Positions 1 to 31,138 of a stretch of DNA of 31,138 nucleotides are shown piece by piece. Each line of letters starts with the position of its first letter. The first letter of the stretch is position 1. The notes below the pieces were generated by a model that searched no databases, was not told where the DNA came from, and worked only from the letters and a program-made list of their open reading frames with translations. This DNA is from a virus (taxonomy: Duplodnaviria > Caudoviricetes): positions 1 through 31,138 of IMG/VR virus record IMGVR_UViG_3300027874_000027; one strand, 5' to 3'. The position numbers and the translations under genes are program-made.

Positions 1-19
1 GTCGCCACTCGTTGGTCAT
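1..19 (-). CDS. 5' end of the next gene (MTNEWR...), truncated by the window edge
   Basis: ATG at 19-17 on the minus strand, preceded by GGAGG, immediately after the lysin stop. Confidence 0.4.
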
Positions 20-26
20 TGCTGTT

Positions 27-500
27 TCAACCTCCTGCTGGTTCGAGCGCGTATTTTTTGCCCTCGACGTTTGCGGGCACGCCCGGCCAAAGCTCGAAGA
101 AGTAAAGCCGCGTCGAGTCGCCAATGTTGTGACTGATCTTCGAGTTGACGATCTTCGCGAGGCAATACGCAGCTTCGCCCGTCTTGTCGCTGGGTCCGAT
201 GTCACCGGTCACGGCTGCGCTCGTGTCCATCGTGAGCAGATTAGTCAAGCGCGCGCGACAGCCCATCACGACGGGTGCGACCATCGAACGAATCTGCGGC
301 GGCACGACGATGTAGCGATCGACATCAGCGTTGAGATATTTGCCGGAATTGTAGTAGGCGGTTTGGCTTTGATGATACGGGTCGCCGTGCGCGGGTCCGC
401 TGCCGTCGTTGCAGATGTCGAGATCGCTCACGAAGCAGACATAGTTGCCGCTTGCGTTCGTGTAAATTCTGACGCCGTCAATGATGAGAAGTGTGTTCAT
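27..500 (-). CDS. Putative endolysin, glycoside hydrolase family 75 (chitosanase-like)
   Basis: Motifs DLDICNDG, DPYHQSQT, LNADVDRYIVVP and GDIGP...GEA resemble GH75. Lies directly downstream of a holin-like gene. Confidence 0.75.
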   Translation of the reverse strand: MNTLLIIDGVRIYTNASGNYVCFVSDLDICNDGSGPAHGDPYHQSQTAYYNSGKYLNADVDRYIVVPPQIRSMVAPVVMGCRARLTNLLTMDTSAAVTGDIGPSDKTGEAAYCLAKIVNSKISHNIGDSTRLYFFELWPGVPANVEGKKYALEPAGG

Positions 501-739
501 TTGCTTGTTCCATTCGCTTCGTTTTTGCCAACTGCGCGACCGCCGACGAAGCCGACGAGCGCGCCGACGACAGTCGTGATCACGCCAAGAATCGCCTCGC
601 CGCCCTTGGTCATGTCGAGTTCGGGATGAAGTATGCGCGCAACGATGATGCCAACTGTCGCGAGCAAGATCGTGAGCGCAACCATCGTCGCCATCAGAAT
701 AACAACCACGTCAACTGCTGAGCGTTTTTCAAATATCAT
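497..739 (-). CDS. Putative holin (two transmembrane segments)
   Basis: 80 aa with two long hydrophobic helices and a charged C-terminus. ATGA overlaps with both flanking genes; precedes the lysin. Confidence 0.65.
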   Translation of the reverse strand: MIFEKRSAVDVVVILMATMVALTILLATVGIIVARILHPELDMTKGGEAILGVITTVVGALVGFVGGRAVGKNEANGTSK

Positions 740-3393
740 TGTGGCAGATGCCCGCCTCGATCTCGATCGCCGCCGCCATACGTCACGTCCTTCGTGTTGT
801 CGACCGTGACGTGCTGCGAGTCAAGCAGCGTCGCTTTCGTCGCCCAAAATTCGACGATGTCGGTGGTGCTTGTGCAAACGAGAGCAAGCGGCGACGAGTA
901 AGTCTGCGTTGCGCCGCCGTTCTTGCTGTAAGAAATCGACGAGCCAGCAGTTGTCGCAGTGAGCGTCAGATTGCCGCTCGTGCTGCCGAGAGTGCCGCTA
1001 AAGCTCCACGCGGGCGCGCTGCATTGTGCTTGTGGCGGCGTGCCCGTCGCGAGCGTGTATTGTGCTGAGAGTTCATCTGACGCGCGCTGATCGACCGCGA
1101 TGAAGCGCACTCTGATCAGAGTCGAAGCAGTGAGCGTGATCGTGCCCGCGCCCGAGCTTGGCCATTCAGGCGATTGATTTGTGACGGGCGTGCCGTCGAG
1201 CGTGTAGAGCACTCTGAAGCCAGAAGGCGCTGAGCTTACGCTGATCACGACGCTCGTGACAAAGCCGCCCGGCGGTGGGCTCAGCACAGGTGTCGGAATT
1301 GTCCCGAAGCCGATGATCGTGTAGTTCGTTGAACTGATCGACGCGAGATCATAGTCAGTGTCAGCAGTGAACGGCTGATACTTGTAAGCTATCGTCGCGC
1401 CCGGCACAAATTGTGCGTTGTCGAGCAGCTTCATTCGATCGCGAAAGATGAACGCCATCGACGTGCCGATCGAGAAAGCGCCTGCAGTCGTGCCGTAGCG
1501 CGAGCGCTTCACCGAGACATCGTAGAGACCGCTCCCAAGCGCGGTCACAGTGCCGACACTGAGCACTTCAGCACCGATCAAGATGAGCAGTGTGTCGTCG
1601 CTCTGCTGCGCGCTTGTCTGCGTGACGACTTCGTCAAGGTCGATGCCGTAGAGGTTGCAGCGAATCGTCGTGTCAGTTGTGAGCACTGCGACGTTGACGA
1701 GACCGAACGAACCGAACTGACTCGTTGACGCTGCGTCTGGCACGAGCTGATATGTGCTGCCCGCGTCGAAGCTGATCCAGATGCGGTAGCCTTGCACTTC
1801 GACGTTGCCGCGAACAGCGAACGGGACCAGCTGCGTGACGAACTTGCGATCTGCGAGCAGATACGGCACTTCGCTCATCTGCGACTTCCAGATCGCGCGC
1901 GGTCCCGAGACAAAGCCGCCGGGACCTTGAAAACCGGGCGCGAGATAGATCGCTGGCCATTTGCTGCGCTCCCACTCGACGGTGAGTGTCGCTTCAGCTG
2001 CGTTGTCAGCGCTGTATTCGATCTCTTGCAAGCGCATCAAGAACGAAAGCCCGTAGAACGCGCTTGAGTAAGTGAACACGACGCCGGGCAAGAGCGAGTT
2101 GTTCGAGAGCCATTCACGCTTCACGACGAGCGTGCCTGAAGTGAAGGGCATCGCCATTGCCGCGCCGACCATGCGCGCGTAACTTTTCGCAATGTTCACG
2201 TCAGTGATCCACGGTCGCGAGAGCGTCGTCGCTCTGGGTCCGCCCGTGATGCGAAAGTTGTTCGGGTCTCGATACGTCTGCACGTAGTCGTTGAAGTGAT
2301 GATCTTTGTCTTTGTAGACCACGGTCACTTCGTTCACGGTCGGAGCCCAGCCCTGCGGTTCAAGCTGCGGATCGTCGAGCAGATCGTCATCAGTCAGCGT
2401 TGCTGCGCTCACGATGTCGGTGCCGCGCTTCCAGACGCCGACTTCGAGCAGCGTCCCGTTGCGGCGAATCCAGCCGTCATAGTATTCGAGCAGGTTCGCG
2501 ATCGCTTGTCGAAAGTCGTCTTGGTTCGAGATCATCGGCGAGATGCGCGCGCGCACAGTCGTCGCTTCGAGCGTGTTGAAAGCGTCTTGAAAGCTCTGCT
2601 GATTGAGCTGCGCGTCAGCCAAGCCCATGCCAAAGCGCGGGTCAGTCAGCCAGTCATACAGCACTGCGATCGGATTGATTCCGTTGTCATCAGACGCGAT
2701 GAACGAGCCGAAGAACGGGCAGCCGCGCTTCAGTTCGAGCTGAATGTTCTGAATGCTCGTGCGGTCGCGCCCGAGGCACCAGTTCTTGAAGACAGCGTAA
2801 CACTGCCCGCGGTAAGCTGGGTGCTTCTCGTAGTGCCCGCTGTATGGGTTCGGGTCTCCCGCTGCCATGCCCGCGTGAACGGGCGCGCCGCCCGTCGCGG
2901 GATTCTCTGGCCACGTTGTCGAGTCGTTCGGGTCGGTCGAACCGCCCGCAACACCACGCGGCGTGAGCAGCGTCGCGTCGATCGCTTGTGTCTCGCTGCC
3001 CCAGTAGAGGTAGATGGTGCCGAGACCATCGACGGCGATCGTCTCGTAATCAGCGACGCCGCGCGTGACGGTGCCAGTCCAGCGAATGTCGCTGTCAACA
3101 ATCACTTTGTGAACTGAATCAACTGGGCGTCGCCCACCGGTGCAGAACATGAGCGCGAAGTCTGCGAAGTATTTGTAACCGGTCGTGCTCGTCTCGTCTT
3201 TGCCCGTCTTCGTCTTGATCGGCTTCGCCTTCGGATTGTAGGCGGGCGTGATGTAATCGCCCGCGAGATACGCGCGCCCAGCGAGATACTTGACGGGCAC
3301 AGCCTGCTGGTTCGAGTTGATCTGATCATTGTTGATGTTCGCGAACTTCTTCGGTTCTTTCGGCTGCTCGTTCGTGTTACCCCAGAAGCCCAT
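736..3393 (-). CDS. Central tail tip / host-specificity protein (phage tail_3, GTA megatron-like) with C-terminal chitobiase/FN3-like Ig domains
   Basis: 885 aa. HPAYRGQCYAVF and NPIAVLYDWLTDPRFGMG are typical tail-tip motifs. C-terminal PTPVLSPPPGGF...YTLDGT is CHB_HEX_C-like. Follows the NlpC/P60 gene. Confidence 0.85.
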   Translation of the reverse strand: MGFWGNTNEQPKEPKKFANINNDQINSNQQAVPVKYLAGRAYLAGDYITPAYNPKAKPIKTKTGKDETSTTGYKYFADFALMFCTGGRRPVDSVHKVIVDSDIRWTGTVTRGVADYETIAVDGLGTIYLYWGSETQAIDATLLTPRGVAGGSTDPNDSTTWPENPATGGAPVHAGMAAGDPNPYSGHYEKHPAYRGQCYAVFKNWCLGRDRTSIQNIQLELKRGCPFFGSFIASDDNGINPIAVLYDWLTDPRFGMGLADAQLNQQSFQDAFNTLEATTVRARISPMISNQDDFRQAIANLLEYYDGWIRRNGTLLEVGVWKRGTDIVSAATLTDDDLLDDPQLEPQGWAPTVNEVTVVYKDKDHHFNDYVQTYRDPNNFRITGGPRATTLSRPWITDVNIAKSYARMVGAAMAMPFTSGTLVVKREWLSNNSLLPGVVFTYSSAFYGLSFLMRLQEIEYSADNAAEATLTVEWERSKWPAIYLAPGFQGPGGFVSGPRAIWKSQMSEVPYLLADRKFVTQLVPFAVRGNVEVQGYRIWISFDAGSTYQLVPDAASTSQFGSFGLVNVAVLTTDTTIRCNLYGIDLDEVVTQTSAQQSDDTLLILIGAEVLSVGTVTALGSGLYDVSVKRSRYGTTAGAFSIGTSMAFIFRDRMKLLDNAQFVPGATIAYKYQPFTADTDYDLASISSTNYTIIGFGTIPTPVLSPPPGGFVTSVVISVSSAPSGFRVLYTLDGTPVTNQSPEWPSSGAGTITLTASTLIRVRFIAVDQRASDELSAQYTLATGTPPQAQCSAPAWSFSGTLGSTSGNLTLTATTAGSSISYSKNGGATQTYSSPLALVCTSTTDIVEFWATKATLLDSQHVTVDNTKDVTYGGGDRDRGGHLPQ

Positions 3394-3399
3394 CGTGCG

Positions 3400-4005
3400 T
3401 CATCCTCTCAAGCGAAATACGGCGACCAAGTGCGAGCTGTAGGTTGAGTCTTGAATCGTGCCCTCGATCACGCCGAGTCGCGGCAGTGCGTTGACGAAGT
3501 GCAGATCGTTGTCGATGATCACGGGCAGATGAAAAAGCGAGCCGTGTTTGAGCACGCATACATCGCCCGGCTTAAAGAAATCGCGCGGCGTTTCTGCGTC
3601 TGGGTCGATCACCTGATCGGGAATTGACAGCTCTTCAAAGATCGCGCCCAAGCGCACGCTCTGCGGGTCGTCCGCTTTGCCGCGCAAAAAGTCGAGAATC
3701 TTTTCGCCCGACTGGTGCGGCTGATAGTCGCTCGGCTCGCGCTTGAACAGAAAACCATCGACTGCACCGCTGCGACGCATCAGTTCTTGAACGAGACCGA
3801 CGCAATCAATTCCGCCGCCGATGCCTTTCACATCGCTGCGCGAAGTGTCGTGATAACATTGCCGAAACGGAGTGCCAAGCCACGAGAGCGCTTCTTCTTT
3901 GAGCAGCGCTGCGTTTGCCGGGTCGTCGAAATAATTGTTCAATTCAGGATGGTTGTGGTGCATCGACGGCGTCCTGCAGCCGGGAACATTGCATCTCTCG
4001 TTCAC
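3400..4005 (-). CDS. NlpC/P60 family tail-associated cell-wall peptidase
   Basis: WLGTPF, GIDCVGLV (catalytic Cys) and HLPVII (His). Start placed at GTG 4005, overlapping the upstream stop; ATG 3963 is an alternative. Confidence 0.85.
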   Translation of the reverse strand: MNERCNVPGCRTPSMHHNHPELNNYFDDPANAALLKEEALSWLGTPFRQCYHDTSRSDVKGIGGGIDCVGLVQELMRRSGAVDGFLFKREPSDYQPHQSGEKILDFLRGKADDPQSVRLGAIFEELSIPDQVIDPDAETPRDFFKPGDVCVLKHGSLFHLPVIIDNDLHFVNALPRLGVIEGTIQDSTYSSHLVAVFRLRG

Positions 4006-6206
4006 GCTTTTTTGCCTCCGCTCGTCTTCTTCGGTTTGATCGCCTTCACGCCCGGGTTCACGTTCGGAATGTAAGCGTGCCCGCCGAAATTGATACGGTT
4101 CGAGAACTTCGTCTCGCACTGATCAATGCTCCCATCGTAACCGGGATAAAAGACACACGACGCACTCGCAGTCGCTTTCAAGAGCGGTCGATCGAGATAG
4201 AGCTGCACGAGGTTCGAGCCTATGGGCGCTGACTCAAGAATCGAGCGCTTTTCAAGCGTCGCACCCGCGCCGGTCTCTAACCAACCGCCAGCGAAGAACG
4301 AGGTGACCTGCGCGTGCCCGGTTGTGCTCGTCACGCTGATCGTCTGCGATGTCGTGTCGATCACACCCGGGAGCGTGCCGCTGTATTGGAATGACGCTGC
4401 ACTGATCTGCGTCGGCGGGCTGAACTGCGTGTAGTTGTCGCTCACGCTCAGCAGAAAGCGCGGGAACTTGCGATCGAACAGATTGCCGAACGGCACTGCG
4501 GTCGTCTTGTAGTCGCTGTCGATCGACGTGACATCGCCGAAGAAGCGCGAGATCGCGGTCGTCGATGACGGTGTGACAGCATCGACTTCGACGATCTCGA
4601 TCGTGAGAATCGCGTCGAGCGCGAACGGCCACATCTTGTTGAGCGGATTGTTCGTGAACTTGAAGCTCTTCACTTCGAGCTTCTCTTGATCGAGCTTCAG
4701 CCCGACTTTCACCTTGTCGAACGAGAACGGCGCTGGCGTGTAAGTGCCCGCATAAGTGCCGCTTGGCACCACGATCGAGTTCTCGTAAGACGTGAAGCGC
4801 GACGTCTGAATGCCAACCTCGTTGAAGATAAACAGATACGCAGGCTGCGGCAGCGTGCTCGGTAACACGCTCGTCGCCTCGGTGATGAACGTGTCGCCAG
4901 CTTCAGTGATGAACGTGTCACTCGCTTCGGTGATCAGCGTGCTGCTGAGATAGTCGCTCGAATACTCGTGCGACAGCTCGACGAACTTGATGCGCGTCGT
5001 CGCGAGGTACGGCGTCGTGTATGTCCACTCAAGCGTGGCTTCAGCGAAGCGCGCGAGCAAGAGATGACTCACGATCGTCGTCGCAGCGCTGAACGCAGCG
5101 ACGTTCACGGTTGCTGTGAGATCGGTCTCTTGCGCGAGATCAGTCGTCGAGACCTGATACGGCGTGACGTTCGAGTTCGCGTCGATCAAGCAGATGAACG
5201 GGTCTCCCGGTTGAATCTCGCGCGACGGGTCTGAGAAAAAACTTTTCTCACATCGAATCAGCGTTGCACCGCCGGGTGTGTCAGCGAGCATTCGCAGATC
5301 ACCGCGATACGTCGGCACGCAGAAGCGCAGCGTCGTCGCGAGACACGAGCGCCAGAAGTATTCGATCTCGCTCGCTGAGTCGCGGTCTGCTTGATAGAAC
5401 TCAAGCTCTTGCCCGCGCGGCGTGCGATGATCATACGCGCGCTGCTGCTCTTGACGCAGAAAGCCGACCTGCTCGTAGATCACGTCAGGCATCTCAGTCC
5501 AGTCGAGCGGCTGCGAGAAGTTCGGCGCGACGTCCCACTTCAGCAGAGACGAGAACGTCGCGATGTTCGAGCCAACAGTCGAGAGCGTGACCGCTGTCGT
5601 CGTCACGCGGTAAGAATAGTCGCTGCTCTCTTTGAGCGTGAAGTCGCTCTCGAACGCTTCGTCTGTGATCTGCTCAGGCTGTGGACGCTCGTCCAAACGG
5701 CCGAGGATGAGCGGAAACAGCTGCGTGCCAGCTGCCCACGCGTTGACTGCGCCCGCGCTGAGAGCGATCGTCCAAGCGCCCGCAGAGCCCGTGATGCCAG
5801 TCACGGTGACGATCTCATACGTCGAGAAGTCGCTGTTCGAGACGATCCAGAAGCTGCCCGAGCGCACGGGTCGATCAAGCGTCGTGAATGAAGTCGCGCC
5901 CGCGCTCGCGTTCGTCGCGATCTCGCACGCATCAGTCCAGAGCGGAGCGAGAATCGACTCACCGCGCACGCGCGTGAGAAAGATGCGCAGCTCAGTCGCA
6001 TCAGCAGCGTTCGAGAGATACGAGCGCCACGTCATCTTGTAGCGCGCACTCTGCGCAAAGTTGCGACGACTTTCAGCGAACGTGATCGGCTTTTTCGCGA
6101 CATCTGTCGGCAGATCGAGCGTGAGCTTGATCTCGCTTTCCCAGTTCGGTTGCGCGACGAGCAGCCCGACTTGTTGTGATTGAAAAGTGATGATGCGCGC
6201 GATCAT
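4002..6206 (-). CDS. Fused distal-tail / baseplate hub protein (DUF2163/BR0599-like C-terminus)
   Basis: 734 aa directly after the tape measure gene. C-terminal PGYDGSIDQCETKFSNRINFGGHAYIP matches the BR0599 pattern. Confidence 0.8.
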   Translation of the reverse strand: MIARIITFQSQQVGLLVAQPNWESEIKLTLDLPTDVAKKPITFAESRRNFAQSARYKMTWRSYLSNAADATELRIFLTRVRGESILAPLWTDACEIATNASAGATSFTTLDRPVRSGSFWIVSNSDFSTYEIVTVTGITGSAGAWTIALSAGAVNAWAAGTQLFPLILGRLDERPQPEQITDEAFESDFTLKESSDYSYRVTTTAVTLSTVGSNIATFSSLLKWDVAPNFSQPLDWTEMPDVIYEQVGFLRQEQQRAYDHRTPRGQELEFYQADRDSASEIEYFWRSCLATTLRFCVPTYRGDLRMLADTPGGATLIRCEKSFFSDPSREIQPGDPFICLIDANSNVTPYQVSTTDLAQETDLTATVNVAAFSAATTIVSHLLLARFAEATLEWTYTTPYLATTRIKFVELSHEYSSDYLSSTLITEASDTFITEAGDTFITEATSVLPSTLPQPAYLFIFNEVGIQTSRFTSYENSIVVPSGTYAGTYTPAPFSFDKVKVGLKLDQEKLEVKSFKFTNNPLNKMWPFALDAILTIEIVEVDAVTPSSTTAISRFFGDVTSIDSDYKTTAVPFGNLFDRKFPRFLLSVSDNYTQFSPPTQISAASFQYSGTLPGVIDTTSQTISVTSTTGHAQVTSFFAGGWLETGAGATLEKRSILESAPIGSNLVQLYLDRPLLKATASASCVFYPGYDGSIDQCETKFSNRINFGGHAYIPNVNPGVKAIKPKKTSGGKKA
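4876..4934. repeat. 24-bp in-frame tandem repeat (about 2.5 copies) encoding ITEAxDTF
   Basis: gcctcggtgatgaacgtgtcgcca / gcttcagtgatgaacgtgtcactc / gcttcggtgat. Confidence 0.85.
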
Positions 6207-9028
6207 CGCATCCCGAGATTGATTCGATTGCCCTTCACGGTGTCGAAGATGATCTTCTGACCGTCACGTGAAGCCATGTGTTTCGTCAGCGCTTTCAAGT
6301 CAGTGAACGCATACACGTGCACGCCACCGCCGCTCATCAGACCGCCGCTCGTGCCCGCACCCGGAGAACCGAAACTGATGCCGACTTTGTCGCCACCGCC
6401 CATGCCGATGTCACTCGGAACGGGACCGCCGTTGTGAAGTCGAAGTCGCAGTCTGCCAATCGCGCCACCTCGATGCGAGATTCCGCCAAAGCCGATGTGA
6501 CTCTGCGCGCTGCCGCCCATGATTCCGCTCGCTGCAAGTGCTGACGCAACTGCAGCTGCGAAAGCGCCGTAGCTGCCGCCAACCCAGCCGGTGTAACCGC
6601 CGCCAGCGAAATAACCGCCGCCAATATGTCCCATGCTGGGACCGACGGGACCGCTGGGTCCGCTCGGAGTCCAAACCGGAAACGTGCTCGGAATGCCGCC
6701 GCTGCTCGTGACGCCGCCGCCGCCAGCAGTGCTTCCGCCAACACGAGTTGCGCGCAAGATCGGCAGTCCCGCGTAGGGACCGGGAACATATTCACCATAG
6801 CCGCCGCCCGGATAATCGCCCGCGCCGCCGGGTGAACCGAGCATGCCGTGACCGCCCGCCCAGATGTCGCCGCCGCCTGAACCCGGCGCAAAGTGAATAC
6901 GTCCGCCACTGCCGAAACTGAGAAGTCCGCCGCTGTGACCGATCACGCCTGCGTTGAGCGCGAGCAGAAAGTCACCGAAACGTTCAGCGACGCTTCGCTG
7001 AATCATTATCTCGCCCTCTTGCGCGATGATCGGCACTTCGTCAGGCGCGAGCCCGCCGTTGTGAAAGCGCTTCATCTTGTCTGAGATCGTGCCGCCTTCG
7101 TGCGCAATCGCTGAGAAGCCCTGCACGGCGAGAATCGCAGCGAGCACTTCTTCGGGCGCTCCGGCCGCACTTTGCCCTTCAGTCGCGATTGTCACGAGCG
7201 TTGCGGCAGGCGCCCACGCGCTCGCGACGAGCGGACCCGTGATCGCTGCTTGCGCAGCCGCAGCAGTCGCGTTGATCTTGCCCATCACTTGCTGAATGAT
7301 CAGTTGCTCGATCAGCTTCAAGCCGAGCATCTCGATCGACTGCATCATCGACTGCAGATTGAACTTGCCCGTGACGATCCACTGATTCAAGCCTTGCAGC
7401 GCGACGCCGACCGTGTCTTCGATCGTCTTCGCGACTTGCGTCATCGTGTCGCCGAAGCTCTGCGCCCAGCGCCCAAGCTCGGCTTGAAGCGGACGGGTCG
7501 CGACCTGCAGCTGCGCGAAGACGAGACGAAACTGATCACGCATCTTCGCGATCTGCGCGTCGACCTCTGCGATCTTCGCCGGGTCGCTGAGGAAACTCTT
7601 CTTCGCCTGCAGATCAGCGACCTCTTTGTTGATCGCGAGCAGATCAGCTCTGATCGTCGCGATCGTTGCGCGCGTCTTCTCATCAGCACTGATGAACGGA
7701 TTGCGACTGATGATCTCTTGCGTCGTCTTGATGTGTTCGAGAACTGCTTCGTCAGCTTTCAGCGACGCTTCGATCTGCTTGAGACCTTGATTGACGCGCT
7801 CAGTGTTCTCGACCGATTCCGGCGGCAAGATCGGCGGCATCTTGATCTGCGCGAGCGTTTCTTCGAGAAGTTTTCTCGCTTGCTCGGCGCTGATCTTCGT
7901 GTTCTTGAGCAAGTTTTCGGTCACTTTTTTGAGGACTGTTTCCCAGTCGAACGCGCTGAGTGATTCTTGAAGCGCTTTGCCGAAGTTACCGCTGAACAAA
8001 TCGCGCAGCTGCTGGAAGTTCAGAGTCTGCTTCGTGCGCTCAAGAAAACCGAGCCAGAGCGCGTCGGCGAGAGCGGGTCCGAGCTTCAAGAAGATTTCAG
8101 TGAGAACTGTGGCAGAGACTTCTGCCATTTTGTCGATCACGATCGTCCACGCTGCGAGCAGCGCCACTTGCCAGCCTTTTTCTTCAGCGATCTTCGCGAG
8201 CGCTTTCTCGATGCGCGTGATCTCGTTGATGTAAGGCGTCGCGAACGCGATGATGGGCTTGCCGATCTCGACTTCAAAGCCCTGCCACGCGGTCTTCATT
8301 GCGGTGACGGCGCCGTTCCACGTCAGTTGAAAGCCCTCGATCGAGTGCTCAAAGCGCCCGCCTGCTTCAACTGATTCACGCAGAGCTTTGTTCAGATCGT
8401 CAATCGAGACCTTGCCCGCTTTGAATCTCGTGAGCAGCTCAGCTTCGGTGACGGTGTGGCCTTCCAACTTCGTGAAGTGATCCTCAAGCAGGTTCATCAG
8501 CGTGACCGTGCCTTGCATCAGTTCGCCCATGCCGCGCGTCGCGGGCGCGGTCACGTTCTCGATCGCCATCTTCATCTTCGCGTAAGAGCCGACGAGTGCT
8601 TCGACGCTCACGCCCGTCGCGATGTGAATCTGCGCCATCTCCATCATGCGCGGAATCAAATTGTCCACGTGCGTGTGCGTGAGAATGAGCATCCGCACCG
8701 TGTTCGCGAGCGCTTCGTTGCTGACGACGCCGAACTCTTGCCAGACTTGCTCCATCTGTGTGATCACGGCGTTCGCTTTTTCAGCGTCGCCAATCATCGC
8801 GCGCAGCGGGAACGCTTCGCTCTGCAGCTGCGCCGCTTTGTTGACGGTCTCCATCACGGCGTCACCGATCTTCTGCACAACGTTGAGAACGCCGTTGAGC
8901 GCCTCTTCAGCACCGGCGACTTCAAATGCGTTCTTGAGATTGAAGAACGCTTGCTGCACTTGCTGCAGCCCGCTCAAGTTCGCGCTCGTGACGACTTGAA
9001 CGTTCAGTGTGCTCGTCGGGTTCGCCAT
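6203..9028 (-). CDS. Tail tape measure protein
   Basis: 941 aa, Ala/Leu/Gln-rich and helical, downstream of the tail chaperones. C-terminal FHxGG and DEVPIIAQEGE motifs are typical of tape measures. Confidence 0.93.
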   Translation of the reverse strand: MANPTSTLNVQVVTSANLSGLQQVQQAFFNLKNAFEVAGAEEALNGVLNVVQKIGDAVMETVNKAAQLQSEAFPLRAMIGDAEKANAVITQMEQVWQEFGVVSNEALANTVRMLILTHTHVDNLIPRMMEMAQIHIATGVSVEALVGSYAKMKMAIENVTAPATRGMGELMQGTVTLMNLLEDHFTKLEGHTVTEAELLTRFKAGKVSIDDLNKALRESVEAGGRFEHSIEGFQLTWNGAVTAMKTAWQGFEVEIGKPIIAFATPYINEITRIEKALAKIAEEKGWQVALLAAWTIVIDKMAEVSATVLTEIFLKLGPALADALWLGFLERTKQTLNFQQLRDLFSGNFGKALQESLSAFDWETVLKKVTENLLKNTKISAEQARKLLEETLAQIKMPPILPPESVENTERVNQGLKQIEASLKADEAVLEHIKTTQEIISRNPFISADEKTRATIATIRADLLAINKEVADLQAKKSFLSDPAKIAEVDAQIAKMRDQFRLVFAQLQVATRPLQAELGRWAQSFGDTMTQVAKTIEDTVGVALQGLNQWIVTGKFNLQSMMQSIEMLGLKLIEQLIIQQVMGKINATAAAAQAAITGPLVASAWAPAATLVTIATEGQSAAGAPEEVLAAILAVQGFSAIAHEGGTISDKMKRFHNGGLAPDEVPIIAQEGEIMIQRSVAERFGDFLLALNAGVIGHSGGLLSFGSGGRIHFAPGSGGGDIWAGGHGMLGSPGGAGDYPGGGYGEYVPGPYAGLPILRATRVGGSTAGGGGVTSSGGIPSTFPVWTPSGPSGPVGPSMGHIGGGYFAGGGYTGWVGGSYGAFAAAVASALAASGIMGGSAQSHIGFGGISHRGGAIGRLRLRLHNGGPVPSDIGMGGGDKVGISFGSPGAGTSGGLMSGGGVHVYAFTDLKALTKHMASRDGQKIIFDTVKGNRINLGMR

Positions 9029-9032
9029 TGTG

Positions 9033-9365
9033 TCACTCTCCTGTTCTCGTCATCTTGAGCAGATCATCGCGCAAATTGCGCAAAGTGCGATCAGGCTTCT
9101 CAGTGTGTGGCACGAGCGACACTTCGAGATCGAGCAGCTTTTTGTAGCCCGTCTCGACGAAGGAGCGCTCGTGCCACAGCATCAGCTGTGGCAGCGTGAA
9201 CTCTGCGACTTGCTGCGGCGTCAGGTGGTAGTGATAGGCGACTGACGCGCAGAGCTGACCGAGGGTGATGCTGCTGTCTTTGCACTTTTTGCGTCGATTT
9301 CTGGCATCCACGCTGCTTGCATGTCTCTCCATTTCGCTTGTCGTCTCCACCAAGCGTTCAAAAAA
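9033..9365 (-). CDS. Tail assembly chaperone, -1 frameshift extension (lambda gpT-like part of gpGT)
   Basis: Open -1 frame overlapping the end of the chaperone gene and ending just before the tape measure gene. No good independent start; slippery sites are present. Confidence 0.7.
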   Translation of the reverse strand, partial: FFERLVETTSEMERHASSVDARNRRKKCKDSSITLGQLCASVAYHYHLTPQQVAEFTLPQLMLWHERSFVETGYKKLLDLEVSLVPHTEKPDRTLRNLRDDLLKMTRTGE

Positions 9366-9634
9366 GGCATGTTGATCTCTTGCCCTTTGTCAGCGACTGC
9401 GTTCGCACTCTCGATCGTCAACGTGTCTGCCCAGCCGCCGGGCTTGTCGCAGTAAAGCTCGATCGTCATCGCTTCGTTGCCCATTGACATCAGAAACTCG
9501 CTGATCTTCGAGATCGGAAGCTGCCTCACTCTCACGATCTCGCCATGCCCGTTGTTCTGATATTTGACTTCGAGATCGACGCCGCCTGCAACGGTGACGA
9601 GGTCTTGTGCCGCTTTGTCTTGTTCGTTCGCCAT
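9221..9634 (-). CDS. Tail assembly chaperone (lambda gpG-like)
   Basis: 137 aa from MANEQDK (ATG 9634), between tail tube and tape measure genes. Confidence 0.8.
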   Translation of the reverse strand: MANEQDKAAQDLVTVAGGVDLEVKYQNNGHGEIVRVRQLPISKISEFLMSMGNEAMTIELYCDKPGGWADTLTIESANAVADKGQEINMPFLNAWWRRQAKWRDMQAAWMPEIDAKSAKTAASPSVSSARQSPITTT

Positions 9635-9639
9635 AGTTC

Positions 9640-10392
9640 TTAGGTCGTCAGTCTCTTCACTGTCATCGGTGAAGTCAACGTCGCGATCAGAATCGCTTCG
9701 CGATAGCTGTCGGGCTTGAACTGACCGCTCTTGTCGATCGACAGAATGCACGGAAACGTGAAGATGTAGCGCACGGGCGCGACCGCTCCAGTGCCGGTGC
9801 CGATGCCCGCTTGCGAGTCGTCTTCACTCTGCAGCTCAAGACTGCCCGGGCGATTCAACGTATTGAGCGCAGTCACGCTGTCATACGTCAGCGCCGGGCA
9901 ATCGTAAGTCACCGTGCACGCAGTCGCATCTGCGATCGTGCTGCCGAGCGGAATGTAGACCTTGCCGCCGCCACGGTCGATGATGTAATCGCCCGGCTCT
10001 GCCTTCGACGTTGGCGTCGTCAGCGACGCGTTGTTCAGCCCATATTTGCCGACGTCAGCAGCAGCGCCTTTCTTCGATGTGAACATGAACGTCGCCGCAG
10101 TGCCTGCGCTCTGCGAGAAGTTCGCGTTCGCGGTGCCTGACCAAAAGAGCGGCAGTGTCGTCGTTGTGAACTCATCAAGCGTGATGTGCCAAGCGCCCAT
10201 CGAGCTGTATGCGTCATAACGATCCATGCTGAGCACGCCGCGACGCGCGCTGTAGTGCTCTTTTCGTTTGATGCCAAAGTCGCTCTCATACATCTGAATG
10301 TTGCCGAGATCGAGGATGTTTGTCGAGCCGGTCGCGGTGAAATAGCCTCGACCGGTGTGTCGCTCTTTCGAGTATGTTGCTCCGTAATCCAT
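9640..10392 (-). CDS. Major tail tube protein
   Basis: 250 aa, Thr/Gly-rich beta protein with an N-terminal GRGYF...DLGN pattern. Position upstream of chaperones and tape measure. Confidence 0.8.
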   Translation of the reverse strand: MDYGATYSKERHTGRGYFTATGSTNILDLGNIQMYESDFGIKRKEHYSARRGVLSMDRYDAYSSMGAWHITLDEFTTTTLPLFWSGTANANFSQSAGTAATFMFTSKKGAAADVGKYGLNNASLTTPTSKAEPGDYIIDRGGGKVYIPLGSTIADATACTVTYDCPALTYDSVTALNTLNRPGSLELQSEDDSQAGIGTGTGAVAPVRYIFTFPCILSIDKSGQFKPDSYREAILIATLTSPMTVKRLTT

Positions 10393-10407
10393 TGTGGGTG
10401 TCCTTTG

Positions 10408-10647
10408 TTAAGTTTGCGCCTCTGATTTTGTTTTCGCTCCCGCCGAGGCAGACGGAAAGTGAAAAGTGTTGATCTCTTTCGTCTCAGAATATTCGCTCAC
10501 GCTGCTCGCTTTGCCATCGAGCGATTCGAGACGCGCGCCGCTTGAGTGCAAGACTTCAGTGATGCGCGCGCGATGCGCCTTGTGATCGTGACCGACGAGC
10601 AGCACTTCAAGTCCGGGCGTGAGAAATTGTGGCAGTGGTTCGTTCAT
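10408..10647 (-). CDS. Hypothetical protein
   Basis: 79-aa ORF filling the gap in the late operon. Confidence 0.65.
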   Translation of the reverse strand: MNEPLPQFLTPGLEVLLVGHDHKAHRARITEVLHSSGARLESLDGKASSVSEYSETKEINTFHFPSASAGAKTKSEAQT

Positions 10648-10651
10648 GTTT

Positions 10652-11125
10652 TTATTTTCCTAATGTTAGTGGTGCGACGAAGTTGACGTTGTAGACCAAG
10701 ATCGGTGTGTCAGCGACGAGCTTGTAGGGCACTTCAGCAAGCTCAATTCGGTCAGCGCGGTGATGCTGCGGCGAGAACAAGTGCAGACGCTTGATCACAA
10801 ACTCGACGAGATCGAGCGATGCGATCTGAGTGCCGCTCGCACCACGATTGATCGTCACATTCTCTTGAATCTGAACCTCGATCGTGCATTGGAACGCCGC
10901 CGGATACACGCCCTGCTGAAAAGTTTTGCCACCACCGGGTGTCATCACGGTGCCGACGATGCCCATCGCGCCTAGTCGTTTCTCGATATTGTTCATCAAG
11001 TCGCCAATGTCCTCGGTGAGCCAGTTGATCTGAGTGCCGCTCGCCGGCGTGAGCGACGGCACCGCCGGGTCGCTCGCAGTCAAGCGTGCGATGATCGCGT
11101 TCTGCAGATTGACGAGCTGACTCAT
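10652..11125 (-). CDS. Putative tail terminator / tail completion protein
   Basis: 157 aa, N-terminal helix (LQNAIIARL) followed by beta strands. Synteny. Confidence 0.6.
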   Translation of the reverse strand: MSQLVNLQNAIIARLTASDPAVPSLTPASGTQINWLTEDIGDLMNNIEKRLGAMGIVGTVMTPGGGKTFQQGVYPAAFQCTIEVQIQENVTINRGASGTQIASLDLVEFVIKRLHLFSPQHHRADRIELAEVPYKLVADTPILVYNVNFVAPLTLGK

Positions 11126-11601
11126 CGCGCTGTCTCCTCAAGCAGTTTGTCGATCTCATAGGCGATCTCTTCGCCAATGAAGTCTTTGTTCTCTTCGATG
11201 CCAGTGCGCACGGGCGCGCGCTCAGGGAACTCAAGTCGATAGGGCTTGCCACCGCCGCGCACGACATCGTCTTTCACAAAGCCATACTCGTGCAGAAAAC
11301 CGTAGAAGATGCTCGAACCGATCTCACCGGTGATCGTCTTGCCGCCGTCAGTGATCACTGCTTTTGATTCAAGCAGCGACTCTTTCAGCTTTCCTCTCAC
11401 TTCGCCGAGTCTGCGCTGCTCAGGCGGAAACGGACCCTTGCCGCTCAAACGCGTCTTCTGAATGCGCCCGCGCACGATCGAGAGCGCGTAGTCCATGCCG
11501 CGCGCGATCGCTTGCGGCACGCCCTCAGGCAACAGCACGAGCTTCTTGATGCGCTCTTGCGTCTCGCGCGGAATCTCAATCGTCATCGCAGCGTGTTTCA
11601 T
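11122..11601 (-). CDS. Neck / tail completion protein (Mu gpG / HK97 gp10-like)
   Basis: GKLKESL, GSSIFYGFLHEYG and FPERAP match the G.L..S...Y...HE.G...P.RP pattern. Confidence 0.75.
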   Translation of the reverse strand: MKHAAMTIEIPRETQERIKKLVLLPEGVPQAIARGMDYALSIVRGRIQKTRLSGKGPFPPEQRRLGEVRGKLKESLLESKAVITDGGKTITGEIGSSIFYGFLHEYGFVKDDVVRGGGKPYRLEFPERAPVRTGIEENKDFIGEEIAYEIDKLLEETAR

Positions 11602-12452
11602 TCTTCTTGTGCGTCGTAGTCCTCTTGTGTTGCTGGAATCGCAATGCAGTTGCAGTTGATCACGTCTTCGGCGCTCCCGTTCTCGTCGTGCGGATACATC
11701 AGCGGCGGATCGCCCACCGGGAACGCTTCGTCAAATGGCACGATCAGCCCGTCGATCGCGAGATGATCTTCACGCGGCACTTTCGAGATTTCAGAGTGAA
11801 TCCACTGCTTGTATTCGACGCCCGCTTCTTCAGCAGAAGCGTTCGCGGCGTAAGCGTAAGCCGCGCTCGTCTCAGTGTCGGCGATCAGCTCAGCGCGCTC
11901 GCTCGTGAAGTCGTCGAAGATCGCAAGCACGCGATCAGAAAGATCAGCGAGCGACTCGTTCTGATTCATGCCCTCGCTCAGCTCGCGCTGCACGTCTGCG
12001 AACAACTCGTCGGGCAGCCCACTGATCAAGTTCTCGCGACGCGCGATCAGATCGAGCACGTCTTGCGCGGGCAGCTCCCACGGTGAGTGATAGTTGAGCG
12101 CGTCGAGCGTGCCTTGACGCGCGTCATCGAGCATGTCGGGCAGCTCTTGTCGCATCAGTTGAATCAAGTCTTGACGCAGCTGATCGCGATCGAACGCGAC
12201 GCCCGGCGGTGCGTCCTGCCCAACGAGCGGGCGGTGCTTGAACATGAAGCGATGCAGCTTTCGCAGTGTCTCGTGCTTCGCGAACTTCAGCACGCGCACG
12301 AGCGATTTCTTGAAGCGTCGCTTCAGTCTCGCGCGCGTGCGCTCGAATGAAGTTATTTGCCGCACTCGGCGCGTCGATGAGCAAAGCACAGAGACTAAAG
12401 CCCGAGCCTCTGTCGGAGGTAGCGCCGAGGCGGCAAAAAGTAGTCGGTTCAT
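11598..12452 (-). CDS. Head morphogenesis / minor head protein (Mu gpF / SPP1 gp7 family)
   Basis: RAELIADTET, KQW, REDHLAIDG, YPHD and INCNC. Start at ATG 12452 (ATGA overlap with the upstream stop). Confidence 0.88.
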   Translation of the reverse strand: MNRLLFAASALPPTEARALVSVLCSSTRRVRQITSFERTRARLKRRFKKSLVRVLKFAKHETLRKLHRFMFKHRPLVGQDAPPGVAFDRDQLRQDLIQLMRQELPDMLDDARQGTLDALNYHSPWELPAQDVLDLIARRENLISGLPDELFADVQRELSEGMNQNESLADLSDRVLAIFDDFTSERAELIADTETSAAYAYAANASAEEAGVEYKQWIHSEISKVPREDHLAIDGLIVPFDEAFPVGDPPLMYPHDENGSAEDVINCNCIAIPATQEDYDAQEE

Positions 12453-12871
12453 GGCGGTGGCACGTTCTCGGTGATCATCGCGATGCGCTGCGCGCTGCCC
12501 CACTTGCCGACGCTGAGCGGCGGAAGCGTCGTCGCGCCCTGCGTCACAGCGCTCAGTTCTTTCGCGATGTCGCGCAGATGCGCAAGCGCGTCGTCTTTCT
12601 CTTTCTTTCTGATGTCGGTGAGCAGCGTGCCCGTCGGGTCTTGCGCGAGATAGCTGTAGCGCGCGATCACGATCGCATCATCAACGCACTCTGGCGGCAC
12701 ACCCGTCGCTTCAACAATGTTGCCGCCGCCCGCGACGTAACCACGCACGAAGTCGCACGCTGACTGCATACACGTGTCGAGGTCTTGCAGCGGCGTCGCG
12801 TTCGCCATGATCGTGCGCTCAGTGTCGAGCAAGCGAATGTTGTCGCCGGTGAGTGTTTTCCAGTTCGCCAT
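12449..12871 (-). CDS. Head-tail adaptor (Mu gp36 / DUF1320-like)
   Basis: 140 aa with the pattern ACDFVRGY...IARY...DALAHLRDIA. Synteny. Confidence 0.7.
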   Translation of the reverse strand: MANWKTLTGDNIRLLDTERTIMANATPLQDLDTCMQSACDFVRGYVAGGGNIVEATGVPPECVDDAIVIARYSYLAQDPTGTLLTDIRKKEKDDALAHLRDIAKELSAVTQGATTLPPLSVGKWGSAQRIAMITENVPPP

Positions 12872-12872
12872 G

Positions 12873-13526
12873 TCAGTTCGTCGTCTTCTCGAAAAGCCCC
12901 ATGTCCCAGCCGCCCTTCACGCGGTTCGCGTTCATCTTCTTCACAAATTGCCAGCCGCTGCGGCGCCCGCTCATCAGACCAAGCTCTGCGACTGCGCCCA
13001 TCACGTCGAGACCTGTCGGGCAGTGCGGCTGATAGTGCCCACGCTGATCTTCATCGAAGTCGTGAAACATGATGATCGAGTTCTTCTGCATGAACGCTTC
13101 AAGCGCGAGAAAGTCGAGCATCACGCATGGCTTGCCATGACAACCGTCGATCATTGCGAACTGAATCGGCGCTTGCCACAACTCAGTCAAGAAGCTCTGC
13201 GAGTCTTTGAAATAAACAGTCACCGCAGACCACGCTGGGTGCACGATCGCGCCGTTCGGTGAGACGAAGTTGAGCGTGACGTCGCGTGCTTTCGCCCAGT
13301 CGATCGTCTTCTGACGGTCGAACGAGTAACCGTTCGGCAGCTCGACGCCAATCGCGCGCCACTGCTTGCCGCTCTCTTTGAGCGTTGACGCGATCGCACT
13401 CAGAGTCGCGCCTTCACCGACACCGATCTCGATGTAAGTGACGCTGTTGAAGCGCTGCGTGATCTCGCGCGCGCACTCGATGATCTGATCTTCAATTCCG
13501 CCCATACCAAAGCCCATTTGCATCAT
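12873..13526 (-). CDS. Class I SAM-dependent methyltransferase (Methyltransf_24-like)
   Basis: YIEIGVGEG (motif I), IDGCH and IMFHD. Confidence 0.82.
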   Translation of the reverse strand: MMQMGFGMGGIEDQIIECAREITQRFNSVTYIEIGVGEGATLSAIASTLKESGKQWRAIGVELPNGYSFDRQKTIDWAKARDVTLNFVSPNGAIVHPAWSAVTVYFKDSQSFLTELWQAPIQFAMIDGCHGKPCVMLDFLALEAFMQKNSIIMFHDFDEDQRGHYQPHCPTGLDVMGAVAELGLMSGRRSGWQFVKKMNANRVKGGWDMGLFEKTTN

Positions 13527-14359
13527 GTTAAGTCTCCGACAAGTGTTGCTGCTTCTTCTTGCTCAAGCTGCGCGAGCGCGAAGCCCGCCACCTCTTCAGG
13601 CAGCGTGCGATACAGCTCAAGACATCCAACTTCACACGACGCGCGAAAGTTCGGGCGCAAACAATGACAGCCCGCGCAGTCGAGCGCTTTCTTTCGATAG
13701 CTGATCACTTCAGGAATGTGCGCGTAGATGCGCTCAGTCGTTGCGCCTTGAATCGCGATCGTCTTCGTGCCAATCGTGCCCGCGAGGTGGGCGGGTCCGC
13801 TGTCATTGCCGATCACCAAGCGCGCACTCTGCATCGCAGCGGCGATGTAGTTCCAGTTCTGCCCGACGATGCAGTGAAACGGCATGAAGAACGCGTAGTC
13901 ACGCTGCTCAGTCACGACTTTCACGCTGTAGCCAGCGTCACGCAGAATCAGACCAAGCTCGACAAAGTAGTTGCGCGGCCACGTTCTCACGGGCGAATAC
14001 GACGACGGAAAGATGAGCACTTCTGCGCTGTCGCGACGACCCATCTCGCGATCCATCGGCACGAGATTGAGTCTCGGACGTTTCGGCTGTGCGGTGACGC
14101 CGAGGTGGTACGCCATCCACTGCAAGTATGAGAGCGGCGAGTCGTTCTTCACTGCTGTCTCGTAGCCTTGATGCGTGAGTCTCGCGCCGGTCGGGTCGTT
14201 CGTGACACTCAGTTGAAACATCTTGAGCATCTCGGCTCTCCAGTCGGTGGCAAAGAACTCGATGTCATCGCCTGCGGCGACGCAGCCCTCGCCGAGCCAC
14301 GCGAAGCAGACGATGTCACCAACGCCTTTGAACCAGCCATTGTATGTGTCGATCTTCAT
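13523..14359 (-). CDS. Glycosyltransferase family 9 (heptosyltransferase-like)
   Basis: GVGDIV at the N-terminus, RTWP, IGNDSGPAHLAG and C-terminal CxxC...C. Confidence 0.88.
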   Translation of the reverse strand: MKIDTYNGWFKGVGDIVCFAWLGEGCVAAGDDIEFFATDWRAEMLKMFQLSVTNDPTGARLTHQGYETAVKNDSPLSYLQWMAYHLGVTAQPKRPRLNLVPMDREMGRRDSAEVLIFPSSYSPVRTWPRNYFVELGLILRDAGYSVKVVTEQRDYAFFMPFHCIVGQNWNYIAAAMQSARLVIGNDSGPAHLAGTIGTKTIAIQGATTERIYAHIPEVISYRKKALDCAGCHCLRPNFRASCEVGCLELYRTLPEEVAGFALAQLEQEEAATLVGDLT

Positions 14360-14364
14360 CAGTG

Positions 14365-14453
14365 TTACTCAAACGCGCCCCAAGCGCTGCGTTCGGATCT
14401 CTCCGTTTCCCTTGGGTTCTGATGTTCGCCTAACTTGAAGCGCGAATGAGTAA
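14365..14453 (-). ncRNA. Putative cis-acting structured RNA in the capsid-GT9 intergenic region
   Basis: On the minus strand UUACUCA/UGAGUAA (7 bp) and CGCGCUUCAAG/CUUGGGGCGCG (11 bp, two G-U) enclose a CGGA-GAGA-UCCG GNRA hairpin. Confidence 0.6.
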
Positions 14454-14470
14454 GCTGTTCCTCCAATCTG

Positions 14471-16618
14471 TTATCGAGCTGAACCAGTTCCAGCTGCGGC
14501 TTTGATCAGTTGTCCTGCGGCAGTCTGACCTGCAGCAGTGCCATACATCAGCGCAATGCGCGACGTTGCAGTGCCGAGCGTGTGATTGACATACTGTACC
14601 TGCATCACCGTGATGTTGATGTCAGGGTCAGTCACCATCTGCACGTTCCCGAACGAAGCGCCGGGCAGCACGCTCGTGTAATCGTTCGGCGTGCGCGTCG
14701 CAATGCAGAGCGCGCTCTTCGAGCCGGCAAAGCCGACCAAGTTCGCGTTGTTGCTCGGCATGTTCGGTGCGCTGTAGATGTTGAACGCTTCAACACTGAT
14801 CGCGAATGCGCTCGCGGGCGTGACTCCATCAGTCACGATCTCAGGGCGCGGCACGTTCGTCGCGAACTGCACCATCGAGGAATCTTTCTCAAGGTTACCG
14901 AACGCAGCTGGCCAGAGCAGCATCGTGCGGTTGCCAAGCCCGAGCGGCACGCCGCGCGTGCTCAGAGCAACGCCGATGTCAACGCAAGTCGCGCGATTGA
15001 ACGCTGTGCTCGCGCTCACGGTGTTGTTCGTGTAGTTCGCGTCAGTCAATCTCGTGTAGAGATTGTCGACCATGTCTTTGCCAAGCGCGTAGGCGCTCGC
15101 CTCTGCGAACTCGTCGAACAAGCGACGCATCGTCGATGCGAGCAAGTTCTCGTTGAACGTGATTGGCACACCCTTGTGCTGGTCGATCTTGATCGTCACG
15201 TCGGTCGTTTGCGCGTTCGTGTCTGCCCACCCAGTCGCAGTCGAGTAGGTGACAACCGTTGGCACAGTGATGATGCGCGTCACGATCGTCTGATTGAACG
15301 TCGCCGGTTGATCTGAGAAGTCAGTCGTGAAGCGCGTGAGCGGCGGGAAGATGAACTTCAGCAGCTCAAGCGTTCGCAACGTCACGAGCGTGCCCGCGAT
15401 CGTGCCGAGGTTCGCATCCGTCACATCAGCAGCTTTGATCGCATCGCTCGCGACACTCAGACGAGTGCCGATCAAGCGATTGCGCAGCTCTGCGTTCTTC
15501 GGCGTGTCTTTGAACGCGCCAGCGTAGATCGCGCTGAACTCTTCAGCGCAGCGACGCTTGTCTTCCATCGAGCTGGCGTGAATCGCCTCTTGCTGAATGC
15601 GCGCGAGCTTCCCATACACGTTGAACGGATCCTCGACACTGATCGAGACGTCACGGTTAGACGAGACGATCGGACTGAAGCGCTTCTTGAGCGCGTCGTT
15701 CGCGCTCGGAATCGCGCGAATCATCGGAATGAACGTGCCCGGGTCAGCGCTGATCTGCACGCGCCACTTCTCTTGCGTGACGATGTCTTTCGGTAAGATC
15801 GCACCACGCGCGACTGCCGCCTTGATCTCGTTCTCTGCGTCAGCGCGATTGCGCTTGTTGATCTGATCAGCAAGCAGCACGTTCTTCGCGCGCACTTCTG
15901 CAGCTTCAACCTCAAGCGCTGCAGCTTTCGCTTCTGCTTCAGCAGCACTCAACTTCACTTTCGCGCCTTCATCGCCTGCATTCGCAGCGACGATCGCGCG
16001 TTGCTTCTCAACTTCTTTCTCAAGCTCCTCGTTCTTCGCCCGGAGCTGTGCGAGTTCTTCTTCGTTTGTCATTGTAGTCTCTCCATTGTTTGGTTTTTTG
16101 TCTTGCTCCGGCGTCTCACCGGCATTTTTTGCCCACAAGGGCAAAGCTGAAAAGGCGGGGTCGTTGACCAAGCCGCCCATGTTCGGACTTGCACTCACGC
16201 AGCACACGACTTTGCACGGCTCTTTGCGCTTGTCGTCAACGTGAAAGACAGGCGAGAACGCTCTGAAGTCTTTGCCCTCGACCGCTTTGCGCCCGCTCGC
16301 AGACCAGTCGCCTTTGGCGACTACGCCTTCGCCGGCGCGCCAGTGAAACGAACTCGGCCAGAACGACGCGCGTCCGTCTTCGTGATTGAAATCGAAATAG
16401 ACGCGCTTGTCAGTGCGCGCTTCGATCTCGCTGCGCTGCTGCTCGATCGCGCCTGCAGTGTTCGCATCGACAAGCACTTTGATGGGCTTGCCGATACCGC
16501 CTTGCACGGGCGTGATCGCGTGCAGACCGCTCGGCAAGAACACGATCTCGTTGCGCGAGATGCGATCAAGCTGAACAGCAGCGCGACACTCGATCGGCGT
16601 GTTGTTCTCGTCACTCAT
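14471..16618 (-). CDS. Prohead protease-scaffold-major capsid polyprotein
   Basis: N-terminal Mu gpI-like protease motifs (YFDFNH, FSPVF, GLVNDPAF), a central Ala/Glu/Lys coiled coil, and a C-terminal ~320-aa capsid-like domain. No other capsid gene is present. Confidence 0.85.
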   Translation of the reverse strand: MSDENNTPIECRAAVQLDRISRNEIVFLPSGLHAITPVQGGIGKPIKVLVDANTAGAIEQQRSEIEARTDKRVYFDFNHEDGRASFWPSSFHWRAGEGVVAKGDWSASGRKAVEGKDFRAFSPVFHVDDKRKEPCKVVCCVSASPNMGGLVNDPAFSALPLWAKNAGETPEQDKKPNNGETTMTNEEELAQLRAKNEELEKEVEKQRAIVAANAGDEGAKVKLSAAEAEAKAAALEVEAAEVRAKNVLLADQINKRNRADAENEIKAAVARGAILPKDIVTQEKWRVQISADPGTFIPMIRAIPSANDALKKRFSPIVSSNRDVSISVEDPFNVYGKLARIQQEAIHASSMEDKRRCAEEFSAIYAGAFKDTPKNAELRNRLIGTRLSVASDAIKAADVTDANLGTIAGTLVTLRTLELLKFIFPPLTRFTTDFSDQPATFNQTIVTRIITVPTVVTYSTATGWADTNAQTTDVTIKIDQHKGVPITFNENLLASTMRRLFDEFAEASAYALGKDMVDNLYTRLTDANYTNNTVSASTAFNRATCVDIGVALSTRGVPLGLGNRTMLLWPAAFGNLEKDSSMVQFATNVPRPEIVTDGVTPASAFAISVEAFNIYSAPNMPSNNANLVGFAGSKSALCIATRTPNDYTSVLPGASFGNVQMVTDPDINITVMQVQYVNHTLGTATSRIALMYGTAAGQTAAGQLIKAAAGTGSAR

Positions 16619-16827
16619 GTCGCGAACTTCAGCCGCAGAGCGACGTCATCTTCACTCAGCGTCGCTGTTGCAGCAGGCTTCTCTTGCTCGGGCGCCGGCT
16701 CGGGCGCTGGTTCGGGCGCCGGTTGCGGTTCAGGTAGCGGCGCCTCTTCGATCGTTGTTTCTTCGTTTGCAGTTGTCATTGGTTTCGGTCTCCTTTTGTC
16801 TTTTTTCGGTGGTGACTTTTTTTTCAT
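16615..16827 (-). CDS. Hypothetical basic / Pro-Glu-rich low-complexity protein
   Basis: 70 aa, ATGA-coupled on both sides; KKKSPPKK followed by PEPA repeats. Confidence 0.65.
   Translation of the reverse strand: MKKKSPPKKDKRRPKPMTTANEETTIEEAPLPEPQPAPEPAPEPAPEQEKPAATATLSEDDVALRLKFAT
16686..16721. repeat. 12-bp tandem repeat x3 (PAPE coding)
   Basis: gctcgggcgccg / gctcgggcgctg / gttcgggcgccg. Confidence 0.8.
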
Positions 16828-17105
16828 ATTCGCTTCGTCCCAAAAAGCGCAGTGATCTGAACTTCGGTCTGACTCGTCGTCGGTGGCGTGTCGAACACGA
16901 GCAGAGCGTTCAAGCCATCTGCTTGCAGCGTGATCGTTCCGCCACCGGGCGCGGGTCCAACCTTCACGGGATTGACGAAGCCAGTCGGCGTCGCTTGATC
17001 GACAAACGGGTCTGGCGCTTTCAAGCCGCGCAACGGAATCAGAATCTGCGTCTCGACGCCATCGCCGACAATGTTGAACACGTATGTTGCTGCACCGTTG
17101 ATCAT
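16824..17105 (-). CDS. Hypothetical protein (small, beta-rich, possibly virion decoration)
   Basis: 93 aa, ATGA-coupled to the portal gene. Confidence 0.65.
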   Translation of the reverse strand: MINGAATYVFNIVGDGVETQILIPLRGLKAPDPFVDQATPTGFVNPVKVGPAPGGGTITLQADGLNALLVFDTPPTTSQTEVQITALFGTKRI

Positions 17106-18709
17106 GTTTTTTCTCCGTCGTTCACGAGTTCACTGCTCAAGCGCTTCAGTTCGCGCCCAAAAATTTCGTCATCAGTGATCAGCGCAATCTTTTCGAGCTT
17201 CGCTTGCACTTCTTTCGCTTTCTCTTCTTTGCGCGTTTGCTGCTGCTGACTCACGGGCTGTCCTTGCTGCGCTTTCTCTTGCAGCGGCGTCGGCGGCGCG
17301 ACCGGCGGCTTCAGCGCAGGCGGTTGCAGCACTTCTTCATCTCCCTCGGGCTCAGGGATTGAATACTTCTTGCGCATGTGCGAGAGCGGAATCGGCAGTC
17401 CAATGTTCGCGAGAATCTGATCACGCTGCGCGTCTTGATACGTGCCCTCGTTCTCTTGCAAGAAGCGACAGATCGGACACTCATCTTCGTTGCCGTAGTT
17501 CAAGCGCAAGATCGACGGAATCAGCTGCTCGTTGAAGATCGCTGCGACATACGCGCTCGCAGCTTCGAGTCGATCTTGCTTGAGCTGCGACTCGACGGTG
17601 CCGAACGCTTGCCCGCCTTTGCCGCTTGTCATGGTCGTGCCCGTCATCGTTTGACCGAGAATCAAGCTGCGCGCGTAACGATCAGCGCGATCGAGCAGAC
17701 TGTCTTGCGGCGAGTGCCCACCGCGTTCGCCGATGTCTTTCAGCTCCATCACCGTGCCTTCAGGGAACGCCGCCCAGCCTGCACTGCCCATGTTCGCGAG
17801 CATGTCGCAGATCGCTGCGATCGTCGCGTCAGCTGTCGCTGTCGGGTAGTTCGCCCAGCGAAATGGAAGGCCGAACACTTGCGCGAGATTGAGCAGCCAA
17901 TCGCTTGAGAAGTTCGCAGCGCACCACCACCACGCGAGCGAGCGCAACATGGGACCGCCGAGCGGGCTGCCGCTCTTCACTTTGTGAATGCCAACGAGAA
18001 ATTTGTCGGGCGGGAAAGGCACGAGCTGCATCTGCGTCGGCGCAACGTAGAGCGACGTGTCCGTGTAGTATTGCGCTGTGTTGTAGCCGAGCACGCCGTC
18101 TTGATTGAAGCCATACGTCTGCGGTTGCACCCATGCAGTCGCGCGCGGCCCCGTTGCAGTGCCGCTTGTGCCCGTGTCGATCGTTTGCCACATCACTTCT
18201 GCGCAGACGACGCCTCTGAACCAGCCGTCCATGAGATCAGCGACGGTCTCGCGCAAGCCGTTCTCGTCTTGCGTCACATCAGGCTGCATTCGACGCAGCA
18301 CTGCGCTCACGAGCTTCGTGCGCTCGATCGCGCTCGCGCTCGGCTTCTCGTCTTCTTCAGTGAACGGGTCAAAGATGATCTCGCGTCGTGTGACGCCATA
18401 GGTCAGCTCTTGCACGCACGCGTTCAGCTCTGGCCACGTGTCGATCATCAGATCGAAGAGCTGATACTGCTGCACGTGATTGCCCGCGAGCGCGCCGCGC
18501 AGAATCATCTCAAGATATGTCGGCGTGATCGCGCCAACGCTTGGCAGAATCCAGTTGAACTGGTTGGCGCGCGTTGTGCGTCGCTTGAGCGTGTTGAGCG
18601 GGAGCTTCATCGTCGATTGCGCGTCAATCGCTTTCACGCCGTTCGTGCGCGCTGTGAAGCGCCCGCCCGCACCACGCTTTGAGTGTCGTTTGCTCGCGAT
18701 TCTGTTCAT
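17102..18709 (-). CDS. Portal protein (Mu gp29 / DUF935 family)
   Basis: 535 aa after TerL. WLLNLAQVFGLPFRWANY and ILGQTMT...GQAFGTV are DUF935-like. Confidence 0.92.
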   Translation of the reverse strand: MNRIASKRHSKRGAGGRFTARTNGVKAIDAQSTMKLPLNTLKRRTTRANQFNWILPSVGAITPTYLEMILRGALAGNHVQQYQLFDLMIDTWPELNACVQELTYGVTRREIIFDPFTEEDEKPSASAIERTKLVSAVLRRMQPDVTQDENGLRETVADLMDGWFRGVVCAEVMWQTIDTGTSGTATGPRATAWVQPQTYGFNQDGVLGYNTAQYYTDTSLYVAPTQMQLVPFPPDKFLVGIHKVKSGSPLGGPMLRSLAWWWCAANFSSDWLLNLAQVFGLPFRWANYPTATADATIAAICDMLANMGSAGWAAFPEGTVMELKDIGERGGHSPQDSLLDRADRYARSLILGQTMTGTTMTSGKGGQAFGTVESQLKQDRLEAASAYVAAIFNEQLIPSILRLNYGNEDECPICRFLQENEGTYQDAQRDQILANIGLPIPLSHMRKKYSIPEPEGDEEVLQPPALKPPVAPPTPLQEKAQQGQPVSQQQQTRKEEKAKEVQAKLEKIALITDDEIFGRELKRLSSELVNDGEKT

Positions 18710-20004
18710 GCTGTCACGAGTCGTCGAGGTTTGAAGCCTTGCGCAAAGCGCGACGGTGCAGGCTTGCCGTAGTGAATCTTCGCGATGTCAGTGATCGCGC
18801 CTGTCGGCAGCGTGAGCAGTGTCATGCCGCCGCTCGTCGCATCGACTTGATCATCGTGCGCGCTCTCAGGAAACGCGCACAGCTCGTCGATGAAGCTCTG
18901 ATTCCATGCAGCGCGCACGATCGCGAACTTGCCTTGCTCGCTGCGCGCAACGACAGGCAGCGCGCGCGTGAGCTTGTCGCGCGTGACTTCGATCGGCGTG
19001 AATGTGTGCGCAACAAGCAGCGGGTCGCGCATCAATGTCTGCATCATGCCGACTTGCGCGCTCACAACTTCGATGCCTTGACGCGTTGCGACGCCGTCGA
19101 GGTGAGCCGTGTTCGCGATGCAGCGCACGGCGTCAGGCCACTCAAAGCGCGCACGCACAACGTCAGCGACAACGATCGTGCCGTCTTGCGTCACGCCCAT
19201 CTTCACGCCGGCAGTGAAGTCGCTCGTCGTCTTCTCGGTGAACGCGAGGTCCCACGAGCGCACCCACGCGACGTTCTGCGGCTCGTGCTCAAGCACGATG
19301 ATGTTCTGACGCTTGAAGAGCGCGCCAGCGAGCTGCACGAACTCGGCGTCGATCTCTTGCCGCGCGACGAGTGCAGGCAATGTTCTGCGCAGATCAGCGA
19401 TCTCTTTCTTGTCGATGTGCGGGTTCGCGTTCGTCGGATACTGAAAGTTGTGCCAGTCACTGTCGTGAAAGCCGCGCTGATAGAGTTCGTTGAAGTAGTT
19501 GAAGCCGAAAGGCGTGCTGATGAACCACGCGTCGCCGCGCGAGTCCATGAGCGAAGGGCGCACGCATTGCTCCCACATCTCTTGCAGATGATCGACGTGC
19601 GCAGCTTCATCGAAGACGACGAAGTCGATGCCTTCACCGCGCAGCGCGTCTGGTTCTTCAGCTGTGCGAAACTGCAACCAGCCGCCGTTGATGCGCGAGA
19701 AGTCGAACGCTTTCTTCTGCAGCTGCACTTCACAACCGGGAATCTGCAGTGCGAGTTCATTCGCCATGCGCCAGCCCGACTGATACGAGTCGCTCGCATA
19801 AGACGGTGCGACCCATCTGCAGTGCTTGTTGCGTGACGCTTTGTGAAAAGCGGCGCTGATACCGAGCACGCCTTTGCCGAAGCGGCGGCCAGCGGCGATC
19901 ACTTTGTAGCGTGCGCGAGTCTCAGCGATCTCGATCTGCGCGTTATGGAACGTCGGCAGATAGCCGTCGATGATCTTCGTCTCGCTTTTCTCTTTCGTGG
20001 CCAT
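18706..20004 (-). CDS. terL: Terminase large subunit
   Basis: Walker A AGRRFGKG, Walker B VVFDEAA, ISTP coupling motif, and nuclease motifs WDLA and HDDQVDA. Start at ATG 20004. Confidence 0.96.
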   Translation of the reverse strand: MATKEKSETKIIDGYLPTFHNAQIEIAETRARYKVIAAGRRFGKGVLGISAAFHKASRNKHCRWVAPSYASDSYQSGWRMANELALQIPGCEVQLQKKAFDFSRINGGWLQFRTAEEPDALRGEGIDFVVFDEAAHVDHLQEMWEQCVRPSLMDSRGDAWFISTPFGFNYFNELYQRGFHDSDWHNFQYPTNANPHIDKKEIADLRRTLPALVARQEIDAEFVQLAGALFKRQNIIVLEHEPQNVAWVRSWDLAFTEKTTSDFTAGVKMGVTQDGTIVVADVVRARFEWPDAVRCIANTAHLDGVATRQGIEVVSAQVGMMQTLMRDPLLVAHTFTPIEVTRDKLTRALPVVARSEQGKFAIVRAAWNQSFIDELCAFPESAHDDQVDATSGGMTLLTLPTGAITDIAKIHYGKPAPSRFAQGFKPRRLVTA

Positions 20005-20350
20005 AGTGCAGAATGAGCGTCGTCTTCGTGTCGAGCACATCGGTGTCGATCTTGTCGGGCACTTTCCCAAAAGCATATTCGATGAACGCGCGCTGCAGCT
20101 GTGGTTCTGCGCTCGCTGCCCAGTTGCGCAGCATTGCTTCAGCGTTGCTGCGCAGCTCGCCAGTCTTGTCATCTTTGATCATCTGAGCAGCGATCTCTTG
20201 AGCGAGAGCGCGGAACGCTTCAAAGCTCTTCGGGCGGCCTTTCAGATTGCGTCGCGGGTCGAAGCCTTTCGTGAACGGTTTGAGCACGCGTTTGCGTTGA
20301 AGCAGCTGCGCCTCAGTTTGCTGTGGGCGATTGCCGTTTTTGTCGCGCAT
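19943..20350 (-). CDS. terS: Terminase small subunit (DUF5681-like)
   Basis: PFTKGFDPRRNLKGRPK motif; immediately upstream of and overlapping terL. Confidence 0.78.
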   Translation of the reverse strand: MRDKNGNRPQQTEAQLLQRKRVLKPFTKGFDPRRNLKGRPKSFEAFRALAQEIAAQMIKDDKTGELRSNAEAMLRNWAASAEPQLQRAFIEYAFGKVPDKIDTDVLDTKTTLILHYGHEREKRDEDHRRLSADVP

Positions 20351-20534
20351 CGTTGCTGTTGACGTTCGCTTCTCGCATGACTGAAAAAAGCTGTCAAATG
20401 CAGAATTGCGCTGAAAAAAATTTTTCTCTCTCGTGCGGTTGTCGATTTTTTCGTGATCGTCGATCGAGGGAATCGCAAAAAAGCGCGTTCAAATTATTTT
20501 TTGCGCTCGTGAGTCTCAGTGCTCAACAGCGTGC

Positions 20535-20563
20535 TTGACATAATTAGCAAACTGTTCGATTGT
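20535..20563 (+). promoter_or_regulatory. sigma70-like promoter with operator
   Basis: TTGACA-17 nt-GATTGT, 9 nt before ATG 20573. Operator AGCAAAC-T-GTTCGAT at 20546-20560. AT-rich sequence upstream. Confidence 0.6.
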
Positions 20564-20572
20564 CTAACCTGT

Positions 20573-20935
20573 ATGACAAAGAACACAACTGGGCACGTCA
20601 AAGAGTGGCATGACGTTCACAACGATGAGTGCCCGAACAACGGCGATTCGCAGTGCGATTGCAAGTGCAAGCGCATCGTGAATCGAAAACCTTATCGAAA
20701 GATCAAAGTGCGCGATGAGAATGTGCCACGTGGCTATCGTCACGACATGATCGTCGAAGTGTGGCCGCACGGCTTGATCACGCTGCGTGAGCGTGGTCGT
20801 CGTCGTTCAAGCTCTCACTCGATCATGGCGGGCGATCTCTACGCAATGCTCTTGCGTTGGAAAGCGCTCGCGCACGTCGCAGCGAAGAAGAAAGCACGCG
20901 CTGAGCGTCGTCGTCTGCGCAAGGGCAAGCGCTAA
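20573..20935 (+). CDS. Hypothetical basic protein with Cys cluster
   Basis: Lone plus-strand ORF behind its own promoter; HNDECPNNGDSQCDCKC. Confidence 0.7.
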   Translation: MTKNTTGHVKEWHDVHNDECPNNGDSQCDCKCKRIVNRKPYRKIKVRDENVPRGYRHDMIVEVWPHGLITLRERGRRRSSSHSIMAGDLYAMLLRWKALAHVAAKKKARAERRRLRKGKR

Positions 20936-21735
20936 CGACCGAGACTGACGAAGCAGATCGGCTGCGTGAGCGAGCTGATGTTGCTTTTCAGCCACGCGTA
21001 AGCGCGTCGCTCCCAGCCCTTGCTGACTGGCCACGGTGCGTCATCAGCAGTCGCATCGTGGCCGTCAGTTGAGTCGTCGTGCAGTTCGATCATCGGCGTC
21101 GTCTTCATCGCGATGTTGTTCTCGATCACGCGCTGCACTGATTTGATCGGGCGGCTGACGACGCCGTGCAGCGTGCAGCTCTGCTTGTTGCTCAATGCGA
21201 GCGCGAGACACGAGAGCGCGGTGCCGCTTCCCGTGGGCACGATGTAGCTTGCGGCTTTCGGCAGCGCGTAACGCTTGAAGAACTTCGTCTGCAGATCAAC
21301 GAACGCAAAAACGTCGATGCCCATCGGCAGCATGAGCCCTGTTTCAGCGAAGCGATCGAAGAGCTGCTTGCGACTGATGTTGAAGTTCACTTGATACACG
21401 TTCGGCTTGAGCAGCACGAGTGAATCGCCGATCGCTCGCGCCCACGGCGGTGGTTCTTTCGTGCGCGGGTGCGTGATCACTGCTTTGATCGCGCGCTTGT
21501 CGCATTCGCGCTTCAGATCGCCGACCCAGAAGGATTCGCGCGATGCGTAGTAACCGAGCGCACGCAGTCCGTGCTCAGCAGCCCAGTCGCAGAACGCGGG
21601 CAGCACCGCGCACTTCACGTAGGGCGAGAAGCCGTCACTGATCGCGTCGTCTGCGCGGTAGACGAGCACGTCGATCGACTCGACGCGGTGACGCTCAACG
21701 CGAACGCGATCTTCTTTCAGCGCGAATGTTGTCAC
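20932..21735 (-). CDS. PLP-dependent fold-type II (TrpB / ACC-deaminase-like) protein
   Basis: VLVYRADD...K near the N-terminus and phosphate loop IVPTGSGT. GTGA-coupled start. Confidence 0.65.
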   Translation of the reverse strand: MTTFALKEDRVRVERHRVESIDVLVYRADDAISDGFSPYVKCAVLPAFCDWAAEHGLRALGYYASRESFWVGDLKRECDKRAIKAVITHPRTKEPPPWARAIGDSLVLLKPNVYQVNFNISRKQLFDRFAETGLMLPMGIDVFAFVDLQTKFFKRYALPKAASYIVPTGSGTALSCLALALSNKQSCTLHGVVSRPIKSVQRVIENNIAMKTTPMIELHDDSTDGHDATADDAPWPVSKGWERRAYAWLKSNISSLTQPICFVSLGR

Positions 21736-22010
21736 TCGTTCGCAGCAGCAGCAGTGAGCTTGTCACGGCGCAATCGCTCACTACGCACAGTGCGCGGCTC
21801 GCCGCGCAAATTGCCACGCTGCTTGTCGATCTCGCGCTGACACTCGCGGCAGAACCACGAGCGCGCGCTCACGAAGAGCGTCGTCGAGATTTTTTCGCCG
21901 TTGTGCAGCGGACCCTTGCACGCGCGCACGTAGTCGGGCAGCTCCGGTCGTTCTCTCTTTGTGTTGCTGAAGTCGAATTGGTATTGCTTTGGTTTTTTTG
22001 TTTTCATCAT
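21732..22010 (-). CDS. Hypothetical protein, possible zinc finger
   Basis: CKGPLH...FCRECQ; coupled within the operon. Confidence 0.65.
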   Translation of the reverse strand: MMKTKKPKQYQFDFSNTKRERPELPDYVRACKGPLHNGEKISTTLFVSARSWFCRECQREIDKQRGNLRGEPRTVRSERLRRDKLTAAAANE

Positions 22011-22924
22011 CTTGGCTTTTGAAAGATCAGCGCATACTCGTGCCGCTTCGGCAGCAGCTTGCGCTCAAAAATCTGATTGACGAACGCGGCCGCGATTGAC
22101 GAACCGAGGTCGATGATCGCGATGTCGTGCTGCACGAAGCCAGCCTTGTTCATCAGCCTGATGACGTCGCTGTGATACGAACGAAAGATACCGTCGAAGC
22201 GAAAGTCGTTCACGCACCAGACGCAGAAGCGACCGCTCTTGAGCACGCGCAAGTTTTCTTTCATCACGTCGAACAGTCGATCAAGGAAATGCTGATACGA
22301 GCGCGCGTTGTTGCCAAGCTGCTCGGGCTCGTCGCCGTAATGTTCGAGACAGTAGTAGGGTGGGCTCGTGATCGTGAAGTCACCGATGCCGCTGTCCCAC
22401 GGCAGCTTGCGCGAGTCACCCGTCGTCAAGCGCACGATCGGCGCTTCTTCGCTCGATTGAAACATGTCGCTCTTGCGCTCTTCGTGCAGCACTTCGAGCA
22501 CGCGCGCGTTCGCAGCTTGGAACTTCGCGCTGATGTCGTTGCCCCAGTAACTGCGACCGGCGCGAAAGCAGAGTTCGAGTCGTGAGTTGTGTCCAGCGAA
22601 AGGATCGACCACTCGATCACCTGCTTTCGTGTAGAGCAGCAGCAGCGCGCGCCCTACGTTCTGCGGGAAGCGCGAGAGACCAGCACCCTCACCGCGACAC
22701 GTGCGCGAACTGACACCGAAGACTTTACCGAGCGCGCTCGTTGAGTCATAAGCGCCATAGTCAGCTGTGTTCTCGTAAGATCGCTCGTTCTCGACGATGA
22801 GATCGAGCGCCATTGTCTTCTTGTCGTAGCGCAAGATTGACGTCGGTGCTTCGCCGCCGTAGTCGCGCAGGTTTTTCTCGCGCATCTCGCGCGACTCAAT
22901 CAAGTCTTCAACTGTTTTGCCCAT
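22007..22924 (-). CDS. DNA amino-methyltransferase (N4-C/N6-A family)
   Basis: DPFAG (SAM-binding) precedes TSPPY (catalytic); C-terminal HEYALIFQK. Confidence 0.88.
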   Translation of the reverse strand: MGKTVEDLIESREMREKNLRDYGGEAPTSILRYDKKTMALDLIVENERSYENTADYGAYDSTSALGKVFGVSSRTCRGEGAGLSRFPQNVGRALLLLYTKAGDRVVDPFAGHNSRLELCFRAGRSYWGNDISAKFQAANARVLEVLHEERKSDMFQSSEEAPIVRLTTGDSRKLPWDSGIGDFTITSPPYYCLEHYGDEPEQLGNNARSYQHFLDRLFDVMKENLRVLKSGRFCVWCVNDFRFDGIFRSYHSDVIRLMNKAGFVQHDIAIIDLGSSIAAAFVNQIFERKLLPKRHEYALIFQKPR

Positions 22925-23099
22925 GTTCTGTGTCCTCGCTTTCTTCGCGCCCGCGCATTGCGGCGCGCTTCTCGTTTCTTTTCAGTTCATCTGTCACAAC
23001 CTTTTCGACTGCTTCGCGCGTGAACGCGGGCAGCTCGACGTCCATCATCTCGAAGTAGTAGTAGATTCGATCGACGATTCGTTTCGCGATTTTTTTCAT
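22908..23099 (-). CDS. Hypothetical protein (63 aa, MKKIAKR...)
   Basis: ATG 23099 is TGATG-coupled to the upstream gene. Confidence 0.6.
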   Translation of the reverse strand: MKKIAKRIVDRIYYYFEMMDVELPAFTREAVEKVVTDELKRNEKRAAMRGREESEDTEHGQNS

Positions 23100-23275
23100 C
23101 AGTGCTTCTTGTGCCCGCCTTTCGCCGGATAGGTCAAGTGAAACGCGTCGCACTGCGCGCAGAAGTAACAACTGCGCGCGAGCTGCTTGCGCGGTTTGCC
23201 GTCGCGACGCTGACGCGTGAGGTGACGTCTGATCGCCGCCGTGTCCTTGAACGCTGTCTTCGTGCAGATGATCAT
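23099..23275 (-). CDS. Small zinc-finger protein (58 aa; not in the ORF track)
   Basis: Manual translation MIICTKTAFKD...CYFCAQCDAFHLTY...KKH*. Coupled by ATGA and TGATG overlaps. Confidence 0.75.
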   Translation of the reverse strand: MIICTKTAFKDTAAIRRHLTRQRRDGKPRKQLARSCYFCAQCDAFHLTYPAKGGHKKH

Positions 23276-23583
23276 GCGAGCCCGACCTGCTTCGCTTCAC
23301 GGTACGCTTCACGCACCGCTTCGCAGTTGAACGCGACACGAGTCTCGACGCCCGCCCAACGACGCCCGGTCTTTTGCTCAGTGAAGATCGCGCCACCGTC
23401 TTTCTCCCACCACTGCACGAAGCGACGCGGCGGGTGCGGGTTCCAACGCTTGTGCACGTATTGTCGAAAGTGAATCTTGCGCTTCTTCTCGTTGCACTCG
23501 TGAAAGTCGCAGAGCGCGTTGATCTGCTCGCTCTTGCTCATCTCGTTGAACTCGTCCATCGTCACCTCGAACTCTGGTCTCAT
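23272..23583 (-). CDS. Hypothetical protein
   Basis: 103 aa, coupled to the replication initiator gene. Confidence 0.7.
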   Translation of the reverse strand: MRPEFEVTMDEFNEMSKSEQINALCDFHECNEKKRKIHFRQYVHKRWNPHPPRRFVQWWEKDGGAIFTEQKTGRRWAGVETRVAFNCEAVREAYREAKQVGLA

Positions 23584-24452
23584 AGCTTGCTCGCTTTCTT
23601 TTCGCGATATTCTTGCAATCTGCGTCGAGATGCGTTCATCTCAGCTTCGATGCGATCGTCGTCGTGCGCGCTCGGCGCCGTGCGCGACATCGGACGCTCA
23701 GCGCGGTTCAACCAGTTGATGAAGCGACGTCGAGAAGCAGTCTTGTTGTTCGCTTTGCACCAGTTCAGCATCTTGCCGTGCTCGCGCACAACGTCGAGCC
23801 CGTTGTAGGTCTTGTCTTGAGCGAGTGATCTCAACCACTCATCATCACTGACGCTGGTCGCGCTTGCGCGCGACGATTTGCCCAATGTCTTGGTTATCTT
23901 TGCTTCTGCTTCTGCTTCTGCTTGCGTGACGTCACGTGACTGTTCGCCTCCGTCACGCGTGACACCGTCAACATCACGCCGTGACGAAACTGATGATGTT
24001 GACGATTGTTGACGTTTGCTGATGCCAGCTTTCTTGCGCGCACGATAACGTGCTTGGCGTTCTGCTGCCGTGTAGTCGCGATCGCGGTACTTGAAATAAT
24101 TCAGAACGACGAAGCCGCCGTCAACGCGAACGAGTCGTCGCCCATCAAAGTCAGCAGTGCGCGACCCTGCTTCAGGGCTGCCGAGCTGTTCCATCGCATC
24201 GAGACCCGCTTCTTGATCGTCGATCATCGCGCGTCGAATAATCCCGACGCTCGCTGCGGGCACGAACCCGTACCAGCCGGGCGGGACTTTCCAGCCCGTC
24301 TTTTTCATCGAGCGAATCTCGATCTGCTCTTGCGCTTCAGCGAACTCTCGCGGCTCTGCCATCAAAAGCGCGGTCAGAAAAATCTCACGGCACATGCGCT
24401 CAAACCAGAGAGTCGAGTTCAAGATGTTCGTGTCGAGCTTGACGAAAGGCAT
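23580..24452 (-). CDS. Phage replication initiator / replisome organizer
   Basis: N-terminal FVKLDTNILNSTLW domain, LNYFKYR...AERQARYRARKK, a low-complexity linker with DNA repeats, and C-terminal FINWLNRA. Confidence 0.78.
   Translation of the reverse strand: MPFVKLDTNILNSTLWFERMCREIFLTALLMAEPREFAEAQEQIEIRSMKKTGWKVPPGWYGFVPAASVGIIRRAMIDDQEAGLDAMEQLGSPEAGSRTADFDGRRLVRVDGGFVVLNYFKYRDRDYTAAERQARYRARKKAGISKRQQSSTSSVSSRRDVDGVTRDGGEQSRDVTQAEAEAEAKITKTLGKSSRASATSVSDDEWLRSLAQDKTYNGLDVVREHGKMLNWCKANNKTASRRRFINWLNRAERPMSRTAPSAHDDDRIEAEMNASRRRLQEYREKKASKL
23901..23985. repeat. Iteron-like GTCAC/GTGAC palindrome cluster (candidate replication origin)
   Basis: cgtgacgtcacg, gtcacgtgac, gtcacgcgtgac and tcacgccgtga, next to (tgcttc)3, inside the initiator linker. 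Confidence 0.55.
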
Positions 24453-24454
24453 CG

Positions 24455-24539
24455 CGCTGTCACGCTGTCACGCTGTGACATTGCAGTCAACAAAAAAATC
24501 AATTCGACATCTACAAAGTGTTCGCTGATACTGTTCGCT
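24455..24539. promoter_or_regulatory. Divergent promoter region
   Basis: Rightward TCGACA(24504)-17-GATACT-9 nt-ATG. Leftward TTGACT(24490)-17-CAGCGT-9 nt-ATG. (CGCTGTCA)x3-like repeat at 24455-24478; TGTTCGCT at 24519 and 24532. Confidence 0.6.
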
Positions 24540-24541
24540 AT

Positions 24542-25108
24542 ATGACTAAAACATTGCAGAAAAATGGACAAAGCAAGATCGTCGCGCGACCGCTCACAAC
24601 GCTCGTGCCACTGATCAAGGAAACACTCGCCGACGCATACGAAGCGGGTCTCGACTACTACATCAAGATCGGCGGCATGCTGCACGAAGCGAAAGCACAA
24701 GTTGAACTCGGGAAGTGGAAAAATTGGCTCGCGCAAAACTTCCACCTCTCAGCTTCAACGGCGAGCAATTACATGATGGCGTTCAACAAGCGACGATCTC
24801 GATCGTCGTTCAGAACAGCGTCTGAAGCGTGGCGGCCGAACGCAAGCGCGCATCATCAGCCCGCGTGGCAATCGACCGTCAAAGATCGCGTCGCGCAAGC
24901 GCGCAAGCAGTCACAGATTTTTGAGCGTGACGAACTCTCGCGCAAACAAGAAAGCGACGCGCTGCAGAAGCTCGCGCATCGTCTGATCGACATCGGCTAC
25001 AAAGTGCTCAGCATCGAGCTGCACCCGGACAAGGGTGGTTCGCACGAAGCGATGTTGCGCTTGAACGAAGTGCGCACTCACCTGCGCTCAGCAGTGGAGG
25101 ACTTATGA
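24542..25108 (+). CDS. DUF3102-like protein with C-terminal J-domain-like HPD motif
   Basis: IGGMLHEAKAQVELGKWKNWL...TASNYM and LHPDKGGSHEAMLRLNE. Confidence 0.75.
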   Translation: MTKTLQKNGQSKIVARPLTTLVPLIKETLADAYEAGLDYYIKIGGMLHEAKAQVELGKWKNWLAQNFHLSASTASNYMMAFNKRRSRSSFRTASEAWRPNASAHHQPAWQSTVKDRVAQARKQSQIFERDELSRKQESDALQKLAHRLIDIGYKVLSIELHPDKGGSHEAMLRLNEVRTHLRSAVEDL

Positions 25109-25602
25109 GCCTCGCGAAACAGCGCAGAAAAGAATTGAAGAACAGACAGCTCGCGAGAGTTGAAGCGAAGCTCGTCAAAGTCGCTGGGCGTCTGATCTCG
25201 AACAAAGTCGGGCGCTACCAGCACAAGATCACGCGCGACATGATCGAGCTGTCGCGTCACGGCAACGGCGTGACGACGATCAAAGCGATCGCGCTCGCGC
25301 AGTTCGGCTCAGCCCGTCGCGATCAGCAAGCATACGTGCGCAAGCGCAGCAGCGAAGTCGTCAACGAACTGCTGCGCAGCGGCGTGCTGTGTTACCCTGA
25401 GTTCGAGGTCGCGGGCTATCACCGACTCAAGGCGATCAAGTTCTATCTCGGCGACAGCGAAGACAAGATTCAATTGCCGCTCTACTTGAAGCGGATGCTC
25501 GATCGCAAACAGATCAGCGCGCACAAATATGATGGCTTGATCGAGCTGCAGAAACACATCGACGACAACAACGAAGAGAACTCACATGAAACACGAAACT
25601 GA
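25105..25602 (+). CDS. Hypothetical protein
   Basis: 165 aa, GGAGG SD, ATGA overlap. Confidence 0.75.
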   Translation: MSLAKQRRKELKNRQLARVEAKLVKVAGRLISNKVGRYQHKITRDMIELSRHGNGVTTIKAIALAQFGSARRDQQAYVRKRSSEVVNELLRSGVLCYPEFEVAGYHRLKAIKFYLGDSEDKIQLPLYLKRMLDRKQISAHKYDGLIELQKHIDDNNEENSHETRN

Positions 25603-25738
25603 ACAAGAGATCATTCGACGCGCGATGTCGATCATGGGCTCGCGCAAAAGCGCGCGCAAGACGCGCGCGTGCCGAGCGAACGCGAAGCGTCCGCGCAAGC
25701 GCAAAAAGCACGTCTCGCGCAAGCGCGTCCCTTCGTAA
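25586..25738 (+). CDS. Small, very basic putative DNA-binding protein (50 aa; not in the ORF track)
   Basis: Manual translation MKHETEQEIIRRAMSIMGSRKSARKTRACRANAKRPRKRKKHVSRKRVPS*. Confidence 0.65.
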   Translation: MKHETEQEIIRRAMSIMGSRKSARKTRACRANAKRPRKRKKHVSRKRVPS

Positions 25739-25761
25739 AGTGCTCATTTTGAGCACTTTAC
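25735..25761. repeat. Perfect 12-bp inverted repeat (terminator or protein-binding site)
   Basis: gtaaagtgctca-ttt-tgagcactttac. Confidence 0.7.
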
Positions 25762-25789
25762 AAGGCTGAAAAATAGTTGAAAAAAGATG

Positions 25790-25818
25790 TTGCAGCGATC
25801 TGTTCGCTATATTAGGAT
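25790..25818 (+). promoter_or_regulatory. sigma70-like promoter for a leaderless transcript, with operator
   Basis: TTGCAG-17-TAGGAT-6 nt-ATG(25825). Operator AGCGATC-T-GTTCGCT at 25794-25808. Confidence 0.72.
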
Positions 25819-25824
25819 GTGTGC

Positions 25825-26169
25825 ATGTCAAACACAACTCAATCAGTAACGGTTGCGGGCAATGCGCCGCGATTCACAGCAAATGAAATCAAAGTCTTGA
25901 AGGCGCTTCATGCGTCGATGCAAGGCAACGGCTTCGACTTCGGCTTCGTTGATGAAGCGACCAACGTCGAGGGCTTGAGCAAAGCATCAGCGGGCGCAGT
26001 GCTGCGCGAAGTGCGCAAGAAAGTGCGCATCACGACTTGGGACCCAGTCACGACTGACTCGGGCACTTACACGCAGATCACTGCGTCGTTGCCTGATGAT
26101 GGCGTCGGCTACGAGTCACTGAAGAACTTTCACGTGTGGCTGCGTCTGATCGACAAAGCTGCGAAGTGA
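25825..26169 (+). CDS. Hypothetical protein (possible winged helix); carries internal motif copy A
   Basis: MSNTTQSVTVAGNAPR... Confidence 0.75.
   Translation: MSNTTQSVTVAGNAPRFTANEIKVLKALHASMQGNGFDFGFVDEATNVEGLSKASAGAVLREVRKKVRITTWDPVTTDSGTYTQITASLPDDGVGYESLKNFHVWLRLIDKAAK
25845..25872 (+). repeat. AGUNAYGG + bulged hairpin motif, copy A
   Basis: agtaacgg ttgcgg gc aat gc g ccgcga. Confidence 0.8.
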
Positions 26170-26258
26170 TCAACTGTCTGCTCGCGCGCGTCGCGAGCAG
26201 CAAGATGAACACAACATCAGAAAGAACAGCAGTCATGGGCGTGAGCATTGCGTCACGC
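26166..26258 (+). repeat. Two-hairpin gene-start element, copy B
   Basis: gtgatcaactgt ctgctcgcg-cgcgt-cgcgagcag caag ATG ... agtcatgg gcgtga gc att gc g tcacgc. Confidence 0.92.
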
Positions 26259-26381
26259 GATTATTCAGAGCTGGACAACTTCAGCGCGCGCTTCAACAGA
26301 GCGATCGACATCGTCGTTGCGATCGTTGATCGCTTCGTCATCACGCCGCTGATCGGAGGAGGTGAAGCGAGTGACTACTAA
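26205..26381 (+). CDS. Hypothetical protein (58 aa)
   Basis: MNTTSERTAVMGVSIASR...; start defined by the repeat element. Confidence 0.65.
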   Translation: MNTTSERTAVMGVSIASRDYSELDNFSARFNRAIDIVVAIVDRFVITPLIGGGEASDY

Positions 26382-26625
26382 GAACAAGCGCGTGCACATC
26401 TCGAACCGCGTGCGCTTCGGCGTCTATTGGCGCAGAATCGGCACGACGCAGTGGTTCGGGCGCTCGAACTACGCGACTGAAGAAGCTGCGCTGCAGCACT
26501 TCATCGAGTTCGGCAAGCCCGACTCACTCGGCTTCGTGAGCATCGCTGCTGACGATTACGAAGTGATCATCGAGCGTCTTGAGATCAAAGCGACACAACT
26601 GAAGCACAAAATCATCAGAGCTTAG
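26371..26625 (+). CDS. Hypothetical protein
   Basis: GTG 26371 preceded by GGAGGAGG. Confidence 0.7.
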   Translation: MTTKNKRVHISNRVRFGVYWRRIGTTQWFGRSNYATEEAALQHFIEFGKPDSLGFVSIAADDYEVIIERLEIKATQLKHKIIRA

Positions 26626-26712
26626 TGTTCGACAGTCTGCGCGTTCGTGAGAGCGCGCAGCATGATGAGCACAAAACCAAACGAAGTAATGGGCGAGAGC
26701 ACAGCGTCTCGC
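26625..26712 (+). repeat. Two-hairpin gene-start element, copy C
   Basis: gtgttcgacagt ctgcgcgttc-gtga-gagcgcgcag catg ATG ... agtaatgg gcgaga gc aca gc g tctcgc. Confidence 0.9.
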
Positions 26713-27027
26713 AACGGCATTTACAACAATTACGAGAACGTGAAAAAACTGATCGCGCGAATCTGCGACAACAGATTGCCCGGGCTGCAGCTGTCGGTCG
26801 ACCCGATGTGCGGCACGCTCGAAGTCAGCAAGCGCGGCAGCGGGTTCGCAATTCTCGCGACTCCGTTCTGGGAAGATGAACGAAAGCTGCCCGTGCAGAT
26901 CATCACGGAAGCTGGCGATGACGTGCTTGCGTGCGATGTGCACGTCGCGTGGACGCAAGACATCGAGCGCGATGCGCAGCTCTGGGAGAACGCAATCAAA
27001 CCGTTCGTGAGCTTCTACCTGCAGTGA
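26665..27027 (+). CDS. Hypothetical protein
   Basis: MSTKPNEVMGESTASR...ATPFWE. Confidence 0.72.
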   Translation: MSTKPNEVMGESTASRNGIYNNYENVKKLIARICDNRLPGLQLSVDPMCGTLEVSKRGSGFAILATPFWEDERKLPVQIITEAGDDVLACDVHVAWTQDIERDAQLWENAIKPFVSFYLQ

Positions 27028-27117
27028 TCAACTGTCTGTGCTCGCACTGTCGAGCACAGCAAGATGAGCACAAAAAAGCAGAAGACAGCAGTAACGGGCG
27101 GGGGCACAGCGCCTCGC
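27024..27117 (+). repeat. Two-hairpin gene-start element, copy D
   Basis: gtgatcaactgt ctgtgctcg-cactgt-cgagcacag caag ATG ... agtaacgg gcgggg gc aca gc g cctcgc. Confidence 0.92.
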
Positions 27118-27441
27118 ATGACAGTGAGTGAGCAGATTGAAGTCTCGATGCGCGCGCGTCTGCACGCGATCAAGACTGCGTGCGACCTCGTCGTCGCGAG
27201 CAGCACGAACGAAGGGCTCGTGAAGTTCGCGCTCTTGATCGCTGAGAAGACGGGCATCGTCGCTGAACCGCTTGAGATCATCGTCGCACGTCAATCATCA
27301 AGCAGCATGAGCGAACGCTTCGCGATCTACGCGAACGGCAAACTGATCGAGGGCGGCTTCTTCTCGCGCGCATACGCTGAAGCATGGGCGCAGAAGTACC
27401 GCGACGGCAAGTTCAGCATCCCGAAAGGTGGTGCGCGATGA
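27064..27441 (+). CDS. Hypothetical protein
   Basis: MSTKKQKTAVTGGGTAPR... Confidence 0.72.
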   Translation: MSTKKQKTAVTGGGTAPRMTVSEQIEVSMRARLHAIKTACDLVVASSTNEGLVKFALLIAEKTGIVAEPLEIIVARQSSSSMSERFAIYANGKLIEGGFFSRAYAEAWAQKYRDGKFSIPKGGAR

Positions 27442-27632
27442 ACGACGACATCACAACGCGCGGCAAGACTGCGCATGATCGCGCGATCTGCTCGATCTGC
27501 GGGCGTCCTTACAAAGATCACGGACACAACGCGCAACCGATCAACAACGGGCGCTGCTGCGACACGTGCAACACGAACATCGTCGTGCCGCGTCGCATCG
27601 AGAACATGAAGCGCGCGAAGGAGGCACGATGA
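27438..27632 (+). CDS. Small zinc-binding phage protein
   Basis: CSICG...GHNAQP...GRCCDTCN...VVPRR. SD-like AAAGGTGG and ATGA overlap. Confidence 0.8.
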   Translation: MNDDITTRGKTAHDRAICSICGRPYKDHGHNAQPINNGRCCDTCNTNIVVPRRIENMKRAKEAR

Positions 27633-28597
27633 ACATCGTCACGTTCAACGAACCGTTCGAGCACGCGATCGCTGCATGGACTGCCGGTCAGCCTGAGCTT
27701 CGAGCAGTTGCTGAAGTGTCGTCGCTGCCGTTCAAGAACTGGCAGACGTCACCGCTCTTCAACTACGCGACGCTGCGCGAGAAAGAGCAGAAGCTGATCA
27801 AGTCGATGCTTGAGTCTGACTTCAAGCTCGAAACGTGCCCGTGGCCGTTCGAGACGTTCAGGCTCTCAATGGTCGAGCGCGCGAACGAGAAGTGGGACGA
27901 CCCGCTCTATCCTGGTCAGAAGTTCGGCGGCGGTCACTACCGCGCTGACTTCGTTGTCACCCGTCACAACGAGCACATCTACATGCTTGCGAACGTGATT
28001 CGACTCTTCGATGAAACGCCGCAGACGCTCGCGATCGCGCGCAAGCACGCACCGATGATCGTCTACATCGGCGACGTCTTCACGACGCTCGACAACCCTG
28101 ATCAGTACCAATACAAGCACGCGATCTTCAGCGCCGGGCGCTGGTTCTTCGACATCGAGAGCACGACGCTCTTCACGATCGACTGCGGTCTGATGGACTC
28201 GCTCGCTGGCTTCATTCTCGATTCGATTGCACCGAACAATCGCGTCGCTGAAGTGCGCCCAGCAGTGAACGGGCACACGTCAGTCGAGTGGGTCAAAGCG
28301 CGCACGCACTACACGCTGATCACGCACGATCACCCGGCGAACTCGAAAGACGTCGCTGAGCGCGCGCGCGTCAATCAGGGCAGCGCTGACGAGCAGATGA
28401 AGCGCATGGCGCACGCGCGTCGCGCACACTTCAAGACGCTCAAGCATCCGCGCTACCGCTTCGCGCTGAACGAGCAGCGCTTCGCACATCTGCCGAAGGG
28501 CACGATCTTCGTCAAGCAAGCGTGGGTCGGACCCAAAGAATGGATGGACGAAGGCGGACGTCAAATCTACAAGATACTCGAACCGATCGACGAGTGA
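27629..28597 (+). CDS. Hypothetical phage protein with C-terminal HxRRxH...WVG motif
   Basis: AAGGAGG SD; HARRAHFK...VKQAWVG. Confidence 0.8.
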   Translation: MNIVTFNEPFEHAIAAWTAGQPELRAVAEVSSLPFKNWQTSPLFNYATLREKEQKLIKSMLESDFKLETCPWPFETFRLSMVERANEKWDDPLYPGQKFGGGHYRADFVVTRHNEHIYMLANVIRLFDETPQTLAIARKHAPMIVYIGDVFTTLDNPDQYQYKHAIFSAGRWFFDIESTTLFTIDCGLMDSLAGFILDSIAPNNRVAEVRPAVNGHTSVEWVKARTHYTLITHDHPANSKDVAERARVNQGSADEQMKRMAHARRAHFKTLKHPRYRFALNEQRFAHLPKGTIFVKQAWVGPKEWMDEGGRQIYKILEPIDE

Positions 28598-28604
28598 AAA
28601 TCGA

Positions 28605-28662
28605 CTGTGCATATCTTGCTGAACATGTTCAGCTGAACAGCACAAGATATGCACAGCTTTTT
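28605..28662 (+). terminator. Long inverted repeat with nested palindromes and T tract (terminator or operator)
   Basis: ctgtgcatatcttg (28605-18) / caagatatgcacag (28643-56) followed by cttttt. Confidence 0.55.
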
Positions 28663-28674
28663 CTTGAAATAATG

Positions 28675-28703
28675 TTGCAGAGCGAACAGTTCGATGAGAG
28701 GAT
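28675..28703 (+). promoter_or_regulatory. sigma70-like promoter for a leaderless transcript, with operator
   Basis: TTGCAG-17-GAGGAT-6 nt-ATG(28710). Operator AGCGAAC-A-GTTCGAT at 28681-28695. Confidence 0.7.
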
Positions 28704-28709
28704 GGCAGC

Positions 28710-28994
28710 ATGTCGAACACAACTCAAAACAACAACGAAGTCAGCGCGACGACTGAGCAAGATCGCGCAATCGCGCGTGCAGCAACGATCAACCACTGGA
28801 GCAAGCAGATCGCTGCGCGCACGAACTATCAGCAATACAAAATCTCACATCTTCAGCTGCAGAAACTTCTCGAAGTCGTGCACTGCGGCGGCGCGCGCAC
28901 GCTCGAACACGTCGCGGGTCTCGTGAACACGAACCTCTTCATCGAGCGCATCGCGCAGAACACATTCAGAATCGAACTGCGCAACAACATCTAG
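28710..28994 (+). CDS. Hypothetical protein
   Basis: MSNTTQ N-terminus is identical to that of the 25825 gene. Confidence 0.72.
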   Translation: MSNTTQNNNEVSATTEQDRAIARAATINHWSKQIAARTNYQQYKISHLQLQKLLEVVHCGGARTLEHVAGLVNTNLFIERIAQNTFRIELRNNI

Positions 28995-28997
28995 TTC

Positions 28998-29084
28998 GTG
29001 ATCAGCTGTCTGCGCACTCGCTGAGTGCGCAGCAAGATGAGCACAACAACACAAGCAGTCATGGGCGCGAGCACAGTGTCGCGC
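28998..29084 (+). repeat. Two-hairpin gene-start element, copy E
   Basis: gtgatcagctgt ctgcgcactc-gct-gagtgcgcag caag ATG ... agtcatgg gcgcga gc aca gt g tcgcgc. Confidence 0.92.
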
Positions 29085-29642
29085 TTCGGCAACTCTTCAA
29101 CAACGATGACCGCCAAGTTCGCAGGCACGTGCGTCGGCTGTCATCAGCGCATTCACGTCGGCGATCAGATCGAGTGGTCGCGCGGCGCTGGTGCGCGTCA
29201 CGTGCACTGCCCTGAAGTCAGTGAGACGCAGAGCGACGCGATCGCGTTCATCAGCTCTGAGCGCACGCGCGAGCGCACGATCTCGATCAGCCCGGGCGTG
29301 TTTCGCAAAGACGGGCGCATCTATGTCGTCAAGCAGACGCGCAAAGACAGCGCGAACCCTGACGCACCGCGCCGTCTCTACGCGAAAGAGATCATCGAGA
29401 GCGCAAAGCGCATCACTGAAGACGGCGAGCAAGCTGACTTCGAGAGCGTGTATGCGCGCGGCGTCGTCTATGATCTCACTGAAGCTGATCGCTGGGACTG
29501 GGCAGACGCGAGCGCGTTCTTGACGAAGTATGCGCGCTGCATCGTCTGCAACGCGCACTTGAAAGCAGCGAAGAGCGTCGCGGGCGCGATCGGACCCGTC
29601 TGTGCGAAGTATTTCAAGCACAAGCACGCAGAAGCAGCGTAA
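29037..29642 (+). CDS. Protein with two zinc-binding modules (C-terminal DUF6011-like)
   Basis: AKFAGTCVGC...HVHC and CIVCNAHL...SVAGAIGPVC. Confidence 0.78.
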   Translation: MSTTTQAVMGASTVSRFGNSSTTMTAKFAGTCVGCHQRIHVGDQIEWSRGAGARHVHCPEVSETQSDAIAFISSERTRERTISISPGVFRKDGRIYVVKQTRKDSANPDAPRRLYAKEIIESAKRITEDGEQADFESVYARGVVYDLTEADRWDWADASAFLTKYARCIVCNAHLKAAKSVAGAIGPVCAKYFKHKHAEAA

Positions 29643-29739
29643 ATGTTCGACGACACTGTCGCTCGCGCAAGCGGGCGGCAGCACGATGAACATGAACAAC
29701 AAAGCAGCAGCAGTGATGGGCGAGGGCATTGCGCCTCGC
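29643..29739 (+). repeat. Two-hairpin gene-start element, copy F
   Basis: atgttcgacgaca ctgtcgctcgc-gcaa-gcgggcggcag cacg ATG ... agtgatgg gcgagg gc att gc g cctcgc. Confidence 0.9.
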
Positions 29740-29925
29740 AGCAGCAAGCGACCAGCGATCGTGAGCGATGAGCATCTTCGCTTTCTCGACGCTCTGCGCG
29801 AGAGCGGCGCGACGAACATGTTCGGCGCGGGTCCGTATCTCGTCGAGCAGTTCAACGTCACGCGCTCTGAATCGCACACGATTCTCGGCTACTGGATGAA
29901 GAGCTTCGGAAAGGAGACGCGATGA
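29686..29925 (+). CDS. Small phage protein (LRESGxTNMFGA family)
   Basis: FLDALRESGATNMFGAGPYL...WMKSF, preceded by the shared leader. Confidence 0.8.
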   Translation: MNMNNKAAAVMGEGIAPRSSKRPAIVSDEHLRFLDALRESGATNMFGAGPYLVEQFNVTRSESHTILGYWMKSFGKETR

Positions 29926-30248
29926 CGAACGAACAAATCGAAGAAGCATCACGTCAGCACTTCTATTGGTTCGCGAAAGCGGTCACTGCGCTCGACAAGA
30001 TGCGCGTGCTCGCGCTCGACATGACGCAGCAGCACACTGACGCGTTCGCGAAAGCACAGCAAGAGTTCAAAGAAGCGAGCGGGCGCTGCAAGGTCGAGTT
30101 CGAGATCATGCAGAAAGGCATGATCGCGCAGATCGAGCAGCAGCTCGCGAAAGATGATCCGATTCAGCGCTTGCTTGACGGCGGCGGCGAAGGCGGCTCG
30201 ACCGATTGTCTGTTCGACGACGAGAGCAACGATGAAGAAGTTTCCTAA
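29922..30248 (+). CDS. Hypothetical coiled-coil protein
   Basis: AAAGGAG SD, ATGA overlap. Confidence 0.75.
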   Translation: MTNEQIEEASRQHFYWFAKAVTALDKMRVLALDMTQQHTDAFAKAQQEFKEASGRCKVEFEIMQKGMIAQIEQQLAKDDPIQRLLDGGGEGGSTDCLFDDESNDEEVS

Positions 30249-30654
30249 TGCGAGCGAAGCGTTCAAAGCCCTTAACGCTGGTCTTGGACTATCGCGTCCC
30301 GTCACTCAATCGAGTGCTCAAGCGTCACTGGGCGATCGTGCATCGCGAAAAGCGTCGCGTGCTGCTCGCACTCGGCTCAGCTATTGCGCGAGCCTTGTGC
30401 GACCGCTCGACCCCGACAACTTGGCTGGCTCGACTAAATACTGCACAGACGCGCTTGTGCGCAGCGGTCTGCTTCATGGGGATTCGCCAGAGCAGATCGA
30501 GATCGTCTGGTCGCAGAAAAAGGTCGCTCACTTTGATGAGGAAAAGCTCACTATCACAATTTCAGGCTGCGCAGACATCGCAGCTGAAGTCGGAGCAGCG
30601 GCAACCGATGAAAGCGCCGCAGAACAAAGCAAACAGAAAGAAAAAATAACATGA
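30232..30654 (+). CDS. rusA: RusA-like Holliday junction resolvase, catalytic half
   Basis: RPLDPDNLAGSTKYCTDAL...LLHGD matches the RusA D-x-D-N...K...D pattern. Confidence 0.7.
   Translation: MKKFPNASEAFKALNAGLGLSRPVTQSSAQASLGDRASRKASRAARTRLSYCASLVRPLDPDNLAGSTKYCTDALVRSGLLHGDSPEQIEIVWSQKKVAHFDEEKLTITISGCADIAAEVGAAATDESAAEQSKQKEKIT
30248..30649 (+). CDS. Overlapping ORF carrying a RusA-like N-terminal segment
   Basis: TAATG-coupled start. LTLVLDYRVPSLNRVLKRHW...REK resembles the RusA N-terminal PSxN...HW...K segment. Confidence 0.55.
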   Translation: MRAKRSKPLTLVLDYRVPSLNRVLKRHWAIVHREKRRVLLALGSAIARALCDRSTPTTWLARLNTAQTRLCAAVCFMGIRQSRSRSSGRRKRSLTLMRKSSLSQFQAAQTSQLKSEQRQPMKAPQNKANRKKK

Positions 30655-31138
30655 TCAAAGGAATCACTCTGCCAGCGCTTGCTGAGCAGATCAAACGAGA
30701 ACACGGCGAGAAGAAAGACTTCATCGCGCCGACGACGCAGCTGCGCTACGAAGCGAAAGGCGAGCGCGGCTCGATCGGCTTCGCGATGAACGACAACGAC
30801 TGGGTCGAGACCGAACCGACCGAGCATTGTCTCGCGCAAATATGTCAGCGATCAGGAATTCCCAAGCCCTACGCCGACAGAATGCGCGGAGACAACCTCG
30901 AATTGCTCGCTCACAACGTTAATTGGTGGTGGCAGCACAAGTCAGAGAAGCGCATGTTGCGCACGCTTGTCAATGGCGAGCATCGCGCACGCGCGTTCGT
31001 GAGCGAGCGCTATCGCCCGCTCGACAACTACGATCTCGCAAAGGTCGTGCTTCCGCGTCTCGCGAAAGCTGGGTGTGAAGTTCTCTCGTGTCAGATCACT
31101 GAAACGAGACTCTACATTCAAGCAGCGACGCCGGAGAT
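30651..31138 (+). CDS. DUF932-like phage protein, 3'-truncated (not in the ORF track)
   Basis: Manual translation MIKGITLPALAEQIKRE...GIPKPYADRM...MLRTL...RARAFVSERYRPLDNYDL..., open to the window end. Confidence 0.8.
   Translation, partial: MIKGITLPALAEQIKREHGEKKDFIAPTTQLRYEAKGERGSIGFAMNDNDWVETEPTEHCLAQICQRSGIPKPYADRMRGDNLELLAHNVNWWWQHKSEKRMLRTLVNGEHRARAFVSERYRPLDNYDLAKVVLPRLAKAGCEVLSCQITETRLYIQAATPE

Follow-up and report, generated by a model that had tools for sequence, protein, structure and literature searches.

A predicted base-paired RNA element conserved near the start of phage early genes and its possible part in leaderless translation

The coat operator of phage MS2 is a bulged-A hairpin that lies over the initiation site and is bound by the phage's own protein, and lambdoid nut sites combine a boxA consensus with a boxB hairpin, which has a purine loop of five bases, and are served by a cognate basic N protein. 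RNase III signals of the R1.1 type lie between the early genes of phage T7. An RNase III site spans about two helical turns, with 11 bp or more separating the cut from the loop. Features of RNase III substrates include an 11-bp helix, a U-C pair next to the cut and internal loops that restrict cleavage to a single strand (PMC1540722). In Staphylococcus aureus, RNase III has been proposed to make short or leaderless 5' ends from overlapping leaders (PMC3386247). Leaderless translation is favoured by a 5' phosphate and downstream CA repeats, and a review of the subject is aware of no report that a protein or small RNA controls single leaderless messages (PMC9031893). Two further systems have to be considered: the alphavirus DLP, which has its optimum 25 and 34-40 nt from the AUG and stalls the scanning 40S subunit via the eukaryote-specific ES6S (PMC4872096), and the PeSL of T4-type phages, with promoter, terminating stem-loop and SD all upstream of the start (PMC2839356).

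A bulged hairpin linked to start codons

A preliminary description of the window, the whole 31,138-nucleotide stretch of tailed-phage DNA analysed here, had reported six copies of an AGTNAYGG 8-mer followed by a 20-nt bulged-G hairpin of one geometry inside the 5' coding region of early genes. All six were located exactly where claimed on the + strand (Table 1). While the 8-mer occurs 10 times in the window versus 3.8 expected (at least 10 in 0 of 100 shuffles), and hairpins with the element's geometry number 17 on the + and 18 on the - strand, only these six hairpins are preceded by the 8-mer. With filters off, they scored 42.7-50 bits with a covariance model of whose training set they are part, the next-best score in the window being at most 13.7 bits, and their predicted fold energies are -8.8 to -11.1 kcal/mol. 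The pair lists given earlier for positions 4-17 and 6-15 match the sequence; of the two pairs said to be swapped in copy A, pair 1 is indeed a two-sided change, whereas pair 2 changed on one side only, to U-G. The proteins of the six genes show no mutual similarity past residue 20 (BLASTP E<=1), in agreement with their description as unrelated, and genes C and F each contain a second in-frame ATG. Copies in the window were seen in early genes only.

Table 1 Features of the window at and around the six element copies
Feature	Position	Strand	Remarks
Weak promoter-like site, gene A	25790..25818	+	TTGCAG, 17 nt, TAGGAT; -10 ends 6 nt before ATG; predicted leaderless start
Gene A	25825..26169	+	114 aa, no family
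Copy A (unpaired 8-mer + 20-nt bulged-G hairpin)	25845..25872	+	20 nt past ATG at 25825
AUG-burying hairpin, gene B	26166..26212	+	9-bp upper stem 26178-26200, 2x2 loop, lower stem pairs start region; predicted processing site
Gene B	26205..26381	+	58 aa
Copy B	26231..26258	+	26 nt past ATG at 26205
AUG-burying hairpin, gene C	26625..26672	+	10-bp upper stem 26637-26660, GNRA loop
Gene C	26665..27027	+	120 aa, no family
Copy C	26685..26712	+	20 nt past ATG at 26665
AUG-burying hairpin, gene D	27024..27071	+	9-bp upper stem 27036-27059
Gene D	27064..27441	+	125 aa, no family
Copy D	27090..27117	+	26 nt past ATG at 27064
Possible diverged relative of the module	28675..28768	+	weak promoter-like site 28675-28703 on ATG 28710, A/C-rich linker, variant hairpin 28744-28768 without 8-mer
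AUG-burying hairpin, gene E	28998..29044	+	10-bp upper stem 29010-29032
Gene E	29037..29642	+	201 aa; phrog_636, weak DUF6011
Copy E	29057..29084	+	20 nt past ATG at 29037
AUG-burying hairpin, gene F	29643..29693	+	11-bp upper stem 29656-29681, two G-U pairs, GNRA loop
Gene F	29686..29925	+	79 aa, no family
Copy F	29712..29739	+	26 nt past ATG at 29686

Searches with the covariance model gave 41 distinct copies. Six are those of the window, 34 are spread over 25 further sequences of viral or metagenome origin, and one is a probable chance match. An in-frame start lies 17-26 nt before the element in 36 of the 41, and five copies from outside model building are likewise start-linked. The offset of 20 or 26 nt noted before holds for the window, and relatives widen the range to 17, 20, 23 or 26 nt, placing the hairpin start at +26 to +35 relative to the AUG. 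The constant frame was also observed; it is probably no special sign, since indels in a coding linker would be multiples of three. As previously noted, the linker is A/C-rich (65-95% A+C) and unstructured.

Covariation in a larger homolog set, which the preliminary description had named as the check on the structure, was found. When three stem pairs were left unconstrained in the scans, all three were paired in 24 of 27 start-linked matches versus 2 of 22 others (Fisher p 1.2e-8), and in an alignment with hand-chosen rows 99.6% of 264 cells were paired, with two-sided changes at five of eight pairs (0/500 shuffles). RNAalifold without constraint returned the identical fold with 8-mer and linker unpaired, and over 66 columns it found neither a pseudoknot with the 8-mer nor a longer structure. 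The element has invariant unpaired bases, and its bulge and first loop base are fixed. Several changes in the stem replace an encoded residue, with third codon positions remaining constant, so selection acts on the nucleic acid; a peptide signal was ruled out by the same pattern. Covariation and start linkage together support the earlier proposal of a cis-acting sense-strand RNA structure at the starts of mostly SD-less genes, and elements of this predicted fold are conserved in phage early genes, where they fall within the 50 bases that follow the start. Three phage copies lie 101-143 nt inside genes and are fully paired, and copies displaced deep into genes carry changes at otherwise conserved positions.

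The element had not been recognised as a described family, and Rfam 15 scans at the gathering score of window positions 24500-31138 and of 13 related loci indeed gave no match on it, only weak unrelated ones. A looser downstream pattern yielded 10 matches, four known and six lacking the fold. Among 13 matches in a GTDB pattern scan for chromosomal copies none was credible, including two that pair 3/3, one of these with a GTG at offset 26. Within one Verrucomicrobiota family, 150 genomes were searched with the model, scoring being confined to 47 candidates in each. This produced 13 matches (21.8-32 bits), of which 11 were inspected and two, from unpublished genomes, were left out; among four of the matches compared with ORFs, one falls where a host gene ends and the other three are antisense to genes. 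Neither search yielded a chromosomal copy that we regard as credible. Using the shared 157-aa protein, tblastn found no match in cultured phages, and blastn with copy F returned chance-level matches only.

Comparison with described regulators

Three functions had been offered for the element, namely a translation enhancer analogous to the alphavirus DLP, an operator for a phage regulator and an antitermination site. Among these the enhancer fits best, while likenesses to the alphavirus DLP and the MS2-type operator do not extend to their defining features, and the phage-regulator and N/boxB readings are weakened. Like the DLP, the element would be a coding-region stem-loop at a comparable distance from the AUG. 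Unlike it, the element is bacterial, small and sequence-specific, and sits in a tailed prokaryotic phage with sigma-70-type promoter-like sites; identity with the DLP (PMC4872096) was rejected because ES6S and scanning have no counterpart here, though the distance agrees. An MS2-type operator was rejected on the bulge, which is a G, the hairpin's position 26-35 nt downstream and the lack of a protein common to all carriers. A lambdoid nut site was rejected on the 3-nt loop, the different 8-mer and a basic protein present in only 4/6 phage records.

This 50-aa Arg/Lys-rich protein bears on the main rival reading, a rather improbable one, in which the element would be a negative signal, either a repressor operator or a nuclease recognition site shutting early genes off, with its coding location forced by the leaderless message. 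The invariant unpaired bases, constant bulge and constant first loop base do resemble a protein-binding surface, the element is restricted to early genes, and the protein is encoded near early promoters in seven records (G000, G002, G003, G005, L066, L099 and L101). However, it was not found in G001 and G004, which both carry the element, and is present in L145/L146 and L148, where the stretches examined hold no element. No protein encoded by these phages follows the element from one genome to the next, none being common to all six phage records. In addition, the element leaves the first 17 nt free, whereas known operators lie over the initiation site. In G002 and G003, Pfam assigned none of the 51 ORFs that lie beyond the structural modules to a phage nuclease or RNA polymerase; most of these ORFs have no family, so that the result falls short of absence.

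Promoter-like sites and AUG-burying hairpins upstream

The element is half of a larger module that continues 5' of the AUG, and this upstream half had been missed. By rule-based assignment, a promoter-like site that would start RNA at or beside the AUG accompanies 13 of 35 start-linked copies versus 31 of 2377 control ATGs, and a long hairpin burying the AUG accompanies 10/35 versus 47/2377; both rules and two of the four offsets were fixed after the data had been seen, and the copies are related by descent. The promoter rule selects no hairpin-led copy (0/10). An SD-like motif was found at 5/35, and the seven copies with neither context are preceded by a stop close by, by an SD-like motif or by no feature that could be recognised. 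In the window five of the six copies are hairpin-led; the promoter-like site of gene A scores below the stock scan threshold, and its AGGA might equally represent an SD. The same phages have many A/C-rich genes behind a promoter or hairpin that do without the element, which is therefore not required.

An unpaired 8-mer followed by a hairpin, promoter-like sites no more than 50 nt away in 13/35 copies and the basic candidate protein nearby in some phages would also suit a signal that acts in transcription, either a pause hairpin or an antitermination site of the boxA/boxB type, and that is reloaded wherever a new RNA 5' end arises. We regard this as very unlikely, because the position is fixed to the AUG even without a promoter (5/6 window copies), the 3-nt loop and 8-mer are unlike lambda boxA/boxB, and neither G001 nor G004 has the candidate protein.

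Inspection of 19 upstream hairpins revealed upper stems of 7-12 bp plus a 2x2 loop (at least 10 pairs in 10/19, fewer in 9/19; -11 to -21 kcal/mol), ending 4 nt before the AUG in 17/19, over an irregular lower stem. Tetraloops of upper stems are GNRA or UNCG in 6/7, and the upper stems hold 18 G-U pairs. Taken whole, the upstream hairpin gains stability on the sense strand relative to the antisense in only 11/19. A DNA hairpin promoter of the N4 type is disfavoured by the G-U pairs and RNA tetraloops. The 2-bp helix adjoining the AUG is paired in only 9/17, and a U-C opposition marks the stem base in 8/17. Searching viral contigs for the upstream-hairpin pattern gave 52 matches, none of them AUG-burying with early-gene context, which we took as chance.

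The upstream half resembles T7 RNase III signals in its long irregular intergenic hairpin, upper stem of about 10 bp, internal loop and U-C opposition, and differs from them in that the AUG lies within the stem and no SD follows, so that a cut would yield a leaderless message. The likeness concerns the upstream half as a predicted site, and its box sequences agree with the E. coli rules only in part. Compared in an assumed register with the E. coli proximal box (GC, AU/UA, AU, AU/UA), the hairpins have GC at position 1 in 14/19, AU or UA at position 2 in 12/19 and AU at position 3 in 0/19; the enzyme of the host may be different. A G-C or C-G pair opens the upper stem in 19/19 and comes second in 7/19, which goes against the E. 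coli RNase III rules, as do the 9/19 upper stems of fewer than 10 pairs. Cutting is predicted to raise the unpaired probability of the AUG from 0.34-0.38 to 0.75-0.96. The S. aureus case (PMC3386247) differs in that the duplex is formed by two divergent transcripts rather than a repeated cis hairpin, and the tagH end was mapped upstream of the SD.

Alternatively, the hairpin may stay uncut, with a terminating ribosome melting the lower stem to free the AUG and the element aiding SD-less restart. Such coupling by unfolding is documented for phages f1 and MS2 (PMC12548453). Here a stop codon lies 7-21 nt 5' of the upper stem in 16/19, leaving the lower 5' arm within reach of a terminating ribosome, and several element genes begin 1-9 nt behind a stop. 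Close stops are, however, expected in compact genomes generally, and the upper stem would stay folded 4 nt before the AUG and probably hinder loading; we consider the coupling unlikely.

A possible route to leaderless messages

We tentatively favour, at a confidence somewhat short of probable, that the element is the downstream half of a module that makes and boosts leaderless messages, through RNase III-like cutting or promoters and a host factor. Promoter-led copies would be transcribed from the AUG. Where the gene is internal, a host RNase specific for double strands, probably RNase III, would cleave the 3' strand on the AUG or immediately in front of it, freeing a 5'-phosphate start and leaving a protective hairpin on the upstream message. 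A 70S ribosome would then load on the unstructured linker, and the 8-mer and bulged hairpin, just past its downstream edge, may bind some component of the host and so promote initiation. Leaderless messages are what the upstream context suggests, and the A/C-rich unpaired linker is shared with the CA-repeat enhancer, which is unstructured, no conserved structured element being described for it (PMC9031893). That these phages use a dedicated leaderless route, in which a host RNase cuts the polycistron at start codons and a coding-region structure acts as a gene-specific enhancer recruiting or holding 70S ribosomes, is a more doubtful proposal.

The module may move between genes as a 5' cassette. 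Gene B is hairpin-led in the window and its homologue in G002 promoter-led; gene E is hairpin-led in the window, and its L001 homologue, behind a weak promoter-like site, lacks both the element and the first 20 codons. The 20-nt hairpin of copy E heads, in identical form, a different gene in L001. These exchanges, together with internal relic copies, could also mark a PeSL-like recombination linker for early-gene shuffling with an incidental RNA fold; this is highly improbable, as recombination favours identity, yet the stems differ in sequence and stay paired even where this costs a change of residue. With PeSL, the module shares the character of a repeated regulatory cassette heading small, swappable early genes; unlike PeSL, internal copies have neither promoter nor SD and the conserved part lies inside the gene, and the promoter-rule and SD counts given above led us to reject a PeSL assignment.

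RNase III is encoded in 59/61 genomes of the candidate host family. Terminase comparison gave matches in 1/301 (35% identity) and 0/251 and indicated no host. If soil Verrucomicrobiota are the host, both halves may serve as expression parts for them.

Structured-RNA screens of DNA viruses discarded coding regions first (PMC10690425), so elements of this kind would escape them. How individual leaderless messages are selected and regulated is an open question (PMC9031893), for which the module offers a strongly covarying 28-nt candidate at a defined position with about 40 natural variants. A cut at the AUG, if true, would provide a routine route from polycistron to leaderless messages, and a gene-specific structured enhancer would, if true, be a type of control listed as unreported by PMC9031893.

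Element architecture, pairing and distribution

The window represents a tailed phage (31-kb record) with terminase, portal, head and tail genes on the minus strand and, from 24.5 kb on, a plus-strand series of small, mostly family-less genes, taken as early from position and gene content. All six copies of the element (A–F), an unpaired 8-mer AGTNAYGG followed by a 20-nt bulged-G hairpin, lie inside this series. Re-examination of the window bore out the copies, pairings and offsets of the preliminary description, as well as its claim that genes A–F are unrelated, their proteins showing no similarity past residue 20. The 8-mer occurs ten times in the window (3.8 expected), and among 35 hairpins of the same geometry on both strands it precedes only the six.

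Viral, metagenome and genome collections scanned with patterns, together with a related-locus search, yielded further copies; 33 copies were aligned, and the resulting model was searched against 52 sources. With duplicates and window-identical records (L086–L088, L096–L098, L104) removed, 41 distinct matches scored at least 22 bits, 36 of them with an in-frame ATG (GTG in one) 17, 20, 23 or 26 nt before the element. Another three are internal to phage genes (101–143 nt in), one runs off the end of its contig, and the L071 match, deep in a long ORF, is probably chance. The element of contig L066 was probably displaced by an insertion. Seven IMG/VR records and 18 metagenome contigs, the latter short, supply the non-window copies, L071 aside; PHROG matches on nine of the 18 (66 of 78 ORFs searched) support viral origin for these nine only. 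The structural module of the window recurs in phage records G002 and G003. Because it had no match in G001, G004 and G005 (G001 and G005 being partial records), the element probably crosses phage lineages.

The proposed covariation held in the 33 aligned rows, with 99.6% of 264 cells paired, two-sided changes at five of eight pairs and 0 of 500 shuffles scoring as high, in a set that was author-chosen and largely retrieved with a pattern fixing five pairs. A fairer test used scan patterns that left stem positions 4–6 and 15–17 free (51 distinct hits, two truncated). All three free pairs formed in 24 of 27 hits with an in-frame start at 17–26 nt versus 2 of 22 without (Fisher p = 1.2e-8, with copies sharing descent and offsets 17 and 23 added after inspection of the hits). 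RNAalifold returned the same fold unprompted, leaving linker and 8-mer unpaired, and the two apical pairs are supported because copies outside the training set show A-U and U-G there. Changes on both sides of the stem cost amino-acid identity, yet wobble positions remain constant, a pattern that a peptide motif does not explain. The element is real: an RNA element carried by phages near the 5' ends of coding regions.

The Rfam comparison suggested at the outset gave no match, and no title or abstract opening in the literature searched (mostly without subscription papers) describes the element, which is uncatalogued. Features of MS2 and nut, as generally known, served for comparison. Further comparison systems were the alphavirus downstream loop (PMC4872096), RNase III of S. 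aureus (PMC3386247) and the T4-type PeSL cassette (PMC2839356); PMC3848588 and PMC4681348 gave general background only. The IMG/VR structured-RNA screen (PMC10690425) took coding regions out, and four motif strings had no occurrence in six supplementary files of that screen; its candidates could include the upstream hairpin, which is intergenic.

Start-codon contexts

The preliminary description recognised the downstream element correctly but missed its upstream half: long start-codon-containing hairpins precede copies B–F. Nineteen upstream hairpins, including some from L001 and L081, were gathered by eye; repeated loci, alternative ATGs, the promoter-led gene L133:2039, and seven rows that lacked a lower stem or early-gene context were not counted. 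Upper stems comprise 7–12 pairs each (18 G-U pairs in total), and in 17 of 19 hairpins the upper stem stops precisely 4 nt short of the AUG. In symmetric register the A of the AUG has no partner in 17 of 17, and 16 of 19 hairpins have a stop codon 7–21 nt ahead of the upper stem. Of seven tetraloops, six are GNRA or UNCG. The hairpin is more stable on the sense strand in only 11 of 19, and the genes behind eight of the hairpins lack the downstream element.

Copy A and many relatives are preceded by a promoter-like site whose -10 ends 5–8 nt before the AUG, two such sites having a perfect TTGACA and a TAnnnT; promoter A of the window is weak and is missed by a stock promoter scan. Applied to the 35 start-linked copies for which upstream sequence exists, fixed rules classed 13 as promoter-led and 10 as hairpin-led, compared with 31 and 47, respectively, of 2377 control ATGs from the six phage records, with rules set after the data were seen and controls including the true cases. 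The remaining 12 comprise three near-miss promoters, one -35 alone, one incomplete hairpin and seven with neither context. SD-like motifs precede 5 of the 35 copies and, in the window, 13 of 29 other genes versus one of six element genes (two mis-set starts excluded). The G002 homologue of gene B (42%, E 8e-7) is promoter-led, and the L001 homologue of gene E (48% identity), which has a weak promoter-like site in front, is missing both the element and the first 20 codons.

Where A/C-rich starts lack the 8-mer, other hairpins are frequent near +30, several sharing a GCG/CGC base with a GCA or CAGAA loop; these are possibly sister classes. Five of 21 such starts lacking the 8-mer gave z below -2 against codon shuffles (one of the five read one base out of frame).

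Features of the window and compared loci
Feature	Location	Remarks
Element copies A–F	window 25845, 26231, 26685, 27090, 29057, 29712 (+)	
157-aa protein	window 27-500 (-)	common to G001, G004, G005
Glycosyltransferase family 9 and Methyltransf_24 genes	window 12873-14359 (-)	immediately past protease-capsid fusion gene; arrangement kept in G002, G003
Basic protein family member	window 25586-25738	50 aa, Arg/Lys-rich, no known family
Long imperfect inverted repeats	window 25728-25770, 28587-28660	directly 5' of both early promoter-like sites; terminator or operator role possible
+30 hairpins	window 28744-28768; L063:4024, 4258; L069:1117, 1423 (-); L070:1930; L092:1030; L100:1688; L082:750	
Short degenerate repeats, ~1 kb	L002 about 6860-7930	GGCA/GGC-rich, 5' of early promoter
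Tandem repeat, 6-base (GAGACA)	L063 about 5735-5790	within replication-type gene
Probably displaced element	L066:3399-3530	101 nt past ATG, behind 81-nt segment bounded by near-perfect 10-base repeat
Phage protein	L133:2483-3073 (-)	ends in VPDSG-CTERM-like sorting tail

Candidate partner and host

No protein was common to all six phage records among ORFs of at least 50 aa (G000, G001 and G005 being probably incomplete). A basic protein family of 44–60 aa, a weak candidate for the element's partner, is encoded close to early promoters in G000, G002, G003, G005, L066, L099 and L101; G001 and G004 yielded no member, and the family is present in L145/L146 and L148, where no element was detected.

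One lead on the host points to Verrucomicrobiota. In G003, a protein matches VPDSG-CTERM slightly below cut-off, and above-cut-off matches occur in 27 of 61 genomes of one Verrucomicrobiota family versus 0 of 14 controls. The 157-aa protein resembles GH75 chitosanases solely in language-model features (22% of cluster members carry the family) and is a possible lysis enzyme; weak relatives are encoded by 2 of 301 Verrucomicrobiota versus 0 of 201 Acidobacteriota genomes (phylum labels via L118 and L122). RNase III is encoded in 59 of the 61 family genomes. A pattern scan of GTDB and a model search over 150 genomes of one Verrucomicrobiota family gave no credible chromosomal copies of the element. 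Host tallies include up to three unpublished genomes, and no claim depends on those alone.

Proposed function at the start codon

Promoter and hairpin are exchanged at the same base, which suggests that both would yield RNA starting at the AUG. PMC1540722 states that RNase III needs ~11 bp beside the cut site, that internal loops can confine cutting to one strand, leaving a protective 3' hairpin, and that a U-C pair adjoins the cut in R1.1. Given a 2-nt stagger, cutting at the 2x2 loop would sever the 3' strand at position -1 or +1 relative to the AUG. The upstream hairpins fit E. coli RNase III box rules in part only, and the main alternative to cutting is coupling by unfolding (PMC12548453). 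With cutting, the predicted unpaired probability of the AUG would rise from about 0.36 to 0.75–0.96.

The downstream edge of an initiation complex lies roughly at +16, and the earliest element start among 36 start-linked copies is +18. Leaderless initiation requires a 5' phosphate, and both CA repeats and sparse start-proximal structure favour it (PMC9031893), preferences with which the linker agrees. Because the linker suits leaderless initiation and the element begins beyond the complex edge, we favour a putative positive, host-read initiation element; a site for repression or decay is its serious competitor. Our best reading, to which we give slightly less than even weight, is that the start-codon module may both make and enhance leaderless messages.

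Follow-up and report, generated by a model that had tools for sequence, protein, structure and literature searches.

Five gene junctions in the early region of this phage carry a hairpin, here called H1, whose lower stem is predicted to contain the start codon of the downstream gene. We consider it probable, judging from sequence, that H1 is a T7-type site for host RNase III, and that cutting there would release early mRNAs with a 5' phosphate and almost no leader, to be translated without a Shine-Dalgarno (SD) sequence. The five hairpins are real. Across the window, by which we mean the whole 31,138-nt stretch analysed, the H1 layout matched five times compared with no match in 100 dinucleotide shuffles, confirming the junction elements described in an earlier, sequence-only reading, and CAG-CANG-ATG on the plus strand occurs solely at these five sites (Table 1).

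Table 1. Hairpins and promoter-like elements of the early region, in window coordinates; cuts are predicted
Feature	Position	Strand	Details
P1, promoter-like	25790..25818	+	TTGCAG, 17 nt, TAGGAT; 6 nt before ATG 25825
H2 in promoter-proximal gene 25825	25846..25872	+	
H1 copy 1	26166..26212	+	lower arm 26166-26174, upper hairpin 26178-26200, predicted cut 26203/26204, ATG 26205
H2 copy	26232..26258	+	
H1 copy 2	26625..26672	+	upper hairpin 26637-26660, predicted cut 26663/26664, ATG 26665
H2 copy	26686..26712	+	
H1 copy 3	27024..27071	+	upper hairpin 27036-27059, predicted cut 27062/27063, ATG 27064
H2 copy	27091..27117	+	
Long hairpin, then U-rich run	28605..28665	+	fold -25.6 kcal/mol; not called by terminator scan
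P2, promoter-like	28675..28703	+	TTGCAG, 17 nt, GAGGAT; 6 nt before ATG 28710
H1 copy 4	28998..29044	+	upper hairpin 29010-29032, predicted cut 29035/29036, ATG 29037
H2 copy	29058..29084	+	
H1 copy 5	29643..29693	+	upper hairpin 29656-29681, 4x3 internal loop, predicted cut 29684/29685, ATG 29686
H2 copy	29713..29739	+	

Each H1 is predicted to fold as an irregular hairpin of about 22 bp, composed of the AUG-holding lower stem, a small internal loop and an upper stem. The upper stems contain 9, 10, 9, 10 and 11 contiguous pairs in the copies at 26166, 26625, 27024, 28998 and 29643, in agreement with the CTG-stem-CAG of 9-11 bp first described, and the GNRA loops noted with it are also present (GUGA at 26625, GCAA at 29643). 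The RTGWTCR sequence ahead of the stem had been read as a spacer. It is instead the 5' arm of a nine-position lower stem that pairs with GATGARCAC/T, start codon included (z of -2.6 to -5.3), making the hairpin larger than claimed. The duplex comprises 9 + 3 + 9-11 positions in all five window copies, which satisfies the requirement of RNase III sites for about two helical turns (~22 bp) of duplex (PMC1540722). An Rfam search of window positions 24400-31138 returned five weak matches, all far under the gathering score.

The H1-led genes lack an SD, with duplex energies of -2.2 to -5.8 kcal/mol, and the genes at 26371, 27438, 27629 and 29922 have energies of -8.0 to -17.3 kcal/mol. The proposed division into hairpin-led genes without an SD and intervening genes with one stands for the five H1-led genes and for 26371, 27629 and 29922, but not for early genes 30248 and 30651, which have neither SD nor hairpin and adjoin an upstream stop codon. 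Genes 25825 and 28710 are predicted from sequence to be leaderless first genes behind P1 and P2; P1 was identified from its sequence and a geometry table and was not called by a strict sigma-70 scan. The first early transcription unit likely ends at the modelled hairpin upstream of P2. Another conserved hairpin, H2, lies 25-35 nt inside genes, following all five H1-led starts and occurring in 25825 as well, while 28710 has none. Homologues of gene 26205 (42% identity) and of the DUF6011-like gene 29037 (48%) are promoter-proximal in related phages G001 and G005. In a further relative, G006, the homologue of 29037 begins at a stop-start overlap near an internal ATG of the window gene, which makes the start assigned to 29037 provisional.

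H1 was found in 10 other phage lineages too (24 copies, curated by eye and sought with descriptors that already included the 4-nt spacing and the lower-stem pairing), and its complementarity and covariation hold across the 11 lineages while the stems change freely. The phage L044 was counted in the lineage of the window because its five elements are identical. A loose H1 descriptor applied to whole phage records returned mostly noise and was replaced by a strict one, which in 438 kb chosen by terminase similarity gave only one new copy (L294). Neither H1 nor H2 was found in more distant terminase relatives, so that only part of the family carries the element, and three phages (G005, G006 and G007) have H2 and no convincing H1. 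Three pattern searches yielded candidates that were discarded: the exact window pattern had two matches in viral contigs, neither with a hairpin and both attributed to chance; the lower stem alone had 73 distinct viral matches, the single one with an upper stem being an already known copy; and the H2 pattern had 13 matches in species genomes, in none of which a perfect stem follows an A-rich in-frame start. Matches of the portal protein to cultured phages were all below 28% identity. A host search with the terminase at E<=1e-60 found no match in 401 Verrucomicrobiota and 301 Acidobacteriota sampled genomes.

The hairpin keeps a constant position before the AUG and many early genes belong to no known family, which could point to another processing activity, such as a phage-encoded or Cas6-like nuclease or self-cleavage. 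Stem sequence and loop vary freely among relatives, CTG/CAG included. A Cas6 processing repeat has a conserved stem sequence and no lower stem, so the Cas6-like processing offered in the sequence-only reading is not supported. H1 and H2 also occur independently, H2 accompanying 11 of the 24 H1 copies, and Rfam gave no match in 10 related loci and no ribozyme match. Cas6-like and self-cleaving activities usually leave 5'-OH ends. Leaderless translation requires a 5' phosphate, with 5'-OH disfavoured, and is enhanced by CA repeats (PMC9031893). Taken with these observations, an activity of this kind is very unlikely. RNase III products do carry a 5' phosphate. A search of four phage records turned up no gene for RNase III, consistent with our assignment of cleavage to the host enzyme.

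We compared H1 with the rules of RNase III using the matrix of E. coli in vivo targets (PMC6212723 Table S4). On this E. coli matrix the window copies, at -23.7 to -26.9, scored above the T7 sites, at -28.7 to -29.3. The loose threshold of that study (-33.8) was passed by 20 of 23 copies and the strict one (-25.5) by 5 of 23, with the reservation that E. coli rules may not apply to the host of this phage. The same matrix recovered the expected cut in all three T7 controls. The best-scoring cut lay one base before the AUG, leaving a 1-nt leader, in 11 of 23 copies (4/5 in the window), and one to four bases before it in 21 of 23; a register two bases upstream was nearly as good on average (-4.8 vs -4.3). 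When the order of pairs in the 22 fully paired upper stems was permuted, none of 10,000 permutations reached the observed matrix fit, and 25 of 10,000 did so for the window stems alone and 0-6 of 10,000 with one copy per lineage. No G.U pair stands next to the internal loop; this adds to the permutation signal and may reflect general helix stability.

Two features not used for selection agree with preferences named in PMC6212723 and PMC11780869. A U.G pair at -11, in the distal box, is present in 11 of 22 stems compared with 9 of 176 at other stem positions, and at the mirror position, J', 20 of 23 copies carry a G on the 5' arm. As G is also found at -7 and -9 in 19 of 24 copies, the G at -11 is weak when taken alone. 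The proximal box of an RNase III site takes A-U/U-A in its position 2 and G-C in its position 1, and its upper half has these pairs in all five window copies as CTG/CAG. Among all copies, position 2 (-5) is A-U/U-A in 12 of 23, U-A being the pair in 5/5 window copies; another 10 of 23 have G-C/C-G there, which in E. coli is an antideterminant. The lower half has no G-C at position 2 in any of the 23, a property imposed by the AUG. Position 3 (-4) is C-G/G-C in all 23, missing the E. coli in vitro optimum of A-U, but the same pairs are seen there among the E. coli in vivo targets too (26 of 85; PMC6212723 Table S4), so that A-U is an optimum and not a requirement.

The T7 sites R0.3, R0.5 and R1.1 resemble H1 in being hairpins between early genes with an upper stem of ~10 bp and a small internal loop (3 unpaired bases). 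They also share G-A-U after the cut (in H1, the predicted cut), the C-G, A.A and R-U pairs below it and a G 11 bases before it. In the copy at 26625, U.G, U-A and C-G pairs and a GNRA loop stand as far from the predicted cut as they do in R1.1, which is cut at nt 5887 (PMC8708148). Unlike H1, in which G-A-U runs on as the G-AUG start, T7 sites are cut 28-119 nt before the next annotated start and a leader remains. The upper stems of H1 also differ in being GC-rich, with C-G beside the loop. The same RNase III signature would also serve if the enzyme recognised H1 to another end, either remodelling the start by binding alone, as has been reported for lambda cIII, or segmenting and ageing transcripts or silencing the downstream gene. 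A G-C or C-G pair beside the scissile bond can permit binding without cleavage (PMC1540722), and the +1 pair of H1 is C-G in 19 of 23 copies, off the E. coli optimum. T7 sites share this C-G at +1, however, and R1.1 is cut. The predicted cut spares the AUG in 21/23 copies, the downstream genes have no fallback SD, and their homologues behind promoters appear leaderless. We thus regard an outcome other than leaderless mRNA as quite unlikely.

The position of H1 also invites an explanation by translational coupling without cleavage, in which a ribosome stopping upstream melts the lower stem and the upper hairpin bridges stop and start for reinitiation at the AUG. In each of the five window copies the stop codon of the upstream gene overlaps the lower arm or stands no more than 3 nt away from it, and it is close in most relatives. 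The AUG is predicted to be paired in the uncut RNA, as SD-led starts are too, and it is predicted to become more open after the cut in just three of the five window copies. Coupling does appear to be used in these phages, as five H2 genes with neither H1 nor promoter start 1-9 nt past a stop. Such coupling already operates here through plain stop-start overlaps (30248 and the G006 homologue), however, and in at least 3 of the 19 non-window copies (L013:15655, L014:6994 and L095:1676) the longest upstream frame stops short of the lower arm by ~26-29 nt. Coupling would also explain neither the matrix fit nor the preference for U.G and G at one particular distance, 11 bases, from the predicted cuts. 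Coupling as the function of H1 is therefore unlikely, and cleavage by RNase III remains the reading that we prefer.

A role of H1 as DNA was considered as well, either as a phage-specific or cruciform promoter with CANGAT as its -10 box or as a recombination site that swaps early genes. H1 copies carry one shared N-terminal module, in frame with genes that are otherwise unrelated, a pattern resembling shuffling, and recombination between H1 copies may occur as a by-product. The -35 slot, however, has TTG in none of the five window copies and in 2 of 22 overall, and a -10 box at CANGAT would start transcription past the AUG; the next codon in frame, at H2, is ATG in only 7 of 33 cases and ACG in the other 26. 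The 4-nt spacer differs from CANG in most relatives. A search for a sigma-70 or phage hairpin promoter at H1 found no -35/-10 boxes and no conserved loop, the loops being 3-13 nt in length and unrelated in sequence, and no RNA polymerase family is represented among the 35 window proteins. The sense strand is predicted to fold more stably than the antisense strand in 17 of 24 copies, and the tetraloops are of RNA type, all eight four-base loops being GNRA or UNCG. The proposal of a -10 box is thus not supported, and we judge a DNA role of either kind to be highly improbable.

The structure, the RNase III rules and the exchange of promoters and hairpins before homologous genes support the earlier suggestion that T7-like cleavage substitutes for a promoter, except that the predicted cut falls in the internal loop and not at the stem base. 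Among H2 genes with visible upstream DNA (n=24), a promoter-like TT[GT] box lies between -37 and -30 from the start in 13, H1 precedes 6, and the two never occur together. H2 is itself a covarying RNA motif within coding sequence that matched no Rfam family; our guess is that it is a separate module, binding protein or ribosome, that helps to translate or protect SD-less 5' ends. It is possible, and we propose it tentatively, that the two hairpins form a portable gene-start cassette, in which an RNase III site built around the start codon would stand in for a promoter and H2 would recruit ribosomes or protect the RNA.

From these features we infer that the RNA would fold in vivo as H1 with the start codon buried in the lower stem, and that host RNase III would cut the internal loop about one base before the AUG, most likely leaving a 1-nt leader and at most 4 nt. 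Early polycistronic RNA would in this way be converted to separate near-leaderless mRNAs with 5' monophosphates. The upstream mRNA would keep the upper hairpin as a 3' cap, as happens in T7, and 70S ribosomes would translate the cut products without an SD, aided by their A/C-rich first codons.

In mitochondrial tRNA punctuation, structured marks are cut by housekeeping nucleases to give near-leaderless mRNAs; there the marks are tRNAs, cut by RNase P and Z, whereas the window has no tRNA. We know of no leaderless product from the RNase III sites of Bacillus phage SP82. In that phage host RNase III processes early transcripts, according to a citation in PMC4838370. The trimming of overlapping 5' UTRs by RNase III in S. 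aureus (PMC3386247) differs in that it acts on intermolecular duplexes of divergent genes, its mapped product kept an SD, and it has no dedicated, repeated AUG-holding site. It was the nearest case among the sources searched for RNase III-made leaderless phage mRNAs, which include few subscription journals and in which no repeated AUG-holding site was found. H1 is likely new as a start-codon-holding form of known T7-type processing. E. coli MazF has likewise been proposed to cut just before the AUG and create leaderless mRNA, but it is a stress-linked cutter of single-stranded ACA whereas H1 is a structured, genome-encoded site, and the MazF route was not reproduced by other laboratories (PMC9031893).

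The possibility of regulating leaderless translation for individual genes is raised as a question in that 2022 review, where MazF figures as the one processing route so far proposed. In the design suggested by H1, a housekeeping nuclease would both unmask the start codon and supply the 5' phosphate for leaderless initiation. If this is true, T7-type processing extends from the trimming of messages to the creation of an initiation signal, and H1 would be a part of ~50 nt for SD-free expression from polycistrons. If the cassette reading is also true, the cassette would do in bacterial phages what tRNA punctuation does in mitochondria, and would be the first switch that controls leaderless translation gene by gene.

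The hairpin at five gene junctions in the window (H1) is a real, conserved RNA element. The five positions given by the sequence-only reading were right: the pattern matches five times in the window and never in 100 shuffles, and a structure-only descriptor found five H1 on the early block's plus strand, compared with a mean of 0.18 (maximum 1) across 40 shuffles. The element is larger than first reported, as the supposed spacer RTGWTCRRC is a pairing arm; it pairs with GATGARCAC/T, placing the start codon inside the lower stem of the predicted fold. In this fold the lower stem has nine positions, the internal loop measures 3x3 or 4x3, and the upper stem has 9-11 bp. As also claimed earlier, none of the five H1-led genes has an SD, and 14-16 of the first 18 bases of each are A or C.

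The window, from one virus record with a completeness rating of 100%, is that of a tailed phage with terminase, Mu-like portal, protease-capsid, tail and tape-measure genes on the minus strand. The plus-strand block from 24518 holds small genes, most without an assigned family, and is presumed to be early from position and gene size. Two promoter-like sites in it lie 6 nt before an ATG, so both first genes are predicted to be leaderless; the near-palindrome in their spacers is a possible operator.

Features in the window, in related phage records (G) and in loci fetched from relatives (L)
Feature	Position	Strand	Remarks
H1	26166	+	ATG 26205
H1	26625	+	ATG 26665
H1	27024	+	ATG 27064
H1	28998	+	ATG 29037
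H1	29643	+	ATG 29686
Promoter-like site P1		+	TTGCAG-17 nt-TAGGAT; ATG 25825 6 nt downstream
Promoter-like site P2		+	TTGCAG-17 nt-GAGGAT; ATG 28710 6 nt downstream
Near-palindrome in promoter-site spacers	25796-25807, 28682-28693		opposite orientations, 11/12 bases alike
Similar word	L014 6908-6919 (G001)		between genes
Strong hairpin	25730-25767		-21.1 kcal/mol; directly upstream of P1
Other hairpin in gene 28710	28746-28773		gene lacks H2; distance from start equal to that of H2
Methyltransferase (PF13578), family 9 glycosyltransferase	12873-14359, 22007-22924	-	amid head genes
N6/N4 DNA methylase gene			upstream of terminase in the window
Tandem H1 pair	L014 6933-7070 (G001)		copies ~60 nt apart
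H1-led tiny ORF	L044:1284	-	19 codons; stop overlaps next ATG (ATGA)
H1-led tiny ORF	L013:17848	+	16 codons; stop overlaps next ATG (ATGA)
H2 without ATG/GTG at usual distance	L013 14913-14943, L030 162-193		~120-130 nt past another H2
GAGACA repeat run	L011 7240-7292 (G007)		in putative replication gene

Using descriptors and by-eye curation, we gathered 24 copies of H1 from 11 lineages, 11 with and 13 without a second hairpin inside the gene (H2). Upper stems differ in sequence among copies and keep their pairing, with CTG/CAG swapped for CCG/CGG, GCA/TGC and others. A spacing of 4 nt before the AUG and pairing at +3/+4 (counted from the predicted cut) were both demanded by the descriptors, so neither counts as independent evidence. 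The one blind test, on 438 kb fetched via terminase similarity, gave one new copy, with U.G at -11; 0.35 false matches were expected over the 404 qualifying ATGs of these and the H2-fetched records combined. A near-identical relative (L052 963, compared with window 29686) has the loop GAAA instead of GCAA, retaining GNRA, and an H2 stem that differs in sequence and is still fully paired. The tiny H1-led ORFs are possibly leaderless mini-cistrons passing ribosomes to the next gene.

Judged by sequence and modelled folds, H1 most likely acts like a T7 RNase III site. In the T7 early region, three RNase III sites (R0.3, R0.5 and R1.1) were located by motif and folded. All three have an upper stem of ~10 bp, three unpaired bases, and G-A-U paired as C-G, A.A and R-U. 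PMC8708148 places the R1.1 cut at nucleotide 5887. This directly precedes the G of G-A-U in our fold. The R0.3 and R0.5 cuts are presumed from the motif shared with R1.1. Similarly, +1 in H1 is C-G in 19/23 copies, +2 is mismatched in 15/23 (A.A in 10), and +3 is A-U or G.U. In the T7 register the predicted cut yields G-AUG, a leader of 1 nt, and CTG/CAG becomes the proximal box, in which position 1 is G-C and position 2 is U-A, the pairs that E. coli RNase III prefers (PMC1540722). PMC6212723 and PMC11780869 report that G and U.G are favoured 11 bases before the cut in E. coli and B. subtilis targets. U.G occupies -11 in 11 of 22 foldable H1 copies, from 8 of the 11 lineages, compared with 9/176 at other positions, and the 5'-arm mirror of -11 is G in 20/23; G alone at -11 is a weak signal since H1 stems are GC-alternating. 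Copy 26625 and R1.1 are identical in U.G, U-A, C-G and GNRA loop. Counting against this reading, three H1 positions do not match the E. coli optima, and the rules of E. coli may not apply to the phage's host. H1 agrees with the testable features of an RNase III site apart from one E. coli optimum and one feature with mixed results.

We scored 23 H1 copies (truncated L029 excluded; one base of 4x3 loops disregarded) with a matrix of pair counts from 85 E. coli targets (Supplementary Table S4 of PMC6212723). Window copies scored -23.7 to -26.9, whereas the range for T7 sites was -28.7 to -29.3; of the paper's two lines, -33.8 was cleared by 20/23 copies and -25.5 by 5/23. Sliding the matrix regained the expected cut at all three T7 sites. 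In H1 the best-scoring cut fell 1 nt before the AUG in 11/23, 3-4 nt before it in 10/23 and inside the gene in 2/23, and a register two bases further upstream scores almost equally well. For the 22 upper stems that are paired throughout, permuting the pair order reached the observed fit in 0 of 10,000 permutations (25 for the window alone, 0 for other lineages, and 0, 1 and 6 in three draws of one copy per lineage). Part of this signal is a lack of G.U near the loop, which general helix stability could produce as well.

Early RNA would be cut at H1 by host RNase III, most often leaving G-AUG, and H1 probably serves to create leaderless mRNAs. RNase III leaves a 5' phosphate (PMC1540722), and leaderless initiation requires one and favours an AUG lying close to the end; CA repeats enhance it (PMC9031893). 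A search for an RNase III gene in G000, G001, G006 and G008 found none, while the control genome did match, so the cutting enzyme would be the host's. After the cut, predicted AUG accessibility rises in three of the five window copies, stays level in a fourth and drops in the fifth; the first 15 bases are predicted to open in all five. The 26205 homologue in G001 (42% identity) and the 29037 homologue in G005 (48%) are each the first gene after a promoter-like site, and these two swaps between promoter-led and hairpin-led states agree with the earlier proposal that H1 substitutes for a promoter. The 29037 homologue in G006 has a stop-start overlap at its start and lacks the N-terminal module. 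Translational coupling, with reinitiation at the H1-led start after the upstream stop, is a less likely rival explanation, favoured by upstream stop codons that touch the H1 lower arm in all window copies; cleavage by RNase III and coupling could act together. A repeated RNase III site containing a start codon was not found in the literature searched, in which the closest report, PMC3386247, is of S. aureus RNase III shortening overlapping 5' UTRs.

H2 consists of AGTNAYGG, a variable 6-bp stem and the loop GCAHWGYG, which can fold into two base pairs plus a triloop and one bulged G, and begins 25-35 nt past the A of the start in all five H1-led genes and gene 25825. An H1-blind pattern with three inner pairs unconstrained returned 47 metagenome and 13 genome stretches. 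Leaving out the window's lineage, duplicates and three truncated matches, pairing at the free positions was perfect in 18/22 matches behind A-rich sequence versus 3/19 others (Fisher p=3e-5). Across 33 aligned copies, chosen for good stems, 99.6% of cells are paired and 5/8 pairs show two-sided changes, measures reached by 0-2 of 500 shuffles. The encoded peptide varies as pairing dictates, so selection acts on the RNA. Beyond the window's lineage there are 26 distinct H2 genes; 25 of them carry an in-frame start 18-27 nt ahead of the motif, and the remaining one is cut short. By what precedes the start, the 26 divide into 13 with a promoter-like TT[GT] box at -37 to -30 (7 of which also show A at -11 and T at -7), 6 with H1, 5 that start 1-9 nt past a stop codon, and 2 truncated ones. 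A model search added seven copies at E<1e-3, two without ATG/GTG at the usual distance.

H2 occurs after coupled starts as well as after promoter-made and H1-made ones, and the late genes lack it. It might be a translational operator or a nut-like antitermination site, but a scan called no plus-strand terminator in the early block. The footprint of an initiating ribosome would end just short of the H2 position. Our leading reading is that H2, an undescribed motif accompanying H1, aids SD-independent initiation or shields the 5' end.
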